Of a stretch of DNA of 63,198 bases, positions 1-63,198 are shown one piece after another; the stretch's first letter is position 1, and every line of letters begins with the position of its first letter. The DNA is taken from positions 1-63,198 of the IMG/VR virus record IMGVR_UViG_3300045929_000106. One strand, given 5' to 3'. Both the position numbers and the translations under genes were made by a program. The notes beneath the pieces were generated by a model that was not told the DNA's origin, made no database searches, and was given only the letters and a program-made list of their open reading frames with translations. Source of the DNA: a virus (Duplodnaviria > Caudoviricetes).

Positions 1-147
1 ACCTGATCGTCCTTATCCGCTAGGAAAACGACTGGAGGGCCTGGAAGGGCACCCAGCAGGTGGCTGCCTACCTGGGGATCGATCCGTCCACCGTGGTGGC
101 CGCCGAGCGCTTCCTGGGGGCGGAGAAAGACCTCCAGAACAGGCTCC
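1..147. repeat. Terminal redundancy, copy 1 (circular assembly overlap)
   Basis: 1-147 equals 63052-63198 except 3 substitutions in the first 21 nt; 22-147 is identical. Confidence 0.95.
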
Positions 148-650
148 ACGAGGGCCTGATCTCGGCGCAGTCGGCAGCGGACGTGATGAAGGCCGCTCCA
201 GACCCCAAAGAGCGCGCTGAACTGCTGGAGCGCGCCGCCGTGATCCAGACCGAGAACCGCACCGAGCGGATCATGTCCCAGTTCGCCACCGGCAAGCTCA
301 CCAAGGGCGCAGCCGCCGCCAACCTGGAGAAACTGGGCGACGAGCTGCGCGGCCCCGCCAAGCGCATCCAGCACCCCGCCGTGGTCGCCGCGATCCGCGA
401 GCGCCACGCCACCGCCCGGGTCCACCCGGCGCGGCGCATGACCAGATCGAGAGCCGAGCTGCTGGAGGCGCTGAGCCACTTCGACAAGCCCCGCTACCCG
501 CTTCCCGTCAGGCAACTCTTCCGCTTCCTGGTGGAGCAGTTCGCCACCGGCGCCGGGTCCCTGGACGAGCTGCGCGAGCTGGTCCTGGCGCTGGCTGAGA
601 TGCCGCCGCCCGAGGTCGAAGAACAACCCCACAGGACAGTAGCCAACTAG
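148..650 (+). CDS. ParB-like protein, C-terminal part
   Basis: In frame with the 62670 ORF after circularisation; follows the HTH TQQVAAYLGIDPSTV encoded in the overlap. Confidence 0.75.
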
Positions 651-705
651 CTCTTACGGGCATACTCTAGTTGATTCCGGTTAGACAGCTTTCTGACGCC
701 ACTGG

Positions 706-1896
706 TTGATTCCCCCAATGCCCCGGCTGGCCCTGATCATCCCGATGCCAACCTCTCCTATCGAGCGGTTGGCGGCCCGAGTGCGCGAGTACCTGCACCT
801 CCCGGACCCCGGCCCGCTGTATGTGCTGTGCGGGGCCGTCGCCGCCAACATGATCGAAGGGGCGCCGGTCTGGCTCATGCTAGTGGGCCCGCCAAGCTGC
901 GGCAAAAGCGAACTGCTGAACTCGCTCCTGGAGGTGCCGCACATGGTGGGAGGCGCGGACATCGCCGGGGAGGCCGCGTTCCTCTCCGGCACGAGCCGCA
1001 AGGAGAAGGCGCAAGACGCCACCGGCGGCCTGCTGCGCGAGATCGGGGACCACGGCGGCCTGATCCTCAACGACTTCACGAGCATCCTCTCCAAACCCCC
1101 GGAAAAGATCAACAGCATCATGGCCATTCTCCGCGAGTGCTACGGTGGCCGGTGGACCCGCCACATCGGCGGCGAGGGCGGGCGGCGGCTCACCTGGGTA
1201 GGCAAGCTCGCCATGCTGGCGGGCTGCACCTCGCGCATCGACCAGTGCCACCAGATCAACTCCGAGCTGGGCGAGCGGTGGATCTACTACCGTTTCGAGC
1301 ACCGTGACGTGTTCGCGGACACGATGCTCGCGCTGAGTAATGGACGCAACGGCTGGCGCGAGGACTTCCAGGCCACGATGCGGGATTTCTTCCAGAACCT
1401 CGATCTGTGCTTTGGCGAAGTGAAACCGCGCCGGGAGTTTACGCACAGCGAACGGCTGCGGCTCCACGAGCTGGCCCTGCTCGCCTCCCGCTGCCGGAGC
1501 GCGGTAACCAGGGACAGCTACTCCAAGGAGATCGTGGCGGCGCGGGAGGACGAATTAGCGATTCGATTATCCACCGTGTTAGCGCAGTTACTGGTGGGGA
1601 TGGACGCCGTGGGCGTGCCCAAGAAGACGGCGTGGCATCTGCTGGGGAAGGTGGCGATGGACTCCATGCCCCGGCTGCGCAAGCTGACCGTGGACGCCGC
1701 CGCCCTCTCGAAACCCACCGTGGAGGAGCTGCAAGTCGTTCTGGGCTGCTCGCTTAGCGTGGTCAAGCGGGTGGTCGAAGACCTCCACATGCACGGGGTG
1801 GTGGACCGCATCGACGGGCGGGTCTGCCTCACCGAGTGGATGCAGAAACAACACAACCGCTTTTGTCAAGCTTCGTCAGCTTGGACTCCCAGTTGA
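706..1896 (+). CDS. AAA+/P-loop ATPase, probable replication helicase or initiator with a C-terminal wHTH
   Basis: Walker A GPPSCGKS, Walker B-like LILNDF, arginine-finger-like LGERW; C-terminal TVEELQVVLGCSLSVVKRVVEDL; start uncertain. Confidence 0.65.
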   Translation: MIPPMPRLALIIPMPTSPIERLAARVREYLHLPDPGPLYVLCGAVAANMIEGAPVWLMLVGPPSCGKSELLNSLLEVPHMVGGADIAGEAAFLSGTSRKEKAQDATGGLLREIGDHGGLILNDFTSILSKPPEKINSIMAILRECYGGRWTRHIGGEGGRRLTWVGKLAMLAGCTSRIDQCHQINSELGERWIYYRFEHRDVFADTMLALSNGRNGWREDFQATMRDFFQNLDLCFGEVKPRREFTHSERLRLHELALLASRCRSAVTRDSYSKEIVAAREDELAIRLSTVLAQLLVGMDAVGVPKKTAWHLLGKVAMDSMPRLRKLTVDAAALSKPTVEELQVVLGCSLSVVKRVVEDLHMHGVVDRIDGRVCLTEWMQKQHNRFCQASSAWTPS

Positions 1897-1998
1897 GCTT
1901 ACACTCCCAGTAGCTGTAAACCCGGCTGAGCCTCATACTCCCAGTAGTCCCCGGGCCGGTTGAGCTTATACTCCCAGCAGCGGAACTCAGACTCCCAG
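1885..1998 (+). repeat. Five ACTCCCAG-core direct repeats (iteron/operator-like; candidate origin)
   Basis: Cores start at 1885, 1903, 1937, 1970 and 1991; several extend to TGAGCYT(Y)AYACTCCCAGYAG. Confidence 0.75.
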
Positions 1999-2078
1999 TA
2001 GTCGAACCGGCAGGGGCCCTCTCCCCGCCCCGGCGGGCGCTCCCCATATGTCGCTTTTCGCGCATAAATAACTACCTC

Positions 2079-2107
2079 TTGCCCGGTTTGGCGGCCCGCA
2101 GTAGACT
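2079..2107 (+). promoter_or_regulatory. sigma70-like promoter
   Basis: TTGCCC-17 bp-TAGACT upstream of the ATG at 2152. Confidence 0.45.
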
Positions 2108-2151
2108 TGAGTTTCCGCCTAAATTCCAGTTACAAGAAACGAGAACAACTT

Positions 2152-3027
2152 ATGCCGAAAGCCGCAGGGCTGATGAGCCCGGAGAACGCCGTCAAGGGCG
2201 CGGGGGCCTTCAAGGAAGGGTTCATCCGCATCGACAGCAACAGCTACAAAGTGCATCAGGCCAAGGGCGAGGACGCCGTCCCGGCCACCAAGTGGGTATG
2301 GCAGGTGACCCGCCTCAACGAGAGCGGCGAGGAGCCCCTGGTGGACGAGCATGACGAGCCCATTCGCGAGGAGCTGGCCTTCTCGTTCGGGGGCAAGTGC
2401 CTGCCATTTATCCACCCGGCGAGAGCGGACGGCCCGGATGACGAGGAGCCCGAGGACATGGGGACCGAGGTGGGGGCGGAGGGCAACACGCTGTACCTGA
2501 ACGCGCCGGATTGGCGTCCCAACGAGCGTTCCGGCGTGATCATCCTGACCGCCAGCATGCAGAAAGCCGGGGTGAAGAGCGAGTACCTGAAGCGGTGCTG
2601 GACCCCGGACTGGAACGGCTGCGTTTTCGAGATGCGGCAGTCCGCGCCGGAGAAGGGCCGCGACGGGCGGGAGTTCTCCTACAAGATCTGCAGCAAGGTT
2701 CTGGTGGGCCCCGGCGGCAAGGCGAAGGCGGCGGGCGCTGGCTCGAAAGTGAACTCCGGCGCGAAAGCGGGCGGGTCCAGCGACCTGGAGCCCCTGCTGA
2801 CCGGCGTGATCATGGGCCTGTCGCAGGAGATGGACGGCCAGCAAGTCACCAAGAAGGCCTTCGTCAACCGGGTAAGGGCGGCGCTGGACGAGAAGAAGGT
2901 GGACAGCAAGCTGATCGTCCCGGCCCTGACCCTGGTCAAGAACGACATCTGGCTCAAGGAGCGCGCCGGGCTGCTCGATATCAGCGTCTCCGAGAACGCC
3001 ATCCTGTTCGGGCGGCTGGAGGCGTGA
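2152..3027 (+). CDS. Hypothetical protein (possible ssDNA-binding/recombination accessory protein)
   Basis: Long ORF with typical codon bias in the recombination module; function from context only. Confidence 0.55.
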   Translation: MPKAAGLMSPENAVKGAGAFKEGFIRIDSNSYKVHQAKGEDAVPATKWVWQVTRLNESGEEPLVDEHDEPIREELAFSFGGKCLPFIHPARADGPDDEEPEDMGTEVGAEGNTLYLNAPDWRPNERSGVIILTASMQKAGVKSEYLKRCWTPDWNGCVFEMRQSAPEKGRDGREFSYKICSKVLVGPGGKAKAAGAGSKVNSGAKAGGSSDLEPLLTGVIMGLSQEMDGQQVTKKAFVNRVRAALDEKKVDSKLIVPALTLVKNDIWLKERAGLLDISVSENAILFGRLEA

Positions 3028-3147
3028 AGGGTTAGCGCAGGCCGGGGCCCAGTCTGGTCTGTACGGGTTAGCTGGGGGTTCACCATTTCCACCGGCTAAT
3101 ACGGGGGGAGGGTAGTTAGGCGGTAACCCCTCCCCTTTTACTTCCTT

Positions 3148-3759
3148 ATGCCTAAACTCATCGAAGAGCGCGAGATAAAGCTGGAGTGGGGCGATATCGA
3201 CCTGATGACCCCTAAGCAGCGGGTTAGCGACATGCGCCGCTCTTCCGGGGTGCACCTCTCCGGCGTGATCCGCTACGTGCTGACCACGGCGGGCCTGCTG
3301 ACGCCGGAGGACGCCGATGAGTTCATGCCGCTGCGGATGGCCGTGGGGATGGCCTGGGAAGCGTTTGTGGTGGGGCTGTGGCCCGATTTGATATGGCAAC
3401 CCGGAGAATGCGCCAAGGACGGCGTTATCGGCTCTCCAGACGGCGTAACTGGAGACTGTCTAGAAGAGTTCAAGGCCACCTGGAAGTCGCGGCTGGAGCG
3501 GGGCGAGTACAAGGGCCATGTGCCCCCGCCGCGCAAGATCTGCGAACAGCGCGCCTGGATGCTCCAGGTGGGCGGTTACTGCCACATGATGGGCCTGACT
3601 AAGGCCCGCCTGCATGTGCTGTGGGTGATGGGCGACTACCGGGGATCTGGCCCGCAGTATTGCACCTATGTGGTGCAGTTCGGCCAGGACGAGCTGGAGC
3701 GCATGTGGAAGAACATGATCCTCCCCAATATCAAGGGAGCTACGCCGGAGACGCATTGA
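3148..3759 (+). CDS. PD-(D/E)XK (Cas4/RecB-like) exonuclease
   Basis: GSPDG...EEFKAT and QVGGY motifs; HLSGV N-terminal motif. Confidence 0.75.
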   Translation: MPKLIEEREIKLEWGDIDLMTPKQRVSDMRRSSGVHLSGVIRYVLTTAGLLTPEDADEFMPLRMAVGMAWEAFVVGLWPDLIWQPGECAKDGVIGSPDGVTGDCLEEFKATWKSRLERGEYKGHVPPPRKICEQRAWMLQVGGYCHMMGLTKARLHVLWVMGDYRGSGPQYCTYVVQFGQDELERMWKNMILPNIKGATPETH

Positions 3760-4295
3760 TGAAAGAAGACGAGATTATTGCGCGCCACGGCAAAGTTCAA
3801 GAGCGCATTGTAAAGAGCGAGCCCAGTAAAGAGAAAGTGGGAATGTATCTGAAGTCGCAACGTTATGACATATGGTGGGAACCGGCTCAAATTGCGCCCG
3901 CCTACAATGACCGTCGAAAGTTTTCGGATAAGGGCGACCTGCATATCAGGCTCAACAACCGAGTGGAGCATATTGAGGTGAAGGAGCGTGATGTCGAGTT
4001 TACGCGCCAGGAAGACTTCCCACACGAGTGGGTGTTCATATGCAGCGTTGACCCTTTCATGGCGGCGGCGCGAGAGGGGCGAACGCCGCTCGCTGTTGTG
4101 TTCCTGAATAGCGCCAACAGCCATGTGGCGGTGACCCACATATTTACACGGAACGAATGGAAAGTGCGACCGAGAGTATACGATAAGTTGCTGGGAACTT
4201 ATGCTGACACATTTGTCATTCGCCCGGATCAGGTAATGTTCGGCCCGTTTCACGAGGTTGACACTTTGTTGCTTCTGGAATCAGTAAGATCATGA
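3759..4295 (+). CDS. Putative PD-(D/E)XK endonuclease (lower-GC insert)
   Basis: DKGDLHI...HIEVKER motif; ATG at 3759 overlaps the upstream stop; visibly more AT-rich. Confidence 0.5.
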   Translation: MKEDEIIARHGKVQERIVKSEPSKEKVGMYLKSQRYDIWWEPAQIAPAYNDRRKFSDKGDLHIRLNNRVEHIEVKERDVEFTRQEDFPHEWVFICSVDPFMAAAREGRTPLAVVFLNSANSHVAVTHIFTRNEWKVRPRVYDKLLGTYADTFVIRPDQVMFGPFHEVDTLLLLESVRS

Positions 4296-5137
4296 AACAA
4301 ATCCCTATCCAGATCGAGGGCTTCACGTTCGATTCGACGCCCGACACCAAGCCCGCCGTCTGCGTTTACGGCGAGGAGAACACCGGCAAGACCCGGTTCG
4401 GCTGCACGGTCCCGCACGATAGCGGCGTGGTGGGCTGGCTGGCCCTCGACAAGAACTCCAAGGGCACGGTGGAGCAGTACCAGGAGCGGAACGGGGACCG
4501 GCGCATCCTGGTCAACCAGAAGCCGTTCCTGTCCAACAAGGACGCCATCAAGCTCGCCATGACGGAGAAGCCCGCCGAAACCAAGCTGTTGGCGAAGGCC
4601 GTCGTAGAGAAGGTCTGGGACCACGCCATGAAGCTCGCGGACCACAAGGACGTGGAGTCCATCGTGATCGATGACGGGTCGCAGTTGTTCGACTGGATTC
4701 TGTTCTCGCATTTCGGCAGGCGCAACCAGATCGAGAGCTACCAGCGGGGCGGGCCTAACAACGACTTCATCGAGCTGATTACGGCGCTCGGCAGCAAGAA
4801 CCTCTGCATGATCTGCCGGGGCACGGAGGTCTGGGCAGACACCGGCGAGGTGGACGCGCAGGGCCGCAAGAAGCAGGCCCCCACCGGCAAGCTCAAGCCG
4901 GAGGGGTTCGGGAAGCTGGGCAAGTTCATGACGGCGGTGGTGGAGCTGTCTGCTACCCGCAAGAAACCGGCGGAGGACGCCACCGCCGAGGAGGCGCTGG
5001 CCGCCAAGTACAAGTGCAAGGTGATGACGTGTAAAGGCGACACGCTGCTGGAGGGCCAGGATCTGACTCCGTTCGGCGTCTGCGGGGCGGAGATCACCTG
5101 GGACAACGTGATGACCGTTATAAGAGCCAAGGACTAG
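4292..5137 (+). CDS. AAA_24/Sak4-like NTP-binding recombination protein
   Basis: VYGEENTGKT Walker A and SIVIDD Walker B; lies next to the exonuclease. Confidence 0.75.
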   Translation: MKQIPIQIEGFTFDSTPDTKPAVCVYGEENTGKTRFGCTVPHDSGVVGWLALDKNSKGTVEQYQERNGDRRILVNQKPFLSNKDAIKLAMTEKPAETKLLAKAVVEKVWDHAMKLADHKDVESIVIDDGSQLFDWILFSHFGRRNQIESYQRGGPNNDFIELITALGSKNLCMICRGTEVWADTGEVDAQGRKKQAPTGKLKPEGFGKLGKFMTAVVELSATRKKPAEDATAEEALAAKYKCKVMTCKGDTLLEGQDLTPFGVCGAEITWDNVMTVIRAKD

Positions 5138-5139
5138 TT

Positions 5140-5310
5140 ATGCATTCCTATATCGTGCGTTTGCGGCGAGTGATGGAATGGGAACAAGTGTACGAAGCAG
5201 ACTCCCCAGAAACCGCCATAGAACTGGCCAAGCTGGAGGCCCACCACGGGACCGTCGTAGATGAGCTGGCGAGCGTGGAGGAGGTCCAGCCAGCCGAGGT
5301 AGTCGATTGA
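5140..5310 (+). CDS. Hypothetical protein (56 aa)
   Basis: Hand-read ORF MHSYIVRLRR...; fills the gap with coupled start/stop. Confidence 0.55.
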   Translation: MHSYIVRLRRVMEWEQVYEADSPETAIELAKLEAHHGTVVDELASVEEVQPAEVVD

Positions 5311-5495
5311 TGCCGGAGATCAGGCCGTGCCCCGGCTGCGGACAGACGGACGAGCTATTGACCTACCTGGGCATGGGGAGAGGGGGAGCTCTCTACAAGT
5401 GCCCGGTCTGCTCCGGTATTTTCGAGGACAGCGAGCTGGACGAGATCGCCAAGAGGGAAGATGACCGGGATCGAGGCGGGGAGGATGTTGGGTGA
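5310..5495 (+). CDS. Small Zn-ribbon protein
   Basis: CPGC...CPVC. Confidence 0.6.
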   Translation: MPEIRPCPGCGQTDELLTYLGMGRGGALYKCPVCSGIFEDSELDEIAKREDDRDRGGEDVG

Positions 5496-6280
5496 CCGGG
5501 ATAGCGATTGACTCGCGGGTTGGCTCCAGGGAGCTGGCCCCCCTCTTCCGCGACTACGGCATCCAGCCCAGGCTGCGGGAGATGGAGTTCGGGGACATGG
5601 CTTTCGAGGGGAACGGCCCCGCTGGCCGCTGCATGGTGGGGATCGAGCGGAAGACCATCAACGATCTCACGGCCTGCATCGAGGACCGGCGGCTGAGCGG
5701 CCACCAGTTGCCGGGGATGGCCGAGGCCTACGACTACTGCTACCTGATCGTGGAGGGGCTGTGGCGTCCTTCCGCTGACGGCGGCCTCCAGATCGGGGAG
5801 GCGAAATTCAGCCAGGACCAGCGGTTCGGGGGCTACTGGTACAGGCCCCGGCAGCGCCTGCTATACCGGGCGGTGGACAACTACCTCGCCACCCTGGAGC
5901 TGCAGGCGGGCATCATCTACCGGCGCACGTTGACGCCCGTGGAGACGGTGGCGGTGGTGGTCGACCTTTGGCGCTGGTGGCAGGAGAAGGAGTGGGGCGA
6001 GCACTCCTCGCACGTCGCCGTGTACGCACCGGCGCGGATCGGGCGCGGGAGGCTGCAGCTCGCCCGCCGGGAGGCCTCCCTATGCGAGCGCTGGGCCATG
6101 CAGCTCGACGGGGTGGACAAGCGGGCCCGCGAGGTGGCCGAGCATTTCGGGAGCGCCGCCGTGATGGCGCAGGCCTCCGAGAGCGAGTGGCGGGAGATCA
6201 AGGGGATCGGGAAAGGAATCGCCCAGCGGGCGGTAAAGGATATCAATGCTCAAGTACCGGGCTTTGTTGGTGGACACTGA
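5492..6280 (+). CDS. ERCC4/XPF-family nuclease with HhH (resolvase-like)
   Basis: IDSR...GD...IERKTINDL catalytic motif; C-terminal HhH IKGIGKGIA. Confidence 0.85.
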   Translation: MTGIAIDSRVGSRELAPLFRDYGIQPRLREMEFGDMAFEGNGPAGRCMVGIERKTINDLTACIEDRRLSGHQLPGMAEAYDYCYLIVEGLWRPSADGGLQIGEAKFSQDQRFGGYWYRPRQRLLYRAVDNYLATLELQAGIIYRRTLTPVETVAVVVDLWRWWQEKEWGEHSSHVAVYAPARIGRGRLQLARREASLCERWAMQLDGVDKRAREVAEHFGSAAVMAQASESEWREIKGIGKGIAQRAVKDINAQVPGFVGGH

Positions 6281-6503
6281 GGGCGACTACAGGCGGCCCT
6301 GCCAGACCTTCTGCAACGACATACGGCAGGTGGAGGACTGGGCCAAGATGTTTCTCTGCCACGCGGGCGTCAATGCCCATGTGCAAGTTTACGCCGTGGA
6401 CGAGCGCGAGGTAGGAGTGTTCAAGAGATCCGATTTTTATGACCAGGGCCCAGCTCCGGGTATACAACCGGCTGACAAAAAAACAGGCGAACCGGCACAA
6501 TGA
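6246..6503 (+). CDS. Hypothetical protein
   Basis: ORF in a packed + strand operon. Confidence 0.5.
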   Translation: MLKYRALLVDTEGDYRRPCQTFCNDIRQVEDWAKMFLCHAGVNAHVQVYAVDEREVGVFKRSDFYDQGPAPGIQPADKKTGEPAQ

Positions 6504-6738
6504 CGTGATCGTGGTGGAGGAGAGCATCTCCTCCGTCACGTTCTATGTGTTGTTCCCCGGCCTGTATGTGACTTACGATGACGCGGGCCGCCCGCTGGAG
6601 ACCCATACGGACGCCGAGCGCCGGAAATCGGGCAAGACGCTGGCCAAGCCCGGGATGCGGACGCTGGTGCTGACCGGCGAGCTGGGCAGCTCCAGTTACC
6701 AGCCGCCCGGGATCGATGACGATGGCGTTCCCTTCTGA
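6439..6738 (+). CDS. Hypothetical protein
   Basis: ORF in a packed + strand operon. Confidence 0.5.
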   Translation: MTRAQLRVYNRLTKKQANRHNDVIVVEESISSVTFYVLFPGLYVTYDDAGRPLETHTDAERRKSGKTLAKPGMRTLVLTGELGSSSYQPPGIDDDGVPF

Positions 6739-6743
6739 TCGCC

Positions 6744-6920
6744 ATGCTGGAGTATGTCGATAACCGGATGTGGGTGGTGTTCCAGGACGAGGGACGAGAG
6801 ACCCGCCTGACGCTGGACGAATACCTGGAGCTGGCGAATGAAGCCGGGAGCGAGTTGCAGTTGCGGAAGGCTCTGCTGAAGTGGCGGCCTGCCGCGAAGG
6901 CCGCCGGGGAGGGCGCATGA
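6744..6920 (+). CDS. Hypothetical protein (58 aa)
   Basis: Hand-read MLEYVDNRMW...; ATGA overlap with the next gene. Confidence 0.55.
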   Translation: MLEYVDNRMWVVFQDEGRETRLTLDEYLELANEAGSELQLRKALLKWRPAAKAAGEGA

Positions 6921-7132
6921 TTACCTTGACGGAGTGGTATCGGGCGGGGCATAACACCCTGCTGAAATGCCGCCGCGCGTTCTTATTGGACAACGAGCTG
7001 ACGGTGCGCCAGTGGAGCGACGGGTTGCGCATGATCGACGGCGTCGAGAGGTATCTGCTGACCATGCTCCACAAGGACAAACAATGGTCGAAGAGGAAAG
7101 ACGCAGAGAGTCATTTAAGCGCTGGCTCCTGA
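6917..7132 (+). CDS. Hypothetical protein
   Basis: ATG 6917 with GGAGG RBS. Confidence 0.5.
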   Translation: MITLTEWYRAGHNTLLKCRRAFLLDNELTVRQWSDGLRMIDGVERYLLTMLHKDKQWSKRKDAESHLSAGS

Positions 7133-7524
7133 GGGTCTGGGACTGGGCCGAGGACGAGGGCCGCCCTGTCGCCCTCGATATCGCGGAGATCGTCAGCCAT
7201 GCGGACGAGCCGGATTATCCGATGTGGAGCGTGGCAAGGAAGCGGGGCGTGATCGGGGACGGCAAGCTCGCGGACCTGATCCGCAGCAAGTTTGGGCTGC
7301 CGGTGATGGCCGAGCGCCCCACCCAGTGGGAGCGGGAGATCAACTACCAGCCGCTGATCTACCTGGACGAGAAGGTCTGGGACTCGATCTACAACAGCCT
7401 GGGCTGGGTCAACCGGGACCTGGACAAGGAGAAGCCAGACACGTTCTGGCTGTGGTCGAACGCGGCCAACCAGATCCGGTTCGCCAAACGAAAAAGGGAG
7501 AGGGTGGTCGATGAACAACTTTGA
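7084..7524 (+). CDS. Hypothetical protein
   Basis: ATG 7084 after AAGGA. Confidence 0.55.
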   Translation: MVEEERRRESFKRWLLRVWDWAEDEGRPVALDIAEIVSHADEPDYPMWSVARKRGVIGDGKLADLIRSKFGLPVMAERPTQWEREINYQPLIYLDEKVWDSIYNSLGWVNRDLDKEKPDTFWLWSNAANQIRFAKRKRERVVDEQL

Positions 7525-7888
7525 GGAACGGGAGGACCGGGCGCAGTTCGCCTCGCTGCCGCCGGTAGTGGAGCTGGAGGACGTGAAGGTTCGCCAGCGG
7601 GTGGTGGCGCTGCTGGAGCTGCTCGATCAGGCGGTGGCCGAGCGCCAGAAGCTGGAGCAGGACGAGGAGAAGTACAAGGTGGAGCTTGGCACTCTCCAGG
7701 AGGCCACCAACCGGCAGGGGTTCCGCTACGGCCTGCTGTGCTTCATGTCGCAGCCGGTGAAGGGCAGACGGACCCTGGACAAGATGCTGCTAATCGAAAA
7801 CGGCTGTCCAGCGGACGCCATTAACCTCTCCTACAAAGAGGGGAAGCCCAGCATCCGGCGCACCTTCAAGCGGCTGGGGGACGAATGA
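7511..7888 (+). CDS. Hypothetical coiled-coil protein
   Basis: ORF with RBS, coupled to its neighbours. Confidence 0.6.
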   Translation: MNNFEEREDRAQFASLPPVVELEDVKVRQRVVALLELLDQAVAERQKLEQDEEKYKVELGTLQEATNRQGFRYGLLCFMSQPVKGRRTLDKMLLIENGCPADAINLSYKEGKPSIRRTFKRLGDE

Positions 7889-8085
7889 ACGAGCCGCCCC
7901 GCAAGGACCCGATGGCCATCCTCTGGGTGGCCGCCAACCGCAGCGCCCTGACCGAGGTCGCCAAGCAGTGCGGCTGCTCGGTGCAATTTGTGAGCTATGT
8001 GTTATACGGGCGTAAACGGTCTGGGGACGGAAAGGTGGAGCGCCTGCTCAGAGAGTTAGGGGCCCCAATTAAATCAACAAGGTGA
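7885..8085 (+). CDS. Small HTH DNA-binding protein
   Basis: LTEVAKQCGCSVQFVSYVLYGRKRS HTH pattern; GTGA-coupled to the RAMP-like gene. Confidence 0.7.
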   Translation: MNEPPRKDPMAILWVAANRSALTEVAKQCGCSVQFVSYVLYGRKRSGDGKVERLLRELGAPIKSTR

Positions 8086-8699
8086 ATCACATGGACACAT
8101 TACAAGCATTAGAGCCAGTCTCCAATGACGCGGCGGCGATTATTGATATATCGCAGCCTTATGCGGTTGCCTGCAGAGTTGTTGGCACTTGCCCAATTCT
8201 ATTTCATCGCTGGTCCGTGGAAAGCGTGGAAGCCAAGGGAAGGGCTGCCAAAGGGTCAGCGGCCAAGAAGACGGATGACGTTGACTCGTATGTCTATCGA
8301 ATGCCCTCCGGCGAACTGGCCATTCCATCGGAAAATCTGCGCATGTCGGTAATCAACGCGGCAAAGTACCGGCAAGACCCCAGATCTCCACGTAAATCTG
8401 CAATGGATCTGTTCAAGGCGGCCATTGCATGTTTTGAGCCGTATTGCGGACTGGGCGTGAGTAAATGGGAATACATTGATCAGCGGCGAGTAACGGTGCA
8501 GCGCGCCGGAGTAACCCGCCGCCGCCCCGCCCTGGCTGAAGGCTGGTCCGTGGAAGTTATATTCCAGATCCTGTTGCCGGAATATATTTCTCCAACTATG
8601 CTCAACGAGACAATACAGTCAGCCGGAAAACTGATTGGGGTATGTGACTTTAGGCCATCATATGGAAGGTATCAGGTAACAGAATTCCGAGTAGTATAG
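8082..8699 (+). CDS. Stand-alone Cas7/RAMP-like RNA-binding protein
   Basis: First strand VVGTCPILFH, helix motif AIPSENLRMSVINAAK (cf. RAMP IPGSSLKGxxR), C-terminal Gly-rich loop AGKLIGVCDFRPSYGRYQV; 205 aa. Confidence 0.7.
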   Translation: MNHMDTLQALEPVSNDAAAIIDISQPYAVACRVVGTCPILFHRWSVESVEAKGRAAKGSAAKKTDDVDSYVYRMPSGELAIPSENLRMSVINAAKYRQDPRSPRKSAMDLFKAAIACFEPYCGLGVSKWEYIDQRRVTVQRAGVTRRRPALAEGWSVEVIFQILLPEYISPTMLNETIQSAGKLIGVCDFRPSYGRYQVTEFRVV

Positions 8700-8901
8700 G
8701 GCGCGGCCTGCCGGGGCGTGGTTCGGCAGGGCGGGGTATGGCATGGCGTGGCAAGGCGAGGCATGGCAAGATGTGGCGTGGCAAGCCAAGATCTGGCGCG
8801 GTCTGATCGGGCGCGGCGGGGCTTTGGCGAGGCCCGGTTGGGCACGGCGTGGACGGGCGAGGCAAGGTTTGGCCTGGGTGGGGCAAGGCAAGGCATGGAT
8901 A
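8700..8901 (+). ncRNA. (GGY-NN)n pentamer array, putative guide RNA for the adjacent RAMP-like protein
   Basis: 40 pentamers starting at the first base after the stop codon; 33 begin GGC or GGT; last two bases variable; single-base register shifts at 8825 and 8876. The repeat is certain, the RNA role is inferred. Confidence 0.7.
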
Positions 8902-8973
8902 CCTTATTAAGGTTTAACTTAAACTGCCACGCCCGGTTTCTTTTTTTCGGGGCGGGTGGCTCACCGGATGAGC
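8901..8973 (+). other. Stacked inverted repeats after the array (RNA 3' handle or terminator)
   Basis: ACCTTA-T-TAAGGT (8901-8913), GTTTAA-C-TTAAAC (8912-8924), GCCAC/GCCC...GGGC/GTGGC around a T-rich loop (8926-8960), GCTCA-5-TGAGC (8959-8973). Confidence 0.5.
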
Positions 8974-8986
8974 CAGTGGAAAATTC

Positions 8987-9166
8987 ATGACGATCTTCAG
9001 TGTCAGGAAAAACAAAACGAGGTTCCCGGGCGTGGCCGAGGACATGCCGGATCACGTGCTGGTGTTCGGCCCCAAGGAGCAGGCCGAGCTGGTGGCCGAG
9101 CGGTTGTCCGCGCACTACGAAGGCTGCGGCGGGATCTTCTACGTGGTGAAGGAGGACCGGCCATGA
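8987..9166 (+). CDS. Hypothetical protein (59 aa)
   Basis: Hand-read MTIFSVRKNK...; ATGA overlap. Confidence 0.5.
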   Translation: MTIFSVRKNKTRFPGVAEDMPDHVLVFGPKEQAELVAERLSAHYEGCGGIFYVVKEDRP

Positions 9167-9399
9167 CGGACAACGATCTGCGCAGGTATGTGGGCGCGGC
9201 GGCGACGGAGGCCGCCCCCGAGCTGGACGCCATCACGGAGAAATCGATTCGGAAGTACGGTCTCGACTCGATGGACGGCGAGTGGCTGGTGCGGGTGGGG
9301 TTCGCCCTGAATGACGTGCAGATCGCCAGCTTCTATCTGGGGGTCACGGCGGCCAGCAGGCTGCTGATGACCCTGGCGGAAGCCGAGGAGCCCCGGTGA
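9163..9399 (+). CDS. Hypothetical protein
   Basis: ATG 9163 after AAGGAGG. Confidence 0.6.
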   Translation: MTDNDLRRYVGAAATEAAPELDAITEKSIRKYGLDSMDGEWLVRVGFALNDVQIASFYLGVTAASRLLMTLAEAEEPR

Positions 9400-9566
9400 G
9401 TCCCGAGAAGGAGAAGCTGCTCCTGGACGCGATGTGGGGCCTCTTCACCACTCTGGAGTACGTGGTGGGAGAGTTCACGGACGGAATGGGCAGGCTCGCG
9501 GGCCCGGTGAAGCAGAAGCTGGACGATCTCAAGAGCGCCCTGACGGAGCTGGAGACCATGGAGTGA
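9396..9566 (+). CDS. Hypothetical protein (56 aa)
   Basis: GTG start after GAGGAG; GTGA overlap. Confidence 0.55.
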   Translation: MSPEKEKLLLDAMWGLFTTLEYVVGEFTDGMGRLAGPVKQKLDDLKSALTELETME

Positions 9567-9638
9567 CGTTTGACTCCCTTGGGGTTGATTTGTAACCATG
9601 TGGGTGGCTTTTCTTTTTTGGGGGACGGACACACACAC

Positions 9639-9857
9639 ATGACGACAGACGAGCGGTTGGAGTTCTTGAGGCAGTCCACGGAGTCGCTGCATGCAAGCTG
9701 CCAGGAGCTACATGCAGCGGCGCAGGCGCAGGCTGCGGAGACAAGGGCGCGGCTGGACCGCCAGGACGCCCGCGAGCGCAAGCTGCGCGCTGCCCTGATG
9801 GCAGGCATGGCGGAGTTCCTGCGGGAGCTGAGCGACGAGGGCGAGGAGAACCAGTAA
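9639..9857 (+). CDS. Short coiled-coil protein
   Basis: MTTDERLEFLRQSTESLHAS...; resembles short coiled-coil proteins I associate with Acidobacteria. Confidence 0.6.
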   Translation: MTTDERLEFLRQSTESLHASCQELHAAAQAQAAETRARLDRQDARERKLRAALMAGMAEFLRELSDEGEENQ

Positions 9858-10069
9858 TGGGACTCGCGTTCCAGATCGCGTTGGGGCTGATGTTGTTCTT
9901 CGGGATGGCGCTTTTTTGTGGAATTTTCATGGCGTTCGCCGTAACAGCGATAGCGGCGCTTAAGGCAAGACCGGACAAGCCGGAGCCGGTGAGCCACGAG
10001 CCCAGGTACTGGTCCCCCGCGCCGAAGCTACCGCGCGCCATGAGCGGCCCCGGCCCGCTCTATCGTTAA
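9857..10069 (+). CDS. Small membrane protein
   Basis: Long N-terminal hydrophobic segment. Confidence 0.6.
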   Translation: MGLAFQIALGLMLFFGMALFCGIFMAFAVTAIAALKARPDKPEPVSHEPRYWSPAPKLPRAMSGPGPLYR

Positions 10070-10073
10070 AGGG

Positions 10074-11795
10074 TTACTGTGGCGGTTTCGGAATACCGGT
10101 GGCGCGCTCCAGATCTCTGAGCGCTTTAACAATCTCAGGGATAGCCTGCTCCGCGCTGCGGCCTTCCCGGCCACTTTTTATCTCGCTCTTTGGCTTATAG
10201 CCCCTATGGCCTGGATGCGCCTGCTTAATGTGGGCGTTCTGCTTGTCTAGCGGCATCCCCTCGAAATCACTGGAACTAATACCTCTCGCGTTCAAGTCAG
10301 CGGCAACCCTCTGGTTTTTCGCGGCAGCGTCTGCCGCTCTCTGGTCGAGAAGCGCGGCCTCGTGTTCGGATACCTGTCTGTTGCCGCTGCCCCTTGACTG
10401 TTGCTGCTGCCTCCACTGCTCGTTTTCTATCCGTAGCTGCTCAGCATCGGCCTTGGCTCTCATGGCTTCAGCTTCAGCTTCCATCCGCATCTTATTGAGT
10501 ACTTGGTTGGCCTTCTGGTCTACTGTCGATGACCCGGCGGTCTCCTCCGGCGGCGCGGGCATCCCTTCTTCCGGCGGCTTCGGCATACCCCTTCCACTCT
10601 GCCTGCGCGGCGGCCCATAAGAACGGGACTGCTGCGCCGTGGGCCCGCCAAAGCGCATCTTGGCCTTCATTTTGGGGTTGACCTCAAACTTCTGACCGGG
10701 AGGACGGGGCGGCGGGGTATACGCTCCGCCAGTGGGAGGCGGCGACCCCTGCGGATGCAACGGCTCGGTGGGGGCGGTCCAGCCGGTGGGCCCCTGCGGC
10801 CTGCCGGGTCCGTACTCCGGCTCCGCCGGTCCACCATACTTCATCTTGCGGCTAGTGGCTGGGTTAGGCTTGAATGGATCGGGAGCTTTAGGCTGCGACG
10901 GCGTGGGAGCAGCCTCTGGTTTCGGAGTCCACTTACCACGAGGAATATTTGTGCCAGGAGGATTATAAGTTGGAGGCGCTGACCCGCCAAACTCCATCTT
11001 GCGTGCTGTCGCGGGATTAGTCTTAAATGGCCCAAAAGGAGTTGGACTTCCGGCAGGTAGCTCTGGAGAGATTGCAGTCCTGGCTCCCCTGTAAACGCCC
11101 CGTATGGTGCTCGGAGCCGCCCCGAGTGCTCCGCCATACATAGCGCCCTCTCTGCCGCCCATTAACCACCCCAGGCCGCTGCCTATCAGCGCTGGAGCCC
11201 CCGTCTTTTTGGCGTCGAGGAATGCCTCTAGGCCACCAAGCGTGCCACCCTGAATAGCTTTGCCGGTAGTAGTCACCGCTCTGCCAACAGGTCGCGCCAC
11301 CCGAGGCGTTGCCTGTACTGCTGGTCTATACAGAAATGGAGCTAAAGCAATCAGGCTATGTGCGGCTCCGGCTCCAGTGTTGCCTGAGCCAAACTCTTCT
11401 CCCGCTACAACCGCTTCGTCGCCGCTGCCGGGAATCATGGCCGAGAGCGCGGTCCCGAAAGCCGTTGAATAATCTTTGTTGGCAATAGCCTCTTTTGTCC
11501 GTTCCGCTTTATCCCCTGCCGATTCCCACATGGACTGAACTGGATGCCCACTGGCAAACTCCATAAACTGAGTAGGAGCGTTGCGGAGAAAGCCCCCCAT
11601 TACACTCCAGAAGGTAGGATCATCCTGGGACAATGGAGGCTGGAGTCCAGCCGTAAAGGAGGCAAACCCTTCATCGGAGAGCGAGGCGATATCAGGATCT
11701 CCCATCGCCGCCGCCAGTGCTTGTTTCTTGGCAGAGGGACTTAGCGCCTGATAATCGGGGTCTGCAAAGATGCCGCTGATCTTACTTTCCGCCAT
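10074..11795 (-). CDS. Internal virion/DNA-ejection-type protein
   Basis: 573 aa, Gly/Ala/Pro-rich, internal repeats F(K/E)xNPxxxxKMxxGG; last gene of the virion operon. Confidence 0.55.
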   Translation of the reverse strand: MAESKISGIFADPDYQALSPSAKKQALAAAMGDPDIASLSDEGFASFTAGLQPPLSQDDPTFWSVMGGFLRNAPTQFMEFASGHPVQSMWESAGDKAERTKEAIANKDYSTAFGTALSAMIPGSGDEAVVAGEEFGSGNTGAGAAHSLIALAPFLYRPAVQATPRVARPVGRAVTTTGKAIQGGTLGGLEAFLDAKKTGAPALIGSGLGWLMGGREGAMYGGALGAAPSTIRGVYRGARTAISPELPAGSPTPFGPFKTNPATARKMEFGGSAPPTYNPPGTNIPRGKWTPKPEAAPTPSQPKAPDPFKPNPATSRKMKYGGPAEPEYGPGRPQGPTGWTAPTEPLHPQGSPPPTGGAYTPPPRPPGQKFEVNPKMKAKMRFGGPTAQQSRSYGPPRRQSGRGMPKPPEEGMPAPPEETAGSSTVDQKANQVLNKMRMEAEAEAMRAKADAEQLRIENEQWRQQQQSRGSGNRQVSEHEAALLDQRAADAAAKNQRVAADLNARGISSSDFEGMPLDKQNAHIKQAHPGHRGYKPKSEIKSGREGRSAEQAIPEIVKALRDLERATGIPKPPQ

Positions 11796-13770
11796 ACTTC
11801 TTCTTCAGCCGCTCGATCTTTTGAGCTTCCGTTTCGTTTCCCGGCGGAGGGGTCAGGCCCGCAGGAGGCGGTTCCCCGTGCGCCTTACTGGGATCGGCCC
11901 CCCCCATCCGTACCGCCCCAGGCCGGTTCGCCCCCATCTTGGAGTAGGTCTCCACCCACTTAGTCAACTCCGTCACGGCTGACCTGAGAGTGGCGGCGTC
12001 CATCCGGCCAGCGTTCGACAGCGCGTTGAAGTGCTCCATCATGGCGTTCGATCCGCCGCGCGCATGGACGCGGACCAGCGCGGTATCGAGCATCTGCACC
12101 GCCGTCCGCAGCGCGGTGTAACGGTCATCGCCAGCGCCAATCTTGCCGGTCCTGAAGTCATTCCAGCGGGAAGCGATGACGCCCAGGTCGCCGGTCTTTT
12201 CCAGATCGTTGATCGCGCTCTGGATACCGGGGATGTGCTGCATCACGGTCTGCGCGAAGGTGGCGGCGTCCCTGGTGGAGGAGCTGAGCGGAGCAGGACG
12301 TGGGGCCGGAACGGGAATACGGGTACGCGGCTGGCTGCCTGACGCTACTGGCGGCTGAGCGCCTCCAGGAGCAGGAGCGCCGGGAGTGGTGGCCGGAGAA
12401 GCTGCCGGAGGAGTTCCGCCACTTGTGGGCGGAGGACCCCCAGGTTGCTGGTTCGGCAGTAGTTTCTGGCCCCTGGTTTCAGTTGGCACAAACACCGTCA
12501 CTTCATTGCCGTACTCATCTACTGTGCGGACCTTGGTGACCTGTTGCCGCACCTGCTCCAACAAAGCCGGGTCTACGATCTCTGCGCCGCCAATTTCATG
12601 CTGAACCTTGGTGACAGTGCCTCGCCGGTCAATCGAAGCCAGCACGGGACCGGCATTGGTAAGGTATCGATGCGTGGTAGTGCGTGGCGAGCTGGTGACA
12701 AAACGGATCTGCGGCTGTCCGTCATTACCAACACCCTGTTGCTGCCGGTATGCGCCGTACTTAGTGCGGTCTATGAGGCGTCCCTCCGGGTCCATAGCGC
12801 CTTCCGGCAACTGGTCGTTGAAGATCTCGCTCGCGGGCAGGTTCATCGGGCGGGACAGGTTGCTAATCGACCCCTGAATACCCATGGCCCTAGCGATGAT
12901 CTCGCTTCTCTGCAGCGGCGGCAGCTTGTCGAAGTCAGGAACCTGCTGCTTCAGGTTGGCGATAACCTTCTGCGTCTGCTCCCACTCGGCGGCGTTCTTC
13001 TGCCGCAGGATCGTGGCGGCCTTCGCGCCTTCCATCTGGCCCAGCGCAGTACCTACCTCCTCCTGCGTCCGGTCCTGCTCCCAGACCGGCGGCGGAATCA
13101 GAACGCGCGGCTTGGCCTGGGCGGTGACTGCAGGACCCGGCCCCCACCCGGCCCCGCTATTCACCGAGCCAACCTTCATCATCGCCGCTGGCGCGGGCGC
13201 TACCTGCGGAGGAGTCCCGGCTACAGCCTCGTTGGGAGCAGGGCCTGCCGGTGGCGCTGCCCCGCTAGAAGGGTTTGGCGGCGGCCCTCCCGGCGGCTGC
13301 TGCTGTGGAGCTTGCTGCGGCGCGGGTTTGCTGGCCATCTGCGCCGCTGCCTTGATCGCCTCCAGTTGCATCGGTGACGCCATGGACATGAGGTCAGCCT
13401 GCTGCTGCGGCTGCATCATGCTCGCCTGCGGGGGCTGGGGCATGCCGCCGCCCTGGAAGGACGGGGTGCCCGAGGTCTTGGGGGCCATCTCCATGGCCGC
13501 CGCCGCTCCGCGTTTCGCCTGCTCCGCCTCCCACTCCGGCTTGGTCTGGTCGATGTGGAACTGGTAGAGGCTCGCCAGATCCTTGGAGAGATAGCCGAGC
13601 TTGGCCGCCACCTTCAGGGCATCGCTCACCCGTTGCGGGCTGAAGCGGGACGCGGACCCGTTCTTCAGGTAATCGTCAATGGGCGACATGACGATCTCCT
13701 TGCTGGCGTTGCGCGCGTCCTCCGAGTGCTCCATGTGCCTGCCGATTAGTGCTCCAATGATGCCGCCCAT
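11782..13770 (-). CDS. Internal virion/DNA-ejection-type protein
   Basis: 662 aa, P/Q/A-rich; position typical of podovirus ejection genes. Confidence 0.55.
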   Translation of the reverse strand: MGGIIGALIGRHMEHSEDARNASKEIVMSPIDDYLKNGSASRFSPQRVSDALKVAAKLGYLSKDLASLYQFHIDQTKPEWEAEQAKRGAAAAMEMAPKTSGTPSFQGGGMPQPPQASMMQPQQQADLMSMASPMQLEAIKAAAQMASKPAPQQAPQQQPPGGPPPNPSSGAAPPAGPAPNEAVAGTPPQVAPAPAAMMKVGSVNSGAGWGPGPAVTAQAKPRVLIPPPVWEQDRTQEEVGTALGQMEGAKAATILRQKNAAEWEQTQKVIANLKQQVPDFDKLPPLQRSEIIARAMGIQGSISNLSRPMNLPASEIFNDQLPEGAMDPEGRLIDRTKYGAYRQQQGVGNDGQPQIRFVTSSPRTTTHRYLTNAGPVLASIDRRGTVTKVQHEIGGAEIVDPALLEQVRQQVTKVRTVDEYGNEVTVFVPTETRGQKLLPNQQPGGPPPTSGGTPPAASPATTPGAPAPGGAQPPVASGSQPRTRIPVPAPRPAPLSSSTRDAATFAQTVMQHIPGIQSAINDLEKTGDLGVIASRWNDFRTGKIGAGDDRYTALRTAVQMLDTALVRVHARGGSNAMMEHFNALSNAGRMDAATLRSAVTELTKWVETYSKMGANRPGAVRMGGADPSKAHGEPPPAGLTPPPGNETEAQKIERLKKKYGGK

Positions 13771-13773
13771 AAA

Positions 13774-14565
13774 TTACCCCCTCTTAGGATAGGGAACATG
13801 ACTTGAGATATCGCCCATGAGCTGGCTGCCCAGGGTGGTCGCCATGTTCATCGCCTGCCCGTGCTCCGCCACATCCTGACCCCGGCCTTCCATCAGGCTC
13901 TTGAGCGCCATGTCGAAGAAGTTCTGGCCGAGCTTGGACACGTCGATGCCGATGGAGCTGAGCCACGTCGAGAGCTGCCCCTGGATTCCGGCGATGTTGC
14001 CCTGCTGACCGGCAATCTGGTTCTTCGTCTGCGCGATGGTGTTGAGCTGCTGGGCGGCGGCGGGCTGCAACTTGAACAACTGCTCGTTGACCTCGCGCGC
14101 GTGCGCCGCCGGGGCCCCGGCCTGGACGGTGGCGGAGTACCCGCCCCGTGGCATGTTGTAGCCCGCGCCGGTCTGCACGTTGGCCCAGTTGAGCCCGCTC
14201 TGCGTGGCGTAGGGGCTGATGGCCTCGTTCATGGTCTTCTGGTCGCCCGAGAGCAGCTTCGACCAGTAGCTCTCGGCGGGGCTGAGCGTCGACAGCGCCC
14301 CGCGCGTGGTGCCGAGCGCCTCGTTGCTGGTGTCGCCAGCCGTGTTGAAGCCCTGCACGCCAGCGCTGGTCAGCCCCTGCCCGAAGTCGAAGGTGGCGGG
14401 TCCCTGCGTCAGCCCGTAGTTCTGGGCCGAGCGCATGGTCTGGGTGAGCGAGTTGCCGCCCAGGTTCTGCGTGGCGACGGGCCCCATGAACCTGTTGTCT
14501 GCCCCGAGGCCCTTGGTGTTGATGGTAGGGTTCCGGGGATTCTGTCCGGTAAGCTGGGGGAACAT
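13774..14565 (-). CDS. Internal virion/DNA-ejection-type protein
   Basis: Q/G/A/N-rich, 263 aa; GGAGG RBS. Confidence 0.55.
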   Translation of the reverse strand: MFPQLTGQNPRNPTINTKGLGADNRFMGPVATQNLGGNSLTQTMRSAQNYGLTQGPATFDFGQGLTSAGVQGFNTAGDTSNEALGTTRGALSTLSPAESYWSKLLSGDQKTMNEAISPYATQSGLNWANVQTGAGYNMPRGGYSATVQAGAPAAHAREVNEQLFKLQPAAAQQLNTIAQTKNQIAGQQGNIAGIQGQLSTWLSSIGIDVSKLGQNFFDMALKSLMEGRGQDVAEHGQAMNMATTLGSQLMGDISSHVPYPKRG

Positions 14566-14605
14566 AGCACCTCCATTATCGGCAGCGGGTTCCCGCGCCT
14601 ATTTG

Positions 14606-16339
14606 TTACTTCACCAGTGTCAGTCTCTGGGCCAGGAGCGCCCGGTCCTGCGCCACGGACTCCGGCTCCCAGCCGAGCGCGTACACCTCGTCCATCTCTG
14701 CGCCGGTTGAGAAGTGCTCGTGGCGCACGCGGGCCCGCTCGCACCAGACGTACTTCCCCAAGGCTTTGGCCCGCTCCGTCAGCTCGTTGTCGCAGCCCAC
14801 ATGCCGGTAGCCCAGGTGGAAGAACTCCCCGCCGATGTATGGGAGTAGCTTCTTCCCCGCCAGCCAGTGGGTCGCAACCACGCCGTGCCACTGCCCGTCG
14901 TTGAGCGCCACCAGCCCATCGAGCTGCGGGAAGGACTCCAGCATCTGCAGCACGGCGACGATCAGGAAGCCCTCCTCCGGCACGCAGTCGTTGCCCAGAA
15001 ACATCACCAGCTCACCCGTGGACTCCTCCACCCCTTCCTTGAGCAGGCGCGGGACGCCCTGGCGCTCGATGAAACTGTCGCGCTTCACGATCACCTCGTA
15101 GTCCGGGTAGTTGGCGTGCGCCTCGATGGCGGCGAGCAGCCGCTCCAGCTTCTCCTGGCGGCCCAGCGTGGGGACAATGATCGAGACTCGTGGCAGGTTG
15201 ATATAAAACCGGGCATCGTGCAGGATTTTTTTGGCGGCGGGCTGGAAAGCCAGGGCCTTGCGCCAGTGGAACGCCGAGCCCTCGCGGTCCCCGAGCCACC
15301 ACTTGGCCCAGTAGAGCAGCTCGTGGGGCAGCTCGCGGTAGTGCTCCATGTGGTTCGCATAGAAGTCGGACCACGGGATCTCCAGGGCGGCGGCGGCATA
15401 GCAGGCGGTGCGCTGGCGGTCCCCCTTCTTCCACCAGTGCTGGGCCAGACGCAGCAGCGCCTCCCGGCGTCCGGGGTCCAGGGCGAACGCCGCGTGCCAC
15501 TGTTCGACGGCGCGGTCCTCCTCCTCGATTGCGAGCCAAGCGTCCCCGATAAAAATCATGGACTGGGCTCGCTCGGTGAGCCACCGGTTCATGGCGATGT
15601 GCCGCGTCAGCTCCTTGATGGCGGCGCGCGGGCGGCCTGACCACAGCAGCTCCCGCCCCAGGTAGTGGCTGTTGCGGTCATTGTCCGGGTTGAGCCAGCA
15701 GTCGTAGGCAAGCCCCGCCAGATAGCGGGCCCGGTGGTCCTGCGGCTGCTGCCAATGTTCCAGCCGGATCGCGTCCGTGTAGAAGCGCTCGGCCTCGCCC
15801 TGCAGCACCTCGTGAACTACGCCTGCCCAGTGGAGCTTGCGCCGGTCATAGAACTTGCAGTGCCGGAACTGGATCTCCGGTCTGCCCTCCGCGTCATGCG
15901 AAAACACAAACTGGTATTCCAGTTGGGTGTAGCCGTCTGCGATGATGCGCTCTACCGTATCGAGGTCCAGCACAGTGTAAGCCTCGTCGCAGTCGGGCAT
16001 CGCCACCATGTCGTTGCTCGCGAGAGACGCGGCGTAGTTGCGCGCGGCGCAGTAGTCGAACAGGCGGCTGCCGCCCTTGACCACCGGTTGCTCGCCCGCG
16101 CCGAAGAACCGGTTGATGTTGATCGCCATGGCGCCGGTGATCGTGGTCAGGAAGCGCTCGCCAACCCCGTAGGCTGTGCAGCCAAGCTTGCGGGCGACCA
16201 GTATCGTGTCATCGGTGGACCCGGTGTCGACCAGGACGATCTCGCCCCCGCGCCGCTGGAACTCCGCGAGGGATTCCACCAAGCGTGGCAGGGTCTTGGC
16301 CTCGTTGCGAGCTATCAATACCACGCTGAAGCTAACCAT
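14606..16339 (-). CDS. Glycosyltransferase: GT2-TPR-GT2
   Basis: SVVLIARNEAKTL...VDTGSTDDT, DxD (DCD), central TPR-like helices, second GT-A domain SIIVPTLGR...LGNDC. Confidence 0.85.
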   Translation of the reverse strand: MVSFSVVLIARNEAKTLPRLVESLAEFQRRGGEIVLVDTGSTDDTILVARKLGCTAYGVGERFLTTITGAMAININRFFGAGEQPVVKGGSRLFDYCAARNYAASLASNDMVAMPDCDEAYTVLDLDTVERIIADGYTQLEYQFVFSHDAEGRPEIQFRHCKFYDRRKLHWAGVVHEVLQGEAERFYTDAIRLEHWQQPQDHRARYLAGLAYDCWLNPDNDRNSHYLGRELLWSGRPRAAIKELTRHIAMNRWLTERAQSMIFIGDAWLAIEEEDRAVEQWHAAFALDPGRREALLRLAQHWWKKGDRQRTACYAAAALEIPWSDFYANHMEHYRELPHELLYWAKWWLGDREGSAFHWRKALAFQPAAKKILHDARFYINLPRVSIIVPTLGRQEKLERLLAAIEAHANYPDYEVIVKRDSFIERQGVPRLLKEGVEESTGELVMFLGNDCVPEEGFLIVAVLQMLESFPQLDGLVALNDGQWHGVVATHWLAGKKLLPYIGGEFFHLGYRHVGCDNELTERAKALGKYVWCERARVRHEHFSTGAEMDEVYALGWEPESVAQDRALLAQRLTLVK

Positions 16340-18452
16340 TGATCACCGCCCAGGCTCGCTGGACTGCCGTCGCCACCGTGGTCACCACCACGTCCACCAG
16401 GATGCGGACGGCATAGAGATCATTGTTGTTGGTGGTGGCCTTCACGTCCATGTTCGTAGTAGAGCTTGGCATGTTTATCGACTCTGCAATGATCGCCATC
16501 GCAAGATTCGTCGCAGAAGCGGCCTGTCTCCATACCCTATCGTTCTCCTGCTCGTACCAATAATTCGACCCAAATAATCCAGTCGTATTGAGGCCATTAT
16601 TATAATTATCAGAACTGTTGGCCGCTCCACTTCTAGACAGACGCACGTAATATGTTGTCCCACTAGTCAGGGACACTGACGGGCTGAATTTATACAGAGC
16701 CGGAGACACAGACGTGACGATTGCCGTATACAGCACTGATATAGACCCAAGAGCGCTCGCGCTGCTATATAAGGCGCATATTTCTATCACCATAGAATCT
16801 GTCGGGCCGCCACTCTTTGACACTCCAGGCCAGATTCCACCCACCGATAGATTTCTACTTGGCGTGAATGCTTGAGCTATCCTGAACGAATTCGGCCCAG
16901 CGGCTCCGAATTCCTCTGCTCCGCCAGTCCCAGAAAATGGCGCGTTCACAATACTTTCGCCGCCAAATATCATGGCATTATCTGGCCTGTAACCAAGAGC
17001 CAGCTCCGTAACATCATTAGATGTTCTCAATTGGACCGCAGAGCTGGTATTGTTCGCCGCTTCAGCCTGGAGCCGATACGTATTCGTCACCCCGCTCCAT
17101 TCCGCCGGATCGAACGTCTGGAGGAAACTCTGGAGCGAGGTTCCGGCGGCCAGCACGGTGTTCGACATCAGGTATTGGGGCTGGAGCTTGGTAATGCCCT
17201 GCGTCAGCAACATAAAACAGACATCGTAAGACGGGACTGACCACGAGGTTCCGTTGTGAAACACTCCGTTCCCGGCATAAGAAGCGCCGGACGAATTCTC
17301 CGCAAACTGCAGATAATTGCTGCCGTCGTAGGTTGAACAATTAAGAGTCACGGCAATCACGTAATTCGTCCCGGCGGAGAGGGTGTAGGGACTGGAAAAC
17401 GTGAACACCGCATAGCCGCTCGCAGATCCGGTCTGGATGGTCGCCGCATTAACGGCGTCTGACGTAGCCAGAGGCGAGCCGGTAGGGAGGCCTGAAGATC
17501 CGAAGGTTCCGGTGTGCGCGTATAAATTTGCAGTGACCGTCCCAACCGGAGTCCCAAACCGCTGAATCATAAAGACGGCATGCTTTAGAGACGAGGCGCT
17601 GCCCGCAAACGTCTCGCCGAGTGACCTGTTCCCCGCGCCGATATTCGGCCATTGATTAGCTGTCGTAAAACTGGTGAAACCGGCAGCCGTCTGCTGCACA
17701 ATGATCTTGGCGCCATAAACAGTCATTGCAGATTTGCTGGCGGGGGAGCTGGACACAATCCGATACCATCTGCCAGAAACTGGCGTGAAAGGAGAAGAGG
17801 CGCGAACTCTGGCTCCGCCGCCGGTTCCAGTCGTTGTCAGGGCTCCATTCGTCACGTTGCTCCACCCGGTAAACCCGTCTCCGGTTCCATCTGCAACCTG
17901 AAGCTGAACGGTGGAAGCTGACTTGGTGCTTGGAGAAGCGAATGCGGCCTCGAAATAGAACGCGCAGGAGCCATCCCACTTCGCGCTGTCGTAATACCAA
18001 TATTTAGGGTTGGTTTGATTAGATGCTGTAGCTCCGGTAGGAATTGTTATGGCCGTGACGGATGAGTGAGAGCCAATCTCTATCGCAGTTTCGCACGATG
18101 TAAGGGGTTCGCTGCCGGTGTCTTGAATAACAATTGCGCGAGCAGATGTAATAGTGGCCCCAGCTCCTGTCGTATTTACGAAATACGTATAGCTAATGCC
18201 GCCGTTGCTTGCGAGCGTGGCAGAAACCCTCTGTAACCCTACCGCCGTTGTATTGATCGTAGCCGATATGCCTGAATACGTATTATTAAGAGTTGCAGTT
18301 GTGGATGCGGCGGCGACAGAAACATATACCTCAAAATAGACCGTCAGCGTTCCGTTATAAAGAGACTGATTAATATATATATAGTTATAGGATGTGCCGC
18401 CGCTGCTTATGGACGTATTCAGCATGTTGAACTCGTGCCGGATCTTAGCCAT
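16332..18452 (-). CDS. Tail fibre/spike or receptor-binding protein
   Basis: 706 aa, S/T/G-rich beta protein with repeated FTPS...TYY/NYV modules; lower GC. Confidence 0.6.
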   Translation of the reverse strand: MAKIRHEFNMLNTSISSGGTSYNYIYINQSLYNGTLTVYFEVYVSVAAASTTATLNNTYSGISATINTTAVGLQRVSATLASNGGISYTYFVNTTGAGATITSARAIVIQDTGSEPLTSCETAIEIGSHSSVTAITIPTGATASNQTNPKYWYYDSAKWDGSCAFYFEAAFASPSTKSASTVQLQVADGTGDGFTGWSNVTNGALTTTGTGGGARVRASSPFTPVSGRWYRIVSSSPASKSAMTVYGAKIIVQQTAAGFTSFTTANQWPNIGAGNRSLGETFAGSASSLKHAVFMIQRFGTPVGTVTANLYAHTGTFGSSGLPTGSPLATSDAVNAATIQTGSASGYAVFTFSSPYTLSAGTNYVIAVTLNCSTYDGSNYLQFAENSSGASYAGNGVFHNGTSWSVPSYDVCFMLLTQGITKLQPQYLMSNTVLAAGTSLQSFLQTFDPAEWSGVTNTYRLQAEAANNTSSAVQLRTSNDVTELALGYRPDNAMIFGGESIVNAPFSGTGGAEEFGAAGPNSFRIAQAFTPSRNLSVGGIWPGVSKSGGPTDSMVIEICALYSSASALGSISVLYTAIVTSVSPALYKFSPSVSLTSGTTYYVRLSRSGAANSSDNYNNGLNTTGLFGSNYWYEQENDRVWRQAASATNLAMAIIAESINMPSSTTNMDVKATTNNNDLYAVRILVDVVVTTVATAVQRAWAVING

Positions 18453-19290
18453 GGCGGTGCTCCACCTGGAGGATGTCCCACAGCTCCACGGTTCGATAGG
18501 TGTGCGGGCGCTGGCGCACCCACTTCCACAGCTCGGCGTCCGGGGAGTCGGAGGCCTGTCCCCAGTCGAAGTCCGTCATTAACCGGCGGGAAAGAAGCGA
18601 GCACCCGATGCCCTGCTCCAGCGTCTCCGCGCCGGAGCGGGCCGGGTAACAATGCGACACCCAGTCCGCGTCCTGGCCGTAGCGCATCAGGGTCTCGATC
18701 ACGTTGACCGGCGGGATCACGTCAGCCTCGATGTTCATCCAGTGGGTATAGGGGCCCTCCAGGAAGACCCGCTGGATCGCCGCCATGGACTGGCAGACGC
18801 GCCGCAGCCACGCCTCCGGGCGCGGGTCGCCCTCGACGTAGAGAATCTCCGTTTCGCTCCGGTGACGCCACAGGAAGTCTGGTGTCGGGCTGTTGTCTGC
18901 GACCAGGACATCGAAGCAGGGGTAGGTCAGCTCCTTCACGCGGGCCAGCCACTCCGCCCAGGCGTACTCCTTGCACTCGTGGGTGACGCTGGCCACAAGG
19001 ACCTTGGGCCGCTCCACAAACGAGTACGTGCAGCGGTTGCGGATGCTGACCGGGATCAGGTCGCCGGGGCTCGCGGGCCAGTTCACGCAGGCCGTGGTCA
19101 GGACCCCACAGGCCTCAAATACTTCTGGATCGTCGCGCTCTCCACGGCGCTCGTAGATCCGGCAGCGGGTGGTGGAGTCGGGAAGGACCGTCAGCGCGGG
19201 GCAGGGGTTGCGCCAGCCGGTGCAGCACTCGCCGCAGTCGCAGCAGTAGCCGAGGCGCTCGTAGGTCTTGCCCTGCCACTCGACAATCAT
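18445..19290 (-). CDS. Cys-rich (CxxCxxCC) domain fused to a GT-A-like glycosyltransferase
   Basis: N-terminal CCDCGECC...CP...CRIYERR...C; C-terminal VLVADNS, NIEADVIPP, GIGCSLLSR. Confidence 0.65.
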   Translation of the reverse strand: MIVEWQGKTYERLGYCCDCGECCTGWRNPCPALTVLPDSTTRCRIYERRGERDDPEVFEACGVLTTACVNWPASPGDLIPVSIRNRCTYSFVERPKVLVASVTHECKEYAWAEWLARVKELTYPCFDVLVADNSPTPDFLWRHRSETEILYVEGDPRPEAWLRRVCQSMAAIQRVFLEGPYTHWMNIEADVIPPVNVIETLMRYGQDADWVSHCYPARSGAETLEQGIGCSLLSRRLMTDFDWGQASDSPDAELWKWVRQRPHTYRTVELWDILQVEHRHG

Positions 19291-19697
19291 TGGATCTTGA
19301 CCATCAGGGAAGTCCAGGCCGCCACCTGCACCTGATTCAGCTCCTGGGCCGTGAGCTTCTTGTTGAAGATCAGCCGGATGTCGCCTGGGCCGTTAGGGAA
19401 TGCGCGGACGCTGATGTTGTGCTGCGCCAGCGCGGCGTTAAAGTCATCCTCGAAAACGCAGGGGTCGCGGAAGTCGTAGATCGAGTTTGTGCTGGGCGGG
19501 ATCTGGCCTACGTTCTCGTCAGCCATGATGGCGTCCAGGGTGGCCTTCTGGGGCGGGGTGATATCCGGCTCAAACTCGATGCCGATGCCGGTGACCCCGT
19601 CGCTCGCCAGTCCCATGGGAGCCGGGAGCCCCGCATCCACCATCTTGCTGGCCATCACGCCCAGGCTGCCGGAGCGGTATGGATATTGGTATCTCAT
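19287..19697 (-). CDS. Hypothetical tail-module protein
   Basis: Coupled ORF between a fibre gene and the GT gene. Confidence 0.55.
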
Positions 19698-21475
19698 GTC
19701 TTGGTCACCTTCAGCATCAGGGCGGCGCGGGTCACCGTCGCCACCGAGTCCACGTTGAAGCGCAGGCAGTCTCCGGCGGTGATCGTGGTTGTCCAGCCGG
19801 TCAGGGTGGAGGAGCTGTTGTTGGTGGCGCTGGACACCGTGGGCTTGGCGCTGGCGGTAATGGTGTCCGCAACCGTGGGCGGGTAGTTGGCCAGGGTGTC
19901 CTTCCAGATGTCGAACACAATGGAGCCCGAGGTGTCACAGAGGATCGTCCACTGGTTGATCGTGCAGCCGAAGTCCACCCGGATATCGGCCTTCACGCCG
20001 GTGGTCAGCGCCGAGCCGCCGCCGTCCAGCACGATAGTGATATCCGCGATGTTGGTGTTGGTGACGGTCCCCGCGCCCGTGTAACCTGTATACCCGGTAG
20101 GCCCGGTAGCGCCAGCCCCGGCGGGCCCGGTGTAACCGGTTGGCCCCGTGGGGCCGGTGACATTGGAGGCTGGCCCCGTATAACCAGTAGGGCCGGTAGG
20201 GCCAGCTCCCCCAGCCGTTCCCGCCGTTCCCTGTGGTCCGGTGTAACCAGTCGGGCCCGTGGAGCCTTGCGAGCCGTTGGAGCCCGCCGGTCCCGTGTAA
20301 CCCGTGGGGCCGGTGAAGTTCCCCGGCCCTGTGTAGCCAGTGAAGCCGGTGTAACCGGTTGGCCCGGTAAACCCGGTAGGCCCGGTAGACCCCACCGAGC
20401 CAGCGGAGATCGTGGTCTGGATATGCGACCCGTGCGTGGCCCCCTGTAGATACATCGTCACCGTGATCGTGCCGGGGCCGGAGACGCGCTGAGCATAGAT
20501 CTTGTTGACGATGCGGTCAGTCGAAGACATCGCGCCGCCGCCCGAGGGCGTGGCGATCCACTCCTGCAACGCGACGGCGACATTCGTGAACGGCTCGCTG
20601 TACTCGTCGCGCACCAGGGTTTCCACCCCCGCGCCAGTGCGCGCGTAGACCAGCAGGTGTATCCGCGCCGCGCCGCTGGACGTGGACGCATAGACGCGCC
20701 GGAAGGCCGTGCCCGCCGGGTAGTCCACTGCGCCGGGGACGCCGGGATCGGTGGCGAACTCATCGATCAGGACATCGCTCGTGCCGGAGCAGGACACGGG
20801 TATGGTTGTCTCCGCGAGCGCGGACGGGGACTCCAGCATCCGCTTGTAGCCGGTGATATCGCTGGAAGTGTTCTCATAATAGAAGATGCGGCCCGCCGAG
20901 ATGCCCTCTTCACCTTGCGGGCCTGTATAGCCGGTGGGCCCGGTTTCACCTGCGGGCCCCGTATAACCGGTGGGACCCGTGGAGCCTTGCGAACCTGCGG
21001 AACCTGCCGTCCCCTGCGGACCCGTGTAACCAGTAGGGCCTGTGTAACCAGTGGGCCCTTGCGAGCCCGCGTCTCCGGCGGAACCCGCTGGACCCGTATA
21101 GCCGGTTGGACCCGTGTAGCCGGTTGGGCCTTGCGGACCAGCTCCCCCCGCATCCCCTGCGATTCCCTGCGGCCCGGTATAACCAGTGGGTCCGGTTGCT
21201 CCCGCCGGTCCCGCAGCCCCTGTGTAACCCGTGTAACCAGTGGGACCCGTCGCGCCAGCGGAACCCGAGGGACCCGTGGGGCCTGTGGGGCCAGTGCTCC
21301 CAGCTCCGCCCCCAGGCATGTCCACCCAGGCTCCGGTCCCGTCCATGACCTTGCCGGGATCGTTGGGCAGAGGCTCATCCGGGGCCAGGACATAATCCCC
21401 GGTTCCGGTGATGCCGAGACAGTCGTTGAGTCCGCGTGGCATACTGCGTCCTTGGGAAAGATTACGTAAGCTCAA
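19694..21475 (-). CDS. Collagen-like tail fibre protein
   Basis: Two long (G-P-T/G-Y-T)n triplet tracts flanking a globular domain; C-terminal beta domain. Confidence 0.8.
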
Positions 21476-22034
21476 ACCACTTCTGGAGCGTCTGAGATCC
21501 CCCGTCCCATGCCACCTTGTAATACTGCCCCGGAAGGACCCATGTCTGCACCGTCCTCGTCTGGGAACTGGCTGGCGCGTGTTCTGCCGCCGCTATGGTT
21601 GTGGGGGGATTAAATGCGTCGGTATAAAAGCAGAGGGTTCCTGAGACGCTTGCGTAGCCATAGACCTGAACCAGCTTTGCGACGGCCCCGGTATTCTGGT
21701 AAACCGTGTCGAAGGCGCGAGAGGCGGTAACATCACTCCGGGTAGTGATCCCCGGAGCCGTCCACTTGATTCCCCTGGCTTGTGCCGAATCCGCCGCCAG
21801 CACCTGACCGTCTGACCCTGCCGGAACGCGAGCATCTACCGTCGAGTAGCCCCAGAGGTCGCCCTTGGTGGTAAGTGGGGAGGACGATCCGCCAACAGGA
21901 GTAACATCATCCCAGGTCGCGCCGTTGTCGTACCAGATCTCGCCGGTGTCCGTGGCGAAGAACAGCCGCCCCTCGATGCTCGCCGCTGGGCGGTTGGCGA
22001 ACGTGTCCTTGAGAATCACATTGGCTAGGGTCAA
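21462..22034 (-). CDS. Tail fibre-associated protein
   Basis: [27 protein letters not shown] and LTTKGDL...[11 protein letters not shown] fibre motifs. Confidence 0.7.
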
Positions 22035-22816
22035 TTGGGAACTCCTACTACGGTTACAACATCACCGCCCGCAAAGATAAAGTTATTGTTTCCGTCCGTC
22101 AGGGACTCGTCATGCACGTCGGGGGTCCCGCCGCCTCCGCCTGCTGGCCCTGTGTAGCCGGTGTAGCCGGTTGGCCCGGTTGGTCCGGTGGCCCCCGCCA
22201 CCCCGTCGCCACCGTCCGCGCCTGCTGGGCCGGTGTATCCAGTGGGGCCAGTCGAGCCGAGACCCGTATAGCCCGTATAACCGGTGGGGCCGGTTGCCCC
22301 CGTATAACCTACGGGGCCGGTGAAACCAGTGAAGCCCGTGGGGCCCGTGTAGCCTGTCGGGCCGGTAGCGCCATCGGGGCCCGTGTAGCCGGTGGGGCCG
22401 GTGGGGCCGCCCGATTCTCCCCCCGGCCCTGTCGGACCCGTGGGGCCGGTTGGACCGGCGGATGGCCCGGTGGGGCCGGTGGGTCCTGCTGGGCCCGTAG
22501 GGCCGGTAGCGCCCCCGCCGCCCCCGCCGCCGGTGGCGTTGATGACGATCCTGACCCGCTCGTTGTTGACATCGTTGTTGTCCGCGCCAGCGATGGCGAC
22601 GTTGGTTCCCGAGATGAACTCCAGCTTGGAGCGGGTCCCCACCTCCGAGCCGTCGACCTGAACCTCCAGCGCCCGGTGGTCGAGCTGATCGTCCACCTCC
22701 AGCAGCTTGTCGCGGAGATCGTAGACCAACTGGTAGAGGCGGCGGATCGCGGTCTTCAGCGCCTCCGGCAGCGGCAGGGACTCCAGGTTCGGGATGTGGC
22801 GCGGGAGGGCGGCCAT
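22031..22816 (-). CDS. Collagen-like protein
   Basis: (GPT/GYT)n tract after an N-terminal coiled coil. Confidence 0.8.
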
Positions 22817-24637
22817 CTAGCCTGGACCTCCCCGGTTGGGAACCGGACAAGAGTCGACATTCCCGCCGCCTCCGCCCCCGCCCCCGCCGCCACCCCCACC
22901 ACCCTCGCTGGGCATATTCATCCCAACACCTGACAGGGAGCCCGAGATAGAGCCGGAAGCGTCTTGCTTGAGTATCCCGGCCAACACTCCTTCCAGGCCG
23001 GGGAGTGTCGAAGCCAGCCCGCCATAGATATCAGCGGCAGTGCCCACAAGCATGCCGCCCAATCCTGGCAGCGGCGACATGGCAGACATGTCTCCGGCGA
23101 CATCGACTGGAGGGGGCGCTCCCATGGCGTCGATGTACTGCATCCGCAGGGAGTGGTACTTGGTGGACGGCGGGGTGGTTGGCGCGTTGGCGGTGTAGCT
23201 GGCCAGGAGGGACACCTGCCCCGTGCCGGAGCCGGAGACTCCATAAGACAGCACGTCTTCAGCGGCGAACGTGGTCCCGCTGATATCGATGGTGTAGATC
23301 GTGCCCGCCCCGGCCCCGGCGAGAACGGTAGTGGAGCCCTTGATGACGCCGTTCACCTTGAAGTCGATGGTCAGGTTGCTGCTCAAGGGCGTGACCACCG
23401 TGGCGGTGACCGTGGTCCCGGTTCCGGGGTAATAGGCGCTGGCCGCGTTGTTGGGCGTGATCGAGGGGACCCCGCCCGAGAACGTGACGTTGGAGTACCA
23501 CTTCTGCGGGAAGCTGGTGGGCGTCCCCATCACCCCCAGCGGCTGCGCTATCAGAGCGGTCATGATGCCGAAGCGCGTGTCCGACAGGGCTATCGTGTAG
23601 GGGCTCAGGATGCCCGAGGAGCCCATCGGCTCCCAGATGACCGTGGGGACGCTCCAGCCGCCGCTGGCCGAGGTGGTGTGCGTCTCGTACAGGTAGGAAT
23701 GGATGTTAGGGTCCGTCCCTATATAGGCCGAGAAGATACAGAAGAGCGTGTCCCCCTGCGCCACGCAGGAGCAGGGGAAGTAGTAACCAGTGACGTAGAC
23801 AGCGGCCTCGTTACCGAGCGTCATCCCCGTGAGACTGCTGGTGTCCACCGTCTCATCGGTCCAGGTGGGGCTGGCCGCAAACGTCCCGCGCGCGATGCGC
23901 AGCAGCTTGTCCGTGGGATGCACCACCGGAACAACCACCTGATTCTGAGCGCCGAAGATTGCGGGCTGGCCCAGCCAGGACTGACGGCTGGTCAGGAATG
24001 AGCCCGTATACCGTGTCGAGGGGCCGGTCACCGTGCTGGGCTTCTCGATAGTGAAGCTGCGCACCGCCGAGCCGTTGACCGTGAAGAGGTGGGCGCGGTC
24101 TGTGGATGGCTCGCGGATCGCCCAGCCGAGCTGCTCGTTGGTGGTTACGACAATGTAGGGCGTTCCCCACGAGCCCACCCCGGTGTAGTTGGTGGCCCGC
24201 AGCCGGGAGCTGGCGTTATAGATCGCCAGCATGGAGTTGTCCTGCCATACCACCAGCGAACCGGCGTCCCCGAAAGAGATGGAGGAGTAGTCGTTAGTAA
24301 GGAAGTCTTCCGTGGTTGTGTCGTAGCGATACATCCCCAGCACCGATGGAGAGAAGGTGGTTTCTCCCATGAGGATGTAGATGGTGGACCCTACCACGGC
24401 AAAGCCGGGATGATAATCCGCGAGATCGGTGTTGTTCTCCAGGCGAGTCCAGGTCCCGCCGTTGTCCGCGCTCTTCCAGATGCACATGGCGCGGGTGGCC
24501 TCCACCGAGCCCACCTGCGCGGGGCAGAGAAAGTACAGGTTGGAGCCTATCTTCTGCAGGGAATTGGCGGAGGACTTGCTGGACTCGAAATACTCAGGGT
24601 CTGGCGGCGGCGTCGTCAGCGTAAACGTGTAAGCCAC
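22817..24637 (-). CDS. Asp-box/BNR beta-propeller tail protein
   Basis: KSADNGGTW Asp-box; poly-Gly plus Cys C-terminus. Confidence 0.6.
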   Translation of the reverse strand: MAYTFTLTTPPPDPEYFESSKSSANSLQKIGSNLYFLCPAQVGSVEATRAMCIWKSADNGGTWTRLENNTDLADYHPGFAVVGSTIYILMGETTFSPSVLGMYRYDTTTEDFLTNDYSSISFGDAGSLVVWQDNSMLAIYNASSRLRATNYTGVGSWGTPYIVVTTNEQLGWAIREPSTDRAHLFTVNGSAVRSFTIEKPSTVTGPSTRYTGSFLTSRQSWLGQPAIFGAQNQVVVPVVHPTDKLLRIARGTFAASPTWTDETVDTSSLTGMTLGNEAAVYVTGYYFPCSCVAQGDTLFCIFSAYIGTDPNIHSYLYETHTTSASGGWSVPTVIWEPMGSSGILSPYTIALSDTRFGIMTALIAQPLGVMGTPTSFPQKWYSNVTFSGGVPSITPNNAASAYYPGTGTTVTATVVTPLSSNLTIDFKVNGVIKGSTTVLAGAGAGTIYTIDISGTTFAAEDVLSYGVSGSGTGQVSLLASYTANAPTTPPSTKYHSLRMQYIDAMGAPPPVDVAGDMSAMSPLPGLGGMLVGTAADIYGGLASTLPGLEGVLAGILKQDASGSISGSLSGVGMNMPSEGGGGGGGGGGGGGGNVDSCPVPNRGGPG

Positions 24638-24957
24638 TATGCCTCCCTAATATAGATTCCTATCAGCCCCAGCGCTCCATACTCGCTGTCGATGATCTCC
24701 CGGCGCTTGAACTCCGCCGCCAGGAACCGGCCCCAGGTTTCCTTGGGCGCGCATGGCAGAACGTCCGTCCTGGCGAGGGACGCCAGTTTCTCCAGCAGAA
24801 GAGCCTTGGCTTCCTCCAGCGTGGGAGCGGTAACGTCCACGTCGCACACCGTGTAGCCGTTCTCGTCATGCAAGGTGTGCGCAATGCGAAACTGGGAGCG
24901 CTTCCGCCTGGACAGCTCCGCATACACCCGGTCCAGAAACTCCTGAGTCTGCTCCAT
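24637..24957 (-). CDS. Hypothetical protein (possible fibre chaperone)
   Basis: Coupled ORF between the two Asp-box genes. Confidence 0.55.
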   Translation of the reverse strand: MEQTQEFLDRVYAELSRRKRSQFRIAHTLHDENGYTVCDVDVTAPTLEEAKALLLEKLASLARTDVLPCAPKETWGRFLAAEFKRREIIDSEYGALGLIGIYIREA

Positions 24958-26642
24958 CAGCCCGCGCCTCCTGTGCGCCCCTGCGGACAGTCAACAGTTC
25001 CCCCACCGCCGCCCCCGCCACCGCCTCCCACATTGCCGGAGCCCATCAGGAGCCCACCGGCGAAAGAACTGCCAATGACGCCAACCGCAGCCGAAGATAT
25101 CGAGCCAATCATGGACATACCGAGCCCCGGCAGCCCGCCAGCAAGGTTCCCCTCTTCGATTGCGGCGTTGCCGGTAAACACGCCAGAAAGACCGGGAAGC
25201 GCGCCGTCGATAGTCCCTTCAGGCGCAGCAACGCTCAGCTCAAACTGAATCTCTCCAAATGACGCGACAAATAGCGACTCAAATCCATTGGTAGGGGTAT
25301 AGTTTCCAGTGGGCGAAAGCCAGAGGTCATCGACGGTAGACCATGATCCCGGCGCTCCATGAAACCACCGGAAATGGCCCTGCAGATGAGGATCGTCTTC
25401 TGCCCCGGCGTCCCAACGGTCCTCAGTCCAACAGACCAACACTGTAAGCTCGCCCGTATGAATCGGGTTAAACCTGTAATACTGAGTAACCTTGTTGTAG
25501 TTTTCCTGATCCGCCGATGATCCATACACCCCATGGCAGTTGTATGAGATAGAAAGGAACACCCCCATCCACCACCACATGCCCAGCGACACAAGCTCAA
25601 AGTCTTCCCCGGTCTGCAAAACATCGCCAGTCCAGGAAGCTGGAGTCAGGGAAGCTTCTGCGGTAAATGCGCGGATATCGGTATAAACTATGACCCTTCC
25701 GTCGTCATCCGTTCTCCCAAGACTGTCGCTATAGCATAAAGCCGCGCACGCAACCCTCTCACCGGACGGCGTCGGATACACAGTAATATTAGAGACGTAT
25801 CCGACCTGATACCGCATATAAAGATCAGAATTGATAATGGACTTGGACCCGAATACCCCACTGGAGTCCATGCCCATGTGCCACATCTCGTCGCGGTTAG
25901 TCCCGGTGACATCCGGCCCGTTCATCAATAGAAAATGAGAATTGCCAGCCGTGTCGCAGGCAACATGAGCGGGCCAATAAGTGACGGGACCGGCGGTCTG
26001 GCCGGGAATGGCAACCGCCGCGCCAAACACTTCCCCATCGAACGTGGCGTAATAGGAGCGCCCATATTGCTTGCTGTCGGTATGGGTGTAGCGCGTGCCG
26101 GAAAAGAAGAAAACCATGTCTCCGGGGCCGCGCGTGGCAAGACTCATCGCGACTTCGCGGCTCTGAAGTTCGGCTGCAAGAGTGCCCCTGACCAACGCAT
26201 CAACCGGGACGGAAGAATCCACGATCTCAGCTCCCCAGGTGTCCGTGTTCATATCCCAGGGAGCAACAGCTACCCCGTGATAAGTGTGCGTCGTATAGTC
26301 GAAATTATGAACGTAGATTAGATAGGCCGTGTCTCTATCCACTCCCACGCAATAAGCGACTCCAAATGAGGGAACCGAGTCGATGGGAAGCTCGCTGCCC
26401 TCCACAAATGACCAAGTGGTTCCCATGTCTGTGCTCTTGAAGACGCGCAGCTTCTCGTCTCCGGCGCTGCCAGGAACCTCGATAGGGGAGCCGCCTGGAT
26501 TGTTGATCTCAAACTCGGTTGTGATACCGTCTAAATTATAAAGAAAGGCGTATAGGTGGTTATAGTGACGGACTACAAACCTCTCCTTACACGAGTTGGA
26601 CCCTACATCATATTGCCCGATGATGGAGAGCGTGTCCGACAT
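24957..26642 (-). CDS. Asp-box/BNR beta-propeller tail protein
   Basis: KSTDMGTTW Asp-box; C-terminus paralogous to 22817-24637. Confidence 0.6.
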   Translation of the reverse strand: MSDTLSIIGQYDVGSNSCKERFVVRHYNHLYAFLYNLDGITTEFEINNPGGSPIEVPGSAGDEKLRVFKSTDMGTTWSFVEGSELPIDSVPSFGVAYCVGVDRDTAYLIYVHNFDYTTHTYHGVAVAPWDMNTDTWGAEIVDSSVPVDALVRGTLAAELQSREVAMSLATRGPGDMVFFFSGTRYTHTDSKQYGRSYYATFDGEVFGAAVAIPGQTAGPVTYWPAHVACDTAGNSHFLLMNGPDVTGTNRDEMWHMGMDSSGVFGSKSIINSDLYMRYQVGYVSNITVYPTPSGERVACAALCYSDSLGRTDDDGRVIVYTDIRAFTAEASLTPASWTGDVLQTGEDFELVSLGMWWWMGVFLSISYNCHGVYGSSADQENYNKVTQYYRFNPIHTGELTVLVCWTEDRWDAGAEDDPHLQGHFRWFHGAPGSWSTVDDLWLSPTGNYTPTNGFESLFVASFGEIQFELSVAAPEGTIDGALPGLSGVFTGNAAIEEGNLAGGLPGLGMSMIGSISSAAVGVIGSSFAGGLLMGSGNVGGGGGGGGGGTVDCPQGRTGGAG

Positions 26643-26645
26643 GCA

Positions 26646-27041
26646 TTAGAGAGACTGGGTCAAGGTGACGCTCGTCAGCGAGATGGCCGCGCCGGTGGCG
26701 AAGGCCACCGTGTTGAAGTTGCAGTCCGAGCCCGAGGTCCCCACGTTGCCGTCGAAAAGCACGGTGGCCCCGTCCGCTTTCAGGGAACGGAACCATGTGC
26801 AGGTTCCGTCCGCGATGACCGTGGAGGGAGTGATGGCGTTGGCGGCGGCGCTCGCGCCCGAGGCCGCCGTGAAAGCCGTAGCGGCCCAGCGCAACTCGGC
26901 TAGTTTTACCTGGGAACTGACGGCTACGTTGGCGGTGGCGGGACGGACCCCGTCGTAGAAGCGGATGTAGCCGTTGTCGCACTGCTCGGTGGTCGCGTCG
27001 AGCCGGGTGTTGGCCAGCGGGGTGGATGTTCCTAGCGCCAT
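26646..27041 (-). CDS. Small virion protein
   Basis: IRFYDGVRPAT...GTCTWFR...DGNVGTSGSD, a pattern common in phage tail modules. Confidence 0.65.
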   Translation of the reverse strand: MALGTSTPLANTRLDATTEQCDNGYIRFYDGVRPATANVAVSSQVKLAELRWAATAFTAASGASAAANAITPSTVIADGTCTWFRSLKADGATVLFDGNVGTSGSDCNFNTVAFATGAAISLTSVTLTQSL

Positions 27042-27050
27042 AGTTTCTCC

Positions 27051-30000
27051 TTAGATGAATGCGCCGCGCTCGTAATGCGGGCCGCCGAATGGTTTTGTCA
27101 CCATGTACTCTGAGGTCCCCCGGCTCCACTGGGCCACGCGGACCTCGCAATCCTTCTGGAAAAGGCGGAAGGGAACGCAGCTCGTCAGGGAATAACTGAC
27201 CAGCTTGGCCTTCTGCGGGCGCAGGACCTCGTACAGCTTCTGCACGGTGCCCACGGTGGAGGCGAAGACATAACTGTTCACGGTTCCGCTGGTGTCCGTG
27301 ATCCGCAGGGTCACATAGTCGTAGCTCTGCAGGGCGATATAACAGTCGCGGTGGTGATACCAGCCCTGCAGGCCGTGCGAGGTGGTCTGGGTGATCCAGT
27401 TCTTCGCCAGCTCCGGCGCGGGCTCCCAGACCCAGCGGATCTTGAAGTTCTGGTCATAGCGGATGGGGATCGAGGGGATGCAGCGGAGCTGGTGCGCGAT
27501 GAACGGCGTCATAAAGCTGTAGGCCATCTCGCGCTCGCCGTTATGGTTGATCTTCTGGAAGACCTGGGCCACCTGCCCGCCGTCGTACTGGACCGTGAAG
27601 TCGCAGTCCAGGCCGCCGGTGTCAGCCTGGAGCACGAACCCCTGCACGAACTTCGCGCCCTCGTAGCCATCGTCCGTCCAGTCCGTCCAGAGGGCTGCGA
27701 GATCGGGTTTGGGGTAGCCTATCCAGCGGACCTTCCACTCCGGGTACTGCCGCCAGTTGCCCTTGGGGACCAGCTTGATCTCGGTGGAGATGAACGGGGC
27801 CCCGAAGCTGTAGGCCTTCTGGACGCGCCCGTCATGGTTGACCGAGAGGGTGCGGACCACCGCGCCCTCGCTGACCACGTCCACTTCGATGACCTCGCCC
27901 TGCGTGTCCGCTTCAATCGCCACGCCGTGGTAAGCCGTGGGGTCCGAGGGAGTGTAGTCGGGGACCCACATGGTGAATTCCGGCTGCGCCACATAGACCC
28001 AGCCCACCTTGAAGTTCTCCAGGTAGCGGATGTTATTGCCCGAGGGGATCAGCTTCATCAGGTGGATGGTGGGCGGCTCGGCCAGGGGATAAGGCTTCTC
28101 CAGCTCGCCATCGTGGTTCACCGTGAAGGTATGGATCAGGGTCTGGTCGCACCATAGCTCCAGGGTCACGTCCTCGCCTTCCGTGTCCGCTTGCAGGACA
28201 AAGCCCTGGAGATACTTGGGCTGCGGCTTACCGTCATCCGTCCAGTCGCTATGGAACTTTGTCAGCTCCGGCTTCTTTGTCCACTTGGGGATGAACCGGA
28301 ACAGCTCCCAGGTGGAGGGCTCCACCGGCACGCAGCGGAGCTGGTGGGTGATGGCGGGGCTGGTGAAGCTGTAGGGCTTGGTCGACTGGCCGCCGTGGTT
28401 GATCGTCAGGGTGGCGATGACCACGCCGTTGTCGCCCTGGACCTCGATCTGCCGGTTGACCGAGAACGTGTTGGCCTCGATCAGGCAGCCATAGACCCAC
28501 TTGTCCCCGGGCTCGCCGTCATCGGTCCAGTCCGTGGCGCGGGCCTTGCTGATCTCCGGTTTGGGGACGAAGCTCGGCTGGTATTGGTAGAGGTAGCTGA
28601 CGCCGGCGCCGGTCCAGTCTACGTCCAACGCGAAGGTGGGCGAGAGTAGGCCCAGGCCCAGGTTGAAGTCGACCACAAACTGGTCGCGGGCGCTCCCGGC
28701 GAGGGACTCCGCCACCACGGTGTCGATGCTGAAGTCCGTGCGCGCGGCGGTATGTACGGTGTTGCCGCCGGGATTGCAGTCGAGAATGTAGTCGCCCCAG
28801 AGCTTCTGCAGGCGCGGGTCGCCCATGTCTTCCGCCCGCGTGATCAGGCGGCAGAAGATGGCGTTGCCGTTGTCCGTGGTCCCGCCGTAGTTGTACAGTT
28901 GGTTCCCGCAGCCCACCAGCAGGTTGTTGGCGTTATACCACTCGCTCCCGCCGGGGACCTTGAAGCCGCCAATCTCAAAGGCGCGGCTGGTTGGCTTGGT
29001 GTTCACGTAGCCGAGCGCCCCCGCGTCGTCCAGGCCGAATAGGTCGATGCTCACCCAGCCCTTGGCCTGCTTACTGTCGTAGACCAAGGTCGCGTAAGTG
29101 GTCCCGGCGGCTCCGATGGTTGTCTGAGGGAAGTCGTAGAAGAGCAGCCCGTCGAACCACGTCAGCCGGTGGTAGCGCAGCTTGCCGTAGCTGAAATCCG
29201 GTTTACTGATCCATGACTCGTTCACCAGCCAGGGGAAGATCTGCGCGAGCGTGCGCGGGCTGGTGTTGTCATGGATGAAGAACGGGTACATGGCCGCGTC
29301 CGTCAGGCACTCCAGGCCGCTCGCGATAGACCAGTTGTACACGCCGTCCCGGCCCAGCCATGTGACATGCTCGGCCACGCCGGTGGTCTGGGTGGTCAAC
29401 GAGTAGGGGGCCCATATGCCCTTGCCGCCGGGGACCTCCTCCACCTGGAACTGGCCGGGGGCGATTAAGCTTGGGTACACGCGGAACATGCGCTCCGTCG
29501 ACCAGAGCAGGCAGGTGCCGTCCACCATGCAGCCGTTCACCAGGGGCTCGGTGGCGCTCGTGACCGTCAGGCTGTTGACCACGTCCGTCGAATCGGGATC
29601 GTTGCCGTTTGTCCAGTAGAGATCGCCGGGGGCCTCCGCGTTCCCCACGCCGAAAACGAACGCGCCGCCGGTCCCGGTGGAGAACGGGCCCCAGATGTGC
29701 GGCAGCGCCGTGCCGTGCTTCAGCGTGCCTTCCGGCGTCGACCACGGCACCGCGCCGCCCTCCACCGCGCCGCTCGCGTCCTCCGTCAGCTCCAGGACCG
29801 TATCGCTGAGGACCTGGAAGATGGAGAAGTTTCCCTGATTGACGCCGATATAGGAGCCCTGGAACCAGCGGGTGTTGAAGTAGTCGCCCGTGGAGCGGGT
29901 GAGAATATAAGTGCCGGTGCCGGTAGCGGATAAAGTGGCGTTGCCGAAGTGCGCGCGGTCCTGGGTGACAAACGGGGCGTACTGCGTGAACCGGGTGACG

Positions 30001-30959
30001 CCGGTCACCGGGTCCGTCGCGGACGGCGGGGACGGGGAGGTCTGGAGCACCTCGTCCGCATAGGTGTCGTCAAACGTGTCTCCGCTATTGCCGGTGCCCA
30101 CGTACACCCAGCGGTCGATGGTCCCGCCGAGACGGTACACATCGATATAGATGTTGGGGTCCGGTGTCAGCACGTCGTTCTGGGGATCGTAGGGAGCGTT
30201 GGGCAGCGTAAAGCGCGCGGACTGCTCGTCCAGGACGAGGTAGGGGCTGGCCAGGGTGACGCGAGTGGGCGCGGAGGGGTTGCTCCGCGCGCCGGTGAAG
30301 CGGTTGCGGTAGGCGAAGGCCCACTGGTACGCGCCGCTCAGCGGGCCGCCCCCTCCAGCGCCCCCTATAGCCACTGGGACCACTTGGTTGACCGGGATCG
30401 GCAGCCCCATGTAGTTGGCGCGGGCCATGGACGGATAGCCCGCCACGGGCGGAACCAGAGGAGTGTAATCCGGCAGATCGCCCGGGTAGTAGCCAATCGA
30501 CAGCATTTGCGACTGGTCCCCGATGTACTTGAAGGCGAACGGGGTCCCGATAGGCGTCATGTCCACGAACGAGAGAGGGAGCCCGCTCAGCGGCAGCCGC
30601 ACCCAGGTTCCGCCCGATGGATAGTAGGGGAGCTTCACCGGGTTGGGAGTGGCGTGCATCAGATACACGCCGTCCTTGCCCACCCGCAGCTTGGTCCCGA
30701 TGCCCACCACGTACTCGTAGCTGTAATGCTGCGCGCCGTGGCTGTTATTCATGCGGGAGATCGAGTGGATATCCACGTCGCCGTCTATCGCCATGTCGGC
30801 AAACAGGCTCAGGCCGGGGCGGGAGGTGATCTCGCCCTGTTGCGACATGCGGACGTTGCGCATCAGGACGCCCTGCTCGTCGGGGACTGCGTCCGCTGGC
30901 CGGTTCCAGTTCATGCCCCTGGTGGGGAACTTTACCGTCTTGCGCTCAAAGGCTGCCAT
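27051..30959 (-). CDS. Tail nozzle/stabilisation-type protein with C-terminal tandem repeats
   Basis: 1302 aa; N-terminal RGMN...NV...GEITSRPG typical of P22 gp10/T7 gp12-like proteins; four ~90-aa repeats. Confidence 0.65.
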   Translation of the reverse strand: MAAFERKTVKFPTRGMNWNRPADAVPDEQGVLMRNVRMSQQGEITSRPGLSLFADMAIDGDVDIHSISRMNNSHGAQHYSYEYVVGIGTKLRVGKDGVYLMHATPNPVKLPYYPSGGTWVRLPLSGLPLSFVDMTPIGTPFAFKYIGDQSQMLSIGYYPGDLPDYTPLVPPVAGYPSMARANYMGLPIPVNQVVPVAIGGAGGGGPLSGAYQWAFAYRNRFTGARSNPSAPTRVTLASPYLVLDEQSARFTLPNAPYDPQNDVLTPDPNIYIDVYRLGGTIDRWVYVGTGNSGDTFDDTYADEVLQTSPSPPSATDPVTGVTRFTQYAPFVTQDRAHFGNATLSATGTGTYILTRSTGDYFNTRWFQGSYIGVNQGNFSIFQVLSDTVLELTEDASGAVEGGAVPWSTPEGTLKHGTALPHIWGPFSTGTGGAFVFGVGNAEAPGDLYWTNGNDPDSTDVVNSLTVTSATEPLVNGCMVDGTCLLWSTERMFRVYPSLIAPGQFQVEEVPGGKGIWAPYSLTTQTTGVAEHVTWLGRDGVYNWSIASGLECLTDAAMYPFFIHDNTSPRTLAQIFPWLVNESWISKPDFSYGKLRYHRLTWFDGLLFYDFPQTTIGAAGTTYATLVYDSKQAKGWVSIDLFGLDDAGALGYVNTKPTSRAFEIGGFKVPGGSEWYNANNLLVGCGNQLYNYGGTTDNGNAIFCRLITRAEDMGDPRLQKLWGDYILDCNPGGNTVHTAARTDFSIDTVVAESLAGSARDQFVVDFNLGLGLLSPTFALDVDWTGAGVSYLYQYQPSFVPKPEISKARATDWTDDGEPGDKWVYGCLIEANTFSVNRQIEVQGDNGVVIATLTINHGGQSTKPYSFTSPAITHQLRCVPVEPSTWELFRFIPKWTKKPELTKFHSDWTDDGKPQPKYLQGFVLQADTEGEDVTLELWCDQTLIHTFTVNHDGELEKPYPLAEPPTIHLMKLIPSGNNIRYLENFKVGWVYVAQPEFTMWVPDYTPSDPTAYHGVAIEADTQGEVIEVDVVSEGAVVRTLSVNHDGRVQKAYSFGAPFISTEIKLVPKGNWRQYPEWKVRWIGYPKPDLAALWTDWTDDGYEGAKFVQGFVLQADTGGLDCDFTVQYDGGQVAQVFQKINHNGEREMAYSFMTPFIAHQLRCIPSIPIRYDQNFKIRWVWEPAPELAKNWITQTTSHGLQGWYHHRDCYIALQSYDYVTLRITDTSGTVNSYVFASTVGTVQKLYEVLRPQKAKLVSYSLTSCVPFRLFQKDCEVRVAQWSRGTSEYMVTKPFGGPHYERGAFI

Positions 30960-30961
30960 GT

Positions 30962-31076
30962 TATGCCACCGCTATACCACCGGAATCCCACCGGAATACC
31001 CACCCCCGGGAATACCACCGGAATACCACCGGAATACCACCGCTATGCCACCGGAATACCACCGGAATACCGCCAT
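30962..31076. repeat. 11-bp tandem repeat (AATACCACCGG), about 10 units
   Basis: Units at 30962, 30973, 30984, 30995 (16-bp variant), 31011, 31022, 31033, 31044, 31055, 31066. Confidence 0.9.
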
Positions 31077-32371
31077 CACGCCACCTGCTGGTCCGTCAGG
31101 TCCGCGCGCTGGAAGAGGCTCGTCAGGTAGCGGACCTTCGTCTCCAGCCGCTTGTTGCGCCGCGCCGCTCCCGCCAGGAAGTTGTCGTAGAGCGGCATGG
31201 TCGAGATGAATTCCGCGCCGCCCATCTTCCAGCTCAGGATGTGACGGCAGTAATCGTAGAGGTAGGGCAGCTCCTCGCGGCCCGCCTGGACGTAATCGCC
31301 CGCGCCGGTGGTGAGCGGGGCCGCCTGCACGAGATCCAGGCTGATGGTATACGCGCCCCGGGGGACGCGGTAGAGGGCCAGGAGATCGTAGGCGGCGGCG
31401 GCCTGCGAGGGAACGCCGAGGGAAGTCGCCCAGAACGGCTTGGCGCAATCCATCTCCGCGATGGTGGCGAGCGGAACCGGCGAGCCGTTGACGCGCACGC
31501 GGAGCATCGAGTGCGCCATGGCGGCGATGTCCAGGGCGTTCTGGTAGCGCTCCTGGCAGTACTTGGCGCGCAGCGGATCGTAGCCGGGGTTGTGCGTCGA
31601 GAGCAGATCGTAGAGCGCGCCCCACTTCAGCGCCCAGGCCCACTCGTCGGGAATGGCGAAGCTCACGGCGTCGTTGGGGATCAGCTCCAGCGTCTGCGCG
31701 TAGATCAGGTGGATCGTCCCGGCGCCGCTCGGCGGCGGAACCAGGGTGAGACTCCCGGGCATCGACTCCGCCTGCGAATAGCCGTAGGGCTTGCCGGGGT
31801 TCAAGCTCCACAGGGGGGAGTAGGCCTGCGCGGCGTAGAAGTCCGTGCGGCTGAGCGACCAGGAGGTGACGGTGTCCGTGTCCGTCCACGCCGCCCGGTC
31901 GATCACCGCCACGTCTTGCGGCAGGGGCACGGAGTTGGCGGGCGGGGCCGGTGGCGTCAGGGTGGTGGTGGTCAGCGGCAGGTGCGCGTCGATCACAAAC
32001 TGGTTACGGCGGCGCACGAGGGCTGCGGTGATCTGGTTGATCGAGAACTGCGGCGTCATGCCGGTCCCGGCGGTTCCGGCGGCGGCAGGCTCCAGCAGGT
32101 GGTGTTGGATCTCGGTGACGAGGTTCCCGAAGGCGTAGTCGCGGCGGCGCAGGGTGGGCAGTTCTTGGGAGAGATCGTAGAGGGCGGTGTTGGCTACGGT
32201 GGAGAAACTGGCGGAGGTTGTCCAGTAACTGCAGAGGGCCCCCCATGCGAGAAGAGACTCGTGGAGGGCCCTGCGCAGCTCGTCGGAAGTCCAGAAGACG
32301 AGATCGGGGTCGCCCAGGCTGGCCGCCAATTCAGCGATGAACTGAGACTCCGTAACCTGGGTGTAAGCCAC
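31076..32371 (-). CDS. Head-tail adaptor-type virion protein
   Basis: FWTSDELRRALHES...YDL, LVPPP...IPDEWAWALKWGAL adaptor-like motifs. Confidence 0.6.
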   Translation of the reverse strand: MAYTQVTESQFIAELAASLGDPDLVFWTSDELRRALHESLLAWGALCSYWTTSASFSTVANTALYDLSQELPTLRRRDYAFGNLVTEIQHHLLEPAAAGTAGTGMTPQFSINQITAALVRRRNQFVIDAHLPLTTTTLTPPAPPANSVPLPQDVAVIDRAAWTDTDTVTSWSLSRTDFYAAQAYSPLWSLNPGKPYGYSQAESMPGSLTLVPPPSGAGTIHLIYAQTLELIPNDAVSFAIPDEWAWALKWGALYDLLSTHNPGYDPLRAKYCQERYQNALDIAAMAHSMLRVRVNGSPVPLATIAEMDCAKPFWATSLGVPSQAAAAYDLLALYRVPRGAYTISLDLVQAAPLTTGAGDYVQAGREELPYLYDYCRHILSWKMGGAEFISTMPLYDNFLAGAARRNKRLETKVRYLTSLFQRADLTDQQVA

Positions 32372-32380
32372 TGCATCTCC

Positions 32381-32608
32381 CTAGTACTTGCCTTTGTTGC
32401 TTCCTTTAATGGTGATCTGGGTGTCCCAGTTTCCTTCCGCGCCGGGGCCCTCGATGGAAGCCCCGCCGCTCTTGCTGATGTTGCCGGTGGCCTTCTTGTA
32501 GCTGTGAACCGGGGCGTCCCCGCCGTTGTCCACGTTCTCGCTGCTCATCGGGGTCTTGATCTGTCCCTGCGTCGATCCTTCTTTTCCAGGTCCCTTTGTG
32601 TCGGGCAT
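32381..32608 (-). CDS. Small hypothetical virion-module protein
   Basis: AAGGA RBS; low-complexity ORF. Confidence 0.55.
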   Translation of the reverse strand: MPDTKGPGKEGSTQGQIKTPMSSENVDNGGDAPVHSYKKATGNISKSGGASIEGPGAEGNWDTQITIKGSNKGKY

Positions 32609-32617
32609 AAGTCATCC

Positions 32618-33862
32618 TTAATATGGGTAAACTGCGTGCGTCTGGAGCCAGCTCCCGTCGCACCATGGACCGGCGTAGGGCAGGGACTGGCTCTGATAAA
32701 TCAGGTCCTTCATCGCGGTTTCATCGTCCTTCTTCTCCAGCTCGTAAATCATCTTCTCAGCGGTCAGACGATGGATGTTCGACACTTGCGGGTCGCGGTA
32801 GGGGTTGGGCTGGTTGGCCGTCCCCGGCCAGAGGGAGAGGTTGGTCAGAGACATCTCCACCAGCACGTCGCCGCGCCGCTGAACGAACGGGGGCAGGACC
32901 GGATCGTCATCCGTCAGGGACGGGAGCTTCTTGTAGTAGAGGTAGGTGTAGACCCCGTTGTCCGCTACCGGGCGCGGCCACAGCTCGTAGCGCGGGACGC
33001 TGGAGGTCCGGTCTGCCTTGCACGGGAAGACGAAGATGTCTCCCTCCACATAATCGCCTACAGGGAAGTGGACTTCGACCCCGCACGAGAGGCTGACAGG
33101 GCTTTGGCTCGTGAGGACTCCGGCCCCTTCAGTAATCCCTTCCTCTTGGCTCCAGCGGAAAACCGCCGCCCCGGAAGGTCCACCCGTTGTGATCTCGACA
33201 GCATATATCGTGTCTTGCGGGTAGGTGTACCCGTCACTTGTTCCGGCACCGGGCGCGGGTCCGCTACCGTGGACCTGTAGGACACTTCCGACTTGCCCTT
33301 GGACGTTTCTGGTGTAGTCATAAAAAGCCAGCGCGTAACTGCTCCCGGATTGGGAGCGCTGCGGGTCCATGGCGTCCAACTCCGCCTGCATGGCGTTGTG
33401 GTTCAGGCGGTAGTTGCGCGCCGGGTCAACGACACTGTAGAACTCCTGAAAGTCCTCCGGCATCGCAAAGTAACACTGGAACAGGCTGTAGCTCTGGCCG
33501 GTCAGATCGGGGCCGGTCCACGGGCGGTCCATCGTCAGGGAGGTCGAGCTGTCGACCCGCTCCACGGTATAGGCAGGGTAGGAGCCGCCTGCAATAGCCC
33601 CTACCCTCACCTGCTTGCCCACCAGCTCCGGCGCGAAGCTGGTGGCGGAGCCGGTGACCACCGCCGTGCCAGAGGTCACCGAGATGGTTCCGGGGCTGGC
33701 GTAGCTGGACGGGTGAAACGCGCCAACCCCGGTCAGCCAAGACCAAGTGCGGCGCTCCGCCAACTGGTTGAAGGCGTCCCGCACGAGGTCCTGGCAGAGA
33801 TCGGGCCCCGCCGCCGGTACGCGGAGCTGAACCCTGCTCCAGACTGTGGTGAAGGTGTCCAC
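32618..33862 (-). CDS. Head-tail adaptor-type protein with inserted beta domains
   Basis: DLVRDAFNQLAERRTWSWL, MPEDF, ELWPRP...Y.Y....L..DDP motifs. Confidence 0.6.
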   Translation of the reverse strand: MDTFTTVWSRVQLRVPAAGPDLCQDLVRDAFNQLAERRTWSWLTGVGAFHPSSYASPGTISVTSGTAVVTGSATSFAPELVGKQVRVGAIAGGSYPAYTVERVDSSTSLTMDRPWTGPDLTGQSYSLFQCYFAMPEDFQEFYSVVDPARNYRLNHNAMQAELDAMDPQRSQSGSSYALAFYDYTRNVQGQVGSVLQVHGSGPAPGAGTSDGYTYPQDTIYAVEITTGGPSGAAVFRWSQEEGITEGAGVLTSQSPVSLSCGVEVHFPVGDYVEGDIFVFPCKADRTSSVPRYELWPRPVADNGVYTYLYYKKLPSLTDDDPVLPPFVQRRGDVLVEMSLTNLSLWPGTANQPNPYRDPQVSNIHRLTAEKMIYELEKKDDETAMKDLIYQSQSLPYAGPWCDGSWLQTHAVYPY

Positions 33863-33906
33863 TTAGTGAGTCCCAAACCAGACTGTGGTGAAGGTGTCCA
33901 CTTAGT
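33839..33906. repeat. 29-bp perfect direct repeat duplicating the gene start
   Basis: CCAGACTGTGGTGAAGGTGTCCACTTAGT at 33839-33867 and 33878-33906. Confidence 0.9.
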
Positions 33907-33971
33907 TACTCAAGGGGTAGCCCCCTAGCCGCGCATGGCGCAGCAGGCTTCCGCTTTTCGGGGGCATAAAC

Positions 33972-34217
33972 TCAGGTCCCGATGACCTCCAGATCGGTGG
34001 TGGACATGGTGCCGGTCAGCGTGATGACGCTGGTGCCGGGGACGGACCCGGCGGCCACGGAATAGGCGGTGAGCGCCGTGCCCTCGCCCACCACCATATG
34101 GACGTTGGCCAGCCCCACGGTGAGCGTGCTGCCGGTGGCCCCGGTGACGTTGTACAGCTTCTGCTTCACCGAGCCGATGACGTTGTGCTTGACGCTGTTG
34201 ACGGTAACCTCTGCCAT
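33972..34217 (-). CDS. Small virion protein
   Basis: 81 aa, V/T/G-rich, AAGGAGG RBS. Confidence 0.6.
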   Translation of the reverse strand: MAEVTVNSVKHNVIGSVKQKLYNVTGATGSTLTVGLANVHMVVGEGTALTAYSVAAGSVPGTSVITLTGTMSTTDLEVIGT

Positions 34218-34226
34218 GGGTCCTCC

Positions 34227-34934
34227 TTATAGACCGGCGGGGATGTCCAGGGTGGCCTTGCAGAAGCCGTCTTCAGCTTCCTCAGTCACGATGCCGAGAG
34301 GGACCGCCGGGATCGTCTTGCTGGTCCCGAGGTCCACTCCTTGAGCGTCCGAGTTGGGCCCGTCAGCCGCCACCAGGACTTGGCCGGGAGTGGCCGCCGC
34401 GCACTTCACCGGGACGCTCTTGCCCTTCTGCAAGATCCAGATGAAGTTGCCGGGAACCGCAGCCGAGCGGAAGACTCCGGCCACGTTGGAGCGGAAGGTC
34501 CCCGCCACGTCGCTCAGGTTGCCGAGCGAGGCGTCGTTGGTGACCACGTAGTTGGCCGCGTCCTTCCAGTAGGCGAGCTGTCCCGCTTCGATGGGGACGG
34601 GCTCGGCCTGCGGCTTGGGCGCGGGCGCTTTTGCCTTGTGAGGATCGAGCGGCGGCTTCTCCGGCGGCTTCTCCCCCGGCTTGGCGGGAGGCTTCTCCTT
34701 CTCGCCCTTTTCCGCCGCTTCCTTTTCCGCAGCCTTCTTCTCGTCTGCGGCCTTCTTCTCGGCGGCCTTCTTCGCCACAGCCTCCGCCGCCGCATCGTGC
34801 ACGCGCACCTTCTGGTAGACGCGCCCCGCCCAGTTGATCACGCCGCCGAGTTCGCCGGGAGCATACGGCGTCTCTTCCTGCGAGGTGTCGGGGTTGCCGC
34901 TGCCGATATAGGGACTCACGATTAGTTGAGCCAT
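34227..34934 (-). CDS. Capsid decoration/cement-like protein with a K/E/P-rich insert
   Basis: Directly after the MCP; AGGAGG RBS; PGELG...YQKVR and VAGVF...GNFIWILQKG motifs. Confidence 0.6.
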   Translation of the reverse strand: MAQLIVSPYIGSGNPDTSQEETPYAPGELGGVINWAGRVYQKVRVHDAAAEAVAKKAAEKKAADEKKAAEKEAAEKGEKEKPPAKPGEKPPEKPPLDPHKAKAPAPKPQAEPVPIEAGQLAYWKDAANYVVTNDASLGNLSDVAGTFRSNVAGVFRSAAVPGNFIWILQKGKSVPVKCAAATPGQVLVAADGPNSDAQGVDLGTSKTIPAVPLGIVTEEAEDGFCKATLDIPAGL

Positions 34935-34961
34935 AAGTTTCCTCCTGTTCGATCCCTGCAA

Positions 34962-36065
34962 CTACGAGGCAAACCCGTAGATCTGCTTGTGATACCTGGG
35001 GTGCACGGTGAGGTTGTGCGCGAGCAGGACCTGCCCCACCAGGATGGTGTTGTTGGCCGCCGGGATGAAGTCGCGGAAGCCGCCGCCAAAGGTGGCGTCG
35101 TTGGAGACGTAGTAGTTGAGGAACGGCTTGCGCGCGTTCAAGATCCAGAGCGTCTCGCGGGTGGTCGACAGGTTACCCGCCGGGTAGGCCGTCACAGCGC
35201 CCGAGGAGGTTTCCGTCAGGTAGGTCACGGCCACCGGGTCAGCCGCGCCCGCCGAGCCGGTCAGGTACTGGCCGGGGCAGTAGCGGCTTGCGACCATCGT
35301 AGCCCCGTTGAATGCCAGTCCCCGAAAGCCCACGCCCACTTCCAGCTTCGCATCCTGGAACCTCTGCTGGGTCTGGAACTTCGACTTGACGTAGCTGAAC
35401 CCCTTGGGAGTGGTGACCATGATGTTGGGCTCGTAGTTGCCGGAGCCGTAGAAGGCGTCCATGTAGCCCGAGTCGATGGTGTCGTACTCCAGGGAGCCGC
35501 CGTTGACGTTGACCGGCACAGAGGACAGGGAAGGCGTGAATGTGGCGCGGGTCAGGGTGCCGTAGGTGGCGTAGGCGGTCCCGTCCCAGGACTGCGCCGA
35601 GCCGTCGTTGATGGCCTCCGCGAGGCCGTTCACGTTGGCCGTGTAGTTGGTGGCGCTCCCGTTCAGGTAGGTGCCGATGGAGACAAACGCGCCCAGGGAC
35701 ATGTAGCCCTGGTCGATGCGCGCCTTCAGCAGCTTGATCGCCGCCAAATCCCCTTTGTTGAGGACTTGGATGTCCTCCTGGTAGAGGGGCACGCTGACCT
35801 GGGTGTACTTCACGTCCATGCGGAGCTGCTGCTCGGTCTGGCGCTGCGTGGTGGTGAAGGTTTTCCCCTTAGCGTAGCCGCCGCCAATCAGCGAGGCGTA
35901 AAGGAAGTCCTCGTTGATGGTGGAGCCGCCGGTGAAGTCCTCGCGCAGGTTCTGGCGGAGGTAATAGTTGAGAGGGTCTTGGTTATAGATGTTGTCGACC
36001 AAGCCGGGGTTGGTGCGGATATACCGCCTAGTCGTTACATTAATCGCATCGAGAGAATCAGGCAT
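34962..36065 (-). CDS. Major capsid protein
   Basis: 367 aa; LVDNIYNQDPL, PNIMVTT, QQRF, GFRGLAFNGATMVASRYCP; follows the scaffold gene. Confidence 0.8.
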   Translation of the reverse strand: MPDSLDAINVTTRRYIRTNPGLVDNIYNQDPLNYYLRQNLREDFTGGSTINEDFLYASLIGGGYAKGKTFTTTQRQTEQQLRMDVKYTQVSVPLYQEDIQVLNKGDLAAIKLLKARIDQGYMSLGAFVSIGTYLNGSATNYTANVNGLAEAINDGSAQSWDGTAYATYGTLTRATFTPSLSSVPVNVNGGSLEYDTIDSGYMDAFYGSGNYEPNIMVTTPKGFSYVKSKFQTQQRFQDAKLEVGVGFRGLAFNGATMVASRYCPGQYLTGSAGAADPVAVTYLTETSSGAVTAYPAGNLSTTRETLWILNARKPFLNYYVSNDATFGGGFRDFIPAANNTILVGQVLLAHNLTVHPRYHKQIYGFAS

Positions 36066-36104
36066 CTCTATCCTCTATTCCGCCCCCGGCCTAGCAAGGG
36101 GGCT

Positions 36105-36839
36105 TCACGATTTGGCGGGCGTGGAGCGCCAAGCATTCAGCAGCTCGGCGTCCATGTCCTTGGGGGCGTCTTTCGGGTCCGCCTTGCGGAAGAGGTGCGA
36201 CTGCTCCGGCGGGGCAGTCTCCACCGGCAGCTTGTAGCGGGAGCGGAGGTCGCGCTCGATCTCGTCCCGCTGGTCCTTCTTCCACTGTTCGTTGGCCTTC
36301 TTTTCCTCTTCCTGCACGCGGGGCCCGATGTACTCCTTGTAGGCCGCGCGCAGAGGAATCCGCTGCTCGTTGGCGATGCGGTCTATCGCCTCCAGGTCCG
36401 GTTTCTCCTTGAAGCGGGCGACGTGCTCGGCGGTGATTTCGGCGGTGTCCTTGATGACACCGGCGTAGCGCCGCCCCATGTCCATCTGGAGCGCCATCAG
36501 ATCGTCCTTCGACACGTACTTGCTCGCGTCGAAGGCGGGCTGTTGGGCTCCGTTCCCGTTCTGGTGCTGCTGGCGGTAGTCCTGCAGCTCCTGCATGGCG
36601 GCGTTGTACTCCTGCGCCATGCGGTCGTATTCGGCCTGCGCCTTGGGATACCAGTCCTGGTATTGCTTCACGCGCCCGAGCTGGGCTTGGTAGTCCTCCG
36701 TCGCCGTTTTGACAAGGGAGTTCAGCTTGGGGCCCAGTTTCTCGTGGCCGTAGATCTTGGTCAGCGCGGCGGTGACTGCCTCGTCGGAGTAACCGGCTTC
36801 GGCCAGCGCCTGCGTCATGAGTTCCTGAAAAGTCTGCAT
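36105..36839 (-). CDS. Capsid scaffolding protein
   Basis: Charged helical/coiled-coil protein immediately upstream of the MCP. Confidence 0.65.
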   Translation of the reverse strand: MQTFQELMTQALAEAGYSDEAVTAALTKIYGHEKLGPKLNSLVKTATEDYQAQLGRVKQYQDWYPKAQAEYDRMAQEYNAAMQELQDYRQQHQNGNGAQQPAFDASKYVSKDDLMALQMDMGRRYAGVIKDTAEITAEHVARFKEKPDLEAIDRIANEQRIPLRAAYKEYIGPRVQEEEKKANEQWKKDQRDEIERDLRSRYKLPVETAPPEQSHLFRKADPKDAPKDMDAELLNAWRSTPAKS

Positions 36840-37177
36840 TACATTCCTTGCGGGGGCGCTGGAAGCGTCATCGGGTTCTGGGTCATCCCAGTGATCGCGG
36901 GACCAGTGGGACCCATCTCCGGGCCGCCTGCATCGGCTCCTTGGGGGCTCATCATCATGCGCAGTTGCGAGATCGCCTGCGCGGCCACGGGGACGAAGCT
37001 CGGCATGGACATGGCGAGCATCTTGTACCCGGTTTCGATCATGCGCACCGCTTCCAGGGCTGGCGGGAGCCCGCCCGAGAACGCGGAGGTCAGGTCAGGT
37101 TCGGCGCTGCCCCGAGACGCGGCGTCGGCGGCGTTCTCGTGGATCTCGTCGGGCAGAGGCGGTAACGAGGTCGGCAT
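36839..37177 (-). CDS. Hypothetical head-module protein
   Basis: Coupled to the scaffold gene. Confidence 0.55.
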   Translation of the reverse strand: MPTSLPPLPDEIHENAADAASRGSAEPDLTSAFSGGLPPALEAVRMIETGYKMLAMSMPSFVPVAAQAISQLRMMMSPQGADAGGPEMGPTGPAITGMTQNPMTLPAPPQGM

Positions 37178-37261
37178 TTTGTAACAGGGATAACGCGGGC
37201 GGGAAAGGGGGCCAAAGTTACAGCGGGAGGGGCAGTTAAAGATAAACCAGGAGAGCCGGGA

Positions 37262-38170
37262 TTATTTTTTGGGGGGCGGGGGCAACTGGCGGAGAGCCTT
37301 ACGTTGCGCCTGCCTCATCGCAATGTCCAACAAATCGGGGTCCACCTGATGAACCCACTTCGTCCACTGCTCAGGCGTCAGCGTATTCAGGCGGCGCTCC
37401 AGACCTTGCAGCGCACCTTGAGCGCCCCGATAATCGCCCTGACCAATTTTGATGGCGGCGTCATTCGCAAGCAGTTGAGCGGTGTTGAATACCGGAATCT
37501 GCTGGTGCTCTGCTACATACGAGCCAAGAGCGTCCTGCACCTTCTGCCGATATTCATCAACTGGCACGTTATAGTAACGCGCATTGTTTGCGATATTTTC
37601 TTCCACTTCTCTGCCAAAGCCGTATTCGCTCTTCAGCCGCCGCAGCATGTTGGCAACCTTCTCGCCAACAAACTCACGCCCGCCCGTATCCCAAGTAGGA
37701 GCTTCCGCGATACGATGCGTCAAATCGCCAGTATGCTCAACGGCAGGGTTGAGAACGCCACCACCATAAGCCCGCTGAACTCTCAGCATCGCGTCCTCTG
37801 GCAATCCGCGCTGCGCTTCCGCCACCTTCTGGGTAAAGAGTTGCTTCAACAGCGCTGGATCTTTAGCCAGTTTCTCAAGAGCTGGGGTTGTAGGTGTCTT
37901 TACCACGCCTTGCATCACTCTCGGATCGGGGTTGTCAAAGGGGCTAAGGAAGGCTTCCAGCGCCGCTGGAGCCAGATTCCTAAATGTCATCATAGCAGGG
38001 CCACCCAGCGCAGCCGTACCTAGAGTGAAAGCGGGCATCATGCCATACCGCAGCAGAGCGTCCCCGGCTTCTGGGCTGGTGTCGAGCGGCTGACCGGCGG
38101 GAGCGGGAGGAAACGGTTGCGGCGGCCCCGGCAACTGGCGCTGGCTCCGGCCTGTAAGGGCGGGGAACAC
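37262..38170 (-). CDS. Hypothetical (probable virion cargo) protein
   Basis: 302-aa ORF, lower GC. Confidence 0.55.
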   Translation of the reverse strand: MFPALTGRSQRQLPGPPQPFPPAPAGQPLDTSPEAGDALLRYGMMPAFTLGTAALGGPAMMTFRNLAPAALEAFLSPFDNPDPRVMQGVVKTPTTPALEKLAKDPALLKQLFTQKVAEAQRGLPEDAMLRVQRAYGGGVLNPAVEHTGDLTHRIAEAPTWDTGGREFVGEKVANMLRRLKSEYGFGREVEENIANNARYYNVPVDEYRQKVQDALGSYVAEHQQIPVFNTAQLLANDAAIKIGQGDYRGAQGALQGLERRLNTLTPEQWTKWVHQVDPDLLDIAMRQAQRKALRQLPPPPKK

Positions 38171-39051
38171 TACTTGCCTTTCTTGGGCGCTTTGGCGGGC
38201 GGCCCGTGCCAGTACACCGTCCTGCGATTAGGCTCATAGTAGAGCCGGTCGTACAGCTCAAAGGGCTTGCCGAAGCGCCCCTGCTGGCCCTCTACGGAAT
38301 TCTTGTCCAGGTCCCAGCGGTCATAGTAGGAGTAGTAGGGCAGCTCGATGGCCGGATCGAAACCCTTACCGATGGTGTACTGGCCCATGACTTGACCAGC
38401 AATATCCTTATTGATCCTCTGCTTTGCAGCCTCCTCCAACTCCTGCAATGCGGCCCAGGCATAGCCGGGTTGATCCATGCGTTCGCTGTACTTCAGATCA
38501 AGACCGCCAAAGATTCCTTCCCGCGCCCCTTGAGCTATCACGGGCCAGAGATCGCGAAGACGGTAATAAAGCTGATTGGGGTCCTTGGCGCTAGAAGGTT
38601 GATAGGGCGAGACAGCAAAGGTGCCATGCTGCTGCGGCATCCCCATGTACATCCTCCAAGCATCATACCGCTCAGGAGCCTCTTCTTCAGTGCGCCCCGT
38701 ATTTCCCTCGCTATAGTGAAACGGGCTGATGACCTTATACAAAACCTTATTAGTTACTGGATGCTTGGCGCGCTGTCCTTGCAGAATACCCTGGTCCGCA
38801 AGTTGCTGGGCCGCCTCATAGTAGCGCTGGCGGAACTCCGGCGTTCCTCCGTAGGGCGGCGGAGTGATAGCCGCCGGATCGGGAGCCCAGGAGCGCCAGT
38901 CGGAGCCCATGCGCTGAAAGAACTGCTGCAACGGCTGGTCGCGCTCCCAGTTAAACCGGTCGAAGCTTATGCTTTTGCCAGGAGGCGGAGGCAGACGCGG
39001 AACATCCTTCCCGGTCAGCTCCTGAATCCAACCACGCGGGAGATCCGCCAC
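38170..39051 (-). CDS. Hypothetical (probable virion cargo) protein
   Basis: 293 aa; YYSYYDRWDL...GKPFELYDRLYY motif. Confidence 0.55.
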   Translation of the reverse strand: MADLPRGWIQELTGKDVPRLPPPPGKSISFDRFNWERDQPLQQFFQRMGSDWRSWAPDPAAITPPPYGGTPEFRQRYYEAAQQLADQGILQGQRAKHPVTNKVLYKVISPFHYSEGNTGRTEEEAPERYDAWRMYMGMPQQHGTFAVSPYQPSSAKDPNQLYYRLRDLWPVIAQGAREGIFGGLDLKYSERMDQPGYAWAALQELEEAAKQRINKDIAGQVMGQYTIGKGFDPAIELPYYSYYDRWDLDKNSVEGQQGRFGKPFELYDRLYYEPNRRTVYWHGPPAKAPKKGK

Positions 39052-41010
39052 TTAGCTCTCCTTCACCGTGACGCGCGGGGGCTCCTGGCCAGAAGCCTTT
39101 CTCCCGGCTGCGTTCACGTCCCCGCTGAGCCCGAGCTGCTGCATGTACAGGAGGCGCTCCGGTATGGTGCGCACGTTGTCGGGGAGCACGCCTATATTCG
39201 GAATCCCCAATATCTCCCACAGGGTGAAGATGTCCATCCAGCCCGCGCGCGTGAGCTGGAGGTAGATCATCTTCTGCTCCACCTGGGCGCTATTCAGCCA
39301 GCTACCGGGAGAGATCTTAAAGGCGAACCGGCGCAGGAACTCCTTGGCGCGGTCCCAGCGCGGCATGGGGCCCCGCAACAGAGCCTCTGGCGTAATCCCG
39401 CCGTGTTGGTCATAATCGGCGTCATGGACATAGTCTGGCAGCATGCTACCGGGATCGAAGTCAAAGTCATCCTGAACTACGCCGCCGGGGCCCAGCTCGG
39501 TGACTCGCATCGGCAGTGTATAGAACTGGCTGAAATTGTAGGCGAGCTGCATCGCCAACTCTCGCGTGAAGGCTTCCAGTATGCGGGACCGGAAGCGAAT
39601 GGCGGGCGACATGCTGTGGAGGATCGCCTCAACACTATCGTTAGAGGGAACCTGCTTCAAGGTCATCAACTGGGAGAGATCTACTACGCCGCTTAACTCC
39701 TTCATCTCGTCCTGAATCCACTTGACGTGCTCCCACAGAGACTGGTCGAGCGGCGGCGGGTTGACAATCTGGATGCCCTTGCCCGCGAGCGGGTTCTGGT
39801 AGATCTTCCAGCCGCTCCTTCTCGTGTCGAACGTCTGGAACTCGCTTCTCGACACCGAGTTCTTGTCATGGATACTCCCAGGTTGCGCCACCTGCGCGGC
39901 ATGGTCATCGATCACACGGAGGAGGCCGTTCAAGGCCTTCTGCAGGGACAGGAGGTCCCAGACCGGCGCTTTGCCGAGCCAGCTCCAGGGGTAGGGCTGC
40001 AGGGTCAGCTTCAGGATCGGAAAGTGGCCGTGCCAGTAGTAACTGGGGCCGTCGTAGATCATCTGGGTCCCGCACCAGACCAGCATGCGCCGGTTGGGGT
40101 AGAGGGGGTCGCCCACTTTTACTTCGTAGGACCAGTTGTTGGCGGGCTTGCCGTCCTCCCACTCGCCCATGAAGATGGACTCATTGTTGAACTTCTCCCG
40201 CATGTCCTTGCGGGTGTTGCGCCGGTCATCCTTCAGGTAGCAGGTGTAGAGAGTTACTGTCGGAATCCTGGGAAGCTCGTCGCCGGTCTTGGCCCCCTTG
40301 CGGAAGGCCCAGATAGGCGAGATCACATCGGCGGCGGAGTCGCGCATCTTGCTGAGCCAGGAGGTGACCGAGCCGTCCTCCTCCGACTTCACGTCCAGGC
40401 CGTACTTGTCGCGGACGTAGTTGACCGGGACCTTGCGCTTGACGATGATACCCAGGCAGGACTCGCAGCTCTCGTTGCCGAGCGGGCGGATCGGCAGGAC
40501 GTTGCGCGGGTCCTCCGCGCAGGCCTCGATGTCGCCCAGCTCCGGCGACCAGTAGAGGTGGAGGAAGCCGGTGCCGCCCACCACGTAATACTTGATGGCG
40601 TCTGCCAAACGCAGGTCGATGGAGCGGCGCTGATACCAGAAGGTCGCCAATTTGCCGTAGATCGAGGCATGCTGCTCGAAACGCCGGTTGGCCACCGAGT
40701 AGTCCCAGAAGGGCCGGGTGTCCGTCATCAGGGCCGCGAGGTCTTCCGCGATTTTGGACACCCGGTTGGTGCGGGTGCCCGAGAGCGAAGACTTCACGTC
40801 CGCTTTGGCCGTCTCGTCCTGGCTCATCACGGCGTCGATGGCGGGGCCGATTTGGCTGTAACCGGGCTGCGCCGCGAGAAAGCTCTCGGCCTCGTGCACC
40901 GCCTCCGTCAGCCAAGCGATGGTGGGGTCGCCAATGGTGTTCTGCTCCTGGCCGCTGACCGGGTCGACCGGCAGACGCGGAGGAGTCGGAGGACCGGCGA
41001 CAACACTCAT
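39052..41010 (-). CDS. Portal protein
   Basis: ~652 aa from ATG 41010; GTGFLHLYW, DPRNVLP, YDGPSYYWHGHFP, WLGKAPVWDLLSLQKALN portal-like motifs; synteny. Confidence 0.8.
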   Translation of the reverse strand: MSVVAGPPTPPRLPVDPVSGQEQNTIGDPTIAWLTEAVHEAESFLAAQPGYSQIGPAIDAVMSQDETAKADVKSSLSGTRTNRVSKIAEDLAALMTDTRPFWDYSVANRRFEQHASIYGKLATFWYQRRSIDLRLADAIKYYVVGGTGFLHLYWSPELGDIEACAEDPRNVLPIRPLGNESCESCLGIIVKRKVPVNYVRDKYGLDVKSEEDGSVTSWLSKMRDSAADVISPIWAFRKGAKTGDELPRIPTVTLYTCYLKDDRRNTRKDMREKFNNESIFMGEWEDGKPANNWSYEVKVGDPLYPNRRMLVWCGTQMIYDGPSYYWHGHFPILKLTLQPYPWSWLGKAPVWDLLSLQKALNGLLRVIDDHAAQVAQPGSIHDKNSVSRSEFQTFDTRRSGWKIYQNPLAGKGIQIVNPPPLDQSLWEHVKWIQDEMKELSGVVDLSQLMTLKQVPSNDSVEAILHSMSPAIRFRSRILEAFTRELAMQLAYNFSQFYTLPMRVTELGPGGVVQDDFDFDPGSMLPDYVHDADYDQHGGITPEALLRGPMPRWDRAKEFLRRFAFKISPGSWLNSAQVEQKMIYLQLTRAGWMDIFTLWEILGIPNIGVLPDNVRTIPERLLYMQQLGLSGDVNAAGRKASGQEPPRVTVKES

Positions 41011-41064
41011 GCGGACATGGTATGGTCCTGGACTTGGCCGTCTGGACTTGCACCCCGAGCGTAA

Positions 41065-42285
41065 GTGAACCAACTCCGGCTGACGGTCTATCCTGCGGGA
41101 ATCATGGCGTCGACACCAACCACGATTCCGCTCACCGGCACGCTCACCAGGGACGGCGACAAGTTCAGCGTGACCATCAGCGGGGAAGGGCTGCCGGTGC
41201 CGCCGGAACCCGAGCCGCCGGAGCCGGAGCCGCCCGAGGGCAAGGTGATCGTGCCCACCGGCGGGGACGACACGGGCTTCCTGCAGGGAGAGCTGAACGC
41301 GCTCGCGGACGGCGAGACGCTCATCCTGTCGGGCATGTTCAAGGTCTCGGACACGCTTTGGCTGCGCGGGTACGCCAAGGAGCTGCACGCGGACCCGGCC
41401 AAGCCTTCCGGGTTCTTGTCCTCCAGGGGCGGCCTCTGGAGCGGCCCATATGGGTCGCTTCTGTGCGTCGAGGGGGATGCGGCGAGGATACGGGGCCTGG
41501 AGTTCAACGGCCAGGGCAACCCCACCGAGATGGTGTTCTTCAACCACGGCGCGGACCACGAGATCGCGGACTGCTTTTGTCACGATATTGCGGTCAACAT
41601 GACCGGGCCGCCCTGCGCCGCGATTCACTCCGAGGCGACGGTGGGGCTGCGGGTCCGGCGCAACCGGGTGGAGCGCACCGGAGGAGTCGTAGGGGACCAG
41701 GGCGTGCGCGGGATCTGGCTGCCCACCCGGAGCGACACGCTGGTCGAAGGCAACACGGTGAAAGACACCGGACACACGGGGATTGCGGTTGAGGGGAACG
41801 GGATGATCGTGCGCGGAAATGTGGTCGAGGGGCCAATCCAGGGGACGTGCTTCAAGATTTGCTACCGGGTGATGGTGTCGCGGCGGCGGGATGTGGCTGC
41901 GGTCTATTTCGAGCAGAATACGGCGAAACGGAGCCAGCAGGGCGCGGGGCTCATGCTTCAGGACATGGCGAACCTGCCGCTGATTTCGATTGAGGGGAAC
42001 GAGTTCAGAGACTGCGGCCCAGCGGGGACCACATTCGGGGCGCTCTACTGTTCGACGCCAGCCAGGAACATCCGCTTCAAGGGGAACAAGGTGGCGAACT
42101 GCCGGAGCCTGGGCGGCCTGCTGTACGTGACCAACTCGATTTTCGAGGACACCACGTTTGAGGGCGGCAGCTCGGTCCTGCACCTGGAGAGGGACTGCAG
42201 CTACATCACGCTTACCCGGAGCGGCAGCGCGAGCGTCGGACCCGGCTGCCATCACATCACGGTGGACGGGCAGCCAGCGCGATAA
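41065..42285 (+). CDS. Right-handed parallel beta-helix protein (pectate-lyase-like)
   Basis: GGDDTGFLQGELNAL start motif; repeated VRRNRV/VEGNTV/VRGNVV/IEGNEF/FKGNKV; antisense to its operon. Confidence 0.7.
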   Translation: MNQLRLTVYPAGIMASTPTTIPLTGTLTRDGDKFSVTISGEGLPVPPEPEPPEPEPPEGKVIVPTGGDDTGFLQGELNALADGETLILSGMFKVSDTLWLRGYAKELHADPAKPSGFLSSRGGLWSGPYGSLLCVEGDAARIRGLEFNGQGNPTEMVFFNHGADHEIADCFCHDIAVNMTGPPCAAIHSEATVGLRVRRNRVERTGGVVGDQGVRGIWLPTRSDTLVEGNTVKDTGHTGIAVEGNGMIVRGNVVEGPIQGTCFKICYRVMVSRRRDVAAVYFEQNTAKRSQQGAGLMLQDMANLPLISIEGNEFRDCGPAGTTFGALYCSTPARNIRFKGNKVANCRSLGGLLYVTNSIFEDTTFEGGSSVLHLERDCSYITLTRSGSASVGPGCHHITVDGQPAR

Positions 42286-42390
42286 GTCGCGTGACGCAAC
42301 TCAACAGGGACTCTAAGTATTCGGGAGAAGCGGCTGAAAACGCAGGCCTATGAGAAATCTAAAGCGCCACTTTAGATATGTCACGGGACT

Positions 42391-42735
42391 TTAGCCGCTG
42401 TTGGTGTCCTTGTCGGCCTTGGCGGAATTCTGATCGTAGTTGGAGCGCTCGTGAATCAGCCCGGTCTCCTTCTCCACCCTGCGGACGGCGGAGACGGTGT
42501 CGAGAGTCTCGCGGACGTAACCGGCGGCCTCCAGCTTGGGGTGCATGGGCCGGTCTGCTCGGCCAGGGACTTTCACGCTGCCGTCAGGCGCGCGGTAGAC
42601 CACCACTTTCTCGCTCTGATGAATGGCGGAATCCCCGCTCCAGAAAGTTCCTTTCAGCTCATGGCCTAGACCGGCGCAGGCGAAGGGCCAGTCTCCGATG
42701 TCGATGTGTTTGCCGCAGTCGGGGCAGATGTCCAT
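42391..42735 (-). CDS. Zn-ribbon (FmdB-like) small protein
   Basis: CPDC...WPFAC...H. Confidence 0.55.
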   Translation of the reverse strand: MDICPDCGKHIDIGDWPFACAGLGHELKGTFWSGDSAIHQSEKVVVYRAPDGSVKVPGRADRPMHPKLEAAGYVRETLDTVSAVRRVEKETGLIHERSNYDQNSAKADKDTNSG

Positions 42736-42737
42736 GG

Positions 42738-43028
42738 TCACCATCCGACATAATCGTGGAGCTGCTTGACGATCACTTCGCTCAGCCACTTGGGAAAGTT
42801 CGGCTTGTCCAGGCAGCGCGATTTCAGGCGCTCCAGCAAGCGCGGCTCCAGCACAACCTCCGCGCCTTCGATGGAGAGGGAGTTGAGCGCCGCGATGGCC
42901 GCGAGGAGCTGCTCCTTGTCCATGACGTTGCGGCGCAGACGGGCCGAGAGGAGCGCCATGTCCTCCACGGTAAGGATCACCGCCGGGTCCTGCGCGGCTA
43001 CCTTGCGCGGTTTAATTGTTGGAGTCAT
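42738..43028 (-). CDS. Hypothetical protein
   Basis: Coupled ORF. Confidence 0.55.
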   Translation of the reverse strand: MTPTIKPRKVAAQDPAVILTVEDMALLSARLRRNVMDKEQLLAAIAALNSLSIEGAEVVLEPRLLERLKSRCLDKPNFPKWLSEVIVKQLHDYVGW

Positions 43029-43246
43029 TCCTTCTTTCCTTTGTAGTGCAGGCGCACCACGTTGTAGAAATACTTGCCGGGAGAATCGGCGGTGGTCAAG
43101 CCTTCGTACACCTGCATGGGGACGCCGGTGAACGTGTAGGCGTTGCCGTTCTTGAACGTCACCTTCAACTCCCGCTGATCGGGGTCGTATGCGGCTTCCA
43201 CAACGTGTCCGCTCTTCCTGATCTTGTACTCCAGAAGTTTAGACAT
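43025..43246 (-). CDS. KTSC-domain protein
   Basis: AYDPDQRELKVTFKNGNAYTFTGVP...L..ADSPGKYF signature. Confidence 0.9.
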   Translation of the reverse strand: MSKLLEYKIRKSGHVVEAAYDPDQRELKVTFKNGNAYTFTGVPMQVYEGLTTADSPGKYFYNVVRLHYKGKKE

Positions 43247-44070
43247 TAGAGCCTATCAAATACAGAATTCCACCCGGAATGGATTTCGTCCAGGGTCATG
43301 TCGGAGGCCTGCGGGTCGAACACGTCTGCCGCCGTCACCTTCTCGGTCACCCGGTCCAGGTTGATCGTCCACGAGTTCGCCACCCAGAGCGCGAGGTTGA
43401 AGGCGCGCACCCGGTCATCGTGGCCGCCGGGGTTCTCCGCGTAATCCTTCTCCAGGTTCATGCGGCAGTCCGCGTACTCCTCCGCCAGCCAGGGCGAGCG
43501 CACCACGCAGTTCTGGAGCACCAGATGGCGGGAGGCCTTCACCCAGAGGTCGCGGTTGGTCCTGGGACTCGCGTGCCAGCCCATGGCCTTGGTGGGAGTC
43601 GCCGGGGTGTCGCCGTAATACTCCCAGCGGAAGTGGTTGAAGTAGCCCAGCTCCAGGCAGGTTTGCAGGGTGCCCGCGCCGGGGCCGGGGAAGACCTCGA
43701 TGATCACCTTGCACTGCTCTTCGTCAGCGCCCGCGTAGAGGCGGCCCAGCGAGTTGATCACGTAGCCGAGGTCGAAGGCGTCGACGGGCGCGGCATACTC
43801 GCACACCTGCACGTCCTTGTTGCCGTCTTTCCCCACCTTGATGATCTCAATGGCCCCGTTGTCGGTCTTGGCGTCCTCCTTCACGCGGGCGAAGCGGTTC
43901 CAGCCGGTGCGGCCCACCGTGGGGTCGCAGCCGAGCACGTAGGTGGCGCTCTTGATCGGGGGCTCCCACATCCAGACGATGCCGCGCGGGTCGCCGTCGA
44001 ACTCGCGGGGCTCCAGCTTCTCCAGGCGGCTGCTCCGGCCCACGGTGAAGACTTCGGGGAAAGCGCTCAT
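43246..44070 (-). CDS. Terminase large subunit, nuclease domain (separate gene)
   Basis: YVLGCDPTVG, D-N-G-A-I, VIIEV, HDDRVRAFNLAL RNase H-like motifs. Confidence 0.8.
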   Translation of the reverse strand: MSAFPEVFTVGRSSRLEKLEPREFDGDPRGIVWMWEPPIKSATYVLGCDPTVGRTGWNRFARVKEDAKTDNGAIEIIKVGKDGNKDVQVCEYAAPVDAFDLGYVINSLGRLYAGADEEQCKVIIEVFPGPGAGTLQTCLELGYFNHFRWEYYGDTPATPTKAMGWHASPRTNRDLWVKASRHLVLQNCVVRSPWLAEEYADCRMNLEKDYAENPGGHDDRVRAFNLALWVANSWTINLDRVTEKVTAADVFDPQASDMTLDEIHSGWNSVFDRL

Positions 44071-44312
44071 TCCTTGTCGCAGCCTATCAGCGCGCTGGCG
44101 ATTCGCCCATACTGATCGATACGAACCTCGATATCGAGCCCGTCCCGGTGCACCTCCAACTGGATGCCGCCATCATTACAGGGAACCACCGCAAACCCCA
44201 GGAGCGTGGCGCAGGCTTCTTGCGTGGGCGGCTTAGCGTCATAGCTATCCCACCCCGGCTTCAACGAGGTCAGCCGCTGCACCCAATCGTCACAAAGCAG
44301 CGGCGCGCTCAT
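44067..44312 (-). CDS. Small hypothetical protein between the terminase halves
   Basis: 81 aa, LxxLxPGWDSYDAKPP...PxxDGGIQLE; ATGA-coupled at both ends. Confidence 0.65.
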   Translation of the reverse strand: MSAPLLCDDWVQRLTSLKPGWDSYDAKPPTQEACATLLGFAVVPCNDGGIQLEVHRDGLDIEVRIDQYGRIASALIGCDKE

Positions 44313-45538
44313 GCCACCCTCCGCGCGATTTCGACGTTGTACGGCATCCCGTTGAGCGCCGTGCTCCGCATCCACTCCACAGTCTCCAACGGGAGCGCCG
44401 AGCGGGTCGAGTGCTGGAAGGACTGTTCCGGCGTGGCGCAGTAGTTCGACAGGAAGATGTGGAGGGACCCCTCCTTGCGGTATTGCTGATACTCCGTCTC
44501 CCACCAGTAGAGCTGGTCGCGCTTCAGCCGCACGGTAGTCCCGCAGAACTCCGGCGAGGTGCGCTGCACCAGATCGGCGTGGTCCTCCGTCACCTGATTC
44601 GGACGCCAGTCGTCGGGGGCCGCGCGCCGGTATTTCTTCTTCTCGATGTACCAGGGCGTGAAAATGTAGGTCCACGCGGCGAAGCCTTCCTCCTTCTTGC
44701 GGACGGACTCCGTGAACGAGTGCCAGAAGTTGCCGCGCCCGTTGGCCGTGCTCTCGAAAGCAACGAACGCCGTGGGGGCCTGCGGGACCGCCGGGAGGAA
44801 GTCGAACTTCAGTCTGTCCGCGTAGTCCCAGAGGGCCACCTCCGTCATGTGGCTGACATCGAACTGCTGGCCGGTGCCCACGCCCGCCTTCTGGTTCGAC
44901 TGCTGGTAGGTAAGACGCGACTTCAGGTTGGAGAAGCTCATGTGGGAGTCCTTCACGTCGAACTCCGTGACCGGCAGCAGGAACGGCGGCAGGTTCTCCA
45001 GAATGGTTTTGTCGCGCACGTACAGCTCGTGCACCTTGTCGATGTCGAGACTCCCGGCGATAGAGCGGGTGTTCCTCCAGAGAAGCATGCGGTGCATGTT
45101 GATCAGGCGCATGATGGCGGTGGCTCCCAGTTGCCGAGACTTGTGCCAGATCGTCAACAGGCCGTCCGAGAAGCCGTGCTTCTCATACTGCCGCCACATC
45201 TCCTCTTCACGTTTACCTATTAGCTCCAGCGCCCTTTCCTGACTCGTCCAGAATTTCATGGGGCCCACGCCGCCGCCGCACGAGGCGTCCAGGTCGATGT
45301 TGCCGTAGCGCTCGGCAAAATACCTGAAGTCGTAGCGGCAGAGGATCAGCTCGTTGCGGACGAAAGCGCGCTCCTCCGTGGTGAGGGCCCGCCTGTAGTC
45401 ACCGGTCTTGGAGTCGATCAGGTCGCGCAGGCGCGCGGACACGTCGATGCACTTGCCTATCGGGTGGCGCTCCAGGGTGAGGTTGTTCTGGCGCTGCTTG
45501 CGCTGCAGGTTTTTGTCGACCACCAACGGGGAATACAT
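44309..45538 (-). CDS. Terminase large subunit, ATPase domain (separate gene)
   Basis: HKSRQLGAT Walker A variant, HMTEVALW Walker B, FESTANG coupling motif. Confidence 0.85.
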   Translation of the reverse strand: MYSPLVVDKNLQRKQRQNNLTLERHPIGKCIDVSARLRDLIDSKTGDYRRALTTEERAFVRNELILCRYDFRYFAERYGNIDLDASCGGGVGPMKFWTSQERALELIGKREEEMWRQYEKHGFSDGLLTIWHKSRQLGATAIMRLINMHRMLLWRNTRSIAGSLDIDKVHELYVRDKTILENLPPFLLPVTEFDVKDSHMSFSNLKSRLTYQQSNQKAGVGTGQQFDVSHMTEVALWDYADRLKFDFLPAVPQAPTAFVAFESTANGRGNFWHSFTESVRKKEEGFAAWTYIFTPWYIEKKKYRRAAPDDWRPNQVTEDHADLVQRTSPEFCGTTVRLKRDQLYWWETEYQQYRKEGSLHIFLSNYCATPEQSFQHSTRSALPLETVEWMRSTALNGMPYNVEIARRVA

Positions 45539-45724
45539 TCAGTCCTCCGTCGACCCGTACATCACTTCGACCCGTTCGTTGATCGCGCTGCCGGTGGCGG
45601 TGATGCGCCGAATGCCGCGCGACTCCAGGTCCAGCTCGTAGAGGTCGCGGATCTCCTCCAGGGCGGCGGCGGTGCGCGCCAGCGATTTCACGAAGAGGCG
45701 GATGAGACGTATGGTCGCAAACAT
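45539..45724 (-). CDS. Hypothetical protein
   Basis: 61-aa ORF abutting the TerL start. Confidence 0.55.
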   Translation of the reverse strand: MFATIRLIRLFVKSLARTAAALEEIRDLYELDLESRGIRRITATGSAINERVEVMYGSTED

Positions 45725-45750
45725 AAACTACTGGGAGTCCAAGCGCCGTA

Positions 45751-46641
45751 TCAGGTCAGACCCCTACTGCCCAGCCCGTTGGCATGTAACCGCAGCAACC
45801 GCGCCCGCAGTTTAGGATCGCGTATCCTGGCGGCCACGGCGTTCACGTAAGCCGTTCCCCACGGCTGTCCGATGGAATACCCAAGACCCTCATCAACGAA
45901 GCGGCGAATACGGACACCGGCGTCCTGACTAGAGAAGCTCGGATATTTTTCCATGGCTGATCTGAGAATATCCACCGCTTGCTGCGGAATCAGGCCAAGA
46001 AGATCCCCGGCGTACTCGCCAAGACCAGCCCGGTCATAAATCACATGAGCGGACTCGTGGGGAATCGGGTTCGCCCATTCGCTGCCCGGTTCCACCGTCG
46101 CGCGACTGACCGTCATGGAGCCAGAGGGGGGATGATAGCGGCCAGCCACTCCCGCGCCCAGCTTTTCCTGCGGGCGGATATAGAGCGGGGTGCGCGTGAT
46201 GCGGGAATACGCATTGGGCTGCGGGCCGGAACCGGAGATCTGAGCGGCGTAGCGGCGCTCATCCACTGGAGGCGCGGGAGCTGCGGGCGCTACCGGACGC
46301 ATGGCCCTCGCTACCGGGGCTGTAATTTTCGGCGGGGCCGCCCAGGTTGCTGCGGGCAAATCCGGCTGTTGGGCCATATCCGGCGGGCGAAACTCAGGAG
46401 CAGTGAAAGCCTTCCCCGGCGGGCGAGAAGGAAGCGCTCCCACAAGGCTGCTGATCAGAGCGGAGCTATCCGGCGCTGCCCAAGAAACTGTTGGCATCGT
46501 TTCAGGCGGCGTGGGCATGACCGGAGCAGGTGGAACGTAAGGCTGAACAAGCTTGTTCTGGATAGCGGAGGGAATCGGCTGCACCGGCTCAAAAGGAGCG
46601 GTGACCGTAATCGGTTGCGTTTTGACGCTAGCCCTAGCCAT
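45751..46641 (-). CDS. Pro-rich protein with a C-terminal zincin-like (HExxH) domain
   Basis: AGRYHP, PHESAH, downstream DEGLGY. Confidence 0.6.
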   Translation of the reverse strand: MARASVKTQPITVTAPFEPVQPIPSAIQNKLVQPYVPPAPVMPTPPETMPTVSWAAPDSSALISSLVGALPSRPPGKAFTAPEFRPPDMAQQPDLPAATWAAPPKITAPVARAMRPVAPAAPAPPVDERRYAAQISGSGPQPNAYSRITRTPLYIRPQEKLGAGVAGRYHPPSGSMTVSRATVEPGSEWANPIPHESAHVIYDRAGLGEYAGDLLGLIPQQAVDILRSAMEKYPSFSSQDAGVRIRRFVDEGLGYSIGQPWGTAYVNAVAARIRDPKLRARLLRLHANGLGSRGLT

Positions 46642-47344
46642 CGATTCCTCCTTCGCCTCTGTCCAGCGTAACGTCGACGGTGCGCCGGTCCATCTCGTCC
46701 AGGCGCTCCATCTCGTCCAGCACGGAATCGGCGCGCACGTTCACGCTGACGGCGACACCGGACGGCTCGGCGGAGATCACACCGGCGTTGCGCATGACCC
46801 ACTCGCGCGACTTCAGGTCGCCGGGGCGGCGCACAAGGCCGGAGCCTTTGCACTGCTTGCACTTGATCCAGACCATGCCCATGCCGTCCTCGATGCGCAT
46901 CGAGCCGCCGCCGTCGCAGCGGGGGCAGCAGACCTCGACGGACTTCGCGTCCTCCGACATGTCGCGCGCGACTTGCGGCGCGGAGCGGAGCGCCTCCCCG
47001 AGCGCCGCCGTCTTTTGCCTGTCGCGCCAGATTTCCATCAGGTCCTTCGACTTCATGCCGCAGCGGTTGGCGAGCACCGACAGCGGGAGATCCATGAAGC
47101 GCGGGTTGCCGAGCATCTCGCAAAACTTCAGCGCGCCGGGATGCTCGCTCTCGATCATCGCTTGGTGGAGATCCTCGCGCAGCACCGAGTCGATCCAGGG
47201 AAGAACGCCATGGGCTTTCGCGGGAAGCTTGGGGGGCTCGGCGGTGAGCATTGCGTCCGCGTGTTGAGGGGCGGGGACCGGAACCGGGGCGCGAACGGAA
47301 TCGGGGACGGGGACCGGAACCGGAGCCGGAGCAGCCTTCTTCAC
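46634..47344 (-). CDS. Probable terminase small subunit with a DnaJ-type Zn finger
   Basis: Position upstream of TerL; HTH-like LSVLANRCGM; CPRCDGGG...CKQCKGSG. Confidence 0.5.
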   Translation of the reverse strand: MKKAAPAPVPVPVPDSVRAPVPVPAPQHADAMLTAEPPKLPAKAHGVLPWIDSVLREDLHQAMIESEHPGALKFCEMLGNPRFMDLPLSVLANRCGMKSKDLMEIWRDRQKTAALGEALRSAPQVARDMSEDAKSVEVCCPRCDGGGSMRIEDGMGMVWIKCKQCKGSGLVRRPGDLKSREWVMRNAGVISAEPSGVAVSVNVRADSVLDEMERLDEMDRRTVDVTLDRGEGGIDG

Positions 47345-47505
47345 CGCTTCACCTTCTGCGGGAGGCCGGAGGTTTTTGTGGACGCAAAATCGTGGAGCTG
47401 CTTTTTGGACATCTGGAGCAGGCCGCGATTTTTCGAGCGCAGCTTATCGGGCGCGTGCTCGGCTACGGCGAACAGTTTTTGCTGCGCCTTCGACGTGGCG
47501 GGCAT
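47341..47505 (-). CDS. DUF3008-like small protein (54 aa, below the ORF-track cutoff)
   Basis: MPATSKAQQKLFAVAE...MSKKQLHDFASTKTSGLPQKVKR; AAGGAGG RBS. Confidence 0.7.
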   Translation of the reverse strand: MPATSKAQQKLFAVAEHAPDKLRSKNRGLLQMSKKQLHDFASTKTSGLPQKVKR

Positions 47506-47515
47506 CGGTCCCTCC

Positions 47516-47543
47516 TTTATATAGAGGGTACAGCGGAGGTCAA
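47516..47543 (-). promoter_or_regulatory. Candidate promoter of the packaging/virion operon
   Basis: TTGACC-16 bp-TATAAA on the minus strand, running into the RBS. Confidence 0.4.
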
Positions 47544-47560
47544 CCAGGGCCCGGAAAGCC

Positions 47561-47763
47561 GTGTTCAGAATTTATGTTCAATTGTGTTCAGAATCGGCTA
47601 GAAGGGGTAGAAATGTGATCAAAACGAAGGAAAGCGAATAATGGAAGTAAAAGAAAAATAAACTAGATAAGCGTTTGGGACATGCTCCACTGCCAGCCCT
47701 GCTTGTCGACTGTATTGGGTTTGAGGGCCATTTTTATGTTCAATTATGTTCAGAACGTGTTAA
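47561..47763. other. Probable attP with arm-type repeats
   Basis: AT-rich region upstream of int; TTTATGTTCAATTRTGTTCAGAA at 47571-47593 and 47733-47755; TGTTCA hexamers in two clusters. Confidence 0.6.
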
Positions 47764-47772
47764 AGTGCCTCT

Positions 47773-48969
47773 ATGGCAAGACAACGCTATCAAGAAGGAC
47801 GCATCGAGAAGACCGGCAAAACGCCCAAGTGGAAGGGTCACTACTACACGTATGACGGGACCGGAAAGCGGCATCACAAGCTGGTCGATCTCGGCCCCTG
47901 CTCCAAGGTGACGAAGACCGAGGCGCAGAAAAAATTCCGCAAGATCGTGGAGAAGGAAACCGGCGCCGTCAAAGCCGCCAACGAAGAGGACACTTTCGAG
48001 TGGTTCTGGACCGAGCGCTTCGCCCCCTTCAAGCCGTGGACGAAAAAAACGCGCGAGTGGATCGAGGGCATCTTCACGCGCGACGTGCTGCCGGAGCTGG
48101 GGCCGCTCAAGCTGGGCGAGATCAAGACCATCCATGTGGAGCTTCTGATGAAGAAGCTGGAGCCGAAATCCTATTCGCTCTCGCGCGCCGTCCGCACCTA
48201 CATCAAGATGGCGTTCCAGAAACTGGAAGACGAGGACATGATCGTCAAGAACCCCACGCGCCGGGTGAAGATCCTCGCCCGGAAACCGTCGCGCCGCAAG
48301 CGCCACATCAGCAAAGAGGAGCTGGATCTCCTGATCTCCGAGCTGAACGCGCGCGACAGGCTGATCGTCAGGATCGCGGTGGTGTGCGGGCTGCGGCCCG
48401 CCGAATTGTTCGCTCTCAAGTGGGACGACTTCCACCCGGAGACGGGGCAGCTCCGCATCGATGAAACGTATTCCGGCGGCGAGTGGAAGGAGACGAAGAC
48501 CGAGGAGTCGGACGGCTGGGTGTCGATGCCGCCCTCGATCACCAAGCAGCTCCAGTTCTGGCGCGAGCAGAATCCGCAAGGGCAGTTGATCTTCTCCGGC
48601 GGGCGCAAGTTCGACCACCCGATCATCGCGGACAACTTCGTCGACAGGAACCTGCGGCGGGCCGCCGTGCGCGCCGGGATCATGCCGTCGAATCCCAAGG
48701 AGGGCCGCGTGAACGAGTTCTACGGCGACAAGCGCACGGCGGTAAACTTCCAGGCGTTCCGGCGCACCTGCGCAACATGGTGTCTGCAGAACGGCTCCAT
48801 CAAGGACGCGCAGACCCACCTGCGCCACCGCAACCCGGCTACCACGCTGGGGCACTACATCCAGACCGTCCCGGCCAGCGTGCGCAGCGCCGTCGAGGGA
48901 GTGGACACCCACTTCTTCGCCAGCGCGAAACCGGCCCGCCCGCAGCAACTCTCCACCGCCGTCCAATAG
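47773..48969 (+). CDS. int: Tyrosine integrase
   Basis: GLRPAELFALKWDD, FQAFRRT, HLRH...TTLGHY; N-terminal arm-binding-like domain. Confidence 0.9.
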   Translation: MARQRYQEGRIEKTGKTPKWKGHYYTYDGTGKRHHKLVDLGPCSKVTKTEAQKKFRKIVEKETGAVKAANEEDTFEWFWTERFAPFKPWTKKTREWIEGIFTRDVLPELGPLKLGEIKTIHVELLMKKLEPKSYSLSRAVRTYIKMAFQKLEDEDMIVKNPTRRVKILARKPSRRKRHISKEELDLLISELNARDRLIVRIAVVCGLRPAELFALKWDDFHPETGQLRIDETYSGGEWKETKTEESDGWVSMPPSITKQLQFWREQNPQGQLIFSGGRKFDHPIIADNFVDRNLRRAAVRAGIMPSNPKEGRVNEFYGDKRTAVNFQAFRRTCATWCLQNGSIKDAQTHLRHRNPATTLGHYIQTVPASVRSAVEGVDTHFFASAKPARPQQLSTAVQ

Positions 48970-48972
48970 GCC

Positions 48973-49176
48973 TCATTTGCCGGAGGGCCTTCTCGCCGCC
49001 GAGAGGGCCCTCTGCTCCTTCAGAAATTCGTCCAGGTCCTCCAAGCAGAACCGCAACGATCCTCCCATCCGCACCACCGGCACGCGCGGGCGCTTTCCTT
49101 CGACGTGCGCATACATCCAGGCCACGGACATCCCGAGGTATTGCGCCGCTTCCTTGATTCCCATGAGTCTGCTCAT
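48973..49176 (-). CDS. xis: Excisionase-like HTH protein
   Basis: LMGIKEAAQYLGMS...VPVVRMGGSLRFCLEDLDEFL (HTH_17 pattern); convergent with int. Confidence 0.8.
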   Translation of the reverse strand: MSRLMGIKEAAQYLGMSVAWMYAHVEGKRPRVPVVRMGGSLRFCLEDLDEFLKEQRALSAARRPSGK

Positions 49177-49285
49177 AGACGAAAGCTAACGCAGAAAAAG
49201 AATCTGAAACAGACTTGCGCAAAATATCGACTGGGAGTCAAAGCTGCCGGTTTACGAAACGGCGGGTTGCGGGGATGATAGGCCC

Positions 49286-49471
49286 ATGCCGATTCTCTAC
49301 CTGATCCTGATGCTAGTGATCATAGGGGTGGTGCTGTGGCTGGTGAATACCTACATCCCGATGGCCGCGCCGGTGAAGACGATCCTGAACGTGGTGGTGA
49401 TCCTGGTGCTCATCATCTGGCTGCTGACGGCGATGTTTCCAGGGCTGCTAGACATGCGCGTGGGGAAATAA
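49286..49471 (+). CDS. Small two-TM membrane protein (Thivi_2564-like)
   Basis: LVIIGVVLWLVNTYIPMAAPVKTILNVVV. Confidence 0.75.
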   Translation: MPILYLILMLVIIGVVLWLVNTYIPMAAPVKTILNVVVILVLIIWLLTAMFPGLLDMRVGK

Positions 49472-49472
49472 A

Positions 49473-49709
49473 TCAGTCTTCCGCCAGCCAAATAACACTA
49501 GGGCGCATATTGTGACCCTCGCGGCCTACTAGCAATTGGCATTGCTGACACTCGCCATAGTCATTCACGAGGATCAAACCGCAACCCTCGCAGAGCGCCG
49601 CATACCCCCAACCGGGGAAATGCGTAGGCCCCAAACCTGCCAAGCCAGCCAAGTCCCCAAAATCCTCGCCAAATATGTCCAGACTGCACTGTCTACAAAA
49701 ATCAGCCAT
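49473..49709 (-). CDS. Small Cys-rich protein
   Basis: CRQC, CEGC, CQQC. Confidence 0.6.
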   Translation of the reverse strand: MADFCRQCSLDIFGEDFGDLAGLAGLGPTHFPGWGYAALCEGCGLILVNDYGECQQCQLLVGREGHNMRPSVIWLAED

Positions 49710-49714
49710 ACGAG

Positions 49715-49969
49715 TCAGCCAATATTATGCGCGTGGGGAAGTGAGCGCGCCTCTTCCGTCAGCCAGCGCTCGATCATCTGGATCACGCTCCATTTGCCCC
49801 GTGGGAACCATTCGGGGCGGTCCTCCGCTTCGCGCAGCACATACCAGACCCAGGCCCAGGCCGGAGCCAGATCCTGAATGCAGTCGAGCGCCCGTTCATC
49901 GTTCCACATGACCTTGGCCCAGGTCCGCAGGCCGCGCTGGGTGACGATGCTGAAGTCCGAGAGGCGCAC
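49715..49969 (-). CDS. Hypothetical protein
   Basis: GTG start after GGAGGAG. Confidence 0.5.
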   Translation of the reverse strand: MRLSDFSIVTQRGLRTWAKVMWNDERALDCIQDLAPAWAWVWYVLREAEDRPEWFPRGKWSVIQMIERWLTEEARSLPHAHNIG

Positions 49970-50325
49970 TACTCCTCCAGATCGACCTCGACGGGCTCCT
50001 CGTGCGAGCCGCAGAACTCCTGCTGAATAAACCGGACGGCGCGGCGATGCGCTTCTTCCGCCTCCGCCCAGGTTGACCAGCGCCCGTCGCAATCGTTGCC
50101 GTCGTAGTCCTTGCGGGTTCCCGTGAGAAACGTCATCGTCTCAAATAAGAGCGGCGGGCCCTGCTGGGAGAAGTTGTGGTCAAGACCGAGGAACACCGTG
50201 CTGACCTCAAACGGGCCGATGCGCGTCAGTAGAACCCGGCGGCGCGCTGGGTCGTTGAACATCTCGGCCCACTCCTCCCTAGAGCACGGCGTCACCGTCT
50301 GGCCAATCAGCGTGTAGAACCTCAT
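49969..50325 (-). CDS. Conserved phage hypothetical protein
   Basis: VSTVFLGLDHNF...PLLFETM motif; ATG 50325 after GAGGT. Confidence 0.6.
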   Translation of the reverse strand: MRFYTLIGQTVTPCSREEWAEMFNDPARRRVLLTRIGPFEVSTVFLGLDHNFSQQGPPLLFETMTFLTGTRKDYDGNDCDGRWSTWAEAEEAHRRAVRFIQQEFCGSHEEPVEVDLEE

Positions 50326-50330
50326 ACCTC

Positions 50331-50759
50331 TCAACCGATACGGCATTCCTCGACGCGCTTGCACTCGCGCCAGTCCACCGGCCTGCTCTCCGCCTCCAGG
50401 TAGCAAGGGCCTTGCGCGCCGAAGACGATGGCGCACTGGTTGCGGCTGGAGGCGGAGGCGAGCAGGTTGAACGGGTTCAGCCGCTGGCCGTTCACCTCCA
50501 CCGAGCCCCACCAGACGAAATGGCGGCCATAGAAAGGACAGTTACGCTCATTCACGCTGTCGCCCCTCAAGGCGTCCGCTACCAGCGAGACCGCATTCTT
50601 CACGCCGCGCTTCCTGTACATGTTGGCGCAGTGAAACTCCACCGTGCGGGTAGAGATACCCAGGCGCTCGGCAATCTCGCGCATATTGAGCCCGTCGATC
50701 AACATGCTGCGGATCTCGCGCTGGCGCGGGCTCAGGCTCGTGTCCCTGTTCCGCATCAA
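50331..50759 (-). CDS. LuxR/GerE-type HTH regulator with a Cys-rich C-terminal extension
   Basis: LSPRQREI...GLNMREIAERLGISTRTVEFHCANMYRK. Confidence 0.8.
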   Translation of the reverse strand: MMRNRDTSLSPRQREIRSMLIDGLNMREIAERLGISTRTVEFHCANMYRKRGVKNAVSLVADALRGDSVNERNCPFYGRHFVWWGSVEVNGQRLNPFNLLASASSRNQCAIVFGAQGPCYLEAESRPVDWRECKRVEECRIG

Positions 50760-50778
50760 CCTCTCCCTCGCGGCCTCG

Positions 50779-51705
50779 TCATACCTTCACCTCGATCTCA
50801 CGCGGCGGGGCCTTCTCGCCCTTGGTCCCGCGCACTATGCTGGGCACCCAGACCAACTGATGGTACTTGCCGAAGAGGCCGCGCCCCTCGCGGTAGTCAC
50901 GGAAATGGCCCCGGCAGATATGAAGGGCTTTCTGGAGGCCGTGCTCGCCGGAGCGGCCCTCCGTGCGCAGGATCGCCTTCAGCGGCTCGATCACCAGCGT
51001 CTTGTAGGCGGCAGGCTCAACACCGGTTCTCGCGCGGTATTTCTTGGCGAGGGGCTTGGGAACAGTGTTCTCCACCAGCGTGACGTTCTTGCAGTGCAGG
51101 AAAGAGATCGCAAGCAGCGCTGGCTTGATCCATGACATGATTGCCTGCATCACGGGGTTTTCCCGCTCATCCTCCGCAAAGCTCAGCATTCCGGGAGGCT
51201 CGGTGCATCGACCATCCGCATCGACCGGCATCCAGATCGCGCCATGGCCGCCATACGCAGTGACGCCATGGATGCCGTAGTCCACGAACAGCTCACAGTA
51301 ATACATCCAGCGAGCATCATCGGGAACGATTTTATTGCCGTGCTCGTCCTGCGCCTGAACAGCCGTCATCAGAATGCCAACCCGGCCCTGGACGAAGGAC
51401 GCGACATCGGTGTCGCCCTTCTCCGCCGAGTGGATCTTACGGGGCAGCTTGTGCTCCAGCCAGAAGCGCGGGAAAGGAGGAGCAAGATTGGGGAAGTCTT
51501 TCTGGATGTCCCAATGCTCCTGGTCACAGGTGAAGTAATAATCTGCCACGTTGTCGATCAGCAGCACCGGCAGCTCGCGGTTGTCGAGCAGCCCGATCAC
51601 GGCAGTGACATGCTCCTTCCACCATTGCTCGTTGCGGGGTGCGACCCACCACGGCTTCGCGATGTGGGCGTCTTTCCGGCGGAGGTCATCGATAAAGCGG
51701 CTCAT
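50779..51705 (-). CDS. Phage protein with a C-terminal HxxRGHxR motif
   Basis: ALHICRGHFRDY...VWVPSIVRG; function unknown. Confidence 0.6.
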   Translation of the reverse strand: MSRFIDDLRRKDAHIAKPWWVAPRNEQWWKEHVTAVIGLLDNRELPVLLIDNVADYYFTCDQEHWDIQKDFPNLAPPFPRFWLEHKLPRKIHSAEKGDTDVASFVQGRVGILMTAVQAQDEHGNKIVPDDARWMYYCELFVDYGIHGVTAYGGHGAIWMPVDADGRCTEPPGMLSFAEDERENPVMQAIMSWIKPALLAISFLHCKNVTLVENTVPKPLAKKYRARTGVEPAAYKTLVIEPLKAILRTEGRSGEHGLQKALHICRGHFRDYREGRGLFGKYHQLVWVPSIVRGTKGEKAPPREIEVKV

Positions 51706-52148
51706 ATGGTTCCTATGCCCATCGTAAAATCCGGCAGGGCGGGCTTGCCGTCCATCAGCGCAAACAGGTGCAGGACGTAGGGGTTCTGGTTCACGTAGTC
51801 CTTGCTGCTTGGGAACACCTGATACGCCCAGCGGTCAGGACCGATAAAGTCATGCTTGACGCGCTTCAGGTCCTCGAAATCCGGCAGGTAATAACCACGA
51901 GTGCCGGTGCGTCCGCAGACGCTGGCGTGAATCCAGACATCGGAGCCGCCGTAGCGCTGCACCGAGTAGCCCACCTGGAGGGGCCCGCGCTTGAAGAAGC
52001 CGCCCGCCTCCGTGAGCTTGAGGACGGACCACGAGGGAGGGACGCGCGCCAGGGCGGCCCGCACCACGCTCTCGTCCACGCGGGTGGCCTCGTCCAGCGC
52101 GTCCAGTTGCTCGCGAGAGAACTGGCTGAGATAGTCTTCAGGGTTCAT
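51702..52148 (-). CDS. Conserved phage hypothetical protein
   Basis: WIHASV...LPDFEDLKRVK...QVFP...YVN...VLHLF motif. Confidence 0.6.
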   Translation of the reverse strand: MNPEDYLSQFSREQLDALDEATRVDESVVRAALARVPPSWSVLKLTEAGGFFKRGPLQVGYSVQRYGGSDVWIHASVCGRTGTRGYYLPDFEDLKRVKHDFIGPDRWAYQVFPSSKDYVNQNPYVLHLFALMDGKPALPDFTMGIGTI

Positions 52149-52228
52149 GCGTATATCCTTTTCCCCGGCAGCGCACCCGATATCAGCCTTTCGAGGACCG
52201 CCGCCTTCACCGCTGATCCGGCCGGGGT

Positions 52229-52444
52229 TTATTGTCTCTGCCTGCGCCACGCGAGCGCCTGCTGGCGCATGTGCTCGGCCACCTCGCCGTCGAACCTCTT
52301 GCGATGAATGCCATGAATCTCGTTGGACATCTCCAGGGCGCAGATGCCGCAGACCTCGCCGGTCACCCCTTTATCGGTATGAACGGGGTTTAGTATCGCG
52401 GCAGGGTAGTTGATCTTGCAGCGGGCGCACTTGGCCAGTTTCAT
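52229..52444 (-). CDS. Small Zn-finger protein
   Basis: CARC...CGIC. Confidence 0.55.
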   Translation of the reverse strand: MKLAKCARCKINYPAAILNPVHTDKGVTGEVCGICALEMSNEIHGIHRKRFDGEVAEHMRQQALAWRRQRQ

Positions 52445-52671
52445 CGCGCCTCCACAAACGGCGTTAGCGCCGTGCGGTGGCCATCATGTTTCCATTCACG
52501 CCAACGGCAGTCGGGGCCATGGATGAAATAGAATTCGTCGCAGGTGCGGCAGTAGTCCTTCACGATGTGGTGGCGGCAGTTCAGGCAGGCGTAGACCGAG
52601 AGCCCATGCCAGTATTCAGTCTGGGCCGCGCGCAACAGCTCGGCGTTCATCTCTAGACCCAGCAGAGGCAT
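52441..52671 (-). CDS. Small Cys/His-rich protein
   Basis: CLNC, CRTC; start inferred from the stop overlap. Confidence 0.5.
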   Translation of the reverse strand: MPLLGLEMNAELLRAAQTEYWHGLSVYACLNCRHHIVKDYCRTCDEFYFIHGPDCRWREWKHDGHRTALTPFVEAR

Positions 52672-53027
52672 CACGCCGTCCTCGTCATCGGCACCACGCG
52701 GCTCCGGCGCGCGTACTTCAGCAGGCGCTGGCACCGCTCGGTCAGGTCGCCTTCGCTGGCGCGCTCGTTGAAGGAGGCCTTGTCGTAGGCGTCCAGCTCC
52801 ACGTAACCGGCGGCGGTGACTTCGACCAGGGAGTCATCCGTGTTCCCGGCCACCGCTATCCACTTCCAGTGGGCGATGCTGCCGAGCGTGTTGGCGTGGA
52901 AGTGCCGCAGGTAACCGAGAGTGGTTTTGTTGTGCGCGAGGTACTTCAACATCGCGTACTGGTGACGGCTCAAATTGCGGGGTTTCTCGTCTGAAGACTG
53001 CACTGAATTACTCCTCACTAGTCGCAT
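52671..53027 (-). CDS. Hypothetical protein (wHTH-like)
   Basis: ATG 53027 after GGAGG; LSRHQYAMLKYL...VTAAG. Confidence 0.5.
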   Translation of the reverse strand: MRLVRSNSVQSSDEKPRNLSRHQYAMLKYLAHNKTTLGYLRHFHANTLGSIAHWKWIAVAGNTDDSLVEVTAAGYVELDAYDKASFNERASEGDLTERCQRLLKYARRSRVVPMTRTA

Positions 53028-53572
53028 TATCGGCCTCCCTTCAGCATGCGCTTGAAGTGGTCGAGGCACTCGTTGTAGATGTCGATGCGCACCTGCATGG
53101 CGGCGCAGGCGTCCTCCAGGGTCACCACGGGGGCGGGGGAGGCTTGCGGGAGAACGTGCGGGACGCGGAGATGCTGGACGGGGACCAGGGCCGTCGAGTG
53201 GCCGTTGCCCAGAAGGCCCTCCCTCTTGAACTGGAGGCGGTAGTAGGTGAGGAGGGCGGTGCCCTTCCCGCCCTGGTTGAGGTTCCGCTCCTTCCAGGCT
53301 CTCCTCTCGGCGGCGTGGGGCAGGCTGTCGTACTCCTGCACCATGCGAAGCTTCTCCTCGCGGCTGGCGCTCGCGAACAGACCCTTGCCGGTGGCCGTAG
53401 GAACCGCCTGTTTGGCCAGATACTTCTTCCGCCACTGGTAGAAACGCGAGGGCTCAGGGACGCGCTCCTTCAGCCATGCAAGCCTGGGAACCCCGTGAGG
53501 CAGCGCGTCGAATTCCTCCAGGAGGGCTATCTTCTGGTCCTCCGGCAGGCGCGGTCTTCGTTTCTTCATCAA
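53027..53572 (-). CDS. Protein with two transposase-type HTH repeats
   Basis: EDQKIALLEEFD...FYQWRKKY and REEKLRMVQEYD...YYRLQF. Confidence 0.55.
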   Translation of the reverse strand: MMKKRRPRLPEDQKIALLEEFDALPHGVPRLAWLKERVPEPSRFYQWRKKYLAKQAVPTATGKGLFASASREEKLRMVQEYDSLPHAAERRAWKERNLNQGGKGTALLTYYRLQFKREGLLGNGHSTALVPVQHLRVPHVLPQASPAPVVTLEDACAAMQVRIDIYNECLDHFKRMLKGGR

Positions 53573-53862
53573 TGTGTCCCTTCTGGTTAAAGATCAACTA
53601 CAGTCAGGACTTTATCACACATCTAAACGCAAATCAGTTCATCCGCCAACGGCGTTTCCGCCACAACCCCTGCCACGTCTTCCGCCCGCGCCGAGGCCGC
53701 TTGAGGCCGAGGCACCAGGGCGGAACCGGGGCCCCCTGACACCGGCTCCATCGGAATCTTCACTTACACCCACAGGAGCAGTCTAAAACGGGGGGCCGGG
53801 ATACGCAAGTAGCAGGAACTCGATGAATTTTAGAGTAGAGAAATAGGTGGTGTTAAGCCATG

Positions 53863-53879
53863 GATATAACAGTTATATC
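53863..53879. promoter_or_regulatory. Perfect 17-bp inverted repeat GATATAAC-A-GTTATATC
   Basis: Recurs at 62023-62039 and partly at 62068-62080. Confidence 0.7.
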
Positions 53880-53883
53880 GCCG

Positions 53884-54156
53884 TTAAATCGTGTGGTAGG
53901 TGCAGGCGGCCTTGTCCGCGCCCGCCGCGCCGAAGACGTAGATGGAACTCAGGTCGTAGGAGTTGGCGCTGCCGCAGGGCGGGAGCATCAGGCCGGTGGT
54001 GGGGACCGGCGACCCGGTAGTGGCGGAGACCGTCGAGTCGCCCACCCGGATCGAGCTGCCGGTGGCGACGAGGTACACCCAGGCCGCGCGCTTGCTGGTC
54101 GAGGAGAGCTTGGTGGCGGTCCCGTTCGGCGTGACATCGGCTACGGAGTGAAGCAT
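53884..54156 (-). CDS. Small beta-rich (virion-like) protein
   Basis: 90 aa; IRVGDSTVSATTG...DLSSIYV. Confidence 0.55.
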   Translation of the reverse strand: MLHSVADVTPNGTATKLSSTSKRAAWVYLVATGSSIRVGDSTVSATTGSPVPTTGLMLPPCGSANSYDLSSIYVFGAAGADKAACTYHTI

Positions 54157-54210
54157 GCGGACATTCTATGGGGCGGGAGCCGGAAGGGTAAAGTGACAGT
54201 TGCGGCCCGG

Positions 54211-54264
54211 AAAAACGAAGGGCCCCAAGCCCCCGGCGCCGCAAAAACGAAGGGCCCCAAGCCC
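54211..54264. repeat. 22-bp direct repeat
   Basis: AAAAACGAAGGGCCCCAAGCCC at 54211-54232 and 54243-54264. Confidence 0.8.
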
Positions 54265-54680
54265 TCCCCCCGGAGAACGGAGCCCTTAAAGCATGCCTAT
54301 TCCATTGGGTGAATCCAGGCGTTGCTACCCCTAAGTATAGCAGCGGGCCGAAAATCGCTTACTTTAGCGGTAAATACGCGCGGGAAAAAGAGGGAAGCCG
54401 CCCGCCGCGCCTGCGCCAGACTCCGGCGGCAGACTGGCTCCATAATCGGGTAGGCTTCCCCCCGTCCCGGCTCCTACCGTGATTCATCAACGCGGACACA
54501 CGAGCTGCGCCGTTCCTGGATCTCCCAGGACACCACAGCGGCAGGAGCCAGAATTAGACTAACAGAAAAATAGGCGAGATCAGCGCCTTGGTGTCTAATC
54601 GGGCGTAATTTCGGGGCGAACGCACTGTTTTTGCGCTCAATTGGCGGCGGCCTGCCGCAAATCGCCGCACATTGCGGGGT

Positions 54681-55070
54681 CTAGGACGCTGCGCCGATAA
54701 CCTCCGGCATCTGCATGTTGATCTCGCCCGAAATCGCCGCCGGGGCGGTTTTCCGGGCCGCTTTCCGCCCCTTTTTCGTGTTTTTGCGCGCATTTCCGGT
54801 TTTTGCCGCCCTTTTGGCCGCCCGGTGCGCCTTGGCCCACCGCTTCCGCTGCGCTTCCGCGATGCGCTCGCGCCCCTCCGCCGAAATCCTGTGCGTCACG
54901 TGTTTTTGCGGGGCCGGGGCCGCTGAAACCGCCGCCGGGACCCGCCTGCCGCCCATTTGCCGGGAGAGCCCCTCGATCTGCGCCATAATCTCGGCGTGGC
55001 GGCGCTCCAGGCCCGCGAGGACGTAACCTAGCACCTCTGTTTCGCTAAACCCGTCTAATCTTAAGTTCAA
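54681..55070 (-). CDS. Basic nucleoid-associated-like protein
   Basis: Coiled coil, then ISAEGRERIAEAQRKRWAK and a K/A-rich tail; GGAGG RBS. Confidence 0.65.
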   Translation of the reverse strand: MNLRLDGFSETEVLGYVLAGLERRHAEIMAQIEGLSRQMGGRRVPAAVSAAPAPQKHVTHRISAEGRERIAEAQRKRWAKAHRAAKRAAKTGNARKNTKKGRKAARKTAPAAISGEINMQMPEVIGAAS

Positions 55071-55624
55071 GTAACACCTCCTGAGAGTTAGATTAGCGGA
55101 AATTCAACCAGTAAGAGGGATTTTTTTTAGGGATATGCGAAATCAGCCCGCGCCGCGCGCGGGCCCCCGGGACCCCTTGGACAATCGGCGGGAACCCCCG
55201 CCAGCAGGCCCCAGGAACGATAAGAGCCCATATCGCACAGGGTTTAGCAGGCACACCGGGCCCAGGATCGGCACGCTTACCGTGGCCGTCCTGACTGACA
55301 TGCTGGTGTCTGATCTGACAGCGTGTCCTAAAAGCTTAGGACACATGCCCGTATACGGTGCAATACACCGCTAACGTTAACGGTAAAGTAAGGGAAATAC
55401 GCCACTTTGCAGAATAAAGCGATGTATTCGCTTTTTATGCGCTTTGTTGTCAAGTAGTTAACTATAGTTAAGACGGCGGTATTCCACAGTTTTCTTTCGT
55501 TTGTTATCAACAAATCGGTACTTTGCATGTAAAAAGACAGCCGTTGATAAACGCAGATACCGCACAAGGGTAGATAATGGTCATGCCGTGCTTATCATCC
55601 ACGGCAGAAACGGAGCAACACACG

Positions 55625-56421
55625 ATGAAACGAACCGCCCGCGCTATCAAAGTTAACCGCCCGAAAGGCTACCGGACCATCCTCACGTCAGCAGACGCTA
55701 AGACCGTGAAAGGCGAGAAACTGGGCTATCGCACCGGTATCTTTTACGGAGCCCCGGTAACGAATCCGGCGTCATGAACACTTGCACGTACGCCAGTGCC
55801 GAGTGCTTAGAGGCGTGCCTCTTTACTGCCGGTAGGGCGGAGTACCTGCCGAGCATCATTGAAGCCCGGGTCGCCAAGACCGTATTTCTCCATGAGAACC
55901 GCGCGCTGTTCCTGGAATCGGTGCAAGCGGATCTTCGTTCACTCCGCAACTACTGTATAAAGCACTCTACCCGTAAAACCCCCATGACTCCCGCAACACG
56001 TCCTAACGGAACCACAGATATGGCATGGCTCGGCATGTGGATCGCTGACAACAACCCCGATATTCAGGTGTACGACTACACGAAGCTTCCCAAGGCGTGG
56101 TTGCGCGTGCGGTCTAACTATCACCTGACGTTCTCTTACTCCGGACACAACCTGTCCGACGCTATAGCATGCCTTGCGCATGGCGTAAACGTGGCGGTAG
56201 TGTTTGATACCCGTAAAGGTCGCAAGCTTCCCGAGTCCTGGAACGGGTATACGGTCATTGACGGCGATATGCATGACCTGCGCTTCTTGGACCCCAAGGG
56301 CGTTGTAGTTGGCTTGCGCGCGAAAGGGAAAGCCCGCAAGGTAGACAGCGCGTTTGTGGTCAAGACCAATGGAACGGCGCCTATCGGTCAGAAGCCCGCG
56401 TTCGTTACGTTTGCAGCGTAG
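55625..56421 (+). pseudogene. GP88-like protein interrupted by a 1-nt frameshift at ~55751-55755
   Basis: Frame 1 gives KTVKGEKLGYRTGIFYGAP; the -1 frame continues GNESGVMNTC..AS.EC...CLFTAGR, RPNGTTD, YDYTK, NYHLTFS, VIDGDMHDLRFLDP. Confidence 0.65.
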
Positions 56422-56444
56422 TAAATCGAAAGGACACAAACACA

Positions 56445-56612
56445 ATGAATACCCGTTACCACAAAGCAGGCAATACCTGGAACGCAATGACATACACTGA
56501 CCGCGCCAATTGGCTACTGAGCGTAGGCCAGTATCCCGCATGGCAGACAGAGTCTTGGTGGCATTTGCCTACGTCTATTCGGAGCGCCTTTATCGCGCAT
56601 CTGACCCAATAG
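56445..56612 (+). CDS. Hypothetical protein (55 aa)
   Basis: Hand-read MNTRYHKAGN... after the conserved start motif. Confidence 0.55.
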   Translation: MNTRYHKAGNTWNAMTYTDRANWLLSVGQYPAWQTESWWHLPTSIRSAFIAHLTQ

Positions 56613-56690
56613 CGCGCTAGGGGCCTGTTACGCGCGGTAATAGGCCCCACTGAGCGCTGTTAGGCTCCAATCGAAAGGACACTGACGAAC

Positions 56691-56987
56691 ATGACATTTG
56701 ACGAACGTAAGCGAGTAAGCGAAATGACGGATGCGGCTGTCTGGTGGCAGCATATGCCCCGCTGTCGCGCATGTGATGCTGGCCTTAATTCGCTTGCTTA
56801 CCATGACTGCCAGCACAAATGGGTGGAAGTAGCCTCTTACCAGAATGGCGACAGGCTGATGCGGCTGTTTCGGAAAGACTCCGAATGGCGCATGACCGGC
56901 AGCCCCTATGGTGACCATAGCTTGTCTGACGCAAGCGACACGCGCGCCATGGCCCATTGGCAGGGATACCGCCACCAGACGCGGTAA
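56691..56987 (+). CDS. Hypothetical protein
   Basis: Follows the conserved start motif. Confidence 0.6.
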   Translation: MTFDERKRVSEMTDAAVWWQHMPRCRACDAGLNSLAYHDCQHKWVEVASYQNGDRLMRLFRKDSEWRMTGSPYGDHSLSDASDTRAMAHWQGYRHQTR

Positions 56988-57060
56988 TTGCTCACGGCAT
57001 GCCGTGGTCAATACGCGCGCATGCCAGGGGGCTGTTACCCCTATATCGAAAGGACACCTT

Positions 57061-57513
57061 ATGCATACGACTCAAGAGTGGTACAAGACCTACCGGACGC
57101 GCGGCGAGAAACCCGCCCGCGCCCTCTATCTCGCGCGCCTGTCGCGCGCCTCCGAGGCCGAGAATGAGGCCCTTTTGTCGCAACTCTCCAGCCCTTCCCG
57201 CGCCCGGGTGGAGCGGTTCGTGGATGACTTTATCCGCTCGCGCGAGGTCGAATGCCTGACCTCCGAGCGGGACTCCGACTTCTATAACGATCCCGAGCGG
57301 GCCGCGCGCGTCCACAAGGCTGCCGAGTACGGGTCTGACGGGAAGTATCACGCCGAGGTCATTCAGGACTGGCGGGACGCCTTTAGCGCATGGGTGCGTG
57401 ACCGCAAGTCTTGGGCCGAGTGCCAGCGCTTTACAGCCGCTGTAGAGGCCTCGTTTACCGCCACCGAGTTGTGGCACGAGTTCAACGGTTCGCTGGATCA
57501 GGAAATCGGCTAG
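57061..57513 (+). CDS. Hypothetical protein
   Basis: ATG 57061 after the conserved start motif. Confidence 0.6.
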   Translation: MHTTQEWYKTYRTRGEKPARALYLARLSRASEAENEALLSQLSSPSRARVERFVDDFIRSREVECLTSERDSDFYNDPERAARVHKAAEYGSDGKYHAEVIQDWRDAFSAWVRDRKSWAECQRFTAAVEASFTATELWHEFNGSLDQEIG

Positions 57514-57540
57514 TAACTAATCGAAAGGACACCAACTAAC

Positions 57541-58017
57541 ATGGAAACGACTATCAATCGCAACCTGTTGCTGCACGCTGTCGGGCGCGCGATCACCTGC
57601 CCCCAGTGCGCCTCGCGCCACGTTCTGGACGCCCCCGCCTCTGTGCTGGTCACGCTCACCCCTACAACCTCTGACCCCGCGCTCAATACCACGCGCGAGT
57701 ACGTCATGTGCGGCCAGTATTGGGACACGGTGAAACACGCCATGTTCGACATTTGGGGCTCGCAAGTGTCCGTGCTGGATGGCCGGGAGTTGTTCCCGGC
57801 CCCCGCCACCTCGCGCAGGAAGCCCCGCCCGAGGCCCCAGACGGCCCACAAGCGCACGGACCCCTACACCGGGCCCTTTCCCCGCAAGCGGCACAGCCAC
57901 CGCTGCAAGGGCTGTGAGGCTCATGGCCAGTACAACGCTGTCGCCTGCTATAAGCAGCGCTGCACGTGCCCGCAACTGACCGAGGCCTGCTCGTGGTGCC
58001 GCCGGGAGGTGAAGTAG
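57541..58017 (+). CDS. Cys-rich hypothetical protein
   Basis: CPQC, CKGC, CSWC; follows the start motif. Confidence 0.6.
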   Translation: METTINRNLLLHAVGRAITCPQCASRHVLDAPASVLVTLTPTTSDPALNTTREYVMCGQYWDTVKHAMFDIWGSQVSVLDGRELFPAPATSRRKPRPRPQTAHKRTDPYTGPFPRKRHSHRCKGCEAHGQYNAVACYKQRCTCPQLTEACSWCRREVK

Positions 58018-58018
58018 C

Positions 58019-58408
58019 ATGGCGCGAACCAACTACACGCGCATGGCCCTGGCCCGCGTGATCAACGAGAGCGGGGTCGCCGCTGACCCCCGCCCGAATA
58101 TCGCGGGTGTCATGGTCACCAATGCCTGGAACAAAGCCAAAGCGGCGGGCCTGCTCCGCCCGCTGACCGGGGAGGAACTCCAGCAGTATCTCGGCAACCG
58201 GCGGGGTGTGCGCGCGGTCCTGCTGGCCATGCTGGGCGCGGCGGCAGAGGACGAGGCCCGGAGCCTGCTCTGGCATAGCTTGGAGCCCAGTTACCAGCGC
58301 TGCTCTGAGGCCCTGGAAGGCGTGGTCGCAGAGATCTCGCACGTGCGCAATGGACGCGGGTTCTGGACGCTGACCGAGGCCGGTCTGGCGCAATTGGAGG
58401 CCGAGTAA
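58019..58408 (+). CDS. Hypothetical protein
   Basis: GGAGGT RBS; C-terminal WTLTEAG (wHTH-like). Confidence 0.55.
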   Translation: MARTNYTRMALARVINESGVAADPRPNIAGVMVTNAWNKAKAAGLLRPLTGEELQQYLGNRRGVRAVLLAMLGAAAEDEARSLLWHSLEPSYQRCSEALEGVVAEISHVRNGRGFWTLTEAGLAQLEAE

Positions 58409-58649
58409 TGGTCGCTTACGAGTGGCTGGTGGAGACCATGGACGGCGAGGATATCGCGGACGTGTCGCACTGGGACACCCTCGCCCAGGAAAAGCGTCTC
58501 GCGCGCCGAAAGGCTGTGCGGAAGTAGCCGAGCCCAATGCGTAGGCCAGGGCGCTTAGCCCTGGCGCTACGCAGGTAGGGCGACCCTACGGCGTGGACAA
58601 AGCGCGAATAGGGCGATCCTACGGAACGATTCAATCGAGAAAGGACACC

Positions 58650-59093
58650 ATGACATACGAAGCCAAGATAGAGACGCCGCAGGGGCTGGAGACGGTCCAC
58701 TGCACAGACGAGCAGATCGACATGCTCCCGCCGTCTAGCGGGGCCCGTATCCTGCGCGACGAGCAGCGCGCGGGAGTTTACGTGTCTGACGCGGAGATCG
58801 CGCGCCAGTATCACCGGGAGGCCCCCATGCGCGAGGCTGAACGCGCGGGCGAGGCGCGCGGCTGGAAACCCGCCATCCGCTGGCCGCAAGCGCCCGTGGA
58901 CGCCGAGGTCTGGTTCCAGATCGAGTTCAGCCCCAAGGGCGCGAATGACTGGGCCCTGGTGGACGGCCAGACCTGGGAACTGCTGGCGAACGCCCGCGCC
59001 GTTATGCGCAACCTCGCCAACATGCACGTCATTCACGGCGACGTGGAGTATCGCGTGGTCCGCAAGACCGTCACCACGGAGGTGGCCGAGTGA
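58650..59093 (+). CDS. Hypothetical protein
   Basis: ATG 58650 after the start-motif variant. Confidence 0.6.
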   Translation: MTYEAKIETPQGLETVHCTDEQIDMLPPSSGARILRDEQRAGVYVSDAEIARQYHREAPMREAERAGEARGWKPAIRWPQAPVDAEVWFQIEFSPKGANDWALVDGQTWELLANARAVMRNLANMHVIHGDVEYRVVRKTVTTEVAE

Positions 59094-60067
59094 CCGCTGA
59101 AGTGATCACCATCCCCCAGAGACAGCCCGTCGAAGCCTTGATCGAGGTAGCCCTCGCCACCTGCGAGAGCCCCGAGACGCGGCGCTCGTACTCGACGCAA
59201 CTTCGCAAGTTCATCGCGTCTGGACGCCCCCTCACCCGCGAGGGGGTGGCCTTCTTCCTCCAGGCGCAGCGGGAGGCCGGGAACGGCCCCGCCACGCTCT
59301 CCTCGTGCCTCGCCGCCATCCGGCGGCTGGTGGCCGAGGCCCACGTTCGCGGCCTCGTCAGCGATGCCGAGTATTACGGGATCGGCCAGTTGAAGTCGGG
59401 CAAGGTCTACAAGAACCGGCGGGGGTTGTGGCTCACCCTCGCGCAAACCAAGCAACTGCTGGCCCTGCCCGATAGAGCCGCCTACTGGGGCAAGCGGGAC
59501 GCCTGCCTGCTCTCGTGCATGATCGGCTGCGGGTTCCGCCGGGAGGAGATGGCCCGCCTCCGCTGGTCGCACTACCAGGAACGCGAAGGCCGCATGTGTT
59601 GGGTGGATTTTGTGGGCAAGGGCCGGAAGCAGCGCACCGTGCCGGTGCCCTCGTGGGCCCAGGCCGACATCGACGCCTGGAGGGAAACGGCGCTCAACGA
59701 GCCCCATCCGCCGCGCCCCGCCGGGACCGAGGCCAACCCCCGCTACGCGCTCGACAACGAGTACGTGATGCAGGGCTACGCGGCCTTCTCGCTCTACCGG
59801 ATCATCGAACGCTACGGCGAGAAGCTCGGCCTGGACCTCGCCCCCCACGATCTCCGGCGCACCCTGGCGCAACTGTTGCGCAAGTCCGGGGCCCCGCTGG
59901 AGCAGATCCAGCACACGCTCGGCCACGAGAAGATCGCGACCACCGTCATCTACCTGGGCGCGTCCCTAGAGCTGGCCCCCGGCGCCGCCGCCGTGGACAA
60001 GATCGCTCTAGGGATGCCCGCCACAGGCCCCCAGACGCCCCAGGGTGCGCCGGGAGGTGCCCGGTGA
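59090..60067 (+). CDS. Second tyrosine recombinase (XerC/D-like, no arm-binding domain)
   Basis: GFRREE, GKGRKQRTVP, PHDLRRT, LGHEKIATTVIY: complete R-K-H-R-H-Y set. Confidence 0.9.
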   Translation: MTAEVITIPQRQPVEALIEVALATCESPETRRSYSTQLRKFIASGRPLTREGVAFFLQAQREAGNGPATLSSCLAAIRRLVAEAHVRGLVSDAEYYGIGQLKSGKVYKNRRGLWLTLAQTKQLLALPDRAAYWGKRDACLLSCMIGCGFRREEMARLRWSHYQEREGRMCWVDFVGKGRKQRTVPVPSWAQADIDAWRETALNEPHPPRPAGTEANPRYALDNEYVMQGYAAFSLYRIIERYGEKLGLDLAPHDLRRTLAQLLRKSGAPLEQIQHTLGHEKIATTVIYLGASLELAPGAAAVDKIALGMPATGPQTPQGAPGGAR

Positions 60068-60456
60068 CCGAGAAGCGCCCGCCGTTCACCCACAAAATCG
60101 CTGACGGGTTGGTGATCGCCACCCGCTACTACCTCCAGAACGTGACGGTGCGGGGTGGCGACAACAACGACATGGAGTTGTGGGAAGCGGTGGCCGCCGC
60201 CGCCGAGTGGGTGCGCAAGTTTCTCGACTGGACCGAGAAGCACAAGGGGCGGATGCCCACGCTCGCGCAGCCCAAGCTCGGCCCGCATAAACGGCGCGGA
60301 CGCCCGCCCAAGCCGGTCAAGAAAATCGCGCCCAAGATGCAAGAGGCTATCGAGGAGCGCAGGAAGTCGAATCTCGTGAAATGGCCGGGAGTCGAGGCCA
60401 TGCTGAAAGCGCGCCGGGAAAAGCGGGAACGCGAGAAGGGAGAAAAGAGCCAATGA
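60064..60456 (+). CDS. Basic protein with an AT-hook-like motif
   Basis: KRRGRPPK; GTG start overlaps the recombinase stop. Confidence 0.55.
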   Translation: MTEKRPPFTHKIADGLVIATRYYLQNVTVRGGDNNDMELWEAVAAAAEWVRKFLDWTEKHKGRMPTLAQPKLGPHKRRGRPPKPVKKIAPKMQEAIEERRKSNLVKWPGVEAMLKARREKREREKGEKSQ

Positions 60457-60626
60457 CCCCCAAGGCCCTCCGGTGGTGGCTGGAGGAGTGGCACAAGGCC
60501 GCCGCCCTCGCCTGCTACTACCGGTGCCCGCTGACCGTCACGCAATTCTGCGCCTCGCGCGGCCTGGAGGAACTAGAGCGGAACCAGTTGCTCGCGTTTT
60601 TCCAGGCCTGTGGAGTTGAGGTATGA
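60453..60626 (+). CDS. Hypothetical protein
   Basis: ATGA-coupled ORF. Confidence 0.5.
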   Translation: MTPKALRWWLEEWHKAAALACYYRCPLTVTQFCASRGLEELERNQLLAFFQACGVEV

Positions 60627-60749
60627 CCCGCCGGTCCCAGGCGTGCGGCGTCGAAGTTTAACCCGCCCCTGCCCGCCCCCGCCCCTTAGTGAGTATAGGG
60701 GGTAGGGGGGTGCAGGGGGGAAGGGGGAGTTACTCTTCAACCCCCGCCC

Positions 60750-61007
60750 CTACCTTCCCCCGTTCAGGAACCTCTCAAACTCCCGCGCAAACTCAGTCAG
60801 TGTGATCCCGAGGGCCGTCACGATCTTGTACACCGTCTCCAGGGTAGGCGAGTGCTGGCCCCTCTCCAGATCGGACATGTAGGCCCTGTCCAAGCCCGCC
60901 GCGTGCGCCAGCTTCTCCTGCGACAGGTTCCGGTCCCACCGGAGCTTGCGCAGCGCCCTGGTGAACGCCCGCCGGAGTGCGGGTTTGGAGGGAAGCTTCT
61001 TCGACAT
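60750..61007 (-). CDS. XRE-family HTH repressor
   Basis: LRKLRWDRNLSQEKLAHAAGLDRAYMSDLERGQHSPTLETVYKIVTALG. Confidence 0.9.
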   Translation of the reverse strand: MSKKLPSKPALRRAFTRALRKLRWDRNLSQEKLAHAAGLDRAYMSDLERGQHSPTLETVYKIVTALGITLTEFAREFERFLNGGR

Positions 61008-61101
61008 GGAAGGCCCCCTTAGTCTATACGCCGGTTGTGAAAAACCCCACAAGGTTTACCCCGTCGGCGGATGTGCCACATTTTTCGACTAGCTAATTAC
61101 T

Positions 61102-61162
61102 GTAGATGCGCACGCGCGCGAGCCGGAACAGGAGCCACTAGGTAGATGCGCACGCGCGCGAG
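61102..61162. repeat. 21-bp direct repeat
   Basis: GTAGATGCGCACGCGCGCGAG at 61102-61122 and 61142-61162. Confidence 0.85.
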
Positions 61163-61553
61163 GAAAACTCGCGGATTTACGCTAACAGAAAAATCATGCC
61201 TCATGGGGCAGGGGGGGTCATCTCTGTTATAGAATTGTCACCGTCAGAAGGGAACACCATGCGTTTTTCACTGAATTCCTCCCCTCCACAAACACGCCCA
61301 AACCACTCCAAAGGCCCGTAAACATTGGCTGGCAGGGCCCCGTTCCCCTTCGACAACCCGCAGCTCGCCCCGGCGGTTTCACCCTGGTAGAACCTCATCG
61401 AATTAACGACTAGGAAAATGATCGAGCCCCGGGCAACTGTTAGTATACTGGAAGAATAATATAGATATAGTAGTTATACACAGCAAAATCACAGAAGCTC
61501 ACCCTTATATATGGAAACGGAACGGCAACTATTTTTTATAGGAGAGTATATAA

Positions 61554-62021
61554 ATGAGATCTGACACACTCTGGGGCTCCCGCCGGAACACGGCCAAGCA
61601 CCGCTGGGGACACCTGACCCTGGACCGGGAATACCGGGAAGATGTCATGAAGGTGAACAAGCTGACCGGCGAGGAGTACGTCGCGGACAGCGAGGGCCCG
61701 GTCATGTGGGATCTCTCCTGCGACTGCGGCCACGAGTTCACGATCCCGCTCAAGAGCTTCCCCGGCAGGCACGCGATGCGCTCCTGCGGGCGCGACGAGT
61801 GTCCCCACGCCATGAAGAGCGAGCGCAAGCGCAACCGGCCCAAGGCCCCGCGCGGCAGGCCCGCCAAGGCCAGCGACGGGCGCGGCCAGACGATCTACAT
61901 GGGGGCCGCCTTCCGCGCGAGCCTGGAAGCCTACGCCAAGCGCAAGGGGCTGACGCTTTCCGCCGCTATGGTGAATCTGGCCGAGGCCGCCCTGGAGCGC
62001 GCCCTCCTGGAAGAAGAGTAG
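61554..62021 (+). CDS. Zn-binding domain plus ribbon-helix-helix-like DNA-binding protein
   Basis: WGHLT...WDLSCDCG...SCG (as in HNH/AP2-associated domains), RGRP, C-terminal QTIYM....RASLEAYAKRKGLTLSAAM. Confidence 0.6.
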   Translation: MRSDTLWGSRRNTAKHRWGHLTLDREYREDVMKVNKLTGEEYVADSEGPVMWDLSCDCGHEFTIPLKSFPGRHAMRSCGRDECPHAMKSERKRNRPKAPRGRPAKASDGRGQTIYMGAAFRASLEAYAKRKGLTLSAAMVNLAEAALERALLEEE

Positions 62022-62022
62022 C

Positions 62023-62087
62023 GATATAACAGTTATATAAATTCGTTGAGGTAGCAACACGAATTAAATAACAGTTATATAAATTCG
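62023..62087. promoter_or_regulatory. Two operator-like palindromes (ATAACAGTTATATAAATTCG x2)
   Basis: 20-bp direct repeat at 62026-62045 and 62068-62087, each centred on ATAAC-A-GTTAT. Confidence 0.7.
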
Positions 62088-62154
62088 CCTTCGTTTTTCC
62101 TACTCGTGAAAATCAGCAGTTTCCCCAATCCTTCGTTTGTACCTTCGCTTTGAC

Positions 62155-62183
62155 TTGACCTCCCGGTGTAACTCAAATATGCT
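62155..62183 (+). promoter_or_regulatory. sigma70-like promoter of the cro/ParB/replication operon
   Basis: TTGACC-17 bp-TATGCT. Confidence 0.6.
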
Positions 62184-62238
62184 AGTCGGATGATTTTTGC
62201 TCTCCCCCAAATCGCCATGGAGCGCGTCGAGGAGAGAG

Positions 62239-62604
62239 ATGCAAACAGAATGCGCCCCCCAGCCAGTATCCTGGGGCCCGCCGCCAATCACCGTGCCGCA
62301 GAAATACCGCCCCTCGTCCAACCGGGGAAAGCGGGTTCCCGGCTGGGAGGACACCAACATCACCACGCTGGCGCTCGACATGGGGGTCAGCTACCGCTAC
62401 CTGCTGGGGGTTTTGACCGGCCAGCGCAATACGACACTGGCGATGCTCCAATCCGCCGCCAACTGCCTGGGAATCGGGCTACCTGCGCTAGTGGCGCGGA
62501 TGGAGCAGGCCTGCCGATTGAAGCTTCTTGAGGCGGCCAACTCGCCTGGAAAGGCCGAGCGCCGTCGCATCCGAAACGAACGAAGGGCTATCCGGGCGCA
62601 GTAG
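62239..62604 (+). CDS. Cro/XRE-like HTH regulator
   Basis: ITTLALDMGVSYRYLLGVLTGQRNTTLAMLQSAANCLGI; GAGGAG RBS. Confidence 0.75.
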   Translation: MQTECAPQPVSWGPPPITVPQKYRPSSNRGKRVPGWEDTNITTLALDMGVSYRYLLGVLTGQRNTTLAMLQSAANCLGIGLPALVARMEQACRLKLLEAANSPGKAERRRIRNERRAIRAQ

Positions 62605-62669
62605 ATGGCTGCCGCTCGGAAGCGTAATGCTGGCCGCACTCGCTGGCCAGATCGAACCGAGGTTTCCAC

Positions 62670-63198
62670 ATGAGCGGCATCCAATCAGCCCAGATTGGCG
62701 AAGAGGTAGTGCTTCTCCTCCCCTCCGAAATCCAGACGATCTCCCGCTATAACGTCAGGCCGTTTTCCTCCTCCGCATCGAGCGAAGACGAAGACAAGCG
62801 CATCGAGCAGTTGGCCCTCTCCATCGAGACGCAGGGCCAGTTCGACAGCGTCCTGATCACCCCCGAGCATGTGTTGGTGGCCGGTCACCGCAGGCGGCGC
62901 GCGGTGATCCTGATCAACGAGCGCAGATCGGCGCGCGGCAGGAGCCTGCTCCGGCTGGTGTGCGCGGTGGACCGCACGGGCGGCGACATGCGGCGCAAGG
63001 CCATCCAGAGCAACCTGCAGCGCCGCCAGACCTCCGTGATGGACCTCGCCTACCTGATCGTCCAGATCCGCGAGGAAAACGACTGGAGGGCCTGGAAGGG
63101 CACCCAGCAGGTGGCTGCCTACCTGGGGATCGATCCGTCCACCGTGGTGGCCGCCGAGCGCTTCCTGGGGGCGGAGAAAGACCTCCAGAACAGGCTCC
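62670..63198 (+). CDS. ParB/Spo0J-like protein, N-terminal part (continues across the junction; ~343 aa in total)
   Basis: Hand translation MSGIQSAQ...IEQLALSIETQGQFDSVLITPEHVLVAGHRRRRAV...IQSNLQR shows ParB N-domain motifs (GxRR box); open to the window end. Confidence 0.8.
   Translation, partial: MSGIQSAQIGEEVVLLLPSEIQTISRYNVRPFSSSASSEDEDKRIEQLALSIETQGQFDSVLITPEHVLVAGHRRRRAVILINERRSARGRSLLRLVCAVDRTGGDMRRKAIQSNLQRRQTSVMDLAYLIVQIREENDWRAWKGTQQVAAYLGIDPSTVVAAERFLGAEKDLQNRL
63052..63198. repeat. Terminal redundancy, copy 2
   Basis: Matches 1-147; joining the ends restores one open ParB-like ORF. Confidence 0.95.

Follow-up and report, generated by a model that had tools for sequence, protein, structure and literature searches.

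The locus raises the question of why a 200-nucleotide run of GGY-NN pentamers stands directly behind a small gene in a soil phage, and of which DNA, if any, the two variable bases of each pentamer could read. The window, by which we mean the whole 63,198-nucleotide stretch of phage DNA that was analysed, can be compared with the VIPR systems first described in 2026, which the accessible text of that preprint presents as a Vipr protein of about 20 kDa, a minimal RAMP, associated with vrRNAs made of YNNGG repeats (10.64898/2026.04.26.720920). The segments of the window on which the comparison bears are the following.

8082..8699, plus strand: putative vipr gene, predicted to encode a minimal Cas7-like RAMP; 205 aa from the GTG at 8082, an identical database copy having 202 aa from the ATG at 8091
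8700..8824, plus strand: candidate vrRNA array, phase block 1, 25 GGY-NN units
8826..8875, plus strand: candidate vrRNA array, phase block 2, 10 units, in a +1 shift caused by an extra T at 8825
8877..8901, plus strand: candidate vrRNA array, phase block 3, 5 units, in a +1 shift caused by an extra G at 8876
8902..8976, plus strand: region 3' of the array with three hairpins, one small (CCTTATTAAGG, 8902-8912), one GC-rich (8927-8959) and one reaching to about 8976

The array (8700-8901) begins one base past the stop codon of the gene (8082/8091-8699) and comprises 40 pentamers read on the plus strand, distributed in the three phase blocks of 25, 10 and 5 units. GGY is found in 33 of the 40 units (27 GGC and 6 GGT), including 11 consecutive perfect units at positions 4 to 14 of block 1. 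The seven degenerate units are GCCGG, GATGT, GCCAA, GATCT, GATCG, GGACG and GGATA, the latter being the final unit of block 3. GGY is fixed and the NN positions are near-maximally diverse, 15 of the 16 dinucleotides being used. A preliminary description of this DNA had written out these dinucleotides as a string, and extraction by script returns the same string letter for letter. Neither strand of the 63-kb window has a second GGY-NN array.

The three phase blocks correspond most likely to separate or staggered guides. VIPR systems are divided into seven types, some of which have 'staggered' arrays whose vrRNAs are offset by one nucleotide (accessible text of 10.64898/2026.04.26.720920). The +1 shifts at 8825 and 8876 resemble the 'staggered vrRNA arrays' of fig. 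S18 of the same preprint, a likeness that is drawn from the description in the legend. Since one Vipr protomer binds per repeat, according to the available part of the structural study (10.64898/2026.04.26.720927), and since that legend describes staggered arrays, the break between units 25 and 26 at position 8825 is probably a boundary between guides.

The RNA of the array has no structure beyond that of shuffled sequences (z -0.70), which fits a protein-coated guide. Its 3' flank (8902-8976) folds no better than shuffled sequences (z -0.88) and no terminator-like site was found 3' of the array, making this region a possible 3' tail or transcript end rather than a canonical terminator. GC-rich hairpins of varied sequence are often found 3' of the arrays of relatives.

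The protein encoded upstream of the array matches no Pfam family, and its match among phage protein families has no assigned function (phrog_4652, E 1.4e-15). It belongs to a large family: 5348 proteins are found at E<=1e-3 among candidates of similar length, the family spans 1056 clusters at 50% identity (E<=1e-3), and the relatives are all unnamed or annotated as 'hypothetical' among the 120 matches listed of these 5348. A profile of 74 family members (A1) matches PDB chain 36pp_D, 'SUSP1 Vipr protein', at E 1.5e-17, with profile positions 33-205 aligned to residues 5-190 of the 202-residue chain over 173 profile positions. The window's protein is distant in sequence from SUSP1 Vipr, and as a single sequence it reaches the same chain only at E 7.1e-4. 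In SUSP1 Vipr the GGY bases (G1, G2 and Y3) are contacted by residues H17, R138, D177, W178 and R179, as stated in the accessible text of 10.64898/2026.04.26.720927. Pairwise alignment places H42, R148, D189, F190 and R191 of the window's Vipr at these positions, the exchange of W178 for a phenylalanine keeping an aromatic residue. R148, D189 and R191 are conserved in at least 90% of the 74 family members, and a C-terminal G-loop motif, G-x-x-D-F-R-P-x-Y-G-R, is also conserved in the family.

Structure prediction extends this homology to the RAMP superfamily. The AF2 model of Vipr, built from the alignment (pLDDT 94.6, pTM 0.86; the single-sequence fold reached only pLDDT 30), has a minimal RAMP, Cas7-like fold. 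Foldseek yields 119 matches at E<=0.001 in the PDB (entries to April 2026), headed by Cas7-type RAMPs (Cas7, Csm3, type VII Cas7 and Cas7-11), which are hit with a probability of 1.0 and a TM score of about 0.5 (e.g. 8z4j_J, E 1.2e-6, TM 0.53). Cas7, Csm3 and type VII Cas7 of class 1 CRISPR systems are the closest structural matches of the model. The backbone subunits of these systems are also alike in coating RNA as a helical filament whose thumb breaks the guide-target duplex periodically, as described in the available part of 10.64898/2026.04.26.720927. The locus differs from class 1 CRISPR in having neither a repeat-spacer array nor another cas gene among the five proteins tested around the array, and in a guide period of 5 nt with 2 pairing bases instead of 6 nt with 5. 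No PADLOC family matches these five proteins at E<=0.01, the best hit being mad1 at E 0.019 to the 66-aa ORF upstream of vipr.

Association of the gene with an array is a feature of the family. Nine IMG/VR contigs encode Vipr relatives with 50-59% identity, and tracts of GGY with a 5-nt period lie directly beside the gene in eight of them, the ninth contig having only 315 nt downstream. A scan of GTDB species genomes with the window's single protein found no relative, and a query with alignment A2 gave 73 loci whose Vipr relatives are 43-59% identical; the relative ranked closest among these loci (57% identity) is found in an Acidobacteriota MAG. The MAGs carry the labels Acidobacteriota, Phycisphaerales and other Planctomycetota, Bacillota, Patescibacteria, Nitrospira, one Bathyarchaeia archaeon and others. 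Arrays of at least 6 in-phase GGY units are present on the strand of the gene and within 1.5 kb of it in 71 of the 73 GTDB loci, and in all 62 loci that have at least 300 nt on both flanks. Of the 71 loci, 19 have them only upstream of the gene, 16 only downstream and 36 on either side. Arrays on the opposite strand occur in only two loci. Array blocks are far denser close to the gene (160 in 190.6 kb) than at a greater distance (11 in 253.3 kb). Searched in the other direction, the bare motif GGCNN x6 + GGC matches at least 138 stretches of IMG/VR, and a Vipr relative is encoded in 31 of these 138 motif loci among the matches listed, with up to 1.5 kb examined per locus. Long in-phase arrays have 25 units in the window and 45-69 in the IMG/VR relatives, and the total of GGY units exceeds 100 beside some genomic relatives. 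The arrays of relatives show a degeneracy similar to that of the window's array.

This linkage bears on the possibility that the repeat is no guide at all and represents a coding pentapeptide-type repeat, a G-quadruplex or another structural DNA element, or the binding array of a different protein. Several ORFs do cross the region on both strands, and GG every 5 nt could form two-tetrad quadruplexes. However, the unit is tied to a single protein family across phyla and to the strand of its gene (opposite-strand arrays in 2 loci), this linked family is the one of the solved Vipr, and the NN positions are near-maximally diverse (15/16) next to a fixed GGY. We consider such a non-guide nature extremely improbable. 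Homology to SUSP1 Vipr, the predicted RAMP fold, the retention of the GGY-contact residues and the linkage of gene and array lead us to assign the locus (8082/8091-8699 together with 8700-8901), with considerable confidence, to a VIPR system of a soil phage composed of a Vipr protein and a vrRNA guide array.

The best term of comparison within VIPR is type II, known from Escherichia phage SUSP1 and a Pseudomonas fulva prophage. The window shares with it a stand-alone RAMP of about 200 aa, location in a phage, a GGY-NN array beside the gene and on its strand, conservation of the GGY-contact residues and, in relatives of the window's clade, guides that match natural DNA with a 1-nt skip. It differs by its single abutting array of 25 + 10 + 5 units, where type II has separate vrRNAs of about 100 nt with 9-16 repeats (as given in the accessible text on type II), by an array that has no recognisable conserved 3' tail or pseudoknot and by a vipr gene that has no conserved vap1-like neighbour. 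This architecture argues against a type II assignment and not against VIPR.

The imperfections of the array suggest another explanation, that it is a worn or repurposed relic which guides no longer or which serves as a decoy or sponge for the Vipr of a rival. GGY is missing in 7 of 40 units, two single-base shifts break the phase, the searches presented below found no target for the array, and decoy-type solo vrRNAs are described for satellites in the available part of a study that also calls targets with shuffled nulls (10.64898/2026.10.15.759431). Yet vipr is an intact ORF that directly adjoins the array, and the key residues of its product are conserved. Similar degeneracy is found in the relatives, and the accessible text of 10.64898/2026.04.26.720920 mentions both 'frequently observed internal degeneracy' of VIPR arrays and arrays staggered by 1 nt. 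The array is moreover identical across the contigs of other soil runs. Decay or repurposing of the array thus appears very unlikely to us, and we retain the reading of a VIPR system with its guides.

In such a system, the 200-nt array behind vipr would be transcribed into vrRNA. If the protein works as SUSP1 Vipr does, each pentamer would be bound by one protomer, which sequesters GGY and presents the two N bases. The resulting filament would pair with double-stranded DNA read as NNxNNx..., skipping every third target base, and transcription would be silenced at the paired site. The victim would likely be a competing phage, prophage or satellite. The available part of 10.64898/2026.04.26.720920 names as natural targets competing phages, satellites and the lysis-lysogeny regulators of prophages. 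We infer that the array of the window is processed, loaded and active.

Metagenomic runs give a glimpse of its expression. The stretch 7800-9400 is present in 16 soil runs from 16 studies, of which nine may be sources of the record and four (X13, X14, X15 and X16) were compared. A single 201-nt contig of RNA-library run X16 covers 8716-8916, that is the array alone, and contigs of RNA-library run X14 cover 7835-8727 and 9211-9400. Contigs of the DNA runs break at the array. The array is identical in contigs from other soil runs, with no sequence differences listed. The RNA-library contigs are a weak hint of array transcription, since they show neither ends nor strand and DNA may be present in RNA libraries.

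The gene upstream of vipr could be part of the same unit.

7885..8085, plus strand: 66-aa ORF with a weak HTH signal, candidate accessory gene, whose stop overlaps the vipr GTG at 8082

Its product gives sub-threshold hits to Pfam HTH_31 (E 3.3e-4, 21.3 bits for a cut-off of 27 bits) and a hit to phrog_5736 (E 1e-3). The ORF may be co-transcribed with vipr. A homologue of this ORF is found beside vipr in none of the 82 loci of relatives, and homologues of 10 neighbour genes of the window are likewise found beside vipr in 0/82 loci. Stand-alone vipr genes are mentioned in the accessible text of 10.64898/2026.04.26.720920. Downstream, small unannotated ORFs follow from 8987 onward. Other genes of the window code for portal, major head, tail fibre, Sak4-like and ERCC4-like proteins. 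The 63-kb window has no tRNA and no Rfam family at gathering score.

What the guides would read is the second part of the question. The preliminary description proposed that the dinucleotides pair with a target of the form NNx-NNx whose skipped base falls on the codon wobble position. This is the 1-nt-skip rule published for VIPR, in which the NN bases pair with double-stranded DNA and one target base is skipped per unit, mostly at the wobble position (accessible text of 10.64898/2026.04.26.720920), and the guides of relatives match almost only at skip 1. The preliminary description went further and suggested, only as a lead, that the target could be the repressor or cro gene of a related phage, on account of HTH-like motifs in the decoded peptide and of a partial match of units 18-26 to the phage's own repressor-like gene.

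60750..61052, minus strand: repressor-like gene of the XRE-type HTH class (phrog_3, E 5.3e-11)
60888..60914, minus strand: site within this gene matched by units 18-26, at chance level and outside the VIPR system

The match itself is real, with 7 of 9 dinucleotides and 15 of 18 bases, but it does not rise above chance. Matches of at least 7/9 between any of the 32 nine-unit segments of the array and the two strands of the window number one at skip 1, none at skip 0 and one at skip 2. When the order of the dinucleotides is shuffled 100 times, a mean of 0.43 such matches is obtained and 30 of the 100 shuffles give at least one. The match at 60888-60914 furthermore joins units 25 and 26 across the extra T at 8825.

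The target could still be the HTH-type repressor or cro gene of some related phage, with the match in the phage's own repressor marking the homologous site. In favour of this are the existence of the 7/9 match at 60888-60914 on the minus strand, in frame, and the peptide decoded from units 1-8, A-L-G-V-S-(S/R)-G-(I/M), which is presumably compatible with many HTH recognition helices. Against it, shuffled dinucleotide strings produce such matches (mean 0.43; 30/100), the match runs over the phase shift that separates unit 25 from unit 26, and none of 76 seed matches in public collections (65 in IMG/VR and 11 in JGI metagenomes) could be prolonged within a gene of the HTH class. For relatives, moreover, the natural targets are nuclease and helicase genes, not regulators. 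With the match to the own repressor at chance level and across a phase break, and with no HTH gene emerging from any of the seeded or sampled searches, a repressor target is unlikely and the hypothesis, which is not supported, should not be pursued in its present form.

Searches for the actual target gave no convincing candidate in phage, metagenome or Acidobacteriota DNA when scanned with gapped patterns, as the preliminary description had suggested doing, and judged against shuffled nulls in the window and in local sets. Within the window, blocks and half-blocks at skips 0-3, each compared with 200 shuffles, rise above the null only at the array itself (skip 3). At skip 1 the best score of block 1 is 27/50 (null 27.4 +/- 1.0) and that of block 2 is 14/20 (null 14.1 +/- 0.6). 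No self-targeting at >=80% NN match is reported for VIPR in the accessible text of 10.64898/2026.04.26.720920.

In IMG/VR, exact NNx seeds find 2 loci for units 1-8, 54 for units 9-16, 4 for units 17-24 and 5 for units 26-33, and a seed of units 5-13 finds 11 loci among JGI metagenome contigs. Exact seeds let block 1 targets with three or more mismatched units escape, and the host clades are covered by samples. None of the JGI seed matches extends (23-30/50), and extension over the whole block gives chance values of 19-30/50 for all seed matches except one, found in a 6.5-kb IMG/VR contig (L148). For the blocks of 10 and 5 units, only a perfect match would be significant at the collection sizes used; the 18/20 match of block 2 in another locus (L210) is, by our estimate, expected by chance at the size of the collection. 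Ten whole contigs of related phages (469 kb) have nothing above shuffled guides at skips 0-2. With up to 3 mismatches, Acidobacteriota genomes give no match for units 1-12 (0/401) or for units 13-25 (0/251), these being phylum samples that may differ from the host's own lineage, and the genomes behind five loci of relatives (L239, L240, L253, L284 and L291) have 0 matches to the window's guides.

The L148 contig matches block 1 at 33/50, with units 1-8 exact and 6 of units 17-25. The site lies in frame, with the skip at the wobble position, in a gene assigned to phrog_3336 ('tail length tape measure protein', E 1.6e-77). Outside the seed, 17/34 bases agree, more than in any of the other 57 seed matches scored alongside (at most 13/34). 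This tape-measure gene is the best target candidate for the window's array, as a weak lead. Block 1 would then be directed against a rival phage through its tape-measure gene, and L148 would be a diverged relative of the true target. The score of 33/50, the reading frame, the position of the skip and the extension (17/34) above all 57 others (<=13/34) speak for such a target. On the other side, 66% is below the 80% used as criterion in the accessible text of 10.64898/2026.04.26.720920, and about 0.3 extensions of this kind would be expected among 76 seed matches by a rough binomial estimate (about 0.004 per match). Shuffled guides also attain 33/50 in a local set of 0.45 Mb (null maximum 33), 14 homologous tape-measure loci score only 23-26/50, and the contig has no block 2 match, none being found with up to 3 mismatches in the L148 and L149 records. 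We therefore regard a tape-measure target as quite unlikely.

The decoding rule can be examined independently of the window's own guides, in the arrays of its relatives. We compared 486 distinct guide blocks with all collected loci, looking up each run of 8 units, with its 16 informative bases, as an exact gapped word at skips 0-3; the window's own guides, the loci fished with them, matches of arrays to arrays and low-complexity guides were excluded. There remain 17 complex guide-target registers at skip 1, against 2 at skip 0 and 1 at skip 2; the 8 found at skip 3 are homologous arrays that match one another. Matches at skips 0 and 2 end with the 8-unit seed, whereas several of those at skip 1 extend beyond it.

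The longest of these extensions comes from a 19-unit guide located just upstream of vipr in one relative (L274). It matches 15 of 16 consecutive units in three genomes (L253, L272 and L275), in a gene coding for a DUF3799 PDDEXK-like nuclease, in frame and with the skip at the wobble position. In two other relatives (L247 and L250), 23-unit guides fit 12 successive units of the ResIII/DEAD helicase gene of L241 with one half-mismatch, again in frame. This helicase gene is also matched in antisense, at ten loci, by 8 units of a 9-unit guide (L251); reading of the frame offsets places the skip of that guide on codon position 2. In the convincing guide-target pairs the final 1-3 units of the guide are always unmatched. 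The nuclease and helicase genes are the only targets identified for the guides of relatives. Ten of the 17 registers at skip 1 derive from a single guide, and the 17 amount to roughly three independent events that are convincing plus three that are marginal. Because of this, the excess at skip 1 supports, rather than proves, that the guides of the clade follow the 1-nt-skip rule, as read from sequence matches.

A further thought concerns the origin of the long in-phase arrays of this clade. They might be continuous copies of contiguous stretches of 75-200 bp of a rival gene, instead of successions of short independent guides, in which case block 1 would mirror one piece of about 75 bp of a tape-measure-like gene. 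We give this idea as little credit as the tape-measure target. If true, it would imply templated writing of guides from target DNA, a primitive acquisition step absent from the accessible text of the VIPR preprints.

The decoding idea was already published when the preliminary description recovered the VIPR rule from the raw sequence alone; the locus of the window is a new instance of VIPR, with a long, staggered and somewhat degenerate array. With it, a soil phage joins a very large and taxonomically broad clade of Vipr proteins. The comparison of guides and targets within this clade provides independent computational support for the 1-nt-skip code at a great distance from the systems of E. 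coli and Pseudomonas that served to establish it, and adds replication and recombination genes of related prophages to the natural targets of VIPR.

In all convincing natural guide-target pairs of this Vipr clade, in which guide blocks of relatives are matched to natural DNA at a 1-nt skip, the final 1-3 units of the block mismatch the target. The target is a DUF3799 nuclease gene for locus L274 and a ResIII/DEAD helicase gene for loci L247, L250 and L251.

L274:3893-3987, guide block, 16/19 units match the target in register
L251:1366-1410, guide block, 8/9 units match the target
L247:1352-1466, guide block, final 2 units unmatched, as also in L250

Because these terminal units stay unmatched in the convincing pairs, the data hint that the 3'-most units of a guide block are a handle and not guide.

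The helicase gene belongs to a gene arrangement seen in loci of Phycisphaerales MAGs.

L240-L255, about 4630-5200, Phycisphaerales MAG loci, prophage-like

Here vipr comes first, then a short array and a small gene; next is a second array, whose conserved hairpin tail is GC-rich and of GNRA type, and after it the helicase gene. Guides from sister loci in turn target this helicase gene.

Very long arrays lie within 1.5 kb of a vipr relative in the GTDB loci L296, L308 and L279. An Acidimicrobiales MAG carries 135 GGY units downstream of its vipr relative, a Bathyarchaeia archaeon MAG has 102 GGY units near its own and a Dormiibacterota MAG has 94 units near it, on the opposite strand. A vipr homologue with 54.5% identity is also found in the deposited genome of Phage DSL-LC04 (OR003939.1, 22435-23034), labelled there as "helix-turn-helix transcriptional regulator", a name that is probably wrong or stems from a merged call.

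Elsewhere in the window, two triplet runs match perfectly the low-complexity pseudo-guides of other loci, and a glycosyltransferase gene sits amid large unannotated minus-strand genes of the phage.

14606-16339 (-), glycosyltransferase, 577 aa (Glycos_transf_2, E 2.1e-18; phrog_13126, E 1.4e-52)
22860-22907, CCN/GGN triplet run inside ORF 22817-24637 (-)
24997-25032, CCN/GGN triplet run inside ORF 24957-26642 (-)

PHROG comparison gave 0 matches for either ORF containing a run; the adjacent genes at 19694-21475 (-) and at 22031-22816 (-) have hits to collagen-like tail-fibre families.

Contigs from independent soil DNA runs break off at the array edges (window 8625-8877). In run X13 contig cover ends at 8625 and picks up again at 8877; in run X15 it begins at 8821. 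Short-read assemblers are therefore prone to breaks at vrRNA arrays, and metagenome assemblies may under-represent such arrays.
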